Sequence record: MK234886
DNA: 64,000 nt
DNA from: Escherichia phage AnYang
Reading direction: 5' to 3' (one strand)
The first letter of the stretch is position 1, and each line of letters begins with the position of its first letter. The position numbers and the translations under genes are program-made. This document shows, piece by piece, positions 1 to 64,000 of this stretch. The notes below the pieces were generated by a model. That model saw only the letters and a program-made list of their open reading frames with translations. It was not told where the DNA came from and ran no database searches.

Positions 1-1148
<1,148 letters not shown>

Positions 1149-1177
1149 ACAATAAAGCATAACCAAGAGGATTCAAA

Positions 1178-3160
1178 ATGTCTTTATTATCACCGGGCAT
1201 TGAGCTCAAAGAAACGTCCGTACAGAGTACTGTCGTTCGTAACGCAACGGGTCGTGCAGCGCTGGTTGGTAAATTCCAGTGGGGCCCTGCTTTCCAGGTA
1301 ACTCAAATTACTAACGAAGTTGAACTGGTGGATTTGTTTGGAGGTCCTAACAACGAAGTGGCAGATTATTTTATGTCTGGTATGAACTTCCTCCAGTATG
1401 GTAATGACCTTCGTACAGTTCGTGTTGTTAACCGTGAATTCGCTAAAAACGCATCTCCTATTGCAGGCAATATCGAAACCACTATTACTACGGCTGGTTC
1501 TAACTATGCAGTAGGCGATAAAATCAATATTAAATACAACCAAACCGTTGTTGAATCTGAAGGTCGTGTGACTTCTGTAGATACGGATGGTAAAATTCTT
1601 TCCGTGTTTATCCCATCAGCAAAAATTATTGCTTATGCACGTTCTTTAAACCAGTATCCTACCCTGGGTCCGGCTTGGACTGCTGAAGTAACTTCCGCTT
1701 CTTCTGGTGTTTCCGGTACTATTACCGTAGGTAAAATTGTTACGGATTCTGGTATTCTGTTGACTGAAGCAGAGAACAGTGAAGAAGCTATTACTTCCTT
1801 GGAATTCCAAGCATCTCTTAAACAGTTTGCTATGCCAGGCGTAGTTGCTCTTTATCCGGGTGAAATTGGTTCTACTTTGGAAGTTGAAATTGTTTCTAAA
1901 GCAGCTTATGATGCCGGTTCTACTAAAATGTTGGATATTTATCCAAATGGTGGTTCCCGTGCTTCTATTGCCAAGGCAGTATTTAACTACGGCCCACAAA
2001 CAGATGACCAATACGCAATTATTGTTCGTCGTGATGGCGCTATCGTAGAATCCGTCGTACTTTCCACCAAAGAAGGTGAAAAAGACGTTTACGGTAATAA
2101 CATTTATCTCGACGACTATTTCGCTAAAGGTACTTCTAACTATATTTTTGCTACCTCTTTGAACTGGCCTAAAGGCTTCAGTGGTATCATTAATCTGATG
2201 GGTGGTGTTTCTGCCAACGATAAAGTTACCGCAGGCGATTTGATGCAAGGTTGGGATTTGTTTGCCGATCGCGAAGCCCTCCATATTAACCTTTTGATTG
2301 CTGGTGCTGTTGCCGGTGAAGGTGATGAAGTTGCTTCTACCGTCCAGAAACACGTTGTTAGTATTGCTGATGAACGTCAGGATTGCTTAGCCTTTATTTC
2401 TCCTCCTAAGGGTCTTTTGGTTAACGTTCCATTGACTCGCGCAGTAGATAACCTTATTGACTGGCGTACCGGTGCAGGTACTTTCGATGCCAACAATATG
2501 AACATTAGCACCACTTATGCTGCTATTGACGGTAACTATAAATATCAGTATGACAAATATAATGACGTAAACCGTTGGGTGCCTCTGGCAGCCGATATGG
2601 CCGGTTTGTGTGCACGTACAGATGATGTTTCTCAGCCTTGGATGTCTCCGGCTGGTTATAACCGTGGTCAGATTCTTAACGTTCTGAAATTGGCAATTGA
2701 ACCACGCCAAGCTCAACGTGACCGCATGTACCAAGAAGCTATTAACCCAGTTGTCGGTTTTGCTGGTGGTGATGGTTTCGTATTGTTTGGTGATAAGACT
2801 GCAACTAAAGTTCCATCTCCGATGGACCATATTAACGTTCGCCGTCTGTTCAACATGCTTAAGAAAAATATCGGTGATGCCTCTAAATATAAACTGTTTG
2901 AATTGAACGACAACTTCACTCGTTCAAGCTTCCGTATGGAAGTTTCTCAGTACTTAGATGGTATTAAGGCACTTGGTGGGATTTATGAAGGACGTGTGGT
3001 TTGTGATACTACAGTGAACACCCCTGCGGTTATCGACCGTAATGAGTTTATTGCTAATATCTACGTTAAACCTTCTCGTTCTATTAACTACATCACGTTG
3101 AACTTCGTTGCAACGAGCACTGGTGCTGATTTTGATGAATTGATTGGACCTTTAGTATAA
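1178..3160 (+). CDS. 18: Tail sheath protein gp18
   Basis: 660 aa; N-terminus MSLLSPGIELKETSVQSTVV...KFQWGPAF closely matches T4 gp18 (659 aa); AAGAGG RBS upstream. Confidence 0.95.
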   Translation: MSLLSPGIELKETSVQSTVVRNATGRAALVGKFQWGPAFQVTQITNEVELVDLFGGPNNEVADYFMSGMNFLQYGNDLRTVRVVNREFAKNASPIAGNIETTITTAGSNYAVGDKINIKYNQTVVESEGRVTSVDTDGKILSVFIPSAKIIAYARSLNQYPTLGPAWTAEVTSASSGVSGTITVGKIVTDSGILLTEAENSEEAITSLEFQASLKQFAMPGVVALYPGEIGSTLEVEIVSKAAYDAGSTKMLDIYPNGGSRASIAKAVFNYGPQTDDQYAIIVRRDGAIVESVVLSTKEGEKDVYGNNIYLDDYFAKGTSNYIFATSLNWPKGFSGIINLMGGVSANDKVTAGDLMQGWDLFADREALHINLLIAGAVAGEGDEVASTVQKHVVSIADERQDCLAFISPPKGLLVNVPLTRAVDNLIDWRTGAGTFDANNMNISTTYAAIDGNYKYQYDKYNDVNRWVPLAADMAGLCARTDDVSQPWMSPAGYNRGQILNVLKLAIEPRQAQRDRMYQEAINPVVGFAGGDGFVLFGDKTATKVPSPMDHINVRRLFNMLKKNIGDASKYKLFELNDNFTRSSFRMEVSQYLDGIKALGGIYEGRVVCDTTVNTPAVIDRNEFIANIYVKPSRSINYITLNFVATSTGADFDELIGPLV

Positions 3161-3285
3161 TCTATTATCCCAGGCTGTAATATAAAGAACCTAAAACCAT
3201 TATACCATGTGTTTGGTTACAGCGTACATCACGTAGAATTGCGCCTGGGACTGATTATTCTTTAGGAATATGATTTATCAACTGT

Positions 3286-3293
3286 TATAAATA
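3286..3293 (+). promoter_or_regulatory. Late promoter box TATAAATA upstream of gene 19
   Basis: Exact TATAAATA in the 18-19 intergenic region. Confidence 0.55.
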
Positions 3294-3345
3294 AATTAAT
3301 CAGAACGTTCCTGGTGTGTCCAGGAACTGACTTATGAGGCATCCC

Positions 3346-3837
3346 ATGGAGTTGACAGATATCACTCGTGCATTTGAGTCAGGTGACTTTGCACGCCCTA
3401 ACCTTTTCGAAGTGGAAATTCCATTTCTCGGTAAAAACTTTAGCTTTAAATGTAAAGCAGCACCTATGCCGGCAGGCATTGTAGAAAAAGTACCGGTTGG
3501 CTACATGAACCGTAAAATTAACGTAGCTGGTGACCGTACGTTTGATGATTGGACTATTACCATTTATAACGATGATGCACATGACACTCGTCAAGCAATT
3601 GTTGATTGGCAGAATCTCTGTCATGGTATGACCAATGAAATTACGGGTGCAGCACCTGCAGAATATAAGAAACAAGCAGTAGTTCGCCAGTTCCATCGTG
3701 ACGGCAAGACTGTGACCAAAGAAGTTACAATTTACGGCTTATGGCCTACTAACGTTGGTGAAGTCCAGATGGATTGGGACAGTAACAACGAAGTTGAAAC
3801 GTTTGAAAGTACGTTCGCTATCGATTGGTGGGAATGA
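3346..3837 (+). CDS. 19: Tail tube protein gp19
   Basis: TRAFESGDFARPNLFEVEIP...WPTNVGEVQMDWDSNNE matches T4 gp19; start chosen at the second in-frame ATG (3346, GAGG RBS), which aligns with the T4 N-terminus; the ORF opens at 3334. Confidence 0.88.
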   Translation: MELTDITRAFESGDFARPNLFEVEIPFLGKNFSFKCKAAPMPAGIVEKVPVGYMNRKINVAGDRTFDDWTITIYNDDAHDTRQAIVDWQNLCHGMTNEITGAAPAEYKKQAVVRQFHRDGKTVTKEVTIYGLWPTNVGEVQMDWDSNNEVETFESTFAIDWWE

Positions 3838-3838
3838 G

Positions 3839-3846
3839 TATAAATA
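3839..3846 (+). promoter_or_regulatory. Late promoter box TATAAATA upstream of gene 20
   Basis: Exact TATAAATA about 50 nt upstream of the gp20 ATG. Confidence 0.55.
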
Positions 3847-3894
3847 GAATTATCAAGGAGCTTCGGCTCCTTATCCCATTCATCGGAGACTCTA

Positions 3895-5469
3895 ATGGCA
3901 AACTTTAATACAATATTAAGTTTTCTTAAGCCATGGGCTAATGAAGACGAAAAAGAATATAAACAACAAATTAATAACAATTTAGAGTCTGTCACCGCAC
4001 CTAAGCTTGATGATGGCGCTCGCGAAATTGAGACGCAAGAGCAAAATATTCCTTATAATGCTCTTATGCAACAGATGTTTGGTAGTAATGAGCCTGAAGT
4101 TAAAAATACCAGGGAACTTATTGATACCTACCGTAATTTAATGAATAACTATGAAGTCGACAACGCCGTACAGGAAATTGTGTCTGACGCTATTGTCTAT
4201 GAGGATGATAAAGAAGTAGTTGCATTGAATTTAGACGGGACAGAATTTAGTCAAGCAATTAAAGATAAAATCTTGGCCGAATTCAGTGAAGTTTTAAACC
4301 TTTTAAATTTCCAACGTAAAGGCACCGACCATTTCCAACGCTGGTATGTAGACTCAAGAATTTTCTTTCATAAAATTATAAACCCTAAAAAAATGAAAGA
4401 GGGCGTACAAGAGCTTCGTCGCTTAGACCCACGCCAAGTCCAATATATTCGTGAAATCGTTACACGTATGGAAGACGGTGTTAAAATTGTAGACGGATAT
4501 CGTGAGTTTTTCGTTTACGACACAGGTCATGAAAGCTATTGCGCAGATGGACGCGTTTATTCAGCCGGGACTAAAGTTAAAATTCCTCGTGCTGCTGTGG
4601 TTTATGCCCATTCAGGATTATTAGATTGTTGTGGTAAAAACATCATTGGCTATTTGCAACGTGCTATTAAGCCTGCAAACCAGCTTAAATTGATGGAAGA
4701 CGCAATGGTCATTTACCGTATTACCCGTGCTCCTGACCGTCGGGTGTTTTATATCGATACAGGTAATATGCCTTCACGTAAGGCTGCAGCACAAATGCAA
4801 CATATCATGAACACGATGAAAAACCGTGTAGTATATGATGCTTCGACAGGTAAAATTAAAAACCAACAACACAATATGTCCATGACTGAAGACTATTGGT
4901 TGCAACGTCGTGACGGTAAAGCGGTTACAGAAGTTGATACAATGCCAGGTGCTACTGGTATGAGTGATATGGATGACGTTCTTTATTTCCGCACAGCACT
5001 TTATCGTGCGCTGCGTGTTCCTGAATCACGTATCCCTAGCGAGTCTAATTCTGGTGTTATGTTTGATGCCGGTACAGCAATCACTCGTGACGAATTAAAA
5101 TTCTCTAAATGGATTCGTCAACTACAAAACAAATTTGAAGAAATTTTCCTAGACCCGTTAAAAACCAACCTCATTCTTAAAAAGATTATTACAGAAGATG
5201 AGTGGGAAAAGGAAATAAATAATATTAAAGTTACGTTTAACCGTGATAGCTATTTCAGTGAAATGAAAGATGCTGAAATCATGGAACGCAGAATCAATAT
5301 GCTAACGATGGCTGAACCATTTATTGGTAAGTACATTTCACATCAAACGGCTATGAAAGATTTCCTCCAAATGACTGACGAAGAAATTAATCAAGAAGCT
5401 AAGCAAATTGAAGAAGAGTCTAAAGAGGCTCGTTTCCAAAACCCAGATGAAGAAGAAGAGGATTTCTAA
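3895..5469 (+). CDS. 20: Portal vertex protein gp20
   Basis: 524 aa, same length as T4 gp20; long identical stretches ([49 protein letters not shown]). Confidence 0.95.
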
Positions 5470-5735
5470 TGGAAGATTTAATCGAAGCTATTAAATCAAA
5501 CGACCTCGTAGCAGTTCGTAAAGCAGCAGCCCCGCTTATCGAATCTCGAGTAGCCGCTTTGATTGAAGCCCGTAAAGCAGAAATTGCTCGCTCCGTTATG
5601 ATTGAAGGCGAAGAAGCTGACGAAGATGACGAAGACGAAGATAAAGACGAAAAATCCGATAAAGCAGATAAGAAAGACAAAAAAGAATCTGACGATGCGG
5701 ATGAAGGTGATGATGACGACGAGGACGACGAATAA
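5469..5735 (+). CDS. 67: Prohead core protein gp67 with poly-acidic C-terminus
   Basis: [15 protein letters not shown]... followed by an Asp/Glu-rich tail, as in T4 gp67; overlaps the gp20 stop (ATGTAA-type coupling). Confidence 0.85.
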
Positions 5736-6163
5736 TGTTCCTTATCCCTGATGATTACGAATTAACTCTAGAAAGCGTAGAGGCCAAAATTCCAGAAGCA
5801 CAGGGACGTTTTGCTGCTCTTTCTGAAGCGCTCGAGAAAAGCGATATAAATAATCTTGTAGAGAACATGATTGCTGAAGGCGATATCGAATGTGCTATCG
5901 CTCTTGGTTCTTTAAATGAATCAATGGCTCTTAACGAATTTATCGTTAAACACGTTTCCTCTAAAGGTGTGCTTACTCGTACTAAAGATATTAAAACCCG
6001 TCAACGTAACGCATTCCAAACGACCGGGTTATCTAAAGCAAAGCGCCGTCAGATTGCTCGCAAAGCATCTAAAACCAAACGTGCTAATCCATCTACTCAA
6101 GTGCGTGCTGAACGTAAGCGTAAGAAAGCCCGTTCTAAACGTAAAGCTTTTGGACTTAACTAA
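5735..6163 (+). CDS. 68: Prohead core protein gp68
   Basis: [15 protein letters not shown]... matches T4 gp68; basic C-terminus; position between 67 and 21. Confidence 0.85.
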
Positions 6164-6798
6164 TGAAACCTGAATTGCTCATCGAACATTGGGGACAACC
6201 AGGTGAAATTATCGATGGGGTTCCTATGTTGGAATCTCATGATGGAAAAAATTCTGGGCTTGCTCCCGGCCTTTATATAGAAGGCATTTTCATGCAAGCA
6301 GAGGTAGTTAACCGTAATAAACGCCTTTACCCAAAACCTATTTTGGAAAAAGCCGTTGCCGATTATATGGCAGAACAGGTTGCTACTAAACAAGCTTTAG
6401 GAGAATTAAACCACCCACCTCGTGCTAACGTTGACCCTATGCAAGCCGCTATTATTATTGAAGATATGTGGTGGAAAGGTAATGATGTTTATGGACGCGC
6501 ACGTATCATCGAAGGTGACCATGGCCCAGGTGATAAACTAGCTGCAAATATCCGTGCCGGTTGGGTTCCTGGTGTTAGTTCTCGTGGTCTTGGTTCTTTA
6601 ACCGAAACCAACAAAGGATATAAGCGTGTAAACGAAGGTTATAAATTAACCGTCGGTGTTGATGCAGTATGGGGACCATCTGCTCCTGATGCTTATGTAA
6701 CTCCAAAGCAAATTACAGAATCACAAACGGTAGAAACCGATACCAGTGCCGATGACGCCTTTATGGCTCTCGCAGAGGCCATGAAAAAAGCGTTATAA
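6163..6798 (+). CDS. 21: Prohead core scaffold protein and protease gp21
   Basis: LLIEHWGQPGEIIDGVPMLESHDGK...GELNHPPRANVDPMQAAIIIEDMWWKGNDVYGRAR nearly identical to T4 gp21. Confidence 0.95.
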   Translation: MKPELLIEHWGQPGEIIDGVPMLESHDGKNSGLAPGLYIEGIFMQAEVVNRNKRLYPKPILEKAVADYMAEQVATKQALGELNHPPRANVDPMQAAIIIEDMWWKGNDVYGRARIIEGDHGPGDKLAANIRAGWVPGVSSRGLGSLTETNKGYKRVNEGYKLTVGVDAVWGPSAPDAYVTPKQITESQTVETDTSADDAFMALAEAMKKAL

Positions 6799-6801
6799 AT
6801 A
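6794..6801 (+). promoter_or_regulatory. Late promoter box TATAAATA upstream of gene 22
   Basis: Exact TATAAATA overlapping the end of gene 21. Confidence 0.55.
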
Positions 6802-6828
6802 TTATTATCTAAACAACAGGACTACAAA

Positions 6829-7644
6829 ATGCTTAAAGAACAACTGATCGCCGAAGCACAGAATATTGATGCTTCCGTTGCTCTTGACAGTATTTTCGAA
6901 TCAGTTAATATTTCTCCGGAAGCAAAAGAAACTTTCGGCACTGTATTCGAAGCTACCGTCAAGCAACACGCCGTGAAACTGGCTGAATCTCACATCGCTA
7001 AAATCGCTGAAAAAGCGGAAGAAGAAGTCGAGAAAAATAAAGAAGAAGCTGAAGAAAAAGCCGATAAGAAAATCCAAGAAGCTGCCGGTCGTTTCCTTGA
7101 CCACGTTGCTAAAGAATGGATGGCTGAAAACCAGCTGGCTGTTGATAAAGGTATTAAAGCCGAACTGTTCGAATCCATGTTGATGGGTATGAAAGAACTG
7201 TTTGTTGAACACAATGTGGTTGTTCCAGAAGAAGCAGTAGATGTTGTTGCTGAAATGGAAGAAGAACTCCAAGAGCAGAAAGATGAAACCGCTCGTCTGT
7301 TCGAAGAAGTTGGTAAGCGCGACGCGTATATTAATTACGTACAGCGTGAAGTTGCTGTTACGGAAGCAACTAAAGACCTGACTGAATCTCAAAAAGAAAA
7401 AGTTAGTTCTCTGGTAGAAGGCATGGATTATTCCGATGCATTCGGTAAAAAAATTGGCGCTATTGTTGAAATGGTTAAAGGTCAGTCTGACGTTGAAAAC
7501 CCAATCACCGAAGCCGCTATAAATAAAAATGTAGACGATGCTGCGGCACTGAATTACATTTCAGAAGCAGTTGAAGAAAAAGGCGCTAAGCCTACCCTGT
7601 CCTTCGCGGACCTGTCTGCAATCGCAGCATCACGAATTTCTTAA
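6829..7644 (+). CDS. 22: Prohead core scaffold protein gp22
   Basis: 271 aa acidic coiled-coil-like protein in the gp22 position, length close to T4 gp22 (269 aa). Confidence 0.88.
   Translation: MLKEQLIAEAQNIDASVALDSIFESVNISPEAKETFGTVFEATVKQHAVKLAESHIAKIAEKAEEEVEKNKEEAEEKADKKIQEAAGRFLDHVAKEWMAENQLAVDKGIKAELFESMLMGMKELFVEHNVVVPEEAVDVVAEMEEELQEQKDETARLFEEVGKRDAYINYVQREVAVTEATKDLTESQKEKVSSLVEGMDYSDAFGKKIGAIVEMVKGQSDVENPITEAAINKNVDDAAALNYISEAVEEKGAKPTLSFADLSAIAASRIS
7518..7525 (+). promoter_or_regulatory. Late promoter box TATAAATA inside the 3' end of gene 22, upstream of gene 23
   Basis: Exact TATAAATA about 140 nt upstream of the gp23 ATG; T4 has an analogous promoter for gene 23 within gene 22. 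Confidence 0.5.
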
Positions 7645-7665
7645 TTTAATAAGGTTATACAACAC

Positions 7666-9225
7666 ATGAAAAAGAATGCATTAGTTCAAAAATGGTCCGC
7701 TCTGCTGGAAAACGAAGCCCTTCCTGAAATCGTGGGTGCTTCTAAACAAGCTATCATCGCTAAAATTTTCGAAAATCAGGAACAAGACATCCTGACTGCC
7801 CCGGAATACCGTGATGAAAAAATCTCCGAAGCATTTGGTTCTTTCCTGACCGAAGCTGAAATTGGTGGTGACCACGGTTATGATGCTACCAATATCGCAG
7901 CTGGCCAGACTTCTGGTGCTGTAACTCAGATTGGGCCGGCAGTAATGGGTATGGTTCGTCGTGCTATTCCTCATCTGATTGCTTTTGATATTTGTGGTGT
8001 TCAGCCTCTGAATAACCCTACCGGCCAGGTATTTGCCCTTCGTGCAGTTTATGGTAAAGACCCTATCGCTTCTGGCGCTAAAGAAGCTTTCCATCCGATG
8101 TATTCTCCAGACGCTATGTTCTCTGGTCAGGGTGCTGCTGAATCTTTCGAAGCACTGGCTGCAAGCAAAGTTCTGGAAGTTGGTAAAATTTATTCTCACT
8201 TCTTCGAAGCTACCGGTGCTGCACACTTCCAGGCTGTTGAAGCTGTAACCGTTGATGCAGGCGCTACTGATGCCGCTAAACTGGATGCTGCTGTTACCGC
8301 GTTGATTGAAGCTGGTAAGTTGGCTGAATTGGCTGAAGGTATGGCTACTTCTATCGCTGAACTTCAGGAAGGCTTTAACGGTTCTACCGATAACCCGTGG
8401 AACGAAATGGGCTTCCGCATCGACAAACAAGTTATCGAAGCTAAATCCCGTCAGCTGAAAGCAAGCTACTCTATCGAACTGGCACAGGACCTTCGTGCAG
8501 TACACGGTATGGATGCAGATGCTGAACTGTCCGGTATCCTTGCTACCGAAATTATGCTCGAAATCAACCGTGAAGTTATCGATTGGATTAACTACTCTGC
8601 ACAGGTTGGTAAATCTGGTATGACCAACACCGTTGGCGCTAAAGCTGGTGTGTTTGACTTCCAGGACCCGATTGATATCCGTGGTGCTCGTTGGGCCGGT
8701 GAGAGCTTTAAAGCCCTTCTGTTCCAGATTGATAAAGAAGCAGCCGAAATCGCTCGTCAGACCGGTCGTGGTGCTGGTAACTTCATCATCGCTTCCCGTA
8801 ACGTAGTTAACGTACTGGCTGCAGTTGATACTTCTGTAAGTTATGCAGCTCAAGGTCTGGGTCAAGGTTTCAACGTTGACACAACCAAAGCAGTATTTGC
8901 CGGTGTTCTTGGTGGTAAATATCGCGTTTACATCGACCAGTATGCACGTTCCGATTACTTCACCATCGGTTATAAAGGCGCTAACGAAATGGACGCAGGT
9001 ATCTACTATGCTCCGTACGTTGCACTGACCCCGCTGCGTGGTTCCGATCCGAAGAACTTCCAACCGGTAATGGGCTTCAAAACTCGTTACGGTATCGGTA
9101 TCAACCCGTTCGCTGACCCGTCTGCACAGGCTCCTACCAAACGTATTCAGAGCGGTATGCCTGACATCGTTAACAGCCTTGGTCTGAATGGTTACTTCCG
9201 TCGCGTATATGTTAAAGGTATCTAA
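7666..9225 (+). CDS. 23: Major capsid protein gp23
   Basis: 519 aa; long identical runs to T4 gp23 (GSFLTEAEIGGDHGY, TQIGPAVMGMVRRAIP, GSDPKNFQPVMGFKTRYGIGINPFA, FRRVYVKGI). Confidence 0.97.
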   Translation: MKKNALVQKWSALLENEALPEIVGASKQAIIAKIFENQEQDILTAPEYRDEKISEAFGSFLTEAEIGGDHGYDATNIAAGQTSGAVTQIGPAVMGMVRRAIPHLIAFDICGVQPLNNPTGQVFALRAVYGKDPIASGAKEAFHPMYSPDAMFSGQGAAESFEALAASKVLEVGKIYSHFFEATGAAHFQAVEAVTVDAGATDAAKLDAAVTALIEAGKLAELAEGMATSIAELQEGFNGSTDNPWNEMGFRIDKQVIEAKSRQLKASYSIELAQDLRAVHGMDADAELSGILATEIMLEINREVIDWINYSAQVGKSGMTNTVGAKAGVFDFQDPIDIRGARWAGESFKALLFQIDKEAAEIARQTGRGAGNFIIASRNVVNVLAAVDTSVSYAAQGLGQGFNVDTTKAVFAGVLGGKYRVYIDQYARSDYFTIGYKGANEMDAGIYYAPYVALTPLRGSDPKNFQPVMGFKTRYGIGINPFADPSAQAPTKRIQSGMPDIVNSLGLNGYFRRVYVKGI

Positions 9226-9240
9226 GATATAACCTTATTA

Positions 9241-9268
9241 TGGGAGACTTCGGTCTCCCATTCTTGTT
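9241..9268 (+). terminator. Rho-independent terminator after gene 23
   Basis: Hairpin TGGGAGAC-ttcg-GTCTCCCA followed by a T-rich run, directly after the gp23 stop. Confidence 0.7.
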
Positions 9269-9274
9269 TCTGTA

Positions 9275-9541
9275 CTATGCAATCTTAACTCGTCGATTGA
9301 TGATATCACGGAAGTCAATACGATTTTCTTGGATTTTCAGCCAGTTACCAGATTTGTCTTTGGTATGGGTAGAGTATTCACCGTTCCACCAGAAGTCAGT
9401 TTCATAAGCTAGGGCTTCGTATTTCTTAACCAATGCATTAACTGCATTACCGTTAGGATTGGTACCAAATTTTTCTACCAGAGCTTTGATGTCTTTGTCA
9501 AGGTTAGAAAGCGTGGTACGGATAAAGTTTAATTTGTTCAT
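9275..9541 (-). CDS. Hypothetical small protein (about 88 aa) between genes 23 and 24, opposite strand
   Basis: ORF with a GAGGAG RBS 7 nt upstream of the ATG at 9541; Trp-rich; T4 carries an unrelated insert (segD) at this position; no recognised homolog. Confidence 0.5.
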   Translation of the reverse strand: MNKLNFIRTTLSNLDKDIKALVEKFGTNPNGNAVNALVKKYEALAYETDFWWNGEYSTHTKDKSGNWLKIQENRIDFRDIINRRVKIA

Positions 9542-9568
9542 TTTTAATCTCCTCATGTTTTGATAGGT

Positions 9569-9600
9569 CTATAGTAACACGACGCTTTTTGTGTGTAAAC
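9569..9600 (-). promoter_or_regulatory. T4-type early (sigma70-like) promoter for the 9275-9541 ORF
   Basis: On the minus strand: GTTTACA, 14 nt spacer, TGtTACTAT (extended -10); one of six near-identical copies of this motif in the window. Confidence 0.5.
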
Positions 9601-9606
9601 CACTTT

Positions 9607-9614
9607 TATAAATA
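9607..9614 (+). promoter_or_regulatory. Late promoter box TATAAATA upstream of gene 24
   Basis: Exact TATAAATA about 30 nt upstream of the gp24 ATG. Confidence 0.6.
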
Positions 9615-9643
9615 AAATTATATTCTCAATAAGGAAAATAGCA

Positions 9644-10924
9644 ATGGCTAAAATTAACGACCTTTTAAAAGAGTCGACCACTACTTCGAGTTCTTCGATT
9701 GGTCGTCCAAATTTAGTAGCTTTAACCAGAGCTACGACCAAACTGATTTATACCGACCTTGTAGCTCAGCAGCGTACTAACCAACCTTTGGCTGCTCTAT
9801 ATGGTATCAAATATCTTACAGAAAAAAACGAATTATCTTTCCAGACAGGTGCTACTTATTCTGGTGCAGTATCCGCTAAAGACCGTGCCTCTATCCCAGT
9901 TTTCACTGCAGGTGCTGTTTACGCTAAAGATGATTTGTTCCAATTTGAAAACGTAGTTTATAAAGCTTTGGTAGCAACACCATTTGCAGGTGCTACTGGC
10001 GATGAATACGAACAACTTCAAGAAGCTATTGTTAAGTTGACTATTCGTATTATGTCCGAAGCCGCACTGACTGAGCGTTTTGAAGGCCTCCAGGATGTAG
10101 ATGTTTCTGAAGCCAAATTCGTCGTTAATAAATGGAACGCTCCAGTTAAATCCCGTAAGTTGAAGAGTACTGTTACTGTAGAACTGGCTCAAGACCTCGA
10201 AGCAAATGGTTTCGATGCCCCTAATTTCTTGGAAGACCTCCTGGCTACTGAAATGGCTGATGAAATCAACAAAGATATTCTTCAGTCCCTGGTTACGGTT
10301 TCCAAGCGTTATAAAGTTGAAGGTTTGTGTGATGACGGCTTAATTGACCTGAGTTATGCTAACTCACCGGAAGCTTCTCGCAAGCTTTATGAAATAGTTT
10401 GTGAAATGGTTTCTCATATCCAGCGCGCAACCTCTTATACAGCAACTTATGTAGTAGCGAGTACTCGCGTAGCCGCTGTTCTGGCTGGTTCTGGCTGGTT
10501 AAGACATACCCCACAGAACGATAAATATCTTTCTGCAAATGCATACGGATTCCTGGAAAATGGTTTGCCAGTGTATTGTGATACCAACACGCCAATTGAT
10601 TATGTTACTGTAGGTGTTAAAGAGGAATTTGGTGGGAAAGAAGCGGTAGGTTCTTTGTTCTATGCGCCGTATACAGAAGGCCTTGATTTGGCTGACCCTG
10701 AACATGTGGGTACATTTAAAGTGGTCGTTGACCCTGAAAGCCTGCAACCATCTATTGCATTAATGGTTCGTTATGCACTGGCTGCTAACCCTTATACGGT
10801 TACTTCTGATGATAAACAAGCCCGTATTATTGATGCGACTAATATGGATTTGATGGCGGGACGTTCTGATATGTCCGTATTGCTTGGTGTGAAACTTCCT
10901 AAAGTTTTGACTGAATTAAACTAA
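9644..10924 (+). CDS. 24: Capsid vertex protein gp24
   Basis: MAKINDLLKESTTTSSSSIGRPNLVALTRATTKLIY... and ELAQDLEANGFDAPNFLEDLLATEMADEINKDILQS nearly identical to T4 gp24. Confidence 0.95.
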   Translation: MAKINDLLKESTTTSSSSIGRPNLVALTRATTKLIYTDLVAQQRTNQPLAALYGIKYLTEKNELSFQTGATYSGAVSAKDRASIPVFTAGAVYAKDDLFQFENVVYKALVATPFAGATGDEYEQLQEAIVKLTIRIMSEAALTERFEGLQDVDVSEAKFVVNKWNAPVKSRKLKSTVTVELAQDLEANGFDAPNFLEDLLATEMADEINKDILQSLVTVSKRYKVEGLCDDGLIDLSYANSPEASRKLYEIVCEMVSHIQRATSYTATYVVASTRVAAVLAGSGWLRHTPQNDKYLSANAYGFLENGLPVYCDTNTPIDYVTVGVKEEFGGKEAVGSLFYAPYTEGLDLADPEHVGTFKVVVDPESLQPSIALMVRYALAANPYTVTSDDKQARIIDATNMDLMAGRSDMSVLLGVKLPKVLTELN

Positions 10925-10929
10925 CAAAA

Positions 10930-10947
10930 AGGGACCTCACGGTCCCT
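10930..10947. terminator. Bidirectional stem-loop terminator between gene 24 and rnlB
   Basis: AGGGACC-tcac-GGTCCCT hairpin flanked by A-run and T-run, between convergent genes. Confidence 0.65.
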
Positions 10948-10954
10948 TTATCAT

Positions 10955-11962
10955 TTATTTGGATACTAGTTCAATCCAAACATGTCTTAATGTTTCTTTT
11001 ACAGACTCGATGAGTTGCTTTTTAACTTCAACAGGATTTTCAGCGTCAGTTAATTCTAATTCTTCACGGGCGGCTTCTTCTAAGATATCTTGGACTGTCA
11101 AGCCCATTACCTTTCCGAAATCCTTTTTAGATACTTCGCCAATCTTACTGATGACATTGTTAATGCGGTTAACAGTCACATAATCGGTGAATTGCCACAT
11201 CAAATCCATATCGTCTTGGGATAAAACTACCGCAGTCTTGATAGGCTTATCGGACTTTTTCTTCTCGCTGAATTTAGAGTTCTTACATTTAATCGCTACG
11301 CGATTTCCGTTTGGAAGCCAGGTAGGAATATCAGGTTTAAGTACAAAGCCTTCGGCTGTAAATACTTTACCTTCTACCTTAGGAATAAAGTCTGTCGAGT
11401 TTGCAATAGTTAGGCCAGCGTTATCCACTGCAAAATTATAATCAGGAATAACTGAATCAAAGTCGTTAGGTAATTTAATAAGGTCTTCAAAGCTACCGGT
11501 GGCCAGACATGGAGCTACCTTAAACTTATGGATAATACAGAAGGCTTCCATCAATGTATCGGTTAGAACAGATTCTGAGCCATCTTCCTTAGTAACTCGG
11601 ATATCGAACACATAAAAGTCTTTATCGCCGTAGTCCACATTCTTCTGGATACCTGTCCCAGCGAATTCGCCATAAATCTGGTACGACTGATAATTAATCG
11701 ATTCAATTAGATGTTGAACAGATTTAATAGAATCGGCATAGTTCTTAAGTACAATTTCATAACCATAGAAATCTTCAGCAGGGAGGATAGGGCCAGTGCG
11801 CTTGGCGCATGTGACTGCGTCACGTTCTATGATTAAACTAAAGTTGGTTCCATGAATCTTCTCACGTGCCACCCATTCACCACCGGTCAAACCATTAGTA
11901 CGGAGTTTTTCGATAAACTTACTGTTGTAGTGGTTTTCGAGACTGCTATATTTCTTGAACAT
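10955..11962 (-). CDS. rnlB: RNA ligase 2 (Rnl2, gene 24.1)
   Basis: [20 protein letters not shown]...[15 protein letters not shown]...[20 protein letters not shown] matches T4 Rnl2, including the nucleotidyltransferase lysine motif KIHGTN. Confidence 0.92.
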
Positions 11963-12076
11963 AAATCACCATAATAAATATAATTAAATAGAAGAGCTAG
12001 TAGTCTTCTGTCACCAAGCCAAATGGTTTAACGGAAGGACCTAGACCCATTATAACACACCTAAATTTAAAGCATA

Positions 12077-12286
12077 TTACTTTGAACCAGAACGCGCTTT
12101 GCGCCGAACCTTGTTGTTCAATCTTTTACGATAAACAACCTTTTCTTTCGCTTTAAATTTGGCCTTGGCTTGTTCTACATCAACCCATGCTTTGGCCATG
12201 TCCTTAGCGGTCCCGCCCATTTTTTTAGCAATTTCTATAAAATTCAACCCAGATTCGTGTAAAAAATGTACTTTAACCTTATCCAT
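12077..12286 (-). CDS. Small putative helix-turn-helix DNA-binding protein (about 69 aa) with a basic C-terminal tail
   Basis: HTH-like segment SGLNFIEIAKKMGGTAKDMAKAW followed by a Lys/Arg-rich tail; start taken at MDKVKV (RBS GAGAG), the ORF opens earlier at 12325; occupies the T4 24.2/24.3 position. Confidence 0.45.
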   Translation of the reverse strand: MDKVKVHFLHESGLNFIEIAKKMGGTAKDMAKAWVDVEQAKAKFKAKEKVVYRKRLNNKVRRKARSGSK

Positions 12287-12370
12287 AACAATTCTCTCGT
12301 TGAGTTGGTAAACCCATCTTAACATAGGATTTTTAACTTGTAAACAGGAATTTTGTACTTTAATGCAAAA

Positions 12371-12386
12371 TGGGCCTTGCGGCCCA
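12371..12386 (-). terminator. Stem-loop terminator after hoc
   Basis: TGGGCC-ttgc-GGCCCA hairpin followed on the minus strand by TTTTGCATT. Confidence 0.55.
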
Positions 12387-12389
12387 TAA

Positions 12390-13238
12390 TTAGTAAACGT
12401 AATCGTATATAATACCAGCTTCTAAAGCGGTGCGATGAATAATTCGACCATTACGAGATTCTTGTACATCAACCTCTGGATAGTCGGTAATCATTTTTTG
12501 AAGTGTGTATCGGTGCAAATAATACGGGCTATCCGGGCTATCAGTTTTCCAGTCTTGCCCAGCAAGAGTCATTTTCTGAATTTCGTCCATAACCCACCAA
12601 CCGCACCAAATATAAGCTGAATTACGTACTGGCAATGGATGTACATAAGGTAATTCGCCATCTGGAACTGGTGCGACTTTAGCCGTGACTGTTACATTAC
12701 CGGTTTTGGTAACGGTTGCAGGGTTATAATCAGTCGCCGAAACCACAACAGAAACTTCAATAACCTGTGAACCTTCAGCGCTTGTATCGATTGCTAGAGT
12801 ATCCGTGGTGCCAACTACAGGAGAACCGTCTTTCTTCCAAGAATAGGCAAAAGTAGCTCCACTCGGTGCGCCGACGACATCCGCTTTAAAAGAGGCCGGG
12901 GTGTCTTCCGGAACATTAATTGATTCTGGGGTTAATGTCACAGAAACACCAGTCATTGTTTTATTCTGGATAGTTAAAGTTGTTTCGGCTTCAGCTGTTT
13001 CTGGTTCGCCATCCGCCGGTGTAGTTGTTGCAACAACTTTAATAGTCTTGCTGCCTGCTGGACCAACTGCGACATAATCCATTGCTGCAGTCACAGAAGA
13101 TTGAGGAACACCATCAACGGTCCAGACAAATGATTCGGTACCTTCAGCTGCAGCACCGGAACCGGTCGCAGTGAAATTGGTTGTTGCTCCAATAACGGCC
13201 GTAGCCGCCAAAGGAGCAATAGTTACGGTATAAGCCAT
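12390..13238 (-). CDS. hoc: Outer capsid decoration protein Hoc (shorter than T4 Hoc)
   Basis: Ig-like Thr/Val-rich repeats, then a C-terminal capsid-binding region (YVHPLPVRNSAYIW...GQDWKTDSPDSPYYLHRYTLQKM...PEVDVQESRNG) matching the T4 Hoc C-terminus; 282 aa against 376 in T4. Confidence 0.85.
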   Translation of the reverse strand: MAYTVTIAPLAATAVIGATTNFTATGSGAAAEGTESFVWTVDGVPQSSVTAAMDYVAVGPAGSKTIKVVATTTPADGEPETAEAETTLTIQNKTMTGVSVTLTPESINVPEDTPASFKADVVGAPSGATFAYSWKKDGSPVVGTTDTLAIDTSAEGSQVIEVSVVVSATDYNPATVTKTGNVTVTAKVAPVPDGELPYVHPLPVRNSAYIWCGWWVMDEIQKMTLAGQDWKTDSPDSPYYLHRYTLQKMITDYPEVDVQESRNGRIIHRTALEAGIIYDYVY

Positions 13239-13247
13239 AATAAACCC

Positions 13248-13919
13248 TTATTTTAAAGTGACAAAAGATGAGTTACGAGTTTCTCGTATTAGAACAGACC
13301 CATTACGATTGATGTAATAAATCAAGCTGAATAGTGTTTGGTGTGCAGTAGGATGTTGGAAAGCAGTTGGACGTTCTTTCCAATCCGGGGTCTCAGAAAT
13401 CCATTGATAAATCCACCAAGGAACGGTGCAATAGCCAGGGTTCTTACCGATAAGCAAAAGATTAGGACTGAAGTTTTCAGGTAAAGAGAATACAGGTTTT
13501 TCCAATTCAACAACCTTGGCTACAGCTTCTTTGAATTTCTCTTCGTCAAACGGAACATCCTCTTCAATAATCTCTACCTTAGGATGTTCGGCTACCTCAA
13601 CGACTTCAACAACTGCCTCAGGAGCATCGAACAACAGGGTTGCTTCTTCTTTAGCAGGTTCAACACCATCAATAAATTCATTAGAACCTGTAAGTTCGTC
13701 GGCAGCATCAATCAAATCAGAAATGGACAACCCTTCGGTTTCCGGAAGTGGTTCGTCGGCCAAGGCTTTAAGACCTTCAGTGATATCGATAATCAAATTA
13801 TCAAACGAACGGGTTTTCTTAAGTTTTAAACCGAACTGTTCGCCGTATTCGATTAACTTAGCTTTAGCTTCTTTTTTATCTTCGAGTGCACGAAGCTCTT
13901 CAATATATTGAGTATCCAT
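13248..13919 (-). CDS. inh: Inh, inhibitor of the prohead protease
   Basis: 223 aa acidic protein directly downstream of hoc, position and size as T4 Inh (226 aa). Confidence 0.75.
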   Translation of the reverse strand: MDTQYIEELRALEDKKEAKAKLIEYGEQFGLKLKKTRSFDNLIIDITEGLKALADEPLPETEGLSISDLIDAADELTGSNEFIDGVEPAKEEATLLFDAPEAVVEVVEVAEHPKVEIIEEDVPFDEEKFKEAVAKVVELEKPVFSLPENFSPNLLLIGKNPGYCTVPWWIYQWISETPDWKERPTAFQHPTAHQTLFSLIYYINRNGSVLIRETRNSSFVTLK

Positions 13920-13938
13920 AATTAGTCTCTTGTTGGTG

Positions 13939-13946
13939 TATAAATA
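13939..13946 (+). promoter_or_regulatory. Late promoter box TATAAATA upstream of uvsW
   Basis: Exact TATAAATA about 30 nt upstream of the uvsW ATG. Confidence 0.55.
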
Positions 13947-13952
13947 TAACTA

Positions 13953-13960
13953 TATTTATA
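13953..13960 (-). promoter_or_regulatory. Late promoter box (TATAAATA on the minus strand) upstream of inh
   Basis: TATTTATA on the plus strand about 35 nt from the inh start; divergent partner of the uvsW late promoter. Confidence 0.5.
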
Positions 13961-13974
13961 ACTGAGAATTACTT

Positions 13975-15471
13975 ATGCAAATTCAAGTACATTTTGATAA
14001 TTTTAGTCATGTTCGTATTGAATGCGATGAATCTACATTCTACGAACTCAGAGACTATTTTAGCTTTGAAGCTGATGGATATAAATTCAACCCTAAATTT
14101 CGTTATGGGCAATGGGATGGTCGTATTCGTCTTCTGGATTATAACCGTAAACTGCCTTATGGATTGGTCCCTCAAATTAAAAAGTTCGCTGAACAATTTG
14201 AATACTCTCTGTGGATTGACCCACGTATTCTTGAACAGGAAGATATTTCTCGTGAAGATTTTGACTCATGGGTAGCTTCTCAAGAAATTTATTCAGGGTC
14301 TACCAAGATTGAGCCTCATTGGTATCAGAATGAAGCCGTATACAACGGCCTGACAAAACGTCGCGCAATTCTGAATTTACCTACATCCGCAGGTAAATCA
14401 TTAATCCAGGCGCTCCTGAGTCGATATTACGTTGAGAACTATGAAGGTAAAATCCTTATTCTGGTTCCTACTACTGCACTTGTCGACCAGATGATTAATG
14501 ACTTCATCGATTATCGTCTGTTCCCTAAAGCAGCAATGCTTGGTATTCGTTCAGGTACTGCTCGTGATTCTGATGCAATGATTTACGTTTCGACTTATCA
14601 AACTGCTATTAAGCAACCTAAAGAATGGTTTGCTCAGTTTGGTATGTTTATGAACGACGAATGCCATTTGGCTACAGGTAAATCTATTTCTACTATCATC
14701 GAAGGCCTAACCAACTGTATGTTTAAATTTGGTTTGTCTGGTTCTTTAAAAGATGGTAAAGCTAATTTAATGCAATATATGGGTTTGTTTGGTGACGTGT
14801 TTAAACCTGTTTCCACCTCCCAATTGATGGAAGAAGGACAGGTTACAGACCTTAAAATCAACAGTATTTTCCTTCGATACCCAGACGAATTCACAGTTAA
14901 GATGAAAGGTAAAGATTACCAATCAGAAATTAAAGTCATTACTAAGGCTACTCGTCGTAATAAATGGGTTGCTAATTTAGCTGTTAAACTCGCTAAGAAA
15001 GAAGAGAACGTATTCCTGATGTTTAAAAACATCGAACACGGTAAAACTCTTTTTGAAATGGTTAAAGAGCAACATAAAGAAGTTTATTATGTATCAGGTG
15101 AAGTTAATACCGAAACGCGTAATGCTCTGAAAGTAATGGCGGAAAATGGTAAGGGTATTATTGTTGTGGCAAGTTATGGTGTGTTCTCTACTGGTATTTC
15201 CGTTAAGAACCTTCACCACGTTGTATTTGCTCATCCGGTAAAATCTAAAATCATTGTACTCCAGACAATTGGTCGTGTACTCCGTAAACATGCTTCTAAA
15301 TCAACAGCACAAGTATGGGATATCATCGACGACATGGGTGTTAAGCCTAAATCAGCTACGGCTAAAAAGAAATATGTTCATTTGAACTACGCCCTCAAAC
15401 ACGCTTTAGAACGTATTCAACGTTATGCTGATGAGAAATTTAATTACGTAATGAAACAGGTGGATTTATGA
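13975..15471 (+). CDS. uvsW: UvsW ATP-dependent DNA/RNA helicase
   Basis: Near-identity to T4 UvsW over the whole length (HFDNFSHVRIECDESTFYELRDYFSFEADGYKFNP, Walker A LNLPTSAGKS, DEAD-like box NDECH). Confidence 0.95.
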   Translation: MQIQVHFDNFSHVRIECDESTFYELRDYFSFEADGYKFNPKFRYGQWDGRIRLLDYNRKLPYGLVPQIKKFAEQFEYSLWIDPRILEQEDISREDFDSWVASQEIYSGSTKIEPHWYQNEAVYNGLTKRRAILNLPTSAGKSLIQALLSRYYVENYEGKILILVPTTALVDQMINDFIDYRLFPKAAMLGIRSGTARDSDAMIYVSTYQTAIKQPKEWFAQFGMFMNDECHLATGKSISTIIEGLTNCMFKFGLSGSLKDGKANLMQYMGLFGDVFKPVSTSQLMEEGQVTDLKINSIFLRYPDEFTVKMKGKDYQSEIKVITKATRRNKWVANLAVKLAKKEENVFLMFKNIEHGKTLFEMVKEQHKEVYYVSGEVNTETRNALKVMAENGKGIIVVASYGVFSTGISVKNLHHVVFAHPVKSKIIVLQTIGRVLRKHASKSTAQVWDIIDDMGVKPKSATAKKKYVHLNYALKHALERIQRYADEKFNYVMKQVDL

Positions 15472-15695
15472 AAACCTTTAAAGAAGTTATTCAGGAAGCA
15501 TCTATTGAAAGCTTCATGTCTAAAATTAGTTCTTGTCAGACCATGGACGGTCTGGAGGAATTGGAGAAGTATTACAAAACTCGTAGTAAGGAAGCCGAAC
15601 TTCGTGATTCGGATGATATTAGCGTGCGCGATGCATTGGCTGGTAAGAGAGCTGAATTGGAGTCGATGGACGACGAGGAAGAGGAAGATTTCTAA
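15468..15695 (+). CDS. uvsW.1: UvsW.1-like small acidic protein
   Basis: 75 aa ORF overlapping the uvsW stop, acidic C-terminus DDEEEEDF; same position as T4 uvsW.1. Confidence 0.7.
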   Translation: MKTFKEVIQEASIESFMSKISSCQTMDGLEELEKYYKTRSKEAELRDSDDISVRDALAGKRAELESMDDEEEEDF

Positions 15696-15699
15696 ACAA

Positions 15700-15726
15700 A
15701 AAGGGCCCAACCTTTCGGAAGGGCCA
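15700..15726 (+). terminator. Stem-loop terminator after uvsW.1
   Basis: GGGCCC...GGGCC inverted repeat just after the stop, preceded by an A-run. Confidence 0.45.
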
Positions 15727-15755
15727 ATAACCATAAAATGGCTATACACACTAGA

Positions 15756-15923
15756 CTAAATTAATAATTGGGTTTCGTTCAGCTGTTCTTCAGTGTTTTC
15801 CGTAACTGGCAAGCTTTGAACGTAATTATAGCATGGACCCGGGTGAACCGGACCTTTTTCTGTTTCAACAACCAATGCAGCATCGATTGGAGTTTTACAG
15901 ACAACGCAAATCTTATCTGACAT
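15756..15923 (-). CDS. Small Cys-containing protein (55 aa), uvsY.-2-like position
   Basis: ORF MSDKICVVCKTPIDAALVVETEKGPVHPGPCYNYV... with AAGGAGA RBS 6 nt upstream; below the size cut-off of the ORF track. Confidence 0.4.
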   Translation of the reverse strand: MSDKICVVCKTPIDAALVVETEKGPVHPGPCYNYVQSLPVTENTEEQLNETQLLI

Positions 15924-15951
15924 GATTGTCTCCTTAGTTTAACTTACATAT

Positions 15952-16050
15952 CTATTTATTACTTGCTAAAGCGGCATTAATGAATTCTTGGAGAAGTTTC
16001 ATCTTATCGGCATCTACTTTAATGGGTTTGGTATTTTTAGTACGTCTCAT
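15952..16050 (-). CDS. Tiny ORF (32 aa) translationally coupled to the uvsY stop
   Basis: ATG overlaps the uvsY TAA (TAATG); MRRTKNTKPIKVDADKMKLLQEFINAALASNK; speculative. Confidence 0.3.
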   Translation of the reverse strand: MRRTKNTKPIKVDADKMKLLQEFINAALASNK

Positions 16051-16484
16051 TATTTACCTGCCTCAAATTGTCTCATCTCATGCATAGTCTTAAGGTTAAA
16101 ACCACGCGCCTTAATAGCATCAAGTGCCGAACTACAGAAGTCCTGTAATAAAGCCCAATACTGGATTGATGTATCGATTTTAATTACACTAGAATCTGCT
16201 GCCATAACAGTCTTTAATTCAGACTTCTCGTACTGGTCCATACAAACCTCATCACCAGGCTCTCCACGTCCCGTGTAGAAATCTAATCGCTTCTTAAGTG
16301 AGGTCTTTTTCTGGATTTCTAATCTCATTATTTCTTTCTTACAATTCGTATACAGTCTTAGCCATTTGCTGTGCAGCAAAACGTTGTTCTGTACTTCATA
16401 CTGTAAACGAGTCCCATCAATCTTCAAATCTTCATCCAAAGCATCTTGAAACGACTCTAATTTATATTCAATCTCTTTACTCAT
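16050..16484 (-). CDS. uvsY: UvsY recombination mediator
   Basis: LQYEVQNNVLLHSKWLRLY...YEKSELKTVMAADSSVIKIDTSIQYWALLQDFCSSALDAIKARGF matches T4 UvsY; start set at MSKEIEYK (RBS AGGAAA), the ORF opens at 16517. Confidence 0.9.
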   Translation of the reverse strand: MSKEIEYKLESFQDALDEDLKIDGTRLQYEVQNNVLLHSKWLRLYTNCKKEIMRLEIQKKTSLKKRLDFYTGRGEPGDEVCMDQYEKSELKTVMAADSSVIKIDTSIQYWALLQDFCSSALDAIKARGFNLKTMHEMRQFEAGK

Positions 16485-16542
16485 CGCATGTTTCCTGTGT
16501 AATAACCATAGGACCATTATACACTATTCATTTGAACAGCAA

Positions 16543-16932
16543 TTAGCCACTCTGGGAGAGCTGAATTCTAATTTGCTCTAATGTATCCGGGTCATCAACA
16601 ATACTAAACTGAACCGTCACTATAATCGAGTTGTCATCGTACACAGGGGTCACACCTACGGCCAGGGCAGAAATTCTAGGTTCGAAGTTCCGCACAGCGG
16701 AAACTATATTACGCTTAATGGTATCCGTGATTAATGGGGTGATATTTTCAAACAATTGGTTACTGATGTCGCAACCAAATTCCGGCATAAAAGGGCGTGA
16801 ACCTTTGCGAGTAGTAATAATGCCTAACAAACTATTTTTTACTGCACGAGCACCTGTAGCTTTAGCAACGTCTCTATTCCAAGACGTTCTCATCTCAGGG
16901 TCTAAATCCGAATACATTTTATTGATATTCAT
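16543..16932 (-). CDS. 25: Baseplate wedge subunit gp25
   Basis: NINKMYSDLDPEM...SLLGIITTRKGSRPFMPEFGCD...VRNFEPRI closely matches T4 gp25. Confidence 0.93.
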   Translation of the reverse strand: MNINKMYSDLDPEMRTSWNRDVAKATGARAVKNSLLGIITTRKGSRPFMPEFGCDISNQLFENITPLITDTIKRNIVSAVRNFEPRISALAVGVTPVYDDNSIIVTVQFSIVDDPDTLEQIRIQLSQSG

Positions 16933-17555
16933 TACATCACCTTAAAGAACTCTTTAAGTCCCTCAATAACGTGGACGGTATGTTCACCACATTCACAAGA
17001 AATAGGTATGGCCAAAATAGGCTTAGGGGTAACTAGTGCATCATAAACTTCTTTTATATCTTTTTCTGTTATCACAGAATAAAGGTCATCAAGTTCGGCA
17101 TCGCTTAAATCGGAAAGAAAAAGCTTTTCGCCTGCGGAAGTTAAAATATAATCGATACACCCTGCGACCATCATAGCCCTATTTTTATCTTCAAAGAGTT
17201 TAGGGTATCTGAAAACAATTTTAAAGTTGCCAAAGTCTTTAATAACATCAGGCTCTTTACCTAATGTTGCGCGAGTTAGTGTCATAGGGACAACCTGTGA
17301 GCGACCACAACTACAAACCCACTCACGTTCTATATTCACTTCAGCTAATGAATGGGCCCACAGGTTTATCACCAGGAGCTCGGATTCTTGCTTGTTTAAA
17401 TCACGAGCATCTGTGCAATTCGAAATGAGTTCATTGATAAAGGACTCTATTCTGCCTTCTAATTTAGCTTGGAGCAAGTCCTTATACTCTCTGAGGGTAA
17501 ATGCTCTGCATTTTATGGTTTTGTTTTTAATTTTTACGTCAAAAGTATAATTCAT
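16932..17555 (-). CDS. 26: Baseplate hub subunit gp26
   Basis: 207 aa ORF overlapping the gp25 start, size and position of T4 gp26 (208 aa). Confidence 0.8.
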   Translation of the reverse strand: MNYTFDVKIKNKTIKCRAFTLREYKDLLQAKLEGRIESFINELISNCTDARDLNKQESELLVINLWAHSLAEVNIEREWVCSCGRSQVVPMTLTRATLGKEPDVIKDFGNFKIVFRYPKLFEDKNRAMMVAGCIDYILTSAGEKLFLSDLSDAELDDLYSVITEKDIKEVYDALVTPKPILAIPISCECGEHTVHVIEGLKEFFKVM

Positions 17556-17573
17556 TGTCTTCTCCTTTAAGCT

Positions 17574-17585
17574 TATTTATAAATA
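17574..17585. promoter_or_regulatory. Overlapping divergent late promoters (palindromic TATTTATAAATA) for genes 26 and 51
   Basis: The sequence reads TATAAATA on both strands, between the divergent gp26 and gp51 starts. Confidence 0.5.
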
Positions 17586-17605
17586 CATCAATAAGAGGAC
17601 ACCCT

Positions 17606-18358
17606 ATGGCTAATATAGTACGTTGTGAAATGCCTGATGGAGTCCACCGATTTAAACCTTTTACAGTAGCTGATTATCGTGATTTTATTTTGATTCGAAA
17701 TGACATGAATAATAAATCACCTGAAGAGCAAAAACAAATTTTAGATGAGTTACTGGAAGAATACTTCGGTGAATATCCTATGTCATGGCGCCCGTATATG
17801 TTCATTGAACTTTACACGTCATCACTCGGCAAGACCAAAATTCCTATCCGATACACTTGCAGTAAGTGTGAAAAGGATAGACAAGTTTTATTCAATTTGA
17901 AACAGGCCAAGTTAGATAATCCCACAATTGAAGTGGCAGGCTTGAAGCTAACATTCAAATTTCCGGAAATAGAATATCAAGACAAATCTGAATTGATTTT
18001 GAACACCCTCCAAACCGTAGAAGATGAAAACGGAAAATATAATTGGACTGACCTTTCTGAAGAAGACCAATTAGCCGTAATAGATGCTATAGACTTATCC
18101 ACTTTAGAGGATATAGTCAAACAAACCAGCCCTATTAATTTCGAACTCAAATACGGATGTTGTAATCGTAGAACGATTGCGTATACCGATATTTTAGAGG
18201 TGTTTAAGCTTATAGTCAATCCGGATGAGATATTTTTATTTTACCAAATAAACCATTTATTGGTAAAGAACAATTATTCATTAGAAAGCATTATGCAGAT
18301 GATTCCAATCGAACGCGGTATTGCTTTGTCTTTGGTTGAAAAGGACCTTAAGAAATGA
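17606..18358 (+). CDS. 51: Baseplate hub assembly catalyst gp51
   Basis: Position divergent from gene 26 and upstream of gene 27, size about 250 aa as T4 gp51; start set at MANIVRCE (RBS AAGAGGA), the ORF opens at 17555. Confidence 0.78.
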
Positions 18359-19524
18359 GTTCAAAAACTATGCAACGTGAAGGTTTTCCTAATATTAGTA
18401 TACGCCTTTACGAAGATTATGACGCCTGGTTAGAGCATCGTTTTGTTGAACTAGGCGCGACATTTACCACTCTAACAATGCGAGATGGACTTTACGGTAG
18501 TAATGAAGGGTTGCTCCAGTTTTATGATGCAAAAAACCTTCATACTAAAATGGATGGCGAACAGATTATTCAAATTTCTGTTAAGAACGCTAACTCCGAG
18601 CGTACCCAATCAAGAATTTATGGAAGTAAACACTTTGCTGTAGGAGTGGATTCGAAGGGTGACAATATCATAACAATACAACTCGCCCCAATCCACTTTT
18701 TAGAAAATCTTAAATTCGGACGTATGTTCTTCCCTAGTGTTCAAGAAACATTAACAGAAATGATTGGTGTTATTTACCAAGACCGTCCACTTCTTGCACC
18801 TCCATTGAACGGAATAAACGTTTATGTTCCTAATGTTCCTTGGTGCGATTCAATGGACCGTTATATGGAATTTGTACGAGAAGTAGGTATGGCCGTTGAA
18901 TCTGATAAATTTGTATTTGTCTGGGAAGATATAGATGGTATTTCTATCATGGACTACGAATTTATGGTTAATCAAGAGCCAATTAATTTTGTGGTAGGTG
19001 AGCCACGTTTAATAGGCCAATACGTCCAAGATATGGACACTCCTATCGCATTTGATTTTGAATGGTTAACTAAAGCCAACCAGCATTCCAGAAAACCATA
19101 TGAAAACGCTACTGTATACGCCCACTCTTTCTTAGACAAAAATGCCACACGAATTACTTTTGGCGATGGGCAAAACAGTATATTGGTTTCTCGCTCCGGT
19201 GGATATTCTGATTATACCTACAGAAACGGATTTGAAGAAGCCGATAGATTAGTTACTATGGCCCAATACGATGGTTATGCCCATTGTAAGGTATACGGTA
19301 ACTTTGAACTAACTCCAGGCGATAAGATTAATTTCTATGACCCTAAAAACCAATTCCAATACGATTTTTATGTAGACGAAGTTATTCATGAAGTGAGTAA
19401 CAATACATCAATTACAAACCTTTATATGTTTACTAATGGTAAGCCTATTAAGATTGAAGAACCACCGAAGGTTAAAAATGAACTTAAAACTGATACTCCC
19501 GATCAAGAAAATAACGCTGGGTGA
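18355..19524 (+). CDS. 27: Baseplate hub subunit gp27
   Basis: [67 protein letters not shown] matches T4 gp27. Confidence 0.93.
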
Positions 19525-20005
19525 CAAAGAGATTTCTATTCCTAAATTGGGTCTTAAACACCAGAAATTGGTTAAAGATGAAAAGGACCCTTACAAGGCT
19601 CTTCACATATTAATGAATTCCATTTATAAAGGTTTATCCGCGGCAGAGACCGATTTTGCCGCTCTCCACCTTTTAGAATTCAATGGAAGATTAAAAAGTA
19701 AAGTAACCAAAGACGGGTTTACTTATAACCTAAATGACCTTTATATCTGCCAGCGACTTGAATTCCAATTCCAAGGTAAAACGTTTAAATTTAAATCACA
19801 CGAACCATTTCAAACATTTGGACCTGTTGATAGTGTATTACAATCTCTTTACCTTGGTGATGATGTACCAGATTTTCTGGATATGCCTGCCTTTGTTGCT
19901 ACATGGGCCGACGATATAACTTCTACCATAGCTATCCCTGGTCCTAATGGTCCTATCAAAGGATTGCTTAAAATCATGGATATCTTAAATGAAGAACGAA
20001 TCTAA
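19478..20005 (+). CDS. 28: Baseplate hub distal subunit gp28
   Basis: 176 aa from the in-frame ATG at 19478 (about 177 aa in T4), overlapping the end of gene 27. Confidence 0.8.
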
Positions 20006-21725
20006 TCAGAATAGTTTTCGTCGCAATAAACTGATTGAAGAAATGGCTCCTCAGCGTCGTGCTGAGGCGCTAGCCCAAACTCAGAACGACGAATTAGGAA
20101 ATATATCAGATGTTTTATCCGATTCCCAGGCGGCGTCTGAATTGCTCTCTGAAGTGGTTGAGACAAAGTCTAATCAGATTATTAGTTCTGTAGACCGAGT
20201 AGATAAAAGCGTCCAAGATGTTGTCGCTGGAACAGAATTAACAGCCGAAGCCATATCAGAACAAACCCAACAATCTAAAGCTCTTTCGGATGCATTAAAC
20301 GAAAAGATTAGTAAGCTTTCTAATATGTTGGAGGCTAAATTTTCTGGTATTTCTATTCCACCGGAAGGGAGTTCATTAAAGGTTATTGAAGACTCTATTC
20401 CGGAAGAACCCAAGGCTGAAACTCCTAAAGTTCCTGCTGTTATTGAAGATATTCTCCCTCCGGAAGACAATAAACCTGACGCTGAATTTGTGCCTGAGCC
20501 TCCTAAAAATTCGGATGAAGGTAAAGAAGGTGATAAGTCTTCTCTTTCTGATAAAATTGAAGCCCTTACTAAAATAACTGAAAAGGGATTTAAAGCTTCC
20601 GTAAGTGTCGCTGATAGAATTTCAGGTATGCTTTTTAAGTATACTGTTACCGCTGCTGCTGAAGCTGCTAAACTCGCCGCAGGTTTAGTCCTTTTAATAT
20701 TTGGTATAGATGCCATTCGTGTATACTTCCAATATTTCATGGACCAATTCGAGTCAGGGTGGAAAGAATTTAACGATAAGTTTAAAGAGTGGGGACCTGT
20801 ACTTGAAGGATTAATGACATGGGCCAAGAATGCCGAAGCTATGTTTAGTGAAGGGAACTGGTTAGGTCTGGCCGAAGCCATTATTCGCGGTATGGTTAAT
20901 CTTACTAAAAATATGGCCCAGCTTTTAATGCTCGGTATTTCTAAGTTGATTTCTGCTATTTTAAGTAAAATACCTGGTATGGGTGAGTTGGCTGAAAACG
21001 TAGAGGCTTCCGCTTTAATGTCGTATCAACAAAATACCGGAGCCACTTTAGATGACGAAGACCAAACTAAAGTGGCCAAGTACCATGATAGACGTTCTGC
21101 TGAGGCTTTAGAAACAGCCGAGAAAATGAATAAGAAGTATAAGGGTAAACCTGAGCTTATAAACCAGGCAGAGAAATACGGTAATCTTACTAAAGAACAG
21201 GCTGACCAATTACGCGCGGGTGGAATTGACACAAGCTTCCGTGACCTCCCTGAAGAAGAACGTTTAGAGTATTTCAAGAAACGTGATAAAGCCCAGGCCG
21301 ATATTATTCGTTTGACCCAAACTGCCGATAATATAATGAAGCCTGATTCTAAAGATATCGAAAATGCTAAAGCATATAAAGCTGATATCGAGAAACAATT
21401 GGCTGACCCTATTATGGCTAAAGGTGGAGCACCGAAGGACCTTAATATCCAGCAATTACTTGATAAGATGAATAAATCTTTAGAGAAATTTAACGAAGCT
21501 GAAAAGCCTAAACCTGCTTCTGTAGCTGAATCCCCTGAAAATACCCAGGTTAAAAAGGTTGATGAGCAAATGAGAGCAAAGGAAAATGCTAAATATAGTC
21601 AGCAGGCTCCAACACAAATAAATCAGCAAACGAATATCAAGAAAACGAGTAAGACTAGTTATAATTTACCTCCACAGTCTTCTACTCCGGCTCCTGGTAT
21701 GCGTCAAGCTACTAAAGTTAATTAG
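19989..21725 (+). CDS. 29: Baseplate hub subunit and tail length determinator gp29
   Basis: 578 aa, low-complexity central region, position between 28 and 48 as T4 gp29 (590 aa). Confidence 0.88.
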   Translation: MKNESNQNSFRRNKLIEEMAPQRRAEALAQTQNDELGNISDVLSDSQAASELLSEVVETKSNQIISSVDRVDKSVQDVVAGTELTAEAISEQTQQSKALSDALNEKISKLSNMLEAKFSGISIPPEGSSLKVIEDSIPEEPKAETPKVPAVIEDILPPEDNKPDAEFVPEPPKNSDEGKEGDKSSLSDKIEALTKITEKGFKASVSVADRISGMLFKYTVTAAAEAAKLAAGLVLLIFGIDAIRVYFQYFMDQFESGWKEFNDKFKEWGPVLEGLMTWAKNAEAMFSEGNWLGLAEAIIRGMVNLTKNMAQLLMLGISKLISAILSKIPGMGELAENVEASALMSYQQNTGATLDDEDQTKVAKYHDRRSAEALETAEKMNKKYKGKPELINQAEKYGNLTKEQADQLRAGGIDTSFRDLPEEERLEYFKKRDKAQADIIRLTQTADNIMKPDSKDIENAKAYKADIEKQLADPIMAKGGAPKDLNIQQLLDKMNKSLEKFNEAEKPKPASVAESPENTQVKKVDEQMRAKENAKYSQQAPTQINQQTNIKKTSKTSYNLPPQSSTPAPGMRQATKVN

Positions 21726-21733
21726 GATTAATA

Positions 21734-22822
21734 ATGAAAGCAAAAGAACTTGACTTTGATGTAGCCTCCTTGTTTAAAGGAGGTTCAAAGACCTCCGCCG
21801 GGCAGTCTAAAGCTAAACCGATCCAAACTACAGTAACGGCCCAATACCCGGCAGAAAGGGCCTCCGGCAATGACACCTCTACAGATATGGTGTTAAGCGA
21901 TTTATATAAAAATGGCTTACTTTTTACGGCATATAATTTTAGCTCTCGTGTATCACCTGATTTGCGTAATGACCGATCAAGTCAAATGACTAAAAAGTTT
22001 TCAAAAGCCTCTAGTAAACTTACTGGTAATACCGGAGGATTCAGCGCGGTTAAAAACTTGTTCAGTAATAACTCTAAAGGAGTAAAATTTGACAACCAAG
22101 CTTTGGCAAATATTTTACTCCCACGTTCTAAATCTGACGTAGATTCGGTATCGCATAAATTTAATGATGTCGGTGAATCATTAATTACTAAAGGTGGTGG
22201 TACTGCTACAGGTATTTTAAGTAACATTGCAAGTACTGCTGTATTTGGTGCATTGGAATCTGTAACTAACGGCGTAATGGCTGATTCAGGTGAACAGATA
22301 TACACCACCGCCCGTAGTATGTACGCCGGCCCGGATAACCGTACTAAGGTATTCACTTGGGAAATGACTCCACGAAACGCTCAAGACCTTATCCAGATTA
22401 TTAAAATATACGAAATCTTTAATTACTATTCTTATGGTGAAACCGGCAACTCAGCCTTCGCTGGTGAATTAAAAGAGAAGATTGATACTTGGTATCGTTC
22501 TACGTTTAAAAAAGAAGCTATTGACAAGTTTGACGGTAAGCTATTAGTGGAAAGTATTACAAGCTTCCTTTCTAATGTTATTGTGGTAAGTAACCCGACC
22601 ATTTGGTATATCCGAAACTTTGGCGATAGCAGTTCATATGATGGTCGTGAAGATATTTTTGGCCCATGCCAAATCCAGAGTATACGATTTGATAAAACTC
22701 CGGACGGGCATTTTAACGGATTGGCTATTGCTCCTAACTTACCATCTACATTTAGTTTAGAAGTTACTTTCCGTGAAATCATTACTTTAAACCGTGGCTC
22801 ACTTTATACGGAAGGATTCTAA
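21734..22822 (+). CDS. 48: Baseplate tail-tube cap gp48
   Basis: 362 aa, position and size of T4 gp48 (364 aa). Confidence 0.88.
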   Translation: MKAKELDFDVASLFKGGSKTSAGQSKAKPIQTTVTAQYPAERASGNDTSTDMVLSDLYKNGLLFTAYNFSSRVSPDLRNDRSSQMTKKFSKASSKLTGNTGGFSAVKNLFSNNSKGVKFDNQALANILLPRSKSDVDSVSHKFNDVGESLITKGGGTATGILSNIASTAVFGALESVTNGVMADSGEQIYTTARSMYAGPDNRTKVFTWEMTPRNAQDLIQIIKIYEIFNYYSYGETGNSAFAGELKEKIDTWYRSTFKKEAIDKFDGKLLVESITSFLSNVIVVSNPTIWYIRNFGDSSSYDGREDIFGPCQIQSIRFDKTPDGHFNGLAIAPNLPSTFSLEVTFREIITLNRGSLYTEGF

Positions 22823-23775
22823 TGTATACTTTACAAGAATTTCAGAATCAGGCAATTAATATTGACCTACAAAGGAATAACCTGTTTAGTGTAGTATTTG
22901 CTACAGTTCCTTCTTCTAAATCTCAAGCGCTCCTCGACCAGTTCGGTGGAGCTTTATTTAACAATATCCCATTGAATACCGATTTGTTTGGTATTACACA
23001 AGGAGAGTTGACCCAAGGTGTTACGACATTAGTGACAGCGGGCACTCAGAAGTTGATTCGTAAGTCAGGCATAAGTAAATATCTGATTGGAGCTATGTCA
23101 TCCAGGGTTGTGCAGAGCTTACTAGGAGAGTTTGAAGTAGGTACATATCTGATGGATTTTTTCAATATGGCTTATCCTACCGCAGGTCTTTTAGTCCACG
23201 CTGTTAAAATCCCGGATAATACTTTGAATTATGAAATGGATTTGAACCACAACTCGCCTAATATCAAAATTACCGGAAGAGAATATTCTCCTCTGGTATT
23301 AAGCTTCCGTATGGATTCTGAAGCTGCTAACTACCGTGCTTTTAATGATTGGGTCAATAGTGTTCAAGACCCTATCACACAATTAAGAGCATTACCTGAG
23401 GATGTTGAAGCTGACATTCAAGTCAACCTTCATTCTCGTAATGGATTACCCCATACAGTAGTAATGCTTAACGGGTGTGTTCCTGTGGGTGTTTCATCGC
23501 CTGAATTATCTTATGATGGCGATAACCAAATTGCTTCGTTTGATGTTACATTTGCTTATAGAAGTGTGCAGACGGGTGCAGTTGGTAAACAGGCTGCTTA
23601 TGAATGGCTGGAAGATAAAGTCCTTAAAGGAGTGGCGGGTATAAGTGAGAGTAATTCATTGAGTTCTTCAGTAGCTAAATTAAGCCGACTTTCAGGAGCT
23701 TCTAGTGGATTGACTGGATTGGTTAATACATTTGGTGGGCGTGCTATTAATAATGGAATATCGAGGTTGTTATAA
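22822..23775 (+). CDS. 54: Baseplate tail-tube initiator gp54
   Basis: 317 aa, start overlaps the gp48 stop, position and size of T4 gp54 (320 aa). Confidence 0.88.
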   Translation: MYTLQEFQNQAINIDLQRNNLFSVVFATVPSSKSQALLDQFGGALFNNIPLNTDLFGITQGELTQGVTTLVTAGTQKLIRKSGISKYLIGAMSSRVVQSLLGEFEVGTYLMDFFNMAYPTAGLLVHAVKIPDNTLNYEMDLNHNSPNIKITGREYSPLVLSFRMDSEAANYRAFNDWVNSVQDPITQLRALPEDVEADIQVNLHSRNGLPHTVVMLNGCVPVGVSSPELSYDGDNQIASFDVTFAYRSVQTGAVGKQAAYEWLEDKVLKGVAGISESNSLSSSVAKLSRLSGASSGLTGLVNTFGGRAINNGISRLL

Positions 23776-23782
23776 CAAAAAA

Positions 23783-23803
23783 GGAGAGCGTATGCTCTCC
23801 TTT
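23783..23803 (+). terminator. Rho-independent terminator after gene 54
   Basis: GGAGAGC-gtat-GCTCTCC hairpin followed by a T-rich stretch. Confidence 0.65.
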
Positions 23804-23810
23804 AGGGGGT

Positions 23811-24101
23811 TTATTTACGGAACGAAATGAAACCTGCAGCAGTCATTAATGGTTGCTTTTTAACAAATACCGTAACTGAAATAGGAGCTTCGGATTCAAG
23901 CTGACCGGTCACTACACCATTAAAAATGTTTTCGGTTTGTTCCGGCTGAGAAAAGTTCTCAACAGGTCGGATATCAAATTGCTTATCTTCACCGAAAACT
24001 CGACGCAATTCATTACCAACTGCACTGTCAAACTCTTCGGAAGCAGGGATAACGTTTTCAACTACCAGTTCTTGACCGTTAAAGCGGAATGCAGATTTCA
24101 T
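23811..24101 (-). CDS. Hypothetical protein (96 aa) downstream of the alt array
   Basis: ORF with RBS-like GAGGAG upstream; same position as the T4 alt.-1/-2/-3 small ORFs; no recognised domain. Confidence 0.5.
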   Translation of the reverse strand: MKSAFRFNGQELVVENVIPASEEFDSAVGNELRRVFGEDKQFDIRPVENFSQPEQTENIFNGVVTGQLESEAPISVTVFVKKQPLMTAAGFISFRK

Positions 24102-24158
24102 AATGTTCTCCTCATGTTTGTGTAAGGTAATAGTACCACATCCTTGTGGTGTTGTAAA

Positions 24159-26282
24159 CTACATTTTGAATTTATTTGGTAGAGCAGAGATATCCAAAGA
24201 TGCCGCTAAGATTTCCATAGCCTCGTTGCTTTCAGAAACAGATTCACTAACCAAGAACTGTTTAAAGCCATCCATCGGACGAACTTCACCGGTTTCCATC
24301 AAATGGTCGCCATCGTAAACAGATTCACTGAGCTCTGAAGGAGACATCACTGTAGCTTCCATAAGGTATTTGTGAGATACCCTATCATTCATAGCAAAAG
24401 CCGCTACTTTATCGACCTTCATCAATAATCCGCGCGGAAGGATAATTTCTGCTTCTTCAGCGTATTCTGTAAGGTCACCTGGAGCGATAACTTTAACTGC
24501 TTCAGCACCTCGAATAACCATACCAATTTCAGCAATTCTATCCGCAGGGCCTTCAGGTGCAATTGGATTACCAAACTCGTCTTCTTCCCATTCTACCTCT
24601 TCGTCATCGACTTCACCCACATCAGATGAACTACCACTAGCCAATTTAAACAACTCATCAGCGGAGGATAAAGAACCTTCACCACCAACAAAAACGGCTT
24701 GGTTGTCGAGGGCCATATAATTTTTACCGAATTCACCAAAGATGTTAGGTTTTAGTGAGGCAGATACAAAGTTCTTAAAGTAAAATGTTTTGTTATCAAT
24801 ATTATGGCGCAGAATTTTGTATGGCAAATCCTGACCACGATACAAAATAGTACCCTTAGGAAGTTTAATACCCTTAGTAAATGCTGAGTCTAAATCCTTA
24901 ATCAATTTAATAGCCGTTGTATTGTTTTCGGATTCAGGTTTACCTAAAAGGAATAAGTTCATAGGAGCATATTCAGCAGCGCAATATTCAATAATAGCAT
25001 TGCTTTCATCTTTGGTTAGGTCCTTAGGTTTAATGAGCTCACCTGAATAAGCATATGCATCACTAATAGAATCGTTAATTAGTTTATAAACGGCTTCCAT
25101 AGCGAAAGCAATTCGGGATGCTTTCTCTGAAGGGGAGCCTTTAAAACGGGTACTCAGGTTATTAACAATTTTCTTAATAATATCCAGACTATTGGTTGTA
25201 TTGATTTGCGAAAGGCCGCTTAAAAGTCTATCGACTTCTGTATTAAAAAATGCCATATTTTTAGAGTAAATTTCAAACCCTTGTTTATCTCTATTAGCAT
25301 AATTTAGTTTAAATTTACTATCAGTCATTAAAGCGTGCGTGAGAGCAATGGTGTATCTAAAGTTGGCAAGGTCCTCGCTCTTAGATTTAAACTGAGAAGC
25401 CTGGCGCATTTTGGTAATAGCACCTTTTTTAAAGTTCTGACTAATCTGCTCAATACCTTCGTTCTCAGGGCCTTCGGCAGTGTGAACCGGCACAGAAGCT
25501 TCAAACTCATTATAAACCTGCAATTCTTTAGGGGACAAAGTTTCAGGCTCAGCAGTAGAATACTGTGCGGCTGCTGCCATACGACGGGAAATCTTAGTAC
25601 GAGTAATAACAGCCTTATCAGTACGTTTCTCTTCAACCTTAGCAATACTTGCCGAGACGGCTTCGACCTTACTTACAGACTGACCTGTTTTCTTGGATAC
25701 ATAAACTTCGCCGACTTTAGAATCGACTTTGGTATAAAGGTCAGCATCAATTTCGGGCATACCTTTGATATCTTCAATATTAGTACCACGACGTACTAAA
25801 AGAACGTAGGTATGTTTACCACTGAATTGGAACATATCATCGACAACTTTAAACTTACCACCGGTACGGGCCATCGCCAAACGTGCCAATACCCGCTGAA
25901 CAGTAGGGCCTTTACCTTTCATTTTCTTGGTAGGAAAACGGAATAAAACCGCATCCATTTTAAGTTTGTTTACTTGTTCGTATGCAGTATCAAAAATGGT
26001 ATTCAGCGTACCGAGTGGATCGGTACCCAAACCACCTTTGAGTTCTGCCGGAGCGCCTTTAGCAGACAAACTCATTAAGATGACATGGACGTACTTATCG
26101 CCTGGCTTAACCATTTTAATAGCATCGCCTTCAGACGCGTATGAAACCATACGCGCCACTAAATTGTCATTACCAGGAGCATGAACCGCAAAAATCTGCG
26201 GTATGCCCGAGCCAGGTTTAAGATTTGTTACTGGGTAATTTTTTTTATCACTTTTATCAAAAACTTCGTTTAAATTTTCCAT
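24159..26282 (-). CDS. alt: Alt-like ADP-ribosyltransferase, paralog 1 (most downstream)
   Basis: 707 aa; conserved Alt N-terminal region and C-terminal ART motifs (YRGQ, FYFKNFVSASL, EIILPRGLLMKVDKV); N-terminal ~240 aa nearly identical to paralog 2. Confidence 0.85.
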   Translation of the reverse strand: MENLNEVFDKSDKKNYPVTNLKPGSGIPQIFAVHAPGNDNLVARMVSYASEGDAIKMVKPGDKYVHVILMSLSAKGAPAELKGGLGTDPLGTLNTIFDTAYEQVNKLKMDAVLFRFPTKKMKGKGPTVQRVLARLAMARTGGKFKVVDDMFQFSGKHTYVLLVRRGTNIEDIKGMPEIDADLYTKVDSKVGEVYVSKKTGQSVSKVEAVSASIAKVEEKRTDKAVITRTKISRRMAAAAQYSTAEPETLSPKELQVYNEFEASVPVHTAEGPENEGIEQISQNFKKGAITKMRQASQFKSKSEDLANFRYTIALTHALMTDSKFKLNYANRDKQGFEIYSKNMAFFNTEVDRLLSGLSQINTTNSLDIIKKIVNNLSTRFKGSPSEKASRIAFAMEAVYKLINDSISDAYAYSGELIKPKDLTKDESNAIIEYCAAEYAPMNLFLLGKPESENNTTAIKLIKDLDSAFTKGIKLPKGTILYRGQDLPYKILRHNIDNKTFYFKNFVSASLKPNIFGEFGKNYMALDNQAVFVGGEGSLSSADELFKLASGSSSDVGEVDDEEVEWEEDEFGNPIAPEGPADRIAEIGMVIRGAEAVKVIAPGDLTEYAEEAEIILPRGLLMKVDKVAAFAMNDRVSHKYLMEATVMSPSELSESVYDGDHLMETGEVRPMDGFKQFLVSESVSESNEAMEILAASLDISALPNKFKM

Positions 26283-26285
26283 TAT

Positions 26286-28331
26286 TTACCCTTGGATGAA
26301 TTTTTCTGGGATTTCGTCAAAATTAATACATGAAGCTAAAATAGGCATTATATCCACTTTGGTCGATTTGACAAATGAATCAAAAGACACAGGGTTGTCG
26401 GTCTCTGTTTCTACACCTTGGTAAACAACCAATTCGCCTGTTTCCATCAATGCATCACCATCATAGATAACCGCATTTTCTGCTAGTTGGTCTGTGGTCT
26501 GGATATCTGCTTCCAATAATTTGGTGTTGTAGTTTCCTTTATATGAAGCATCAGTAATTTTAGTAATCTTAACTGTAGTTCCACGTGGAAGAATAACCTC
26601 TTGTTCTGTTGGAGAACCTGACAATTCACCAGGCATAATTACGTTAATAGAGTCTGCACCAGAAATTTTCCAGCCGATGTTCATCATTGTATTTTCGGAA
26701 CTCGTCAGCATACTTGGAAGAACAATTTCATTATCGCCTTGGAAAGATGTCCCAGCGCGATAGTCTTGATGTACTGCTGCCATTGCGACGTTTGATACCC
26801 AGCCGCCAAAGATAATCGGCTTAAGGGACGTTGATACATAGTTCCTGAAATAAAACAATTTTGAGTGCTTGATTTTATCAAAAGTGTTAACATTTAAATA
26901 TTGGCCACGCCAAAGTGTAATATCAGGTGGCAATTTATGACCAATTTCAAATGCCGCATCCATATCATTAATTACTTCAATTACACGCTGACTATCAATG
27001 AATTCTGCATCCTCTTCATAATAATTACCCAACAAATAATTATTAACATCGGTATAATATTGGCCGCAATAAGAAGAAATAGCCTCACGCTGCTCATACT
27101 CAAATCGATTATCGCTATAACCTGCTGTAAAATGCATAAGACTTTCTGATGCTTCATTAGCAAAGTCGGTAACAGCAGCACTTATACGTTGAGCATACTC
27201 TTGTTCCCAAAGCTCTGCTGCATATTCTGACGCATCCATATTAGGAGGGGCCTCATTCATTTTTCTTTCGATAAATGCAGCTTTGCGAAGGTTAAGAATC
27301 TCTGCACATGATTCGGCAAAAATCTGCATCTGCTTCATACTGCCGACAGGAGCACGTTTAAGTTCACGATGCATACGGTTAAAAATTGGGTCAGAGTCTT
27401 CGACTCGAATTTCTTCTTTCCAAACACCATTTGCTCGCATAGCCGTATCTGCCGCGCGCATACGGTCCATAGTATTCGTTTCAGAAGGTCGAACAAAAAT
27501 TTCCAGTTCTTCATAATCATCGATAAGTTCTGCCGTAGCCGGTCGACTAAACTTAGCAGCTTCTGCATCAATTTCGTCCCAACCTTCCGGAACTTCATCT
27601 CGAGGAGAATATTGGGCTGCGGCTACAGCACGCCTAGAAATCTTGGTAGTAGTAATGACAGCCTTATCAGTACGTTTTTCTTCGACTGCCGCTATACTAG
27701 CAGATAGTGCTTCTATTTTGGTTACTGATTGGCCTGTTTTCTTAGAAACATAAACCTCACCAACTTTAGAATCGACTTTAGTATAAAGGTCAGCATCAAT
27801 TTCGGGCATACCTTTTATGTCCTCAATATTAGCTTGTTTACGAACCAGTAAAACATATGTATGTTTGCCTGTAAATTGATACAGGCCATCAACAACTTTA
27901 AACTTACCGCCAGTACGAGCCATAGCCAAACGAGCTAATACGCGCTGAATAGTGGGACCCTTACCTTTCATTTTCTTAGTAGGGAAACGGAAAAGAACTG
28001 CATCCATTTTAAGTTTATTTACTTGTTCATATACCGTATCGAAAATGGTATTCAATGTACCAAGTGGGTCAGAACCTAACCCACCTTTCAACTCGGCTGG
28101 GGTACCCTTAGCAGACAAACTCATCAAAATAACATGAACATATTTGTCGCCCGGCTTAACCATTTTAATAGCGTCTCCTTGAGACGCATAAGATACCATA
28201 CGAGCGACCAAGTTATCATTACCTGGTGCTTGGATAGAGAAAATCTGTGGAATACCGGAACCTGGTTTAAGATTTATTACTGGATAGTTTTTAGCGGAAT
28301 CACTATCAAAAACTTCGTTTAAATTTTCCAT
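26286..28331 (-). CDS. alt: Alt-like ADP-ribosyltransferase, paralog 2
   Basis: 681 aa; Alt N-terminal region, divergent centre, ART motifs WRGQ, FYFRNYVSTSL, EVILPRG. Confidence 0.85.
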   Translation of the reverse strand: MENLNEVFDSDSAKNYPVINLKPGSGIPQIFSIQAPGNDNLVARMVSYASQGDAIKMVKPGDKYVHVILMSLSAKGTPAELKGGLGSDPLGTLNTIFDTVYEQVNKLKMDAVLFRFPTKKMKGKGPTIQRVLARLAMARTGGKFKVVDGLYQFTGKHTYVLLVRKQANIEDIKGMPEIDADLYTKVDSKVGEVYVSKKTGQSVTKIEALSASIAAVEEKRTDKAVITTTKISRRAVAAAQYSPRDEVPEGWDEIDAEAAKFSRPATAELIDDYEELEIFVRPSETNTMDRMRAADTAMRANGVWKEEIRVEDSDPIFNRMHRELKRAPVGSMKQMQIFAESCAEILNLRKAAFIERKMNEAPPNMDASEYAAELWEQEYAQRISAAVTDFANEASESLMHFTAGYSDNRFEYEQREAISSYCGQYYTDVNNYLLGNYYEEDAEFIDSQRVIEVINDMDAAFEIGHKLPPDITLWRGQYLNVNTFDKIKHSKLFYFRNYVSTSLKPIIFGGWVSNVAMAAVHQDYRAGTSFQGDNEIVLPSMLTSSENTMMNIGWKISGADSINVIMPGELSGSPTEQEVILPRGTTVKITKITDASYKGNYNTKLLEADIQTTDQLAENAVIYDGDALMETGELVVYQGVETETDNPVSFDSFVKSTKVDIMPILASCINFDEIPEKFIQG

Positions 28332-28334
28332 TAT

Positions 28335-30419
28335 TTACCCTTGGATGAATTTTTCTGGGATGTCATAGAGGTCTATGCATGAAGCCAAAAGAGACAGCAC
28401 ATCAACCCGTGTAGATTTAACAAATGAATCAAAAGATACGGGGCTTTCGGAAGTATCGAAATCATCTTGATATACGACCAACTCGCCGGTTTCCATTAGT
28501 ACGTCACCATCATACACCACAGATTCTTGAAGCTCATCTGTTGTCATAACTTCAGCTTGGATGAGTTTTGTATTATTAGATGTTCTTCCATCATTATTAG
28601 ACGCATCTGTTATTTTATTAACTTTGACCATTAATCCACGCGGTAGAATAACTTCAGCTTCAGTTGCTATTCCGAGATTTCCTGGATATACAACATTAAC
28701 TTTATGAGCCCCATCAATCGCCCATCCTATTTGAACTTTAACGTAATCAGGATTTTCTTTATATGCTCTTATTTCATTAGGATTAATAGTTATTCCTTCT
28801 TCATTTTTATCGACCGTCAATTCATTACGAACTTCCGGTTCTAAAAGACCGATACCGGCGTGCGTAACACCAAAACGACCAAAAATGATAGGAGTTAAAG
28901 AAGTAGATACAAAATTTCTGAAATAGAACACTTTATTTTTAACTAGTGCTTCGTATATAGGAGCAGTCATACTCTGTGCACGATAAACTGTGATGCCTTC
29001 TGGTATACGGTCGCCATTTTCGAAAGCAGAATCCAAATTATTAACTGCAGATTCGATATCTTTTTCACTCATAATCTCATAGTTCTGAGGATTGTAACGA
29101 CCTAAAAGAAGGTTATTTATATCGCCGTATCCAGAGCCACAATATTCTCTGATGCCACGCTTTTGTGATGGGGTGTATTTAGAACCCTCACGAGCAATAG
29201 TAATATCAATCATTGAACCACCACCCACACCAGCAAAACTATACACGCGTTTTTTAATGAATTTGGTCTTGGATGCTTTCCACTTGGACTCGGTCAATTC
29301 ATTCCAGAGGTCGTCAGGTTGGCCTTTACGAGTTTTGTTATGCGTAGCCAACCATTCGCCTTTGTATTCTTCGAAAACGGTATTAATAGCAGAGGCATAT
29401 TTTTCTAGAGCTTTAACAGATGTCAAAGGTTCGTTTTTGATGGCTGATAGGATTTTCTCTTTAATTTTCTCTTTGATTTCACCTATACCGTGAAGAGGAA
29501 ACATTTTATAATCGTAATGCAATTCTTCAGCAGTGCCTTCAGCTACTATATTAGCAACCTTATTTTTAGCCGCAGGAGAATTGTTATTAGTAACCATTTC
29601 CTGGGCCTCAGGGATTAATGGAGCTGTTGCAGGTTTATTAAAATCTACGGCATTTGCTTCATATTTCTTAAACAGTTCACTTTCATTACGATAAGATTCT
29701 AACGATTGACTTGCTGCAATGGCACGACGAGAAATCTTAGTCTTGGTTATAACCATTTTATCAGTGCGACGTTCTTCAACTTTAGCAATACTGCCGGCAA
29801 TAGCAGTTTCTTTAGTAACCTGCACACCTTCTTTTTTAGAAATATAAACTTCACCGACATCAGAATCTACCTTAGTATATAATTCAGCATTAATTCCTGG
29901 CATACCTTTGATATCTTCGATATCGGCCTGTTTACGAACTACTAGGATATAAGTATGCTTGCCTGTAAATTGGTACATAGCTGGAATTACTTTGAAGCGC
30001 CCACCAGTTTTTTGAGTTACTAAACGTTGGATAATTCTCTGGACAATAGGGCCTTGTCCTTTCATTTTCTTGGTAGGAAAACGGAACATCACGGCATCCA
30101 TACGAAGCTTTTTAACTTGTTCGAATACTGCGTCGAAAATGGTATTAATAGCATCAATAGGAGTGGGACCAAGGCCACCCTTAAGTTCGGCTGGAGTACC
30201 TTTAGCTGATAAACTCATCAAAATAACGTGGGCATATTTATCACCCAATTTAACTTGTTTAATGGCGTCGCCTTCAGAGGCATAGGATACCATACGAGCA
30301 ACCAATTGGGATTCTGCGTCGCCTATCTTCCAAATCTGGGGTACTTTAAGTTTAGGGTTCAAGTTTACTGTAGGCAGTGTGCCTTCGGACTCAAACACTT
30401 CATTTAATTGTTCGGTCAT
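28335..30419 (-). CDS. alt: Alt ADP-ribosyltransferase, paralog 3 (closest to T4 Alt)
   Basis: 694 aa; extensive identity to T4 Alt (682 aa) incl. ISRRAIAASQSLES, TPSQKRGIREYCGSGY, FYFRNFVSTSL, EVILPRGLMVKVNKITDAS. Confidence 0.92.
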   Translation of the reverse strand: MTEQLNEVFESEGTLPTVNLNPKLKVPQIWKIGDAESQLVARMVSYASEGDAIKQVKLGDKYAHVILMSLSAKGTPAELKGGLGPTPIDAINTIFDAVFEQVKKLRMDAVMFRFPTKKMKGQGPIVQRIIQRLVTQKTGGRFKVIPAMYQFTGKHTYILVVRKQADIEDIKGMPGINAELYTKVDSDVGEVYISKKEGVQVTKETAIAGSIAKVEERRTDKMVITKTKISRRAIAASQSLESYRNESELFKKYEANAVDFNKPATAPLIPEAQEMVTNNNSPAAKNKVANIVAEGTAEELHYDYKMFPLHGIGEIKEKIKEKILSAIKNEPLTSVKALEKYASAINTVFEEYKGEWLATHNKTRKGQPDDLWNELTESKWKASKTKFIKKRVYSFAGVGGGSMIDITIAREGSKYTPSQKRGIREYCGSGYGDINNLLLGRYNPQNYEIMSEKDIESAVNNLDSAFENGDRIPEGITVYRAQSMTAPIYEALVKNKVFYFRNFVSTSLTPIIFGRFGVTHAGIGLLEPEVRNELTVDKNEEGITINPNEIRAYKENPDYVKVQIGWAIDGAHKVNVVYPGNLGIATEAEVILPRGLMVKVNKITDASNNDGRTSNNTKLIQAEVMTTDELQESVVYDGDVLMETGELVVYQDDFDTSESPVSFDSFVKSTRVDVLSLLASCIDLYDIPEKFIQG

Positions 30420-30455
30420 AATAATTCCTCTTTAATAACCTTATTTATGCCAGAA

Positions 30456-30471
30456 AAGGCCCGAAGGCCTT
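30456..30471 (-). terminator. Stem-loop terminator upstream of the alt array (minus strand)
   Basis: AAGGCC-cgaa-GGCCTT hairpin followed on the minus strand by TTTTCTGG. Confidence 0.55.
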
Positions 30472-30473
30472 TA

Positions 30474-30698
30474 TTAAAGTACTAACAGCGTACGGTATAC
30501 TTCAAATTTAGGACCCTTTTCATAGCGGTCAAAATTATCTTTAAAATCGGCGAACGCGATTTCATTTTCAAATTCAAGGACAATTTGGGACACTGCAGTG
30601 GAGACATCGCCACCTTCTTTATATCCAATAACCACGGTTTCTAAATAAGCTTTCATATTATAGTCCAGTTTGAGACCAATCACCGAATACATCTTCAA
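30474..30698 (-). CDS. Hypothetical small protein between ligase and alt
   Basis: ORF overlapping the ligase 3' end; a start at MKAYLE (30656) would be coupled to the ligase stop; no recognised domain. Confidence 0.4.
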   Translation of the reverse strand: MKMYSVIGLKLDYNMKAYLETVVIGYKEGGDVSTAVSQIVLEFENEIAFADFKDNFDRYEKGPKFEVYRTLLVL

Positions 30699-32181
30699 AT
30701 GTATCAGCTTCTGTTTTATCGAAACGCCAACCTTTAATGATTGGAAGGAAAATACCTACAGTATCAGTACGTCCTTTAGAATGAACCCAACCATTACATT
30801 CACAGTCAGCAATACGTCCAATCAACTTACCTTCACGAGCTTGTTTCATAAGAAGTTCACGGTCTAAATCAGGACGGTCTTCCAATGGAATCAATACCTT
30901 TTTACCTGATTTATCTTTCTTATGGGTAGTATCTTTAAAGCCTGAACCACAGTCACTTGTAATTCGACGACAACGCGATACCAATTCAACACCACCAAGT
31001 TTGTTAGGGTCCTTCGAGTGTTCATAATAACCTACCACTTCTAAAGCAATATCGATTACTTCTTTGAACTTGATAAGATTCTTAGAACGGCGGTTTTCCC
31101 AGTAGGAGTCCATGTTCTTAAGGATAATGCCTTCCAAACCTTGGTCGACATATTTCTTATAAACGACTTTAGCTTCTTCAAGATTATTAACCCACTGGTT
31201 TTCGATAGCTTCAACACGCGTTGTACCATGCAATACGACATTATGAGCAACCATAAGTTCTAAGGCAGTAAAGCGTACATCGTACTTATCGCCTTTAATT
31301 TTACCTTCGGAATATACGACATCTAATGGGACATAATCCCATGCCTGCAATACCATACCTGCTGCTTCGGTTGAAGTAATAGTTCCTTGAAGAGCTTTGT
31401 TAGCCAAGCCATTTGAAGTGGAACGATCGGCTACGGTTTGGAATTCCTTAGCTTTACTTAATTCAGGAAGTTCCTCATCAAACATACTAAACAAATCATT
31501 AGATGCTTTAGGTTCTACTTTAGGAGTATGGTAAACTAATTCGCCGTCAATCATAACACCATTAGGATGGCGTTGTCGAGCTTCTTCGGTCATAGCCATT
31601 AATTCGGCAGCCAAAAGATTAAGCCCTTGATATTCGTTACCACCACGAGTAAGGAATGTCACACCATCATTACGAACTTCAGCAAAACAACGAGCACCGT
31701 CAGCTTTTAATTGAGCAAACGCAGGCCATTTAATATTTTTCTTAATCAAATCTTCATCATAAGAACTAGCCAACATCTGTGGTTGTTCAGGGATTAAACC
31801 TTTCCAAACCTTGTTAGCAATAGAAATCGATGCACCGCATTCAAGGTCACGCATCATTACACGACGTAATACCTCCGCATCCGGGGCCTTAGCATCGGCA
31901 ATGATTTGAGCCAGTTCTTCAATAGCTGCATTACCCGTAATCTTACGAGTGGCTAATGTGAATTCAGCGAAATCAAGAAGGTCTTCAAGAGTAATCATAC
32001 CAAAGGATTGAGACGTAAATCCAGGTTCTGGCCACTTTTTAATACCGTAGTTCAAACGACGAGTATAAGCCATATGATATACACGTTTCAGAAGCTCGTT
32101 ATCCTTTTCACGAGCAATAATAGCTTCTTTAGCTTTAGTAGAATCAATAGCAGCAATTTCGTTTAAAATATCTAAAATCAT
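30658..32181 (-). CDS. 30: ATP-dependent DNA ligase gp30
   Basis: ILDILNEIAAIDSTK...NIKWPAFAQLKADGARCFAEVR (adenylation lysine motif KADG)...GLEGIILKN...ECNGW matches T4 DNA ligase; start set at MILDIL (RBS GAGGTG), the ORF opens at 32220. Confidence 0.93.
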   Translation of the reverse strand: MILDILNEIAAIDSTKAKEAIIAREKDNELLKRVYHMAYTRRLNYGIKKWPEPGFTSQSFGMITLEDLLDFAEFTLATRKITGNAAIEELAQIIADAKAPDAEVLRRVMMRDLECGASISIANKVWKGLIPEQPQMLASSYDEDLIKKNIKWPAFAQLKADGARCFAEVRNDGVTFLTRGGNEYQGLNLLAAELMAMTEEARQRHPNGVMIDGELVYHTPKVEPKASNDLFSMFDEELPELSKAKEFQTVADRSTSNGLANKALQGTITSTEAAGMVLQAWDYVPLDVVYSEGKIKGDKYDVRFTALELMVAHNVVLHGTTRVEAIENQWVNNLEEAKVVYKKYVDQGLEGIILKNMDSYWENRRSKNLIKFKEVIDIALEVVGYYEHSKDPNKLGGVELVSRCRRITSDCGSGFKDTTHKKDKSGKKVLIPLEDRPDLDRELLMKQAREGKLIGRIADCECNGWVHSKGRTDTVGIFLPIIKGWRFDKTEADTFEDVFGDWSQTGL

Positions 32182-32191
32182 AATCACCTCA

Positions 32192-32470
32192 TTAGTCATG
32201 GATTCTATTATAAGCCACATCAGCCAAAAGCAAGTCTAATCGCTTATGATAAGAGAACACAAATCTCATTCGCCCGTCGGATTTGAACTTGGACATAAAG
32301 TGGACATAAATGAATCCCTGTTCGACGCATTCACGCCAAACAGGATGGTCTTTAGCCGGATTTACATCAAATGAGTAATTATGATTCACATGACGAATAA
32401 ACTGGTTTACATGACCATAATCCATTGTAGTGGTAGGACCATAGTCTGAAATTGTATGAACTACAAACAT
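32192..32470 (-). CDS. Hypothetical protein (92 aa)
   Basis: ORF with GAGGT RBS, start overlaps the stop of the upstream HAD-like gene; His-rich; in the T4 30.x region. Confidence 0.5.
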   Translation of the reverse strand: MFVVHTISDYGPTTTMDYGHVNQFIRHVNHNYSFDVNPAKDHPVWRECVEQGFIYVHFMSKFKSDGRMRFVFSYHKRLDLLLADVAYNRIHD

Positions 32471-32471
32471 A

Positions 32472-33110
32472 TTAACCTCGAGCAATCCATTCAACTGCGG
32501 CATTATTACGAAGGGATTCAATTGCTGCGATATCGTCCCATGAATTAACCTTTACGGCCAAATTAGGTTTAAAGTCGCGTTCACCACGAGCTAACCAATA
32601 AACTTGGATATCCATGAGAACATTAGATGCGGCATCACAGTGGTGAGCCAAATCATCAACATAAAACTTAATACGTTTACCGTACGTATTTTTAGCTCTT
32701 ATGAAGAGGTCTTCTTTTGATTCTGAATGACCGCACATCAGAATCTCCTTGAATGCGCCAGGGAACAAAGCATTCAAATTGAATTGTCTATTCAGCAGAG
32801 CATCAATTGAGTCGCCTAGCGCAGTCACGGCTACAAAATCGAAGTCTTTTTTGAGCTTGTTGATATGTTTTAATGCGTCCATGTAAGGAGACAGATAACG
32901 AATAAAATCCGACTGATTATATTTCTCGATTAAACGAGCGCCCAATTCATTATCGCAATTAAACAGCTCGCCTGGAGATAAGAAACGTTCGTCCTGAATC
33001 ATATTCAAAATATGTTCTAAAGGCAAATTATATTTCTGTGCGAAATAAGGCAAGCCGGACTGCCAACTTAAACATACTCCATCGATATCTGTTAAGATAA
33101 CTGGTTTCAT
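32472..33110 (-). CDS. HAD-superfamily hydrolase-like protein (putative nucleotidase/phosphatase)
   Basis: N-terminal ILTDIDGV motif (HAD motif I, DxDG) and a later acidic motif FYVDDLAHH; family assignment is by motif only. Confidence 0.5.
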   Translation of the reverse strand: MKPVILTDIDGVCLSWQSGLPYFAQKYNLPLEHILNMIQDERFLSPGELFNCDNELGARLIEKYNQSDFIRYLSPYMDALKHINKLKKDFDFVAVTALGDSIDALLNRQFNLNALFPGAFKEILMCGHSESKEDLFIRAKNTYGKRIKFYVDDLAHHCDAASNVLMDIQVYWLARGERDFKPNLAVKVNSWDDIAAIESLRNNAAVEWIARG

Positions 33111-33559
33111 AATAAATCTCTCAATTTGTTTAGGATGTCGATAAACTCTTTTTCAGTTAGTATTGTATCACATTCTGTAAGGTGGCTTGCCATCGAATGC
33201 TTTAAAACTTTACCTTTAGTGGATTGTAACGCATCGCGGAATCCTTTGTTCTGGAGCGCTGCTTCAAAATACGCACTTTCGTAAAGCTCTTTCCACGCTG
33301 TGGAGTATCTTGAAAACGGAGTTCCAAGCCAGAACAACGTGCCACGGTCCTGAGCCCTAGCATAAGCTCGTCCAGCTTTTTGCGCGTCCAACCCAGACAT
33401 CTCAAATATACGTCTTTGCTGTTCAACATTTTTCACCTTACACCCTTGGAGGAATCCTTCGAGTCCACCAAATTGGATACCGTCCATAACGAAAGGCCAT
33501 TTGGCAAAGTTACTTAATGCACATGATGGCCATGGGAAGTTGCTTCTGATTTCAATCAT
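33107..33559 (-). CDS. NADAR (YbiA-like, DUF1768) domain protein, putative ADP-ribose-processing hydrolase
   Basis: SNFAKWPFVMDGIQFGGLEGFLQGCKV resembles the conserved SNFxxWP...DG...E...Q..K core of E. coli YbiA; about 150 aa, the size of a NADAR domain. Confidence 0.5.
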   Translation of the reverse strand: MIEIRSNFPWPSCALSNFAKWPFVMDGIQFGGLEGFLQGCKVKNVEQQRRIFEMSGLDAQKAGRAYARAQDRGTLFWLGTPFSRYSTAWKELYESAYFEAALQNKGFRDALQSTKGKVLKHSMASHLTECDTILTEKEFIDILNKLRDLL

Positions 33560-33750
33560 AGTCTTTTAAGGCTTTTGATAACTTCTAATTCAGACCCAAT
33601 ACGAACATCTTCAGTTCCATCGACCCATAGGACGGTGTAGGCTTCTTTAATAGTAACATTACCTAATTTAAAAGCAGGTAGAACCTTGGAAATCATACCA
33701 GGAATACCTATACCCTTTAATTGGACTGTTTGCGATAAGAATAGTTGCAT
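33556..33750 (-). CDS. Hypothetical small protein (64 aa)
   Basis: ORF in operon-like overlap with flanking genes; no recognised domain. Confidence 0.4.
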   Translation of the reverse strand: MQLFLSQTVQLKGIGIPGMISKVLPAFKLGNVTIKEAYTVLWVDGTEDVRIGSELEVIKSLKRL

Positions 33751-34037
33751 TAGAACCTCATCTGAAAGCCGTGCGATTTAACATTGCCACCATAGATGTC
33801 AGAGGTATTGACTTCACGTGCAGCGCTTGGGTCGATATTGATGTCGTGGTTGAGCTTAGTGATTGCTAGGGTATCACGACCATTAACAGTACGGAATTCT
33901 ACAGGGCATACAACATCGGCATAAGCCTTAATAGATTCACGAGTAGGTTGTTTGTCGGCAGGAACGTCTTTACCTGCTTTAGAGAAAACAACTTCACAGA
34001 AATTTTTACGAGTATCGAAATAAGTGGTCATAAACAT
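33750..34037 (-). CDS. Hypothetical protein (about 95 aa)
   Basis: Start set at MFMTTYF (RBS GAGG); the ORF opens with GTG at 34097 inside the predicted promoter. Confidence 0.5.
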   Translation of the reverse strand: MFMTTYFDTRKNFCEVVFSKAGKDVPADKQPTRESIKAYADVVCPVEFRTVNGRDTLAITKLNHDINIDPSAAREVNTSDIYGGNVKSHGFQMRF

Positions 34038-34055
34038 AATATTTTCCTCATCATT

Positions 34056-34097
34056 AGTTGATAAATCTATAGTATCATGCCTACCGGAGATGTACAC
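34056..34097 (-). promoter_or_regulatory. T4-type early promoter for the 33750-34037 gene
   Basis: Minus strand: GTGTACA, spacer, TGaTACTATAG, followed by TATCAACTAATGATGAGG and the ATG. Confidence 0.5.
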
Positions 34098-34112
34098 CCT
34101 TTTTTTAAAGAT

Positions 34113-34145
34113 TTAGAAACAAAAATGGGACTCCGAAGAGTCCCA
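34113..34145 (-). terminator. Rho-independent terminator after the small basic protein gene
   Basis: TGGGACTC-ttcg-GAGTCCCA hairpin followed by TTTTTGTTT on the minus strand, 5 nt after the stop. Confidence 0.7.
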
Positions 34146-34149
34146 TAAC

Positions 34150-34311
34150 TTATGCCTGAGGCTTACCAAAGCAAGCAGCATCTGCACGCAATACCGCACG
34201 AGCACGAGCTTGAAGCTTATCAACTACCTGATCGATACGCTTGTTGGACGCACGCTTGTAACCAGCGCGTTTAGAGGTACCGTCAACTACTTTAACTTCT
34301 TTCTTAGCCAT
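34150..34311 (-). CDS. Small basic protein (53 aa), unknown function
   Basis: ORF MAKKEVKVVDGTSKRAGYKRASNKRIDQVVDKLQARARAVLRADAACFGKPQA; codons typical of highly expressed genes; own terminator; below the ORF-track size cut-off. Confidence 0.45.
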   Translation of the reverse strand: MAKKEVKVVDGTSKRAGYKRASNKRIDQVVDKLQARARAVLRADAACFGKPQA

Positions 34312-34466
34312 TTTAAATCTCTTAAATTAGAATGCAGGACTTATTGGCGTTGCCTGCGCAAGCCCTCAAGGGGAACATAGGTTTCAAATATTTAACGACA
34401 GGATAACCGTAAACCTCGTCATCATACCGACCACGACTTAGACAGATAACCTTTTTCTGACGCGTG

Positions 34467-34495
34467 ATAGTACAAAATACATTCAAGAGGTACAC
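34467..34495 (-). promoter_or_regulatory. Early-type promoter within the rIII-downstream intergenic region
   Basis: Minus strand: GTGTACC, 15 nt, TTGTACTAT; would give a leader of about 150 nt for the small basic protein gene. Confidence 0.4.
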
Positions 34496-34578
34496 CGTAA
34501 AATTGTCGGGGCGGTACTTCTAAAATATACCGATTCGTAAATCGGTAATCAGACAATTCGACGGCTCCTCGATTTAAT

Positions 34579-34827
34579 TTACTTCAGGGTAATAATAAAA
34601 TGACGTACTGCTTTACGAGCCGCTGAAGCCAAAGGCTTAGCAAATTTCAGTTCATCTTTAGCTTCCAGTTCAGCAGCCAGAGTAGCCTGAGCCGGATTAA
34701 GATGTTTGAAATAACGCAGGATTTCCAGTGCTTCGGCTTCAACATCAATAGATGCGCCATAGTTTTCGTGACCGTTGTTCCAAGCGTTGCGTTGCAGTTC
34801 AAGAGCGTGATTCAGTTGTTTGTTCAT
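34579..34827 (-). CDS. rIII: rIII lysis-inhibition accessory protein
   Basis: 82 aa, same length and position (just downstream of gene 31) as T4 rIII. Confidence 0.75.
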   Translation of the reverse strand: MNKQLNHALELQRNAWNNGHENYGASIDVEAEALEILRYFKHLNPAQATLAAELEAKDELKFAKPLASAARKAVRHFIITLK

Positions 34828-34965
34828 TTTAGTTTCTCAATTCGAGATAAAGATTGGCGAGCACGTTCGTCTCAGTATTTCCAGCTGAGTTGTATCTCGC
34901 CGTATGGAAGAGGCTAACCCCATACACCAACCGAAGTTCTGTATGACATCAACCTCTTCGTAATT

Positions 34966-35289
34966 TTATTTATACAAGCAAGGAATTGCTTTATAATGAC
35001 AGGTAACGAATTTTTGTTTAATTTCTTTAGGCTGCTTAATACCTAGAGCAACTAAAGGATGAGGCACGTTAGCAATCTTACCAACAGGAAGTGGAGTCAA
35101 ATCACCTACTTCACAAAAATCTTCAGGGACATCAGGTCCCACAGAATAAATTTCACAAAGTTCAGGGATTTCGCCTTGATGGAGTTTGCCAATAACGATA
35201 CCAGATGCAGTAGTTTCTTCATCACCAGCTTGTTTTGGTTCGGAAACGAGAATAACATATTCTCCGACCGCTTTAATAGGAAGTTCCAT
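34966..35289 (-). CDS. 31: gp31 co-chaperonin (GroES analogue) for capsid folding
   Basis: [28 protein letters not shown]...[23 protein letters not shown] nearly identical to T4 gp31. Confidence 0.93.
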
Positions 35290-35347
35290 ATTTAATCCAT
35301 ATTGTTTTGTTGATAGATTAATAATAACACGCTATTCTTAAAGCATA

Positions 35348-35644
35348 TTACAGGACAAGCAGAGTTTCGGTCTGAAGGCCGTTAACAGAAATCAGCTTAT
35401 CGAAACGGAATGAACGCCATTGTTGAAGGTCGACATCAAAAACATATAGAGAATTACGTGGACCCTGTTTACCTGTTTGAGATTTGAAGTCTTCCTTTTT
35501 AGGAAGAAGGTCTAAGTCACGAGTGCATTTAAGACGACGGATATTACCATTAATCTTTTCAAACACCACTTCGTGAGTACCCACAGACAAAATAGTCTTG
35601 ACTTTTTCACGGAGACGAATAGTTTCTTGTTCAGTTAAAATCAT
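35348..35644 (-). CDS. Hypothetical protein (98 aa), 31.1-like position
   Basis: ORF between gene 31 and cd; no recognised domain. Confidence 0.5.
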   Translation of the reverse strand: MILTEQETIRLREKVKTILSVGTHEVVFEKINGNIRRLKCTRDLDLLPKKEDFKSQTGKQGPRNSLYVFDVDLQQWRSFRFDKLISVNGLQTETLLVL

Positions 35645-35646
35645 AA

Positions 35647-35880
35647 TTATTCCAGAATAGTTTTGATAGTGGTTGCGTTACGCTCTTTTAGAGCTCTTAA
35701 TAGGTTATGACAATTTTCAAGAATAGGCACCGTTTTGTAGTTCATGTTGGCATAAACCCACTCGGATTTATAGTACGATTTCCAACGAGAGAAAAAGTAC
35801 TTTTTATATTCTACTGAATAGGCTATCAGGTTTTCACCTTTTGAGTTCAGACCTGAAAACTTAACTAAACGAAATTTCAT
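35647..35880 (-). CDS. Hypothetical protein (77 aa), 31.2-like position
   Basis: Lys/Tyr-rich ORF, stop overlaps the start of cd. Confidence 0.45.
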   Translation of the reverse strand: MKFRLVKFSGLNSKGENLIAYSVEYKKYFFSRWKSYYKSEWVYANMNYKTVPILENCHNLLRALKERNATTIKTILE

Positions 35881-36425
35881 TATTCACCACAATAGTTTTG
35901 AATTGATTCCCAGTTCAAAGAACGGAGACCTGTACGGTTATACTGGATAACTTCGATGCCTGATTCACGGAGGATATCGTCCCAACCTTCAGGATTTCGG
36001 TCATAGAGCTCAGCATAAACCAATGTTTTAATTCCTGACTGCGCAATAGACTTAGCACAATCAGCGCACGGAGATAATGTCACGTACATCGTAGCGCCAT
36101 CAATAGAACTTCCGGTACGAGCTGCAAACAAAATAGCATTCAGTTCAGCATGGATTTCATTTTTAGATGACCATGCAGCGTGAGCCATACGGTGTTCTTT
36201 AAGAAGAACGGATTTATGCGACATCCGTGTCGGGTCATACACAACACGAGTCCAGTCCTGTTCCACAGCATGGTCGCAACAGTTAACACCACCAGACGGT
36301 GAACCGTTATAGCCTGTAGAGATAATGCGACCATTCTTTTCGATAACCGCACCCACTTTCCATGAACAACATTTTGATTCTTGAGAAATCAGATATGCAA
36401 TCTGAAGGTATGTGCTTGCTTTCAT
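35880..36425 (-). CDS. cd: dCMP deaminase
   Basis: Cytidine/dCMP deaminase zinc motifs HAELNAI and SPCADCAK; position as T4 cd. Confidence 0.9.
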   Translation of the reverse strand: MKASTYLQIAYLISQESKCCSWKVGAVIEKNGRIISTGYNGSPSGGVNCCDHAVEQDWTRVVYDPTRMSHKSVLLKEHRMAHAAWSSKNEIHAELNAILFAARTGSSIDGATMYVTLSPCADCAKSIAQSGIKTLVYAELYDRNPEGWDDILRESGIEVIQYNRTGLRSLNWESIQNYCGE

Positions 36426-36763
36426 TACATCACCACTAGATAAGCTGTATTATTGGTTTCGACACGATATAAATCGGTACGAAGTTTAGTGATAGATTTC
36501 ACACGTGAGGTTAATATACTATAACCGTCTGGGAAGCGTTTTTGTTTATCGAAAAATACCGCCGCCGGAATTCGATCACCAATTTCAACCGGAAGAACAG
36601 TAGCCAGCACAGCATCATATGTTGAAGTATGGATGCTTTGGAAATCTTCACTCAGTTTAAAAAGGTCTTTGATGTACTGAGTAGCCTTTTCAGAGAGACC
36701 TCGATGGTCTCCGTCTTCGTCAGAATGTAAGGTGGCATTAACTGCCAGTTTTAAATTAAGCAT
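36425..36763 (-). CDS. Hypothetical protein (cd.x position)
   Basis: Start set at MLNLKL, 8 nt overlap with the upstream stop; the ORF opens at 36796. Confidence 0.45.
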   Translation of the reverse strand: MLNLKLAVNATLHSDEDGDHRGLSEKATQYIKDLFKLSEDFQSIHTSTYDAVLATVLPVEIGDRIPAAVFFDKQKRFPDGYSILTSRVKSITKLRTDLYRVETNNTAYLVVM

Positions 36764-36992
36764 CAATATACACCCGCTGCGCTTCGACCAAACCATCTGA
36801 ACCGAGTTTCAACTGGGTAATCTGGTCGCCATTTTTAGGATTAACGATAACCAATACCGCACGTGGTGATTCCTGAATTACTCGCAGAGTTGCGTCAGGA
36901 AAACGTATAGAAACCTTATTAATCAGGGCCTGAGCAAATTCTTTAACTTTAACTTGGAATTGCTCTACAGTAATAGGTTGTTCGCTCAGCAT
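36756..36992 (-). CDS. Hypothetical protein (78 aa)
   Basis: ORF in an overlapping gene chain; no recognised domain. Confidence 0.45.
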   Translation of the reverse strand: MLSEQPITVEQFQVKVKEFAQALINKVSIRFPDATLRVIQESPRAVLVIVNPKNGDQITQLKLGSDGLVEAQRVYIDA

Positions 36993-37546
36993 TAGATTGT
37001 CTCCAACTTAAGTTGTTTGGTAGTGGTAGCTTGGGTAACGTCGCCTTTAACAATATAACACACTTGTTGGAACGAACCGGTCAAAAGCTCTTCAGCCTGT
37101 CGATCCGCTTGTTCCTTTGTGTTATGGCGAGAATGAACTTCAATCTTACCATTTTTAACAATAAGCACTTTCCAATCGGCCGGAGTTTTAATAGGTTTGA
37201 TTTCAGGGTTCTGGAAAACTAACTGCAATTCTTTAGGGTCTACCACTTCAATAAAGTATTCGAATTCATGGCTAAAAAAGCCCGCTGAATTAAAAAGAAC
37301 ACTATTTGCATCATCAGGATTACCTGTCATTTTGCTCGGGTCGACAAACATCATCTCGTCATATACACGAATTCGGCTTACGCGTTCACGCCCATTATGA
37401 TAATCAATTTCAACTTCAAACGGATTCATACCCACATACTTAGCAAAAGCTGTATTGAGGCCATAAGCACCGTTATTAGTGAATTTGTTTTTAGTGTATT
37501 CACCAACGAACTTGTAAAACTTACGCTCTTCAAAGAACTTACTCAT
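36992..37546 (-). CDS. Hypothetical protein (184 aa)
   Basis: ORF with coding-like composition; no recognised domain. Confidence 0.5.
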   Translation of the reverse strand: MSKFFEERKFYKFVGEYTKNKFTNNGAYGLNTAFAKYVGMNPFEVEIDYHNGRERVSRIRVYDEMMFVDPSKMTGNPDDANSVLFNSAGFFSHEFEYFIEVVDPKELQLVFQNPEIKPIKTPADWKVLIVKNGKIEVHSRHNTKEQADRQAEELLTGSFQQVCYIVKGDVTQATTTKQLKLETI

Positions 37547-37613
37547 TTCGATTTCCTCATTTGTTTCGGTAAGGTCATCATATCACCGTCCTTGGTGAAA
37601 GTAAACACCTTTT

Positions 37614-37892
37614 TTAAATAGCTTCGACAACTACCGTTTGTTTCTGGAAGTCCATTTTGCATGAAATAGCCAAAATGTGGTTATCAATTTTAAATGGAAC
37701 AATTGCAAATGCTGCACCAGGCGTGAGTTGAACAGTGATTGCATCAACTGCATCTGGGAACATGATTTCCAGAATAGCAGACAAACGACCGTGCACTTTT
37801 AGTTCAGTCGACACGTCGACAGTTTCGTATAGATAATCAGATACAATCTGACTAAAAACTACTTTAACAATTTCAGAATAAGTAGGGAACAT
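37614..37892 (-). CDS. Hypothetical protein (92 aa)
   Basis: ORF; no recognised domain. Confidence 0.45.
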   Translation of the reverse strand: MFPTYSEIVKVVFSQIVSDYLYETVDVSTELKVHGRLSAILEIMFPDAVDAITVQLTPGAAFAIVPFKIDNHILAISCKMDFQKQTVVVEAI

Positions 37893-37899
37893 AATTACC

Positions 37900-38115
37900 T
37901 CAGTGTACGGTATGGACCTTCACGTTAACAATAAACCGGTCAACGACTTCAGTCAGAGGAACAAACTCAACATAGTACTCGCCTTTGTAACGTTCATTGA
38001 GGTCATTACGAAGGGCCGCTAGTGAGTTAATGAGGGTAGGAGACATATTCTGACCTACCAGTTTCTGAAGCTCTTTATAAGCTTCTTCTTCAACTTCATG
38101 GTGTTTGTTATACAT
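37900..38115 (-). CDS. Hypothetical protein (about 71 aa)
   Basis: Start set at MYNKHHEV (ATG overlaps the upstream TAA); the ORF opens at 38220. Confidence 0.4.
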   Translation of the reverse strand: MYNKHHEVEEEAYKELQKLVGQNMSPTLINSLAALRNDLNERYKGEYYVEFVPLTEVVDRFIVNVKVHTVH

Positions 38116-38304
38116 AATGTTCTTCCAAGAAGGCAAGGAGTTCAGGAGCGGATTTAAAAATACCACCATCGACCTTGTCTTCATCTTTATAGTCCATAAC
38201 ATCCAGGCCAATACGTCCATCAGTTAAAGGCCATACGCCGAAGAAAAAGCATTTACGTTTTTCAATTTCTTCGATTGTACGAAAAATCTTTTCGATATTA
38301 TTCA

Positions 38305-38305
<1 letters not shown>
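38108..38305 (-). CDS. Hypothetical protein (about 65 aa), coupled to the pseT stop
   Basis: Start set at MNNIEKIF (TAATG overlap with the pseT stop); the ORF opens at 38335. Confidence 0.4.
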
Positions 38306-39509
<1,204 letters not shown>

Positions 39510-39572
39510 AATAATTTCCTCAATTTTTATAATCCGTAGGAGCATTATACTCTGCTCCCAAGAGTTTGTAAA

Positions 39573-39680
39573 CTACTTTCCAAAAATACCATTCATACAC
39601 AGGCTGAACACGATACCAAAGCAAAAGAATGCAGCGCCAAATCTAACGGCATCCCAACCGCAAACACATGTCTCAATCAT
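39573..39680 (-). CDS. Possible small hydrophobic peptide (35 aa) coupled to the o-spanin stop
   Basis: ATG overlaps the o-spanin TGA (ATGA); MIETCVCGWDAVRFGAAFFCFGIVFSLCMNGIFGK; speculative. Confidence 0.25.
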   Translation of the reverse strand: MIETCVCGWDAVRFGAAFFCFGIVFSLCMNGIFGK

Positions 39681-39967
39681 TTGCACTTCTCCTCTTTTAG
39701 GCCGGAACGATAATAACATAACATAGATTTCTGGTCTTGTACATATCTTTTTACGTCATTCAACCAAATACGATGTTCTTGGGAATCTTCAAATGGCATT
39801 CCAACCCAAGCTTTACCATCGATTACCTTAACCTGCCATTTAACATTATGTTCGGCGATAGGTTGTGGCCATGAAGGATGCAGTTGTTGCTTAGGCACTA
39901 CAGGGATGTCCTGGGCACATCCAACTAACAAGCCAATAGATAATACTACCACAGATAATTTAATCAT
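39677..39967 (-). CDS. Outer-membrane spanin (Rz1-like lipoprotein; T4 pseT.2 equivalent)
   Basis: Lipoprotein signal with lipobox LLVGC (MIKLSVVVLSIGLLVGCAQD); adjacent to the i-spanin gene with a 4-nt overlap. Confidence 0.7.
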   Translation of the reverse strand: MIKLSVVVLSIGLLVGCAQDIPVVPKQQLHPSWPQPIAEHNVKWQVKVIDGKAWVGMPFEDSQEHRIWLNDVKRYVQDQKSMLCYYRSGLKEEKCK

Positions 39968-40317
39968 TCTGTAATGCTCCTGAAGTCTTCTGTAAAGGAA
40001 TCGAAGGACTTGTTGATTTGTTTTTCGACCAGTCCTGGCTTACTTGCCACCACGTGCGCCTTCTTCGAATCTTTACGGAGCTTTTCATTTTCTACCTTAA
40101 TTTTATCCATTCGGGCATTCATTTCAGTAGTACGGAATTCAATATCCGAGTATTGGCCACGAAGGTCATCCACGGCTTCGGCGTTCTGTTTGGCCGTTTG
40201 CTGGGTTGTTTTCAGTTCTTCGGTTAATGTATCAATACGGCTTGATTGATACGAAATAAAACCGTAAGCACCTACTGCAATGGCTCCAGCTAAAAGGTAA
40301 ATACTTAATTTAGACAT
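39964..40317 (-). CDS. Inner-membrane spanin (Rz-like; T4 pseT.3 equivalent)
   Basis: N-terminal transmembrane helix (IYLLAGAIAVGAYGFI) then charged coiled-coil-like region; upstream of the lipoprotein gene. Confidence 0.7.
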   Translation of the reverse strand: MSKLSIYLLAGAIAVGAYGFISYQSSRIDTLTEELKTTQQTAKQNAEAVDDLRGQYSDIEFRTTEMNARMDKIKVENEKLRKDSKKAHVVASKPGLVEKQINKSFDSFTEDFRSITE

Positions 40318-40805
40318 TTGGTAATAATCTCGATGATGTCATCACGTGACAGGGAATTAATAAGAACTGTTTTAGGATTTTCACACTGAATTTTATATGT
40401 TTCAAACATAAAACAGAGTTCTTCAGCGGTATGGTAAGGACTTGAAATACCAAGGCGATTAAACTTGTCGCTTAATGGGTCACAAATCAAATAGAAAGTG
40501 ATGCCTGAGATTTTAACATTAGGTTGGCTAATATTAATGAACACCTCGGCATCGTACTTGGAAAGGTTATTTTGGAGAAACTCAACCATAGAGTTGACAG
40601 CTTCAGGCATAGCCTCGCGCTTTTCTTCCGCATAACGGGTAGAGTATTCTTTTTGCTTGATTTTCTTTTTAGCATTTTTAGCTAAAGTAACACGAAGATC
40701 GGTCAGGTAACCTACTGCACGAGAACCTTTAAAAACTTGGATACCGTCAGTAGAGTCACCAAAAGCCTTAACAACCATTTCGTTAGTAATCATCTGCATA
40801 TTCAT
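40305..40805 (-). CDS. alc: Alc-like protein (inhibitor of host transcription on cytosine-containing DNA)
   Basis: About 166 aa ORF between the spanins and rnlA, as T4 alc; start set at MNMQMITNE (RBS GAGGAG); assigned by synteny and size. Confidence 0.65.
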   Translation of the reverse strand: MNMQMITNEMVVKAFGDSTDGIQVFKGSRAVGYLTDLRVTLAKNAKKKIKQKEYSTRYAEEKREAMPEAVNSMVEFLQNNLSKYDAEVFINISQPNVKISGITFYLICDPLSDKFNRLGISSPYHTAEELCFMFETYKIQCENPKTVLINSLSRDDIIEIITKCLN

Positions 40806-40829
40806 TTGTTTTCTCCTCATTAGTTGGTA

Positions 40830-40862
40830 AGTCTATACTAACACATCATGAGGAGATGTAAA
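40830..40862 (-). promoter_or_regulatory. T4-type early promoter upstream of alc
   Basis: Minus strand: GTTTACA, spacer, TGtTAGTATAG, then TTACCAACTAATGAGGAG and the ATG. Confidence 0.5.
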
Positions 40863-42011
40863 CTACTCTACCACAATTTCTTTCAAATATTTTTCAGGGA
40901 TTTGGGCTTTATGGTTTTTCAAGAACACAGAGTTAATCTGGTCTACAACCGTATCATAATTAATACCACCCACGTACGCCTGCATAAGAATAGAGAACAA
41001 CCCTGGGAAATCCTTAAGGATTAGCTGTCCGGTAACGGCGTAGTCTTTACGGTCGCGGCCTTTGAGTTGAGAGTAAGCTGCTTCCAACAAAGCCAATGAT
41101 TGTTCTAGGTAATCTAAATGGGTACGTTCAAAGGCATCGATTTTCTCAATAGCAAACGAATCTGTACTGAACAGACCACGAAGGTCATCAGTTCCACCTG
41201 CCACTACAACTTCAAACAACCGTTCGTTATTGTTAATGGAATCTTTGGTATGATGTAGTGCACTGTACCAGGCGGTTTTGAGTTTAAAGAACGTACCATC
41301 TTTCAGTACAAAGATGAAACCTTCAATACCCTCTTGTTTACGGATGTTTTCTACGAAATCACCCTCAGCGAGCTCATAGCTTTCAACCAAATGCTTACGC
41401 AGCGCGCCGTCCTTAAACAATTCAGCATACGGAATATACTCACCTGTTTCATTATTACGAACGTTCAACAGGATGAGGTTTGTTTCTTGGTAAGCCAGCA
41501 CGATACGGTTGGTAGGTGCAACATATTCAAGGTTGCAGGTATACCCAGCTTTGGTGATTTCTTCTAGACGTGCGGCAAAAGCCTCATTCTCAGGGAGACG
41601 AAGGAAACGTAAAGAATCATATACCATCGATGAATGGATAGAGCCTTTAGATTTAACAGAAAGATACTGACGGTCCATGAATGTAGAAATCAGAGAACCA
41701 TCTTCCTTAGCCATTACGAGGTCGATATTTTCTGGCGACAAATCCAGACCGATAGTCAGTGGGTTTTCGTCAAGGTTAAAGAACTTTTGCATAGGACGAG
41801 CAGCAATACGTACCGGACCGTTCTCGTCCATTTCAAACATAATGCCTCGGCACTCTAGTGCTCCGTCCTCCAACCAATCAGAGTATGATGCATAGTTATA
41901 ACTAAAGATGCGATAGTTGACTCCTAGCGCACTCTGAAAGTCTTTAAAGAAGAACTTAGATTTAGTCGAGTTTTTAACCAGGGCCATCAAGTTATCATAT
42001 AATTCAATCAT
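40863..42011 (-). CDS. rnlA: RNA ligase 1
   Basis: YRIFSYNYASYSDWL...ALECRGIMFEMD...KEDGSL (adenylation lysine)...FVAPTNRIVLAYQE matches T4 Rnl1. Confidence 0.93.
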   Translation of the reverse strand: MIELYDNLMALVKNSTKSKFFFKDFQSALGVNYRIFSYNYASYSDWLEDGALECRGIMFEMDENGPVRIAARPMQKFFNLDENPLTIGLDLSPENIDLVMAKEDGSLISTFMDRQYLSVKSKGSIHSSMVYDSLRFLRLPENEAFAARLEEITKAGYTCNLEYVAPTNRIVLAYQETNLILLNVRNNETGEYIPYAELFKDGALRKHLVESYELAEGDFVENIRKQEGIEGFIFVLKDGTFFKLKTAWYSALHHTKDSINNNERLFEVVVAGGTDDLRGLFSTDSFAIEKIDAFERTHLDYLEQSLALLEAAYSQLKGRDRKDYAVTGQLILKDFPGLFSILMQAYVGGINYDTVVDQINSVFLKNHKAQIPEKYLKEIVVE

Positions 42012-42015
42012 TGCT

Positions 42016-42429
42016 TTATCCTTTTAATCGGTGTTGGGTATTCCAAGGTGGATTAAATTTCTTTATGAACATTGGCTCTTCAAGAGACATGGTCTCAACT
42101 GACATAGTTCCAAGTTCGTTAGTCATCGACAGATTAAAGCACTGCCGTGCATAGAACTCTACCTTTTTACCTGCCATTAATGCTTCATGAATCAGAATGG
42201 ACTTAGTCGAATCCGACGTTTGGTCCTTACGATTAATAGCGGTTCGGTAGTAGTTGATGCGCTTACGAAGATTTTTAGTCTTCCCGATGTAGACTAGTAT
42301 ATCATCAACCGCTATAGCATATATGACATTTTGTTTATTTGGTGCTGTGAGTGGAGCAATGCTGGCGTCATCTTGGAGTTCTAGGGTGACGTACTTGATA
42401 AAGCTAAATTCGTCTGCGATTTCTTTCAT
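42016..42429 (-). CDS. denA: Endonuclease II (GIY-YIG-type nicking endonuclease)
   Basis: 137 aa (136 in T4); GIY-YIG-like core VIYAIAVDDILVYIGKT...YY; position between rnlA and nrdB. Confidence 0.85.
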   Translation of the reverse strand: MKEIADEFSFIKYVTLELQDDASIAPLTAPNKQNVIYAIAVDDILVYIGKTKNLRKRINYYRTAINRKDQTSDSTKSILIHEALMAGKKVEFYARQCFNLSMTNELGTMSVETMSLEEPMFIKKFNPPWNTQHRLKG

Positions 42430-42455
42430 AGCAATAAGGGGCCGAAGCCCCGTCC

Positions 42456-43634
42456 TTAAAAATATTTCTTGTATGATGTCATTACCTTTTCATCAACATC
42501 ATTATCAATTTGTGCTACAAGGTAAGAACTGATTTCCACTTCCTGAGGAGCAGCCTGTACAGCATCAGAGTTCAGGTATTCGCGAATCCAAGGATATGGA
42601 TGGCGGGTAGGAGCATCAGTAATAGGACATGGTAAGCCACACTGCTTCATACGAGAAACTGTCAGGTAATCGACAAAAGCACCCATGTTCTGAGTATTTA
42701 ATCCAGGGCAAGTGCCATCTTTGAACAGGTGAGCGGCCCATTCTTTTTCTTGGCGGTTAACTTCCATGAAAATATCAACTGCTTCTTGTTCACACTCTTG
42801 GGCAATTTTAACCCATTCGTCGCCATCAGTACCAAGTTGAAGCTGACGAATAATGTACTGGGTACCTTTAAGGTGGAGCTGTTCATCACGTGCAATGAAC
42901 TTCATAATCTTGGCATTACCTTCCATGATTTCCATGTTTTTATGGAAGTTAAAGGTACATGCGAAAGATACATAAAAACGAATAGCTTCCAATGCGTTGA
43001 TTACGTGCAGGCAGAGGTAAAGAGAACGCATCAGTTCACGTTTCCAATACATCTCATGCTCTATGGCATCTTCAATATCATCTTCGTCTGCGTTAATTTC
43101 TTTTTGGTACTCAATATCAGCTTTAGCATTCTGCCAATATCTAGTTTTCTTTAAAACATCGTCATAATAACGACCAATGGATTCGGCACGTTTCATGATG
43201 GCGTCATCTAACAGAATTTCATCAAATACCTTAGATGGGTCTGTATAGAGGTTACGCATTATATGGGTATACGAACGTGAGTGAATAGTCTCACTAAAGG
43301 TCCATGTAGCAACCCATGTATCAAGGCTAGGGTCAGAAATCAATGCTTGGAGAGCAGCAGAAGGAGCCCGTCCCTGGATACTATCCAGAAGTGATTGATA
43401 CTTCAGGTTATTGGTAAAAATATTTTGCTGGAATTGTGGAAGCTTATTAAACTGGGCAGCATCCATCATCAAGTTAACTTCTTCTGGTCGCCAGAAAAAA
43501 CTCAACTGCTTTTCACAAAGCTCTTCGAATACTTTATGGCGTTGGATATCATAACGAGCAATACCCAATCCTGAACCAAAGAACATCGGTTCGACTAAAA
43601 CATCAACTGGGGTGGTATTAAAAACTGTAGACAT
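42456..43634 (-). CDS. nrdB: Ribonucleotide reductase small subunit
   Basis: Near-identity to T4 NrdB (MSTVFNT..., FFWRPEEVNLMMDAAQFNKLP, iron-binding LCLHVINALEAIRFYVSFACTFNF); uninterrupted ORF; start at MSTVFNT, the ORF opens at 43664. Confidence 0.94.
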   Translation of the reverse strand: MSTVFNTTPVDVLVEPMFFGSGLGIARYDIQRHKVFEELCEKQLSFFWRPEEVNLMMDAAQFNKLPQFQQNIFTNNLKYQSLLDSIQGRAPSAALQALISDPSLDTWVATWTFSETIHSRSYTHIMRNLYTDPSKVFDEILLDDAIMKRAESIGRYYDDVLKKTRYWQNAKADIEYQKEINADEDDIEDAIEHEMYWKRELMRSLYLCLHVINALEAIRFYVSFACTFNFHKNMEIMEGNAKIMKFIARDEQLHLKGTQYIIRQLQLGTDGDEWVKIAQECEQEAVDIFMEVNRQEKEWAAHLFKDGTCPGLNTQNMGAFVDYLTVSRMKQCGLPCPITDAPTRHPYPWIREYLNSDAVQAAPQEVEISSYLVAQIDNDVDEKVMTSYKKYF

Positions 43635-43687
43635 ATTATTCTCATTTGTTAGTGACTCATCCATGAGTCAATTATAATCAGATTTTA

Positions 43688-45943
43688 TTAAAGCTTACAT
43701 GCTGCACAATCGTCGGCTTTAGGAGTTTCGATTTCGTAATCGTCAGTACCAGAACCATCACGGGTATTGTGATAATAGAGATTTTTTCCGCCATAATACC
43801 AGAAATATAGCAGGTCATCAAGCATTACAGACATCGGAACTTTTCCTTTTGGAAAAATCTGCGGGTCATAATAAGTGTTTGCTGATGCCGATTGACAAAC
43901 CCATTTCAACATAATCGCCACCTGCGTAAGATAAGGTTTATTACCTTTCTTAGCGAGGGTCCAAGCGTAATCGTAGAGCCCTTGATTATGTTCTACATTA
44001 GGAACTACCTGCCGGAAGTTACCTTCTTTAGATTCTTTAATACTTACTGGGCCACGCGGAGGTTCGATACCGTTTGTAGAGTTGGAAACCTGGCTGCTTG
44101 ATTCACACGGCATAAGTGCTGATAATGTGCTATTACGGATGCCATGTTTAGCCAAGTCTTCCCGCAACGACGTCCAGTCGCAAACATAGTTAGGGGCTGC
44201 GATTTGGTCAATCTTTTTATTGTACCAGTCGATAGGTAATTCGCCTCGAGACCATTTAGTGTCTGAATAATACTCGCAAGGTCCTTTTTCTTCGGCCAGC
44301 TTGATGGATGCTCGGATAAGTCCATATTGTAATCTCTCAAACAGTTCGTGAGTTAAATCGTTAGCGTCTTCATAAGAAGCAAAGTTGCTTGCCAACCAAG
44401 CAGCGTAGTTCGTAACACCTACACCCAGGTTACGACGTTTCTTAGCCTTAAGAGCTTCAGGAACAGGATAATCTTGGTAGTCCAACAGGTTATCAAGTGC
44501 ACGTACTTGTACTTCAGCCAGCTCATTGATTTTGTCTTGGTCTTGCCAATCGAAGTTATCCAGCACAAATGCAGACAACGTACACAATCCGATTTCAGCG
44601 TCCGGACTATTCACGTCAGTAGTCGGGATAGCAATTTCACAACACAAGTTGCTCTGGCGAATAGGAGCTTTCTCACGAATAAATGGTGTGAAGTTGTTAG
44701 TGTTATCAACGAACTGAGGATAAATTCGTGCAGTGCCTGAACGTTCAGTCATGAACAATTCAAAAAGGTCACGTGCTTTAATACGTTTCTTACGAATACT
44801 AGGGTCTTTTTCAGCAGCTTCATACAATTCACGGAAACGGTCTTGGTCTTCGAAATAAGAATGGTAAAGCTCACCACTCATTTCATGAGGACTAAACAGG
44901 GTAATGTAATCATTTTTGCCGAAACGTTCCATCATAAGGTCATTCAACTGGATTCCGTAGTCCATATGACGAATACGGTTCTCATCGACACCCTTGTTGT
45001 TTTTCAGAACGAGCAGATTCTCAACTTCCAAATGCCAAATAGGATAATAAGCAGTAGCAGCGCCGCCACGGATTCCACCTTGTGAACATGATTTAACAGC
45101 AGTCTGGAAATGTTTCCAGAATGGAATAACACCAGTATGTTTGACTTCGCCCATGCCAATACGAGAACCTTCAGCACGAATCATACCAACGTTGATACCA
45201 ATACCTGCACGTTTAGAAATGTATTCAATTATTGAGTTAGCAGTTTTGTTAATAGATTTCAGTGAGTCGCCTGCTTCAATAACCACACAAGAACTAAATT
45301 GACGGGTTGGTGTACGTGCTCCGGCCATAATAGGAGTAGGCAACGAAACCTGACGAGTACTTACAGCATCATAAAAACGGATAATATGCGCTAAACGATT
45401 ACCCGGCTCTTCTTGGTGCAACGCCATACCAATGCACATAATAGCGAACTGAGGAGTTTCGTAGATTTTACCGGTTGTTTTATCTTTAACCAAATATTTC
45501 TCTTTCAGCTGCATTGCGCCTGCATAGGTCAATTCAAAGTCACGTTCATGCTTGATATGAGATTCTAAGAAAGTAATTTCTTCTGCAGAATATCGAGACA
45601 GCAATTCGGGGTCATATTTACCTTCGTTAACACAATAGGAAATATGGTCGATAAAACTACGTGGTTCAAACTGGCCGTAAACTTCTTTACGCAGTGCAAA
45701 CATCAATTGCTTTGCAGCAACATATTGGTAATCAGGCTCTTCAACCGAAATAAGGTTGGCTGCTACCTTAACAGTCAGATTCTGGATATCTTTGGTAGTC
45801 ATACCATCACGAAGATGAGATTTGATTTCTTCGTATAATTCATAGGGGTCGATTTGGGTTCCTTCACAGCCCCAAGTCAGAACTTTAATAATTTTTTGTG
45901 CGTCAAAATCTTGGGATACACCACTACTTTTTTGTACTTGCAT
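43688..45943 (-). CDS. nrdA: Ribonucleotide reductase large subunit
   Basis: 751 aa (754 in T4); contains the class I RNR motif NLCCEI and a C-terminal CAACKL tail. Confidence 0.95.
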   Translation of the reverse strand: MQVQKSSGVSQDFDAQKIIKVLTWGCEGTQIDPYELYEEIKSHLRDGMTTKDIQNLTVKVAANLISVEEPDYQYVAAKQLMFALRKEVYGQFEPRSFIDHISYCVNEGKYDPELLSRYSAEEITFLESHIKHERDFELTYAGAMQLKEKYLVKDKTTGKIYETPQFAIMCIGMALHQEEPGNRLAHIIRFYDAVSTRQVSLPTPIMAGARTPTRQFSSCVVIEAGDSLKSINKTANSIIEYISKRAGIGINVGMIRAEGSRIGMGEVKHTGVIPFWKHFQTAVKSCSQGGIRGGAATAYYPIWHLEVENLLVLKNNKGVDENRIRHMDYGIQLNDLMMERFGKNDYITLFSPHEMSGELYHSYFEDQDRFRELYEAAEKDPSIRKKRIKARDLFELFMTERSGTARIYPQFVDNTNNFTPFIREKAPIRQSNLCCEIAIPTTDVNSPDAEIGLCTLSAFVLDNFDWQDQDKINELAEVQVRALDNLLDYQDYPVPEALKAKKRRNLGVGVTNYAAWLASNFASYEDANDLTHELFERLQYGLIRASIKLAEEKGPCEYYSDTKWSRGELPIDWYNKKIDQIAAPNYVCDWTSLREDLAKHGIRNSTLSALMPCESSSQVSNSTNGIEPPRGPVSIKESKEGNFRQVVPNVEHNQGLYDYAWTLAKKGNKPYLTQVAIMLKWVCQSASANTYYDPQIFPKGKVPMSVMLDDLLYFWYYGGKNLYYHNTRDGSGTDDYEIETPKADDCAACKL

Positions 45944-45989
45944 AATTTCCTCAATATGTTAGGTTCTATAATTATTCTATCATAGAACC

Positions 45990-46025
45990 TGTTAAGCATG
46001 GACTGATATTTATAGAATGAAATTC
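45990..46025 (-). promoter_or_regulatory. Possible T4 middle promoter (MotA box) upstream of nrdA
   Basis: Minus strand: TGCTTAA, 12 nt, TAGAAT; flanked by two inverted repeats; weak call. Confidence 0.3.
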
Positions 46026-46071
46026 AGTCCGACCATAATAACCAAAAACAGAGTACAGATTATTTGAATTT

Positions 46072-47760
<1,689 letters not shown>

Positions 47761-47783
47761 TTTATTCTCCTTAGTTGATAAGG

Positions 47784-47815
47784 CTATAGTATCACTACCA
47801 TAGCCTGGTGTAAAC
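47784..47815 (-). promoter_or_regulatory. T4-type early promoter upstream of the frd.1-like gene
   Basis: Minus strand: GTTTACA, spacer, TGaTACTATAG, then TTATCAACTAAGGAG and the ATG. Confidence 0.5.
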
Positions 47816-48043
47816 TTATTTTTGAATTAAGCCCATATAAAATTTAGCGTCTTCCGGGTGCATACCGTCACAATACTCGTCAGCCATAAAGCGGGTAAGG
47901 TCTTCAAGAGGACCTTGGACTTCAATTTGCATACTGCAGAATTGCGTATCTTTAATATAGGTCATAACTAAAGAAGGATAACGATTACGGATAACTTCGT
48001 AAGTGTATTCAAAATCAACGATATCAATATTAACCTTAGCCAT
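47816..48043 (-). CDS. Hypothetical protein, frd.2-like position
   Basis: 75 aa ORF with GAGG RBS and its own early promoter. Confidence 0.5.
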
Positions 48044-48071
48044 TTTATTTTCCTCATGTAGTTGATAGGTT

Positions 48072-48102
48072 CTATAGTATCATGTTTAAAGGCATTGTAA
48101 AC
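48072..48102 (-). promoter_or_regulatory. T4-type early promoter upstream of the frd.2-like gene
   Basis: Minus strand: GTTTACA, spacer, TGaTACTATAG, then TATCAACTACATGAGG and the ATG. Confidence 0.5.
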
Positions 48103-48110
48103 CATTAAAT

Positions 48111-48138
48111 GCCAAAAAGGGAAGACCGAAGTCTTCCC
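48111..48138 (-). terminator. Rho-independent terminator after gene 32
   Basis: GGGAAGAC-ttcg-GTCTTCCC hairpin followed by TTTTTGG on the minus strand, about 17 nt after the gp32 stop. Confidence 0.7.
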
Positions 48139-48154
48139 ATTATAAATCAATAAC

Positions 48155-49066
48155 TTATAGACCAGCTAACAGGTCGTCCAGACCATCGTCATCAGAAGGA
48201 CTTACTGACGGCTCAGGAGTAGTGGAACGAGCAGGTGTAGACGGTTTGGAATCATATGCATCAAGGTCTGCACTGAATGCGTCCAGGTCATCACCAATCT
48301 TATCAGCGGCTGCAGATGCGACAGCGGCAGCACCACCAAGAGCAGCTGTACCAACAACTTTCTTAAACTTAGCTTCGTTAGTTTCGAATGATTTGAACTC
48401 GAGCAGTTTAGAAAGGTCGTGCATTTCTTCCATCAATTTAGCTTGGTAAGCTTCATCATTGATGTTAGGAATTTCAGACTGACCCATGAATTTGGAATCG
48501 TCATAGTTCTTGAAGTCGCCAACTTTCTTAGATTTCAGTACGAAGTTCGCACCATCAAACGGACATGTTACGTCAACCGGCACTTCACCGATATCAGTAT
48601 CAACTTCAACCATCTGGTTGATTTTATCCATAATTTTCTGACCGAAACGGAATTTAAACACTTTACCTTCGTTAGCAGGCACTGCACTATCCTTAATAAC
48701 AAGGATGTTAGCCCAGAAGGAAGTTTTACGTTTCATCAGTTTGTATTCGGCATTATTAGTATTAAAGGTATCATTCTGGTTCATGTATTTACATACAGGA
48801 CATGAATCGAAATCACCATGAGTAGACGTACATGATTCGATATACCACTGACCATTTTTCTTAAAACCATGGTTAACAAGCTTAACGAATGGGGATGGAT
48901 TAGCTTCGTTTTTCGAAGGAAGGAATCGAATAACTGCGGTTCCTACGCCATTGTCATCTTTCAATTTCCATTCGGATTTGTCATCAGACGAGAAAGAAGA
49001 GCCACCTTTCATTGCAGACAGTTGAGCAGCAAGTTCAGCAGGATTACGGCGTTTAAACATAGACAT
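48155..49066 (-). CDS. 32: Single-stranded DNA-binding protein gp32
   Basis: Extensive identity to T4 gp32 ([21 protein letters not shown], zinc ligands in [25 protein letters not shown]); acidic C-terminal tail. Confidence 0.95.
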
Positions 49067-49135
49067 ATTATTTACCTTATTTGATATATTTAATAAATTT
49101 ATTAACAGTTGTTGTTATCACGTTTACCTTGATAA
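49067..49135 (-). promoter_or_regulatory. AU-rich 5' leader of gene 32, candidate translational autoregulation operator
   Basis: Long A/T-rich unstructured-looking stretch directly 5' of the gp32 start; T4 gp32 autoregulates through such a leader. Confidence 0.4.
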
Positions 49136-49164
49136 CTAGGTTTTGAAGATGAAGTAATTATATA

Positions 49165-49809
49165 TCACTTCGAATAAAGCATTTTTAACTTAATGAATTC
49201 AGGGTCATCATTAGGAACCCAACCCTCATTAAATTGTTTAATCATACTCTTTGATGTAGTTTCACTAACATTTATACCAGAGTTAATGAGACGCCTCCAT
49301 CCACAAGCTCTTCCACTAGAATTAATTATACAATAATTAGTATAAGCAATATCACTAAGCATCCAATCTAAAGGGTTTGCTCTAGAAGTTTTCCAAGGAC
49401 GGTAATCGGGTTGATTCATATAGTTAGCAGCTTTCATATGGGCTCTAACTTCAGGACGTTTGGCTGGGTGAGTGCATCCAAAGACTCCAAATCCGCCACC
49501 GGCATAAACCAAATTAAAATAATCATCATTATCTCTAGCTTGAACTTCCAATTGTTCTGAACGTTCAATATTAATAACAATATCAAATGGCGTTATAGCC
49601 AAAATTTCAACAATAGGTTTTTCTTCTTCGAGGGCCTCTTTAAATCTTGATTGCTCGCAAGAGGTCCAATACTCTTTACCTTTACAGTCAATAATCACGC
49701 CATTTTCAAAAGTACAATTAGTTTTAGAACCTATGTACGAAAACGGCTTAATATTATTAGCCTGACGATTAAGCCAAGTCATTTTATAAACTATATTCAA
49801 AATTGACAA
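49165..49809 (-). CDS. GIY-YIG homing endonuclease-like protein (Seg / I-TevI-like), between genes 59 and 32
   Basis: N-terminal GIY-YIG-like core (NIVYKMT...PFSYIGSKT) and I-TevI-like segments IERSEQLEVQ and FGCTHPAKRPEVRAHMKAA; T4 carries segG at this locus. Confidence 0.6.
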   Translation of the reverse strand: MSILNIVYKMTWLNRQANNIKPFSYIGSKTNCTFENGVIIDCKGKEYWTSCEQSRFKEALEEEKPIVEILAITPFDIVINIERSEQLEVQARDNDDYFNLVYAGGGFGVFGCTHPAKRPEVRAHMKAANYMNQPDYRPWKTSRANPLDWMLSDIAYTNYCIINSSGRACGWRRLINSGINVSETTSKSMIKQFNEGWVPNDDPEFIKLKMLYSK

Positions 49810-50450
49810 CTCTTAATAGTCTCAATGAATAATTTTCTTGCCTCTACAGCATCTATTATAAGAATTTTTTTGTAAGCATTTAATTTAGTCGAATACTTAG
49901 ACCACACTAAATCGTTAGTCTTTTCATCGTGCTTATCAATTATACCCATAAATGAATCAAGCAAAATAAACGTTTCGAATGAAATCACATTTGATTGAAG
50001 GAGCTTAAAAATATAGCTCGAGTTAACTTTTTTATTATAATCAAAAATTTCAGAAAGCGCTTGAACTTCCACTTTCTTACTAAAATAATAAATGTTTTTG
50101 ATATCATCCTCAAAAACTTGTTTTATTCTTTTAAGTCTACCGATATATTCTCGGTAAAAGACTAAGGCGTCAGCATCACTGATGTCGCCAATCCATGCGT
50201 CTTGGTTAGCCACCAAGTTACTCATGAAGATAAGAGCAAGCTCTTTCAAAGTGTATTTATCACTCAATTTCTCAAAGAAATATTTGTCACGACGTTTTTG
50301 ATAAGCCGTATCAGAGATTCGCATGACCCAGTTATATTTTATAACGTCGTATTTGGCATTGAAGTGATGTTTAAGTTGCAAATATAAAGAATACACGCTC
50401 TTACCATTCACCATACGATTGCTGTTTGGTGGCATACGAATCTTAATCAT
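49797..50450 (-). CDS. 59: gp59 helicase-loading protein
   Basis: 217 aa, near-identity to T4 gp59 (KYDVIKYNW, SDTAYQKRRDKYFF, LVANQDAWIGDISDADALVFYREYIGRLK). Confidence 0.94.
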   Translation of the reverse strand: MIKIRMPPNSNRMVNGKSVYSLYLQLKHHFNAKYDVIKYNWVMRISDTAYQKRRDKYFFEKLSDKYTLKELALIFMSNLVANQDAWIGDISDADALVFYREYIGRLKRIKQVFEDDIKNIYYFSKKVEVQALSEIFDYNKKVNSSYIFKLLQSNVISFETFILLDSFMGIIDKHDEKTNDLVWSKYSTKLNAYKKILIIDAVEARKLFIETIKSCQF

Positions 50451-51129
50451 GATATTTCCATCCGGTCCACTTATCGCTTTTTAATCTGTAACTAACCAAA
50501 CTATTAGATATTCCGAATTTGGAAGCCACTTCAGAACATGAATCATAACATATTCCATCGATAAGCAATTTCTTTTTGTATAAGTCTTTAAAAGATTGTG
50601 GCCTAGGTCCTGTATTTGCCTTAAGAAGAGCAGCTCTTGTACTATCAGGCATTTTAGGTCCTTTCTTACCTGCTCTGGATTTACTTAGAGCTTTTCGATG
50701 TGCATCGGTAAGATTAATACCTTTATTTGGTGAAGGTATATTTCTAAGTCTTCTTGTTATAGAAACTTTTTTACAAACACTATCAGGTCGTGGAATACCT
50801 AATTTAGATTTACTTATAGCAAGTTTATGTTCTTCAGATATTTTCTTACCAAGTCCACCTTTACCGCCAACAACCAAATTATAAGTATTCGGGTCTGAAA
50901 CAAATTCTTCGTTAACGAGTTCTCGCTCTTTATCAAAGGCCTCCTCTTGGGAATCCATAACAAAGAGAATTTCTTTTTCAAAATTCTCTATACCATGTTT
51001 TAATATAGCCTTCTTAATTAACTTACCTGAACCCATATAATGGTCATGGCGTTTGGTTTCTTTATGCACACCGATATAAATTTTACCATTCAATTTATTG
51101 GTTACTTTATATACGGTGTGTTTAATCAT
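50443..51129 (-). CDS. GIY-YIG homing endonuclease (Seg-like) with NUMOD3-type repeats, between genes 33 and 59
   Basis: Canonical GIY-YIG core VYKVTNKLNGKIYIGVHKETKRHDHYMGSG; repeats EEHKLAISKSKLG and DAHRKALSKSRAG; C-terminal HTH-like VASKFGISNSLVSYRLKS; no gene at this position in T4. Confidence 0.8.
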   Translation of the reverse strand: MIKHTVYKVTNKLNGKIYIGVHKETKRHDHYMGSGKLIKKAILKHGIENFEKEILFVMDSQEEAFDKERELVNEEFVSDPNTYNLVVGGKGGLGKKISEEHKLAISKSKLGIPRPDSVCKKVSITRRLRNIPSPNKGINLTDAHRKALSKSRAGKKGPKMPDSTRAALLKANTGPRPQSFKDLYKKKLLIDGICYDSCSEVASKFGISNSLVSYRLKSDKWTGWKYHD

Positions 51130-51428
51130 AACAAGAAATCCAGAGTATTAGTCTTTTGCGTTCTGGCCATTGAAGGTCGAAGCAAGTTATCATCAATGGC
51201 TTCGTTCATAATTTTATCAATAATTCCTGCAGGCAAATAACGAGCAAAGTTACCTTCAGGGATGCTGTTCTCTTCCAACCATGCGGTAGCCGCTTCGAGG
51301 TAACTACAACCTTCAGCCTCAACAAAGGCCTCAATATCAAGGCCATTCTGTTGTTTGTTTACCAATACATGGACGGGTTCGGAAGCGGTATTAACCGCTC
51401 CATCAAAATCATTCAAAGATTGTGTCAT
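51126..51428 (-). CDS. 33: gp33 late-transcription co-activator
   Basis: 100 aa acidic ORF between dsbA and gene 59, as T4 gene 33; assigned mainly by synteny and size. Confidence 0.75.
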   Translation of the reverse strand: MTQSLNDFDGAVNTASEPVHVLVNKQQNGLDIEAFVEAEGCSYLEAATAWLEENSIPEGNFARYLPAGIIDKIMNEAIDDNLLRPSMARTQKTNTLDFLL

Positions 51429-51687
51429 ACAGTTCTACCACTTCAGTTTTTTCGTCTTCGAAACGTTCACGAGTGCCTTTATGGTACAAGGAGAACAGCT
51501 GGTTAAACATTTTACCATCTACACCAAGTTCAGTCTTAGCACGGTCTTTGATATCTTTAATTTCGTCACCGTAAGCTTCCATTTTTAATTTAGTATCGGA
51601 AGCCGACTTAATCAGTTGTGCCAATGTGTTACCATGTTCTTCTTGATTGAATTCAACTTTCACTTTTTCTTTAGCCATTATATTCAC
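51409..51687 (-). CDS. dsbA: DsbA double-stranded DNA-binding protein
   Basis: 92 aa ORF between rnh and gene 33 (T4 DsbA about 89 aa); assigned by synteny and size. Confidence 0.75.
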   Translation of the reverse strand: MNIMAKEKVKVEFNQEEHGNTLAQLIKSASDTKLKMEAYGDEIKDIKDRAKTELGVDGKMFNQLFSLYHKGTRERFEDEKTEVVELYDTIFE

Positions 51688-51688
51688 C

Positions 51689-52636
51689 TTAATAAAAATC
51701 AGCTACTGTAGCGGTTAGTTTAGACAAACCGGATTTAACGAAATAAGGATAAACTTTAGATTTCGAAGGTTTGTTATACGTATTATATCTTTCAGTAATT
51801 AAAGCAACAATATCATCTGGAATAAAGTCCATATCAATTAAGATTTGGTTTTCACAGAAACGTTCATATTGTTCTTCAGTAAGAAGTGTTTTAATTATAT
51901 CATGGTCATAATAATTAAGAGCAATTGCTTCAAGTTCCTTGGCACGAGTGCTAGGAGTACGTTCGCCTTCAACCATTGTCAACCAGTAATCACCACGAAC
52001 TTTAATACTCGCAACGTTATCTTTACGGTCGCCTTTAACTACTTTAGTTACACAATCAAGCAAGGCATCGCCAGATTTCGTTTTGACGAATTTTTTCTGC
52101 ATTGGAGACCATTGTTTTACCCCAGGGAATTTATGAAGTTGGGTAAAGTCACCATCCGAAGAACCGATCATAACAGGATGGCCTAAAGCCGTGAGGATGC
52201 GAGTCAATACAGCAATATGGTCATCAGCTTCGATTGTATCGATATTCATAACAATATAAGGCATGTTTTGTTCCAGTTCATCAACAATAATATGCATTGC
52301 AGTGAATAAACCTTCCCAATCAAATGGTGATTCGTCACGTGCCTTAGCACGGTTTTTCTTATAATAAGAAGAATAACGACGACGCCAATAACCTGATTTA
52401 GAGTTATCGACACAAATGATTAATTGGTTGTAACCTTGTTTTTTAAAGTCTTTAATGTTTTTCTTAATTGAATTCAACACGAGATGTCGAAGCATTGCTG
52501 TAGTTACTTTAGGAAATCCAGCATTTTCACCAAATTCTTGGAAAGCCGCAGCCATAATGATTTGGCTGAAGTCTAACAACAAGAATCCATCTTTTTGTTG
52601 GTCTTCTTCAGGAAGTAAAAAATCTAAATCGTTCAT
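51689..52636 (-). CDS. rnh: RNase H (5'-3' exonuclease / flap endonuclease)
   Basis: Extensive identity to T4 RNase H (SKSGYWRR, DEADDHIAVL, SSDGDFTQLHK, KQWSPM); start set at MNDLDF (RBS AGAGGT), the ORF opens at 52669. Confidence 0.93.
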   Translation of the reverse strand: MNDLDFLLPEEDQQKDGFLLLDFSQIIMAAAFQEFGENAGFPKVTTAMLRHLVLNSIKKNIKDFKKQGYNQLIICVDNSKSGYWRRRYSSYYKKNRAKARDESPFDWEGLFTAMHIIVDELEQNMPYIVMNIDTIEADDHIAVLTRILTALGHPVMIGSSDGDFTQLHKFPGVKQWSPMQKKFVKTKSGDALLDCVTKVVKGDRKDNVASIKVRGDYWLTMVEGERTPSTRAKELEAIALNYYDHDIIKTLLTEEQYERFCENQILIDMDFIPDDIVALITERYNTYNKPSKSKVYPYFVKSGLSKLTATVADFY

Positions 52637-52638
52637 AT

Positions 52639-52667
52639 GAACCTCTGTCCAATTAGTGTAGAGGTTC
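52639..52667 (-). promoter_or_regulatory. Stem-loop overlapping the rnh ribosome-binding site
   Basis: GAACCTCT...AGAGGTTC inverted repeat (8-bp stem); the 3' arm contains the rnh Shine-Dalgarno AGAGGT, ending 2 nt before the ATG. Confidence 0.45.
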
Positions 52668-52668
52668 A

Positions 52669-52696
52669 TTATATCATGACCCTAGAAGAAGTAAAC
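52669..52696 (-). promoter_or_regulatory. Early-type promoter upstream of rnh
   Basis: Minus strand: GTTTAC, 14 nt, TGaTATAAT. Confidence 0.5.
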
Positions 52697-52703
52697 ACTT
52701 TGC

Positions 52704-52711
52704 TATAAATA
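52704..52711 (+). promoter_or_regulatory. Late promoter box TATAAATA upstream of gene 34
   Basis: Exact TATAAATA about 33 nt upstream of the gp34 ATG. Confidence 0.6.
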
Positions 52712-52743
52712 GTTCTATACCCTGAAAACGAAAAGGAAATAAA

Positions 52744-55700
52744 ATGGCTGATATTTTAAAACCTGCATTCCGTGCTACATCCGGACTCGATGCTGCGGGC
52801 GAGAAAGTTATCAATGTTGCCAAAGCCGATTACAATGTATTAGATGATGGCGTCAACGTTGAATTCTTTATAGATGAGAACACCATCCAGGCGTACGACG
52901 AGACGCGCGGATATAAGAAAGGGTTTGCAGTAATCCATGACCAACGTATCTGGGTTTCTCAACGTGATATCGATGCTCCTGCAGGAACTTTTACTCCGGG
53001 CTATTGGACCGCTACCCGTACCGACCCTAAATGGATTACCGTAGCATCTCCTACACGCCAGCTGGCTTCCGGTGAATATATTGCGGTGGATTCCGCTGCT
53101 AGCTTTACTACATTTACCCTGCCTCCGAACCCTACTGATGGCGATACCGTTGTAATTAAAGATATTGGTGGACGTGTTGGTTATAACGAAATCAAGGTCC
53201 AATCTAGTTCTGCTCCTGGCGGCGGTAACCAGAAAATTGTTCGTTTTGGTAATCAGTTTACTGAGACCTTAATTACGAAGCCTTTTTCTTATAACATGAT
53301 TATCTTTGCTAACCGTCTTTGGCATTTCTGGGAAGCCGGTAATGAAGAACGTGGTATTCGGGTAGAACCGAACATGGCCCAGTTCCAATCACAAGCAGGT
53401 GATAACGTTCTTCGTCGTTATACTTCAGGTGCAGTAATTAAGTTTACCCTTCCTAAGTATGCGAACCAAGGCGATATGATTAAAACCGTTGATATTGATG
53501 GTTTAGGAAGTAAATTCCACTTAATCGTTGAAACGTTTGATGCTTCGTCTGCATTAGGTAAACCTGGTCAGCATAGCATGGAATTCCGTACCTCCGGTGA
53601 TGGATTCTTTGTTTATAACTCTACCGAAAAATTATGGTATGTTTGGGACGGCGACCGTCAAACTCGTTTACGTGTAATTCGTGACGATGTTGAGCTCTTG
53701 GCTAATGAAAGTGTTATTGTTTTTGGCCCTAATAATACAACGCCGCAGACGATTAATATCACATTACCCACAAGCGTAGCGCAGGGCGATACAATTAAAA
53801 TAGCGTTGAACTATCTTCGTAAAGCCCAGACAGTAAATATTAAGGCTGCTGTAGGAGACAAAATAGCTTCTTCGGTTCAATTGCTCCAGTTCCCTAAACG
53901 CTCTGAATATCCGCCGGATACTGAATGGGTTCTGAATGATGTGCTGACCTTCAATGGTAACTTGAGTTATACTCCTGTTATTGAGCTTAGCTATATTGAA
54001 GATTCTACTACAGATGCCAAATATTGGGTTGTGGCTCAGAACGTTCCTACTGTAGAACGTGTGGATTCTAAGGATGATTTAACCCGTGCTCGTCTTGGTG
54101 TTATTGCTCTAGCGTCACAGACCCAAGCAAACGTAGACCATGAAAATAATCCTGAAAAAGAACTGGCTATCACTCCACAGACTTTAGCCAATCGTGTAGC
54201 GACTGAATCACGTCGTGGTATTGCTCGTATTGCTACAACTGCTCAGGTAAACCAGAATACTGGATTTGCATTCCAGGACGATTTGATTATTTCTCCTAAG
54301 AAATTAAACGAACGTACTGCTACCGAAACTCGTCGTGGTGTAGCTGAAATTGCTACGCAACAGGAAACTGATGCAGGTGTTGATGATACAACCATTATCA
54401 CTCCTAAGAAGCTACAGACGCGCCAGGGAACTGAAACCCTGTCCGGTATAGTAAAATACGTATCCACCACAGGAACCACTCCTGCGACTTCTAGAGCAAC
54501 TGTAGGTACTAACGTTTATAATAAGAACACAACTACTTTGGTTATTTCTCCTAAAGCTTTAGACCAATATAAAGCTAACTACGAGAACCAAGGCGCTGTA
54601 TATCTTGCAACTGCCCCGGAAGTTAATGCTGGTACTACTAATCCTGGATTCCAGAATGCTGTAGTTACTCCTGAAATGTTACACCAACGTGTGGCCCTTG
54701 ATAGTCGTACAGGTTTAATTGAAATTGCTACGCAAGCAGAAACTGATACTGGAACTGATTATACTCGTGCGGTAACGCCTAAGACGTTAAATGATAGAAA
54801 GGCTACAGAGACTTTAACGGGTATTGCTCGTATTGGTACTCAAGTAGAATTTGATGCAGGTGTATTAGATAATGTTATTTCAACTCCGTTGAAAGTTAAA
54901 ACAAGATTTAATGATACTGCTAGAACTTCTGTCTCAGCAGCCAGTGGTTTGATTGAATCAGGAACCTTATGGAACCATTATACACTAGATATCCGTGAAG
55001 CAAGTAATACTCAACGTGGTACGGCTCGTTTGGCTACCCAAACTGAAGTTAATACTGGTACTGATGACAAAACAATCATCACTCCACTTAAGCTTCAAGC
55101 TAAAAAGGCTACCGAAAACGCTGAAGGTATTATCCAACTCGCTACTCAGGCCGAAGTTATTGATGGTACGGTAAGTAATAAAGCGTTTAGTCCTAAGCAT
55201 TACAAATATATCGTCCAACAGGAAAAATCCTGGGAAGCTACTTCTGCTCGTAGAGGATATGTTAAATTAACCACAGGTACAGCCACTTGGGAAGGTGACG
55301 ATACTAATGGTTCTGTTGCTAACCTAGCTAAATTTGAAGATAACGGCTTTGCTATTTCCCCTCTTCAAATGAACACTGCTTTAACTCATTATCTTCCGAT
55401 TAAAGGTAAGGCTTTTGACAGTGATAAATTAGATGGATTTGATTCTACGCAGTTTATTCGTCGTGATATAGCACAAGATATTAATGCTAATATGACATTT
55501 AAACAGCCTGTAAGAATTGAAAACACTTTAGCGGTCACCGGTGCGGTTAATTTGAGTGGCTCTGTTATTTCAAATAATACTACATTAACCGGTTCTACTA
55601 CAGTCAATAGCAATTCTACTATGGGTGCTTTGAATTACATTGAGTTCACTTCAGAATCTCAAGGTGCGGGTACTTGGAACTCTCAACACAATAGTAATGT

Positions 55701-56622
55701 TAAAGCTCCTGTATTTTTAAATATAACTACAGGTCCAGGCTCTTCTAAATACGTTCCTATCGTAAAGCAACGGTATAAAACTGGGACATTTAGTTTTGGT
55801 ACTTTAATAAATGAGTCCGAAGCAAGTCCGGACGAAGGTTCATTTGTATTGCATTATATTGATGAAGCCCAGACACAAAGAAGATGGACCTTCCGTAGAG
55901 ACGGTTCCCTACTTTTATCAGCAGGTGACTTAACTCTATACAATGGTAATGCTACTATTAATGGCGGGTTAAGTGTAACTAAAGCATCCGGTATTACTAC
56001 TACGGGATTGGTTGCTTCCTCTTCATCAAGATTTGATGGCAGTGTTGCAATTAATAATACATTAACTGTTCGAGACCCTTTGACAGCTAATGGTGGTTTA
56101 ACGGTTAATTCAAGAATTCGTTCACAAGGTACTAAACCTGCCGACCTTTATTCCAGAAAACCTAATGCAGATAATACCGGTTTCTGGTCCGTTGACGTTA
56201 ATGATTCAGCTACATATAATCAGTTCCCAGGTTATTTTAAAATGGTTGAAAAAACTAACGAAGTAACAGGACTGCCGTATTTGGTTCGTGGTGAAGAAGT
56301 TAAATCGCCTGGTACGTTAACTCAGTTCGGTAACACTCTGAATTCGCTTTACCAAGATTGGATTACCTATCCAAATACTGCAGACGGAAGCACTACTCGT
56401 TGGACTCGTACTTGGCAGCAAAATAAAAATGCTTGGTCTGGATTTGTTCAGGTATTTGATGGCGGTAACCCACCACAACCGTCCGATATCGGTGCTTTGC
56501 CTTCTGACAACGCTTCAATGAGTAACTTGACCATTCGTGATTGGTTACGTATCGGTAACGTACGTATGGTTCCGGACCCGGTAACTCGTTCTGTTAAATT
56601 CGAATGGATTGATACACCATAA
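52744..56622 (+). CDS. 34: Long tail fibre proximal subunit gp34
   Basis: 1292 aa (1289 in T4); long identical blocks (VQLLQFPKRSEYPP, NVPTVERVDS, ATETRRGVAEIATQQET, SDIGALPSDNA). Confidence 0.95.
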   Translation: MADILKPAFRATSGLDAAGEKVINVAKADYNVLDDGVNVEFFIDENTIQAYDETRGYKKGFAVIHDQRIWVSQRDIDAPAGTFTPGYWTATRTDPKWITVASPTRQLASGEYIAVDSAASFTTFTLPPNPTDGDTVVIKDIGGRVGYNEIKVQSSSAPGGGNQKIVRFGNQFTETLITKPFSYNMIIFANRLWHFWEAGNEERGIRVEPNMAQFQSQAGDNVLRRYTSGAVIKFTLPKYANQGDMIKTVDIDGLGSKFHLIVETFDASSALGKPGQHSMEFRTSGDGFFVYNSTEKLWYVWDGDRQTRLRVIRDDVELLANESVIVFGPNNTTPQTINITLPTSVAQGDTIKIALNYLRKAQTVNIKAAVGDKIASSVQLLQFPKRSEYPPDTEWVLNDVLTFNGNLSYTPVIELSYIEDSTTDAKYWVVAQNVPTVERVDSKDDLTRARLGVIALASQTQANVDHENNPEKELAITPQTLANRVATESRRGIARIATTAQVNQNTGFAFQDDLIISPKKLNERTATETRRGVAEIATQQETDAGVDDTTIITPKKLQTRQGTETLSGIVKYVSTTGTTPATSRATVGTNVYNKNTTTLVISPKALDQYKANYENQGAVYLATAPEVNAGTTNPGFQNAVVTPEMLHQRVALDSRTGLIEIATQAETDTGTDYTRAVTPKTLNDRKATETLTGIARIGTQVEFDAGVLDNVISTPLKVKTRFNDTARTSVSAASGLIESGTLWNHYTLDIREASNTQRGTARLATQTEVNTGTDDKTIITPLKLQAKKATENAEGIIQLATQAEVIDGTVSNKAFSPKHYKYIVQQEKSWEATSARRGYVKLTTGTATWEGDDTNGSVANLAKFEDNGFAISPLQMNTALTHYLPIKGKAFDSDKLDGFDSTQFIRRDIAQDINANMTFKQPVRIENTLAVTGAVNLSGSVISNNTTLTGSTTVNSNSTMGALNYIEFTSESQGAGTWNSQHNSNVKAPVFLNITTGPGSSKYVPIVKQRYKTGTFSFGTLINESEASPDEGSFVLHYIDEAQTQRRWTFRRDGSLLLSAGDLTLYNGNATINGGLSVTKASGITTTGLVASSSSRFDGSVAINNTLTVRDPLTANGGLTVNSRIRSQGTKPADLYSRKPNADNTGFWSVDVNDSATYNQFPGYFKMVEKTNEVTGLPYLVRGEEVKSPGTLTQFGNTLNSLYQDWITYPNTADGSTTRWTRTWQQNKNAWSGFVQVFDGGNPPQPSDIGALPSDNASMSNLTIRDWLRIGNVRMVPDPVTRSVKFEWIDTP

Positions 56623-56630
56623 GAGGTAAT

Positions 56631-57755
56631 ATGGAAAGATTTATGGCTGAATTTGGACAAGATTATGTTCAAATTCCTGTACTATCTGAAAATAATGCCG
56701 TTAGTTATAAACTTAGTATAGCAGGGAGCTGTACTAAGTCCACTAAAAAGGCTTATATCAAATTTCAAGATGAGGACTTCGGTCCTCAGAATTTCCAATC
56801 TGGCCTAAATTTGGTTGAAATAGACCCGACAAATAACACAATAGTAACTACAAAATCATACGCATTTACCAAAGACCATGATGTTATTTCCCAAGCGTTT
56901 ATAACTTATATTTCGTCTATACCTGCCGGTAGAATTGTTTGCTTTATTTCTTCCGGTAAATTAAACGCCTCACAGATATTAATTGATTGGTTTAGAGCTT
57001 CCGGTTCTGCAGCGTTTCCAGATAAATGGCTTATTGATAAAGTGGATACTTCTTATTCAGCTTTTTATGTTTCAGGAAGAAATGCTATTGTAATGGAACA
57101 TGTGCTTTATAACGATGGCGTTTTGGTAGAAGACGTTTCCACCCCATTAGAAGTCGTTTATGACAACTTTAATGATGTAGGAGGAACTGGGTTCCCTGTT
57201 AGAGTCGTTGAAGATGAAAACACTTACTATAGTGGAGCTACTCAAGAAATTAAAAGGTTTCCTACCGAATCCACTATAACTCCTTGTGCCGGTTATAATA
57301 TGGTTCCTGGAGATTTCTTTTATCTTAAATTCCAAATGACCTATGACCAGGCTTTAAAAGATTTAGGGACGACCCAGATGTCCATACGTTTTTTTAATGG
57401 TCAGGAAATGCTTCAATCCACTGATATCAATATTCCTGTAGGAGCGGGCTCTCCACCTGCAGGCGCATGGATGTCTTTTGAGCGCGTAATAGAAGTTCCG
57501 CCGAATGCTAATGGTTTTACATTATATTGTAGAAAAACTGTCTCAGGCGGAGTAGGAGGTGTTAGGAATGTTATGTTTGGTGAAATAGCTAGACCTGAAG
57601 ATACACCTAAATCCGCTGAAATTGGTGTTAATGGTATTCGTATGAGCTATGGTACCGAAACCCGTTCAATGGGTAATGTTATTGCACAATTGAATGATAA
57701 ATCATCTGGTAATGCAGGTAAAGTATTTGTTCAAGAATTTAAAGAAAAATATTAA
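56631..57755 (+). CDS. 35: Long tail fibre hinge connector gp35
   Basis: 374 aa ORF between 34 and 36 (372 in T4); assigned by synteny and size. Confidence 0.85.
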   Translation: MERFMAEFGQDYVQIPVLSENNAVSYKLSIAGSCTKSTKKAYIKFQDEDFGPQNFQSGLNLVEIDPTNNTIVTTKSYAFTKDHDVISQAFITYISSIPAGRIVCFISSGKLNASQILIDWFRASGSAAFPDKWLIDKVDTSYSAFYVSGRNAIVMEHVLYNDGVLVEDVSTPLEVVYDNFNDVGGTGFPVRVVEDENTYYSGATQEIKRFPTESTITPCAGYNMVPGDFFYLKFQMTYDQALKDLGTTQMSIRFFNGQEMLQSTDINIPVGAGSPPAGAWMSFERVIEVPPNANGFTLYCRKTVSGGVGGVRNVMFGEIARPEDTPKSAEIGVNGIRMSYGTETRSMGNVIAQLNDKSSGNAGKVFVQEFKEKY

Positions 57756-57777
57756 GGGACCTTACGGTCCCTTTTTG
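57756..57777 (+). terminator. Stem-loop terminator after gene 35
   Basis: GGGACC-ttac-GGTCCC hairpin followed by TTTTTG, directly after the gp35 stop. Confidence 0.65.
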
Positions 57778-57778
57778 C

Positions 57779-57786
57779 TATAAATA
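57779..57786 (+). promoter_or_regulatory. Late promoter box TATAAATA upstream of gene 36
   Basis: Exact TATAAATA about 26 nt upstream of the gp36 ATG. Confidence 0.6.
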
Positions 57787-57811
57787 CGTTATCTAATAAA
57801 GAGGAATAACT

Positions 57812-58459
57812 ATGGCTGATTTAAAATTAGGCTCAACTGCTGGAGGTTCCGTTATATGGCACCAAGGTAACTTTCCGTTGACGCCGGTATCAAATGATAT
57901 TTTATATAAGACCTACAAAATCTATACCGAATTTAATAAGCCTCAAGCCGCAGATAACGACTTTGTTTCTAAAGCAGCAGGTGGTTCTTACAAAGGGACT
58001 GTTAACTTTGAAAAGGGATTAATGTTTAATGATTCCACTGGTTATGGAATCAAACTTGGTGCAAGAAATGGCGGACAACCTTTTACTGCTTCATTTAAGA
58101 TTAAAGGGCCTTTTGGCTTTGAAACTGAAACAGGAACCCCGTTTGTAATCTTTGACCCAACCACTACGGTAGGAGCTAACCGACTTACTGTAATGGGTGA
58201 TATCCTAGGTCGTCAAATTAAAGACGAATCTGGAAGAGTATTTTCTCCAGGGAATACTCCTACTAAGGCCCAGGTGGGTTTAAGCGATGTAGATAACGCA
58301 AAACAGGTCCAAATAAATAATAGTAACATACAATCCATGGCTGGTGTTCTTTCAGCCCCGAATTTCATATCTAGGAACCCAGGAACATTGAACGAACACG
58401 TTCCTCGTATTGACCAGGTTGTTCTTAGAGGTACATCTGAAGATTTTGGATATTATTAA
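57812..58459 (+). CDS. 36: Long tail fibre distal connector gp36
   Basis: 215 aa ORF (221 in T4) between 35 and 37; MADLKLGSTAGGSVIWHQGNFPL is a gp36-type N-terminus. Confidence 0.88.
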   Translation: MADLKLGSTAGGSVIWHQGNFPLTPVSNDILYKTYKIYTEFNKPQAADNDFVSKAAGGSYKGTVNFEKGLMFNDSTGYGIKLGARNGGQPFTASFKIKGPFGFETETGTPFVIFDPTTTVGANRLTVMGDILGRQIKDESGRVFSPGNTPTKAQVGLSDVDNAKQVQINNSNIQSMAGVLSAPNFISRNPGTLNEHVPRIDQVVLRGTSEDFGYY

Positions 58460-58467
58460 GAGGCATT

Positions 58468-61400
58468 ATGGCTACTTTAAAATCGATACAATTTAAAAGA
58501 AGTAAAATAGCAGGAGCCAAGCCTACTGCAGCTCAGTTAGATGAAGGCGAACTGGCTATTAACTTGCGTGACCGCACTATTTTTACCAAGTCAGACCAGG
58601 GACAGATTATTGATTTAGGTTTTGCGAAGGGTGGAACTATTGATGGGGATGTTCTTCAAAACGGGACATTTAACCTTAACGGTAACCAATTTGTTTATGC
58701 CGGTAAATATATTGAATTTTTACCTAAGACTGCCGGTAACGGTGCCTGGGCTAACCAACATCTGAATAAAGCCCCTATCTTTACAGATTTGAGTTCAACT
58801 ACTTCAACTTCTGAATACCACCCTTTGATTAAGCAACGTTATAAAGACGGCACTTTTTCAGCAGGTACATTAGTAAGCGAAGGCAGTTTTAAATTCCATT
58901 ATATCAATGAAACGGGTGATTCAAAATATTGGACGTTTAATCGTAATGGTAGTTTTATTGTAGATAATGGCAATATTGAGGTCCGCGCAGGTAATATTAA
59001 CTCGGCCAATGGTGTTATCACTGGTCCTGAAATTGTTACTAAAAATATTAATTTCAGTACAAAACCCTTTGTAGCTAATGCCAACATCGGCTATGACTGG
59101 GTTTCTTTGCCCACCTGGGTTTATAACCCACCAGCTGATGGTTCTGATGATACTACTAACGGTTTAAACTATTTGCGTAAATTACGCGCATCAAGTGCAT
59201 CAAGTATTTTCCATGAAATTGCTGATTGTCGCAAAGGTAAGCCACAAGAAATTTCTTGGTGGACTGGTGTCGGTCCTTCGTCTTTCCAATGGGCTTTTGA
59301 TAACTCTGGACGTATTACTGCAGGTAAATCTATTTCTGTCGGTCTTCCTGATAATGGTGCAAATGGACGTTATCCACTTGAGTCTGCAATTTCTATTGGT
59401 ATTGCAATTGGTGATAACGATACTGGTATTAAATGGGTCCGTGACGGTGTTTATGACCTGATGGCTAATGGTATTTCATCTGCTACCATTTTGAATAACG
59501 GTATTAATAGCACTAAGAAATTGATGGTTGGTTATAGCCGTGATTCGGGTACTACATGGGATTTCCCAAATACCAACCAGGCTATGTTCACTGCACGTAC
59601 TGATGTTGATGGCAATAATAACGGTGATGGTCAGACTCATATCGGTTATAGCAGCAATGCCAAGATGTATCACTATTTCCGTGGCACGGGTCGTATGTCT
59701 GTTAGCATGGGTGATGGACTTCTTGTTGAGCCAGGTATTTTAGATATTAAAACCGGTACTAATACGTTATCTTTCCGCGCCGATGGTACCGTAGCTTCAA
59801 CACAAAGAACAAAATTTGATAATGGCCTAATGCTTAACTCTAATACCAGAAATGACGGTATTACATTTACTGCTGCTTCATCCATTGACGGCACTAAACA
59901 GATTTTATGGGAAGGCGGTACTCGAGCAGGTCAGAATAAGAGTTATGTAACTGTTAAAGCATGGGGTAATTCATTTAACGCCACTGGCGATAAATATCGT
60001 GAAACTGTATTTGAAGTTAGTGACGGGCAAGGATACCATTTTTATTCTCAACGGGGCGCGCCTACAAATGATGAAACTGTTGGCCCTGTATTAATGCAAA
60101 TTGCAGGTTCTTTAAATGCAAGAGGAACATTAAACACTGATAGCAATCTTTATGTGAAAGGATTAAGTACACATGAAGGTACCGTAACCATGAATAACGG
60201 CCTTCGCTTAACAGGCGGCGCTAATATAAGTGGCCAAGTTAAAATTGGCGGTGTTAATGATGCATTGAGAATTTGGAACGACCGATATGGTGCCGTTTTC
60301 CGTCGCTCAGAAACATCATTACATATTATCCCAACCAATGAAAATGAAGGGGAAAACGGTCCGATAAGCAACCTTCGTCCGTTTAGTATTGAATTAGGTA
60401 CCGGTGCCATTAATATAGGCCATTCTTTAATGATAGGCAACTCGGCACGCGCCGATGGCCTGTTGAATATTGATACCAAAGCATTCTTGATTACAATTAA
60501 CAGTCATTCGAAAATTAACCCTAACTATCGTATGGACCTGGAAAACGGTGCTTATATAAATGCTTTGATGGATTCAAATGGTCGTTCAGCTGGTGCAGGT
60601 TCATTTGCTTCCCAGAATAACGAAAACGTCCGCGCGCCATTTTATATGAATATCGACCGTGATGATACCAGCACTTATGTTCCTATGATAAAACAACGTT
60701 ATGTTCAGGGCAATGGTTGTTTTTCGATAGGTACTTTGCTTAATAACGGTAATTTCCGTGTTCATTACCATGCAGGCGGCGATGGTGGTTCTACCGGTGC
60801 TCAGATTGCTGATTACGGTTGGGAATTCACTAAATCCGGTGATTTTGTATCCCCTAAACGCGTTTCTGCTGGTGGTACAGTTTATCTTGGCACCGATGGT
60901 AATATTACGGGTGGTTCATTACCTAACTTTGCTAACTTGAACTTGACATTAGACCGTAAAGTCAATACCCGAATGGTTTCTTATTCAGGTACTGGCGGTT
61001 GGTATAAATTAGCCACTGTAACAATGCCACAATCCACTTCAACCGTCACATTCGAAATTGCTGGTGGAAATGGTTATAATATTAACACTCCACACCAATG
61101 CGTTACTTCGAAAATTGTTTTAAGAACTTCGAATAACAATCCGAAAGGTGTTAACGCGGTTGTTTGGTCGATGGATGTTGCTCAAGGTATTAAAAATGTC
61201 GCAACTGTTAATACATCAGGTGATGTTTATGACATTTATGTAAATGTAGGTACATATGCTCAGGCTCTAGCAGTTTCTTATTATGCTACTCCTAATGCAA
61301 CCATCAACCAGATATTTGCTTCAGATTCATCCGGCGCAACAGAAACTGCAGTTGAACTTCCAGCCGAGGCTATCCAAGGGGTGGTTGCTAGTGTTCTGAA

Positions 61401-62439
61401 TAACTTGGCTCCTACCCCGACCGGCGTGAAGCGTTATGAAGCTGATTCCGAAATAGCTATTAACAACCAAACCGGTATTCGTATCAGAAGTAACTACGAT
61501 AAAGCGGGTTCTAATGCTTTAATGATGCGAAATGATGGTGGAAGTTTTTATATTCTTATAACTGATAAAAACGCAACCGATGGCGCTGCAACAGTTAACG
61601 GTGATTGGAACTCATTGCGTCCTTTTACAATAAGCATGACTACCGGTGAAGTATCAATGAATAATGGTACAATTCATCGTGGTTCCTCTTTGTTCTACAA
61701 TGGCATAAACGTCAAAGATAACGGTTCGATTAACTTTGATAAATCAGGCGCAAACCCGAGAAACATGCGTATATTCCATGCTGGTGATGGCACACGCGGA
61801 AACCGTATTGAAATTGCTGATGACTCAAGCTATATTGTTTATTTCGAAAAAACTCCGGCCGGAGCAAACCGTTCTTCATATAATAGCTGCGAAGTTAACG
61901 GTATAACTACCCTTAGCGTCGGAACTAAGATTAACACCCCACAAATTGGAGCATTTGGTGTCAATACAACAAATGGATGGGGTGGTAACTCCATTGCAAT
62001 TGGTGATAGCGATACAGGTTTCAGACAAGTTGGTGATGGTCTTTTAGAAGCTTGGGCTAACAACGTTAAAGTTGTACGTTTTACTTCTAGTGAAGTATAC
62101 TCCGAGAAAAACGTCAATGCTCCTAACGTTTATATTCGTTCTGATATCAGATTGAAATCAAACTTCAAGCCTATTGAAAATGCTCTTGAAAAGGTTGAAC
62201 AGCTCGACGGTTTAATCTATGATAAAGCAGAGTATATTGGCGGTGAAGCGGTTCAAACTGAAGCAGGTGTTATTGCTCAGAAACTTAAAGAAGTATTACC
62301 TGAAGCAGTGCATGAATCTTTAGATTCGCAGGAAAATATGGTTCTGACAGTTTCGACTCAGGCACAAGTTGCTCTGTTAATTGAAGCAGTTAAAACCCTG
62401 TCGGCTAAAGTTAGAGAACTTGAAGCTAAATTAAATTAA
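58468..62439 (+). CDS. 37: Long tail fibre distal subunit gp37 with a C-terminal intramolecular-chaperone-like domain
   Basis: 1323 aa; conserved gp37 N-terminus (MATLKSIQFKRSKIAGAKPTAAQLDEGELAINLRDRTIFTK); C-terminal about 100 aa carry SDIRLK and a coiled-coil tail typical of the auto-cleaving chaperone domain of tail spikes/fibres. Confidence 0.92.
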   Translation: MATLKSIQFKRSKIAGAKPTAAQLDEGELAINLRDRTIFTKSDQGQIIDLGFAKGGTIDGDVLQNGTFNLNGNQFVYAGKYIEFLPKTAGNGAWANQHLNKAPIFTDLSSTTSTSEYHPLIKQRYKDGTFSAGTLVSEGSFKFHYINETGDSKYWTFNRNGSFIVDNGNIEVRAGNINSANGVITGPEIVTKNINFSTKPFVANANIGYDWVSLPTWVYNPPADGSDDTTNGLNYLRKLRASSASSIFHEIADCRKGKPQEISWWTGVGPSSFQWAFDNSGRITAGKSISVGLPDNGANGRYPLESAISIGIAIGDNDTGIKWVRDGVYDLMANGISSATILNNGINSTKKLMVGYSRDSGTTWDFPNTNQAMFTARTDVDGNNNGDGQTHIGYSSNAKMYHYFRGTGRMSVSMGDGLLVEPGILDIKTGTNTLSFRADGTVASTQRTKFDNGLMLNSNTRNDGITFTAASSIDGTKQILWEGGTRAGQNKSYVTVKAWGNSFNATGDKYRETVFEVSDGQGYHFYSQRGAPTNDETVGPVLMQIAGSLNARGTLNTDSNLYVKGLSTHEGTVTMNNGLRLTGGANISGQVKIGGVNDALRIWNDRYGAVFRRSETSLHIIPTNENEGENGPISNLRPFSIELGTGAINIGHSLMIGNSARADGLLNIDTKAFLITINSHSKINPNYRMDLENGAYINALMDSNGRSAGAGSFASQNNENVRAPFYMNIDRDDTSTYVPMIKQRYVQGNGCFSIGTLLNNGNFRVHYHAGGDGGSTGAQIADYGWEFTKSGDFVSPKRVSAGGTVYLGTDGNITGGSLPNFANLNLTLDRKVNTRMVSYSGTGGWYKLATVTMPQSTSTVTFEIAGGNGYNINTPHQCVTSKIVLRTSNNNPKGVNAVVWSMDVAQGIKNVATVNTSGDVYDIYVNVGTYAQALAVSYYATPNATINQIFASDSSGATETAVELPAEAIQGVVASVLNNLAPTPTGVKRYEADSEIAINNQTGIRIRSNYDKAGSNALMMRNDGGSFYILITDKNATDGAATVNGDWNSLRPFTISMTTGEVSMNNGTIHRGSSLFYNGINVKDNGSINFDKSGANPRNMRIFHAGDGTRGNRIEIADDSSYIVYFEKTPAGANRSSYNSCEVNGITTLSVGTKINTPQIGAFGVNTTNGWGGNSIAIGDSDTGFRQVGDGLLEAWANNVKVVRFTSSEVYSEKNVNAPNVYIRSDIRLKSNFKPIENALEKVEQLDGLIYDKAEYIGGEAVQTEAGVIAQKLKEVLPEAVHESLDSQENMVLTVSTQAQVALLIEAVKTLSAKVRELEAKLN

Positions 62440-62443
62440 GAAA

Positions 62444-62465
62444 AGGGCCTTCGGCCCTCTAAGGA
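62444..62465 (+). terminator. Stem-loop (partial terminator or attenuator) between genes 37 and 38
   Basis: GGGCC-ttc-GGCCC hairpin followed by a T-run, just before the gp38 start. Confidence 0.45.
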
Positions 62466-62472
62466 TTTTTTA

Positions 62473-63261
62473 ATGGCAATTGTAGGAATACCTGGTTGGA
62501 TTGGTGAATCTGCAGTGAATGAAACTGGACAACGCTGGATGGATGCTGCTATGCGTGATGTGCGAGTTGCAGTACCGGGTTGGATGGGTTCGATGGCTAA
62601 CCAATCAAAAGAAATTTACTTATCTATAGGGGCTAATAACTCTTATGACAGAAATACGCTAATTAATTGGATGAGAGCCCAAGGCGGTGCGCCTGTGGTT
62701 ATTACTATAACCGGGAATATAGTATCAAATAGCCGTGGAAACCCGTGTCTGGAATTCCCTAGCAACTTACCTAATGCTTATATACAACTTAATATTAATA
62801 GTGGTGTAACCGTTTATGGTCGAGGAGGTAATGGTTCTACTAATGGTACTGCAGGCCAAGCAGGCGGTACAGCAATCCATAACGCCGCTGGAACCAAATT
62901 GCGTATTCGAAACAATGGTGCTATCGCTGGCGGTGGCGGCGGTGGCGGTGCTGTATCGTTACAGAACAGCTATCCGACTAACGGTACCTGTGGCGGCGGT
63001 GGTGGTAGACCATTCGGCGTCGGTGGGAAAATAGGGTCTGATGCCATATTGTCCGGTGCAAACGCATCTCTAACTGCCGCTGGCTCAGGTGGTACCACGG
63101 TCCAATACGGTGCAGGTAACGGCGGTAATGTTGGTGCTGGCGGTGGACGAGGATGGGGCAAAAACGTTTATACCTCTGCAGGCGGTTCAGCTGGTGCAGC
63201 CGTTACAGGCAATGCTCCTTCTTGGCAGAACGTAGGAACCATCTACGGAAGCCGTGTGTAA
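62473..63261 (+). CDS. 38: gp38 receptor-binding adhesin of the T2 type, with glycine-rich motifs
   Basis: 262 aa; N-terminus MAIVGIPGWIGESAVNETGQRWM and C-terminus GTIYGSRV as in T2-type gp38; poly-Gly motifs (GGGGGGGA, CGGGGGRPFG) separating variable segments. Confidence 0.88.
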   Translation: MAIVGIPGWIGESAVNETGQRWMDAAMRDVRVAVPGWMGSMANQSKEIYLSIGANNSYDRNTLINWMRAQGGAPVVITITGNIVSNSRGNPCLEFPSNLPNAYIQLNINSGVTVYGRGGNGSTNGTAGQAGGTAIHNAAGTKLRIRNNGAIAGGGGGGGAVSLQNSYPTNGTCGGGGGRPFGVGGKIGSDAILSGANASLTAAGSGGTTVQYGAGNGGNVGAGGGRGWGKNVYTSAGGSAGAAVTGNAPSWQNVGTIYGSRV

Positions 63262-63272
63262 TACTTCTGTAT

Positions 63273-63280
63273 TATAAATA
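63273..63280 (+). promoter_or_regulatory. Late promoter box TATAAATA upstream of holin gene t
   Basis: Exact TATAAATA about 19 nt upstream of the ATG. Confidence 0.6.
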
Positions 63281-63298
63281 TCTTTAAAGGAGAAAAGT

Positions 63299-63952
63299 AT
63301 GGAACCAAAAGTAGGATTTTCATTATCAGACCTACTTTTTGGACTTCTTGATAGAATTTTTAAAGATACTTCTTCCGGGAAAGTAGTTTTTTCCCGGGTC
63401 CTAGTCGTGGTATTATTGTTCTTTATGGCACTGGTTTGGTATAAAGGCGAGTATATTCTAAACTTTTACAAAGAGACAACTTATGCCTCTTATACTGAAA
63501 TGATTAGACAAGACCAGGACAATAGATTTAAAATTGCGGCTATCGAGCAGCTCCGAATAGTGCATTCTTCTTCAGGCGCAGACTTCACAGCAATATATTC
63601 TTTTAGACCAACCAACATGAATTATTTTGTGGATATGGTGGCTTACGAGGGTAAATTACCGGAAACGGTAGACGCAAAAAACACGGGAGGGTTTCCAATT
63701 GACAAAACGTCAATAGAATATATGGCGGGAGTTAACGGGAACTATTTTGAATCAAGTACTGAAACTGTATTTCTTCCTACAAAGAAGAAAACACAATTCA
63801 CGTATATGTTTTCGTGCCCGTTTTTTAATTTGGATAACGTCTACGCCGGCTCGATATCGTTGTACTGGTATGATATCAAACCGGATTTAGGATTTCCTAG
63901 ACTTTCGTCTATGTGCGGTCAAGCCGGAAGGACATTAGGTCGAACACGTTAG
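63299..63952 (+). CDS. t: Holin T
   Basis: 217 aa; FGLLDRIFKD, transmembrane segment VLVVVLLFFMALVWY, FAIYSFRP, FVDMVAYEGKLP and YMFSCPFFNLDNVYAG match T4 holin T (218 aa). Confidence 0.93.
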   Translation: MEPKVGFSLSDLLFGLLDRIFKDTSSGKVVFSRVLVVVLLFFMALVWYKGEYILNFYKETTYASYTEMIRQDQDNRFKIAAIEQLRIVHSSSGADFTAIYSFRPTNMNYFVDMVAYEGKLPETVDAKNTGGFPIDKTSIEYMAGVNGNYFESSTETVFLPTKKKTQFTYMFSCPFFNLDNVYAGSISLYWYDIKPDLGFPRLSSMCGQAGRTLGRTR

Positions 63953-64000
63953 AAATTGGAGGTATACATCATTAAATAACGGTGTATATCTTCATACCCT

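Follow-up and report, generated by a model that had tools for sequence, protein, structure and literature searches.

The window, by which we mean the whole 64,000-nt stretch of Escherichia phage AnYang (MK234886) analysed here, derives from a Dhakavirus (JS98-like T4-type phage). On its minus strand, the genes follow one another in the order 32, ORF1, 59, ORF2 and 33. The two open reading frames that an earlier sequence-only reading had placed at 49165–49809 and 50443–51129, flanking gene 59, are present there on the minus strand, and the locus comprises:

48155–49066, minus strand: gene 32 (ssDNA-binding protein), identified by Pfam gp32
49165–49800, minus strand: ORF1, very probably a SegG-family free-standing GIY-YIG homing endonuclease gene, 211 aa from the likely TTG start at 49800
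49165–49809, minus strand: the longest reading frame of ORF1, 214 aa from the first TTG
49797–50450, minus strand: gene 59 (helicase loader), the bracketed gene, 217 aa, with Pfam T4_Gp59_N (E 2e-46) and T4_Gp59_C (E 3e-38)
50443–51129, minus strand: ORF2, very probably a Seg-type free-standing GIY-YIG homing endonuclease gene of I-TevI architecture, 228 aa from an ATG
51126–51428, minus strand: gene 33 (late-transcription co-activator), the upstream neighbour of ORF2, identified by Pfam Trans_coact

The Pfam assignments place the genes for gp32 and gp33 directly outside the ORF1-59-ORF2 block. ORF1 and ORF2 each lie between complete genes (32, 59 and 33), and thus neither is embedded in an intron or intein. 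A search of 47500–52800 for group I introns gave no Rfam match (two sub-threshold chance hits only), and the td gene in the window is a single uninterrupted ORF. With both proteins as tblastn queries, no further Seg paralogues were detected elsewhere in the window.

The product of ORF2 exceeds the curated cut-offs of four Pfam models: GIY-YIG PF01541 (24.0 bits, cut-off 22.6), SegE_GIY-YIG PF19835 (26.3 bits, cut-off 25), NUMOD3 PF07460 (22.7 bits, cut-off 20.4; residues 140–158) and I-TevI_DNA-bd PF20987 (53.9 bits, cut-off 27; residues 185–226). NCBIfam TIGR01453 ‘group I intron endonuclease’ recognizes it as well (85.9 bits, cut-off 56.05; model positions 1–212 of 215), and it is therefore not a chance ORF. 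The protein divides into two parts:

50854–51129, minus strand: ORF2 GIY-YIG catalytic domain, aa 1–92, with Y7, Y18-I-G20, E68-R-E70 and Y83-N84
50452–50841, minus strand: ORF2 linker with NUMOD3 repeats (aa ~97–175, PF07460) and C-terminal I-TevI-type HTH (aa 185–226, PF20987)

ORF2 thus has the GIY-YIG fold of the I-TevI/Seg type, an extended NUMOD3 linker and the C-terminal HTH, and these models together with the I-TevI alignment bear out the architecture that had been proposed for it from the sequence alone. In the HMMER alignment, Y7, Y18, E70 and N84 of ORF2 pair with Y6, Y17, E75 and N90 of I-TevI, and these four columns are invariant or nearly so across 40 homologues. With regard to the catalytic Arg27 of I-TevI, R27 of ORF2 lies seven residues past the YIG glycine in a column that is variable in the family and at which the aligners open a gap. 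The likeness to I-TevI (T4 td intron; PDB 1LN0/1MK0, 1I3J/1T2T) is strongest in the DNA-binding domain (phmmer E 1.9e-7), with 1I3J aligning to residues 149–226, whereas the catalytic domain matches weakly (phmmer E ~0.1), the helix equivalent to the Arg27 helix is shorter and its Arg is not conserved in the family column. A further difference is that ORF2 is free-standing, outside any intron. In common with T4 SegA-F/SegH, ORF2 belongs to the Seg subfamily of GIY-YIG enzymes (PF19835, PHROG 314), is flanked by essential genes and seems to have no promoter of its own, although its best T4 paralogue is only ~31% identical and T4 has no seg gene at the 33/59 junction.

ORF1 is matched from end to end by PHROG 7504 ‘homing endonuclease’ (E 2.4e-113, model positions 1–210 of 210) and by T4 SegG with 58.8% identity over residues 4–211 (E 4e-74), and on these grounds is likewise not a chance ORF. 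Judged by its sequence, it is an orthologue of T4 SegG. Its position between genes 59 and 32 and its orientation are also those of the T4 gene, so the earlier assignment to the T4 segG locus holds. Both gene 59 neighbours can accordingly be taken as the GIY-YIG endonuclease genes they were proposed to be, ORF1 by PHROG and SegG homology and ORF2 by Pfam and NCBIfam. Two domains are recognized in ORF1:

49501–49800, minus strand: ORF1 N-terminal GIY-YIG domain, ~aa 1–100, with motifs IVY (Y5), YIGSK (Y22-K26), R52-F53, E79-R80 and YFNL (N96)
49168–49473, minus strand: ORF1 C-terminal helical domain, ~aa 110–211, presumed DNA-binding module

No match to ORF1 was found in Pfam or NCBIfam, and T4 SegG, an active enzyme, is likewise without a Pfam match. 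The modelled fold of ORF1 is GIY-YIG, in keeping with the catalytic domain of the SegG family. A profile–profile comparison of the ORF1 and ORF2 families was weak (E 0.033) and spanned 39 columns only, so the homology of ORF1 to GIY-YIG proteins rests on fold and motifs and not on sequence profiles. The absence of a catalytic Glu, which would have spoken against the earlier proposal, was not encountered, as equivalents of the Glu and Asn of I-TevI are found in both ORF1 and ORF2. The best ORF1 candidate for the Arg27 equivalent is R52, which is only nearly invariant in the family. Over its whole length, ORF1 shows a dN/dS of 0.11 against the VR5 allele, indicating that the protein is under selection. 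Both proteins would be expected to possess nuclease activity.

The reading frame given previously for ORF1 stands, although its start probably does not: alignment with the N-termini of the SegG family makes the in-frame TTG at 49800, not 49809, the most likely initiation codon. In the alignment, this TTG falls at Met1 of T4 SegG (MNIVY...) and at the point where most other members of the family begin; it also overlaps the gene 59 stop codon as TTGA. In the GenBank records of Bp7, MX01, IME540 and VR5, the start is annotated at an internal ATG (49782 in the window), which would yield a product without the GIY strand; the residues MNIVY upstream of this ATG are conserved across the SegG family, most members of which start there. 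As a codon, the TTG of ORF1 is a weak start. The T4 gene itself begins with an ATG one base past the gene 59 stop. The two proteins share the MNIVY N-terminus and the YIGSK, ER and YFNLVYAGGGFG motifs. Their C-terminal residues differ because the frames end in different recipient sequence, and the host lineage of ORF1 is Dhakavirus.

At the other end of ORF1 lies a promoter-like element, found by pattern match:

49157–49181, minus strand: T4 middle-promoter-like motif (MotA box TGCTTTA, 12 nt, TATAAT), presumed gene 32 promoter

The motif overlaps the final codons of ORF1 together with its stop, is present in 14 of 14 Dhakavirus relatives, and in the endonuclease-less JS98 begins at the gene 59 stop codon. 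The ORF1 insert (~49182–49796) lies between the gene 59 stop codon and the middle-promoter box of gene 32; translation most likely starts from the TTG that overlaps the former, and the frame continues into older promoter sequence. Activity of the motif as the gene 32 promoter is suggested by its sequence. In T4, the middle and late promoters of gene 32 are located within segG (PMC2988022), and the embedded element at the 3′ end of ORF1 recalls this arrangement. The canonical T4 late promoter TATAAATA had zero minus-strand matches in 48000–52700 and none near ORF1. A TTGTCA-17-TAAAAT match at 49809–49781 was set aside as a promoter, since a sigma-70-type scan returned 11 sites versus 18 in shuffled sequence.

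To trace the two slots, we compared 15 Dhakavirus genomes, a small set in which only 3 carry ORF2. ORF1 and ORF2 occur together in the AnYang window and IME540. ORF1 alone is found in Bp7, FB, PSD2002, MX01 and VR5. A different SegG-family allele, typified by NC-G, occupies the same 59/32 slot and also belongs to PHROG 7504, with 30% amino acid identity to ORF1; it accompanies ORF2 in LQ5 and stands alone in NC-G and 04086. Neither slot is filled in JS98, IME341, IME08, fDHCT2 and ESCO10, and JS98 and JS10, the first sequenced members of the lineage, were reported without homing endonuclease genes (PMC2993671). The two slots thus appear in five combinations and assort independently. An identical arrangement in all close relatives, which would have counted against mobility, is not what we observe, as carriers of both genes, of one and of neither exist. 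The empty sites are clean and resolved to a single base in otherwise collinear relatives, and junction alignments with relatives lacking the inserts, a comparison that had been recommended, define the insertion boundaries to the base. Outside the AnYang window, the ORF2 allele was found at an identity of at least 99% in just 2 of 50,697 phage-collection records.

The junction alignments show that the ORF2 insert is 679 bp long and is bounded by exact 8-bp direct repeats, the empty site being an exact single copy:

51122–51129, minus strand: ATGATTAA, start of ORF2 and upstream copy of the 8-bp repeat bounding the 679-bp insert
50443–50450, minus strand: ATGATTAA, start of gene 59 and downstream copy of the 8-bp repeat, within the last ORF2 codons (…TAT CAT GAT TAA)

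The ORF2 ATG overlaps the gp33 stop codon as ATGA. In T4, genes 33 and 59 overlap by 4 nt with no gene between them. ORF2 is inserted at the gene 33/gene 59 overlap and uses for itself the ATG and upstream context from which gene 59 starts in phages without the endonuclease; its own last codons rebuild the gene 59 start. Hairpin-type translational control is known for I-TevI and mobE. Folding of 81-nt RNA windows around the start codons of gene 59, ORF1 and ORF2 and around the JS98 empty site revealed no RBS-sequestering hairpins, each window doing no better than its shuffles (z from -0.78 to +0.80); the folding therefore gives no sign of I-TevI/mobE-like translational control.

The earlier statement that T4 has no equivalent of ORF2 between genes 33 and 59 is correct, yet ORF2-type genes are common there in other T4-like genera. 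Homologues with 49–58% identity lie at the 33/59 junction in Mosigvirus, Winklervirus and two metagenomic T4-like lineages; being only about half identical, ORF2 is not a recent transfer from any of these. Mosigvirus Shf125875 gp170 (annotated ‘SegH-like’) and Winklervirus CHI14 gp169 (annotated ‘segD’) share the site, orientation and architecture of ORF2, and the 33/59 homologues show the same 4-nt ATGA overlap with gene 33 and, except in CHI14, the same 8-nt overlap with gene 59. Of 168 Mosigvirus records that match a 33-endonuclease-59 query, 29 span at least 80% of it, and most others match only the two flanking genes. The gene is consequently polymorphic within that genus, as ORF2 is within Dhakavirus, although in the latter ORF2 is rare (2 database records and the AnYang window). 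We found no experimental characterization of Seg-like genes at the 33/59 junction in the literature.

Among carriers, the endonuclease genes differ by a mean pairwise 0.2–0.3%, against 2.5–4.5% in the neighbouring genes. In six ORF1 carriers, ORF1 itself varies by 0.21%, the 32-proximal spacer by 0% and 5′ gene 32 by 0.13%; across these six genomes, gene 59 varies by 4.5% and 3′ gene 32 by 1.6%. The three genomes with ORF2 are 0.29% apart in that gene, versus 2.5% in gene 33 and 4.3% in 3′ gene 59. The first ~290 bp of gene 32 (~48780–49066) form one haplotype block with ORF1 that ends ~260–290 nt into the gene; between 48803 and 49066, ORF1 carriers and non-carriers are 14.5% apart, compared with 2.25% in the 3′ part of the gene. 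This block reaches the 5′ region of gene 32 in which T4 SegG cuts and lends indirect support to cleavage by ORF1 within gene 32. Carriers of the NC-G-type allele have the same gene 32 haplotype as the endonuclease-less phages. On the ORF2 side, the first ~110 nt of gene 59 are 12.8% different between carriers and non-carriers, the rest of the gene 4.8%. The divergent first part includes the following stretch:

50370–50396, minus strand: gene 59 codons 19–27, haplotype private to ORF2 carriers, with 9 nt changes in 24 nt, including M25Q

Codon 25 is Met in all other lineages examined, and codons 19–27 may represent a co-conversion tract or a patch conferring immunity to cleavage. Within Mosigvirus, possession of the 33/59 gene goes with no consistent difference in the first 120 nt of gene 59, and target-site immunity was rejected for that genus. 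Because the Mosigvirus carriers do not differ, the private Dhakavirus haplotype may represent hitch-hiking donor sequence and not a change of target site.

Evidence of co-conversion of flanking markers is therefore seen at the population level, in the block that joins ORF1 to 5′ gene 32 and in that joining ORF2 to gene 59 codons 19–27. The earlier suggestion of a recombination hotspot spanning genes 32, 59 and 33 fared less well: the linked blocks in genes 32 and 59 agree with it, but no haplotype linked to ORF2 was detected in gene 33 of the Dhakavirus set, and by the Hudson–Kaplan minimum recombination count gene 59 does not stand out (21.8 per kb, compared with 17.9 in 3′ gene 32, 23.4 in gene 33 and 42.5 in dsbA). 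Minimum recombination events amount to 18–47 per kb across the region, high everywhere, and a special hotspot at this locus is not demonstrated.

In view of these data, we consider it very probable that gene 59 of this Dhakavirus is flanked by two inserted homing endonuclease genes of the free-standing (‘intronless’) GIY-YIG type, ORF1 and ORF2. Both are ordinary members of well-known families and constitute no new kind of system. T4 SegG (gp32.1) provides the precedent. It is a free-standing GIY-YIG homing endonuclease according to Liu et al. 2003 (J Mol Biol 334:13), as summarized in PMC2988022; its gene lies between 32 and 59 and contains gene 32 promoters, and the enzyme cleaves gene 32 and, in crosses, excludes that of T2 (PMC2988022; PMC2330249; PMC535899). 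By inference from this system, each enzyme would cut the empty allele of a relative near its own insertion site during mixed infection. For ORF1, the analogy with T4 SegG points to a cut within ~300 bp of the gene 32 start; ORF2 would cut either at the 33/59 junction or within ~90 bp of the gene 59 start. Recombinational repair of the T4 type would then copy the endonuclease gene from the carrier genome, along with the sequence separating cut and insert.

The patchy distribution could instead reflect repeated loss from an ancestor with both genes, with ORF2 excised through the ATGATTAA repeat. Loss is a recognized phase of the homing endonuclease life cycle, and the insert is bounded by an exact direct repeat that could mediate precise excision, with an exact single copy at the empty site. 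We nevertheless regard this as improbable, since ancient vertical inheritance predicts similar divergence in the endonuclease genes and their flanks, which is contradicted by the 0.2–0.3% of the former against the 2.5–4.5% of the flanking genes; the linked flanks are 13–15% diverged from non-carrier alleles, as if from a more distant donor, and the near-identical ORF2 allele is confined to a couple of records in the phage collection. It is about equally unlikely that the linked haplotypes reflect shared ancestry of the carriers, or pervasive T4-like recombination, and not endonuclease-driven co-conversion. The sample is small, and the high minimum event counts throughout the region, with gene 59 not elevated, fit such an origin. 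The association is, however, strictly local, and the carriers regroup a few hundred bp away, the 3′ part of AnYang gene 59 matching LQ5 and 04086 and not IME540 or Bp7; moreover, the blocks of low diversity sit at the endonuclease genes and reach beyond them only in the direction in which T4 SegG is known to cut (PMC2988022).

For ORF1, one may also ask whether it is a domesticated or inactive SegG remnant, perhaps truncated to start at ATG 49782, that is kept for the gene 32 promoter and leader context. Its invisibility to Pfam and NCBIfam, a full-length start at TTG only, the internal ATG of several records and the promoter-like motif overlapping its 3′ end are compatible with this, and embedded promoters have been argued to favour retention of such endonuclease genes (review PMC2988022). 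The remnant is, however, very unlikely: purifying selection acts across the whole length, the conserved MNIVY lies upstream of the ATG where most family members begin, the active T4 SegG is equally invisible to Pfam, and the modelled fold is that of a GIY-YIG protein. ORF1 is also not needed to supply the gene 32 promoter, because the motif exists in phages without it, and the near-identity of ORF1 and 5′ gene 32 in six otherwise diverged genomes suggests recent spread.

Returning to two homing endonuclease genes as the preferred reading, a bolder extension can be formulated, which we hold to be doubtful. The ORF2 clade would be an uncharacterized Seg lineage dedicated to the 33/59 overlap across T4-like genera and hard to lose through its capture of translation initiation of the essential gene 59; the ORF1-type and NC-G-type SegG alleles would be competing endonucleases with different target specificities; and the M25Q patch of gene 59 would be a cleavage-immunity change at an otherwise invariant residue. 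If so, ORF2 would take the ATGA coupling to gene 33, gene 59 would start from the ATGATTAA in the C-terminal codons of the endonuclease, and expression of gene 59 would be translationally coupled to a selfish gene.

The locus offers a clean natural example of intronless homing, in which two unrelated-looking GIY-YIG cassettes surround an essential replication gene and public genomes show the matching empty sites, the independent assortment and haplotype blocks resembling sweeps. Several GenBank records would receive a corrected start codon for their SegG-like gene, and base-level empty-site sequences and predicted target regions are now given for cleavage assays. Genes 32 and 59 are flagged as regions in which marker exclusion would bias crosses and engineering of JS98-group therapeutic phages.

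Two free-standing homing endonuclease genes of the GIY-YIG type bracket gene 59 in the window: a SegG orthologue (ORF1) and a Seg enzyme with I-TevI architecture (ORF2), for both of which we infer nuclease activity. The sequence-only reading had proposed this arrangement, and profiles, SegG orthology and synteny bear it out in substance. In the ORF listing, ORF1, gene 59 and ORF2 are three consecutive minus-strand ORFs:

48155-49066, gene 32 (Pfam gp32), one flank of the trio
49165-49809, minus strand, ORF1 in its longest frame, 214 aa from a TTG
49797-50450, minus strand, gene 59, 217 aa, both Pfam gp59 domains (E 2e-46 and 3e-38)
50443-51129, minus strand, ORF2, 228 aa
51126-51428, gene 33 (Pfam gp33), the opposite flank, with dsbA and rnh beyond

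Megablast assigned the window to the genus Dhakavirus (JS98-like T4-type coliphages), with IME540 as the best match to 48100-51500 (98.4% identity, 100% coverage). For a 24-kb query, coverage by any database record did not exceed 88% and the three best-covering records were 91.3-95.2% identical, which identifies the phage as a distinct mosaic Dhakavirus member. The two endonuclease genes represent familiar kinds, and GenBank already contains near-identical copies of them, some annotated as hypothetical proteins and some with a truncated start. T4 has a td group I intron with I-TevI; here the td (thymidylate synthase) gene (46072-46935) is one unbroken 287-aa ORF, and the intron and I-TevI appear to be absent. 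The frd-gene 32 segment at 47770-48050 shows only about 41-48% identity to every relative compared, with adjoining genes at 92-99%, and contains a 75-aa ORF (47816-48043; PHROG 1764, unknown function); it looks like a small hypervariable cassette in place of the relatives' frd.2-type genes. The sequence directly downstream of the gene 32 stop, GGGAAGACTTCGGTCTTCCC and then TTTTT (48119-48138, minus strand), resembles a terminator, with a strong hairpin.

ORF2 exceeds the curated Pfam cut-offs for GIY-YIG, SegE_GIY-YIG, NUMOD3 and I-TevI_DNA-bd as well as that of NCBIfam TIGR01453 'group I intron endonuclease', whose 215 model positions are matched from 1 to 212. Among PDB sequences, phmmer picked out 1I3J, the DNA-binding domain of I-TevI (E 1.9e-7). 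The GIY-YIG core, NUMOD3 repeats and C-terminal HTH predicted earlier are thus upheld, and ORF2 shares with I-TevI the GIY-YIG domain, NUMOD3 and the I-TevI-type DNA-binding domain. The I-TevI catalytic domain aligned weakly, giving Y7/Y6, Y18/Y17, E70/E75 and N84/N90 (ORF2/I-TevI), and across 40 homologues the four columns vary little or not at all. The counterpart of I-TevI Arg27 is less certain: ORF2 has R27, in a column that is unconserved among ORF2 homologues.

ORF1 gave no match in Pfam or NCBIfam, but PHROG 7504 'homing endonuclease' covers it end to end (E 2.4e-113), and tblastn aligned T4 SegG over residues 4-211 at 58.8% identity. ORF1 sits in the identical slot, flanked by genes 59 and 32, so the assignment to the T4 segG locus holds as orthology. 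Since T4 SegG, whose activity has been demonstrated experimentally (PMC2988022, PMC2330249), likewise lacks a Pfam match, the Pfam silence reflects a divergent subfamily and not decay. Invariant in the family are Y5 (IVY), Y22-I-G-S-K, E79-R80 and N96 (YFNL), with R52 nearly so; the C-terminal half is modelled as helices packed in a bundle, weakly similar to three-helix DNA-binding domains. Comparison with the 83%-identical VR5 allele (dS 0.86, dN 0.094, dN/dS 0.11) indicates purifying selection on the protein. The N-terminus of T4 SegG and most family members, MNIVY, falls in the window at an in-frame TTG (49800-49798) that shares bases with the TGA stop of gene 59 (TTGA). GenBank records of Bp7, MX01, IME540 and VR5 place the start at ATG 49782 (205 or 203 aa), which drops the conserved MNIVY, the GIY strand of the GIY-YIG motif, and the 211-aa form from the upstream TTG is annotated in FB and PSD2002. 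TTG 49800 is the likely start of ORF1.

The mobility proposed for these genes is supported by their arrangement in close relatives, as the 15 Dhakavirus loci sampled, window included, fall into five states:

ORF1 and ORF2: this window, IME540
NC-G-type SegG-family allele and ORF2: LQ5
ORF1 alone: Bp7, FB, PSD2002, MX01, VR5
NC-G-type allele alone: NC-G, 04086
Neither slot filled: JS98, IME341, IME08, fDHCT2, ESCO10

The 59/32 and 33/59 slots therefore assort independently. JS98 and JS10, the earliest sequenced in the group, are listed without homing endonuclease genes (PMC2993671). The NC-G-type allele is a second, very divergent SegG-family form in the 59/32 slot, 30% identical to ORF1; it matches both PHROG 7504 and PHROG 314, and over its first ~20 nt (TTGAATATAGT...) as well as at its promoter-proximal end it agrees with ORF1. 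Only 2 database records match the ORF2 allele at >=99% identity, so this allele is rare.

Alignment with relatives lacking the inserts delimits both. In those without ORF2, genes 33 and 59 overlap as ATGA. The ORF2 insert is 679 bp: the relatives' upstream sequence and first eight bases, ATGATTAA, open ORF2 in the window, and a second ATGATTAA, encoded by the last ORF2 codons (…TAT CAT GAT TAA), opens gene 59, so that the insert is bounded by an 8-bp direct repeat. On this alignment, the original upstream context of gene 59 is taken over by ORF2, and translation of gene 59 may be coupled to it. A T4 middle-promoter-like motif (TGCTTTA, 12 nt, TATAAT) at 49181-49157 overlaps the last ORF1 codons; as it is found in 14 of 14 relatives and starts at the gene 59 stop codon in endonuclease-less JS98, the ORF1 insert spans about 49182-49796 and its frame continues into older promoter DNA. 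T4 is alike, with gene 32 promoters inside segG and a segG frame that continues into the leader of gene 32 (PMC2988022; PMC535899), as the ORF1 frame enters putative promoter DNA upstream of gene 32. A second match to the same MotA-box pattern (TGCTTTA, 12 nt, TATAAT) lies at 51782-51806 on the minus strand inside 3' rnh, upstream of dsbA, gene 33, ORF2 and gene 59, and is a candidate promoter for the ORF2 transcript. Searches for RBS-sequestering hairpins and a canonical late promoter found none, and an Rfam scan gave no relevant matches.

ORF2 homologues (49-58% identity) also occupy the space separating gene 33 from gene 59 in Mosigvirus (Shf125875 and others), Winklervirus (CHI14) and two metagenomic T4-like lineages, with the same 4-nt upstream overlap and, CHI14 excepted, the 8-nt downstream overlap; judged from these placements, the clade is specific to the 33/59 junction. 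The double bracket of gene 59 recurs in an uncultured T4-like phage contig (Logan ERR2738013, 2501-4511), which carries gene 33, an ORF2 homologue (53% identity), gene 59, a 221-aa SegG-family ORF and gene 32. Mosigvirus is polymorphic, 29 of 168 matching records covering >=80% of a 33-endonuclease-59 query.

Among carriers, the endonuclease genes are sharply less diverse than their surroundings (mean pairwise difference):

6 ORF1 carriers, ORF1: 0.21%
6 ORF1 carriers, spacer adjoining gene 32: 0%
6 ORF1 carriers, gene 32, 48803-49066: 0.13%
6 ORF1 carriers, gene 32 3' part: 1.6%
6 ORF1 carriers, gene 59: 4.5%
3 ORF2 carriers, ORF2: 0.29%
3 ORF2 carriers, gene 33: 2.5%
3 ORF2 carriers, gene 59 3' part: 4.3%

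Between ORF1 carriers and non-carriers, gene 32 is 14.5% different over its first ~260-290 bp and 2.25% different beyond. NC-G-type carriers (NC-G, 04086, LQ5) share their gene 32 haplotype with endonuclease-less phages. The association of genes and flanks is local: at the 3' end of gene 59 the window matches LQ5 and 04086 and not other ORF1 carriers, and the haplotype switches no more than about 10 bp from the ORF1 start. The ORF1-linked block extends toward gene 32 and ends at the gene 59 side, the direction predicted by the T4 SegG mechanism: acting in the same way, ORF1 would cut gene 32 and impose obligatory co-conversion of the DNA from cut to insert. The cleavage sites of ORF1 and ORF2 are putative. 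At the other locus, gene 59 codons 19-27 hold a patch private to ORF2 carriers (9 changes in 24 nt), including M25Q at a codon that is Met in all other lineages examined. Codon 10 (50421-50422) is AGC (Ser) in the window only and AAT (Asn) in 14 of 14 relatives, a private change that falls within the ORF2-linked block.

The suggestion that genes 32, 59 and 33 may form a recombination hotspot finds only partial support: linked flanks occur in genes 32 and 59, but gene 33 has no haplotype linked to ORF2, and minimum recombination counts, high throughout the region (18-47 per kb), do not rise in gene 59. As Mosigvirus carriers show no private gene 59 haplotype, the Dhakavirus patch may represent donor DNA that hitch-hiked in, and not a change at the target site. 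The population-level footprints at both loci are consistent with recent homing.
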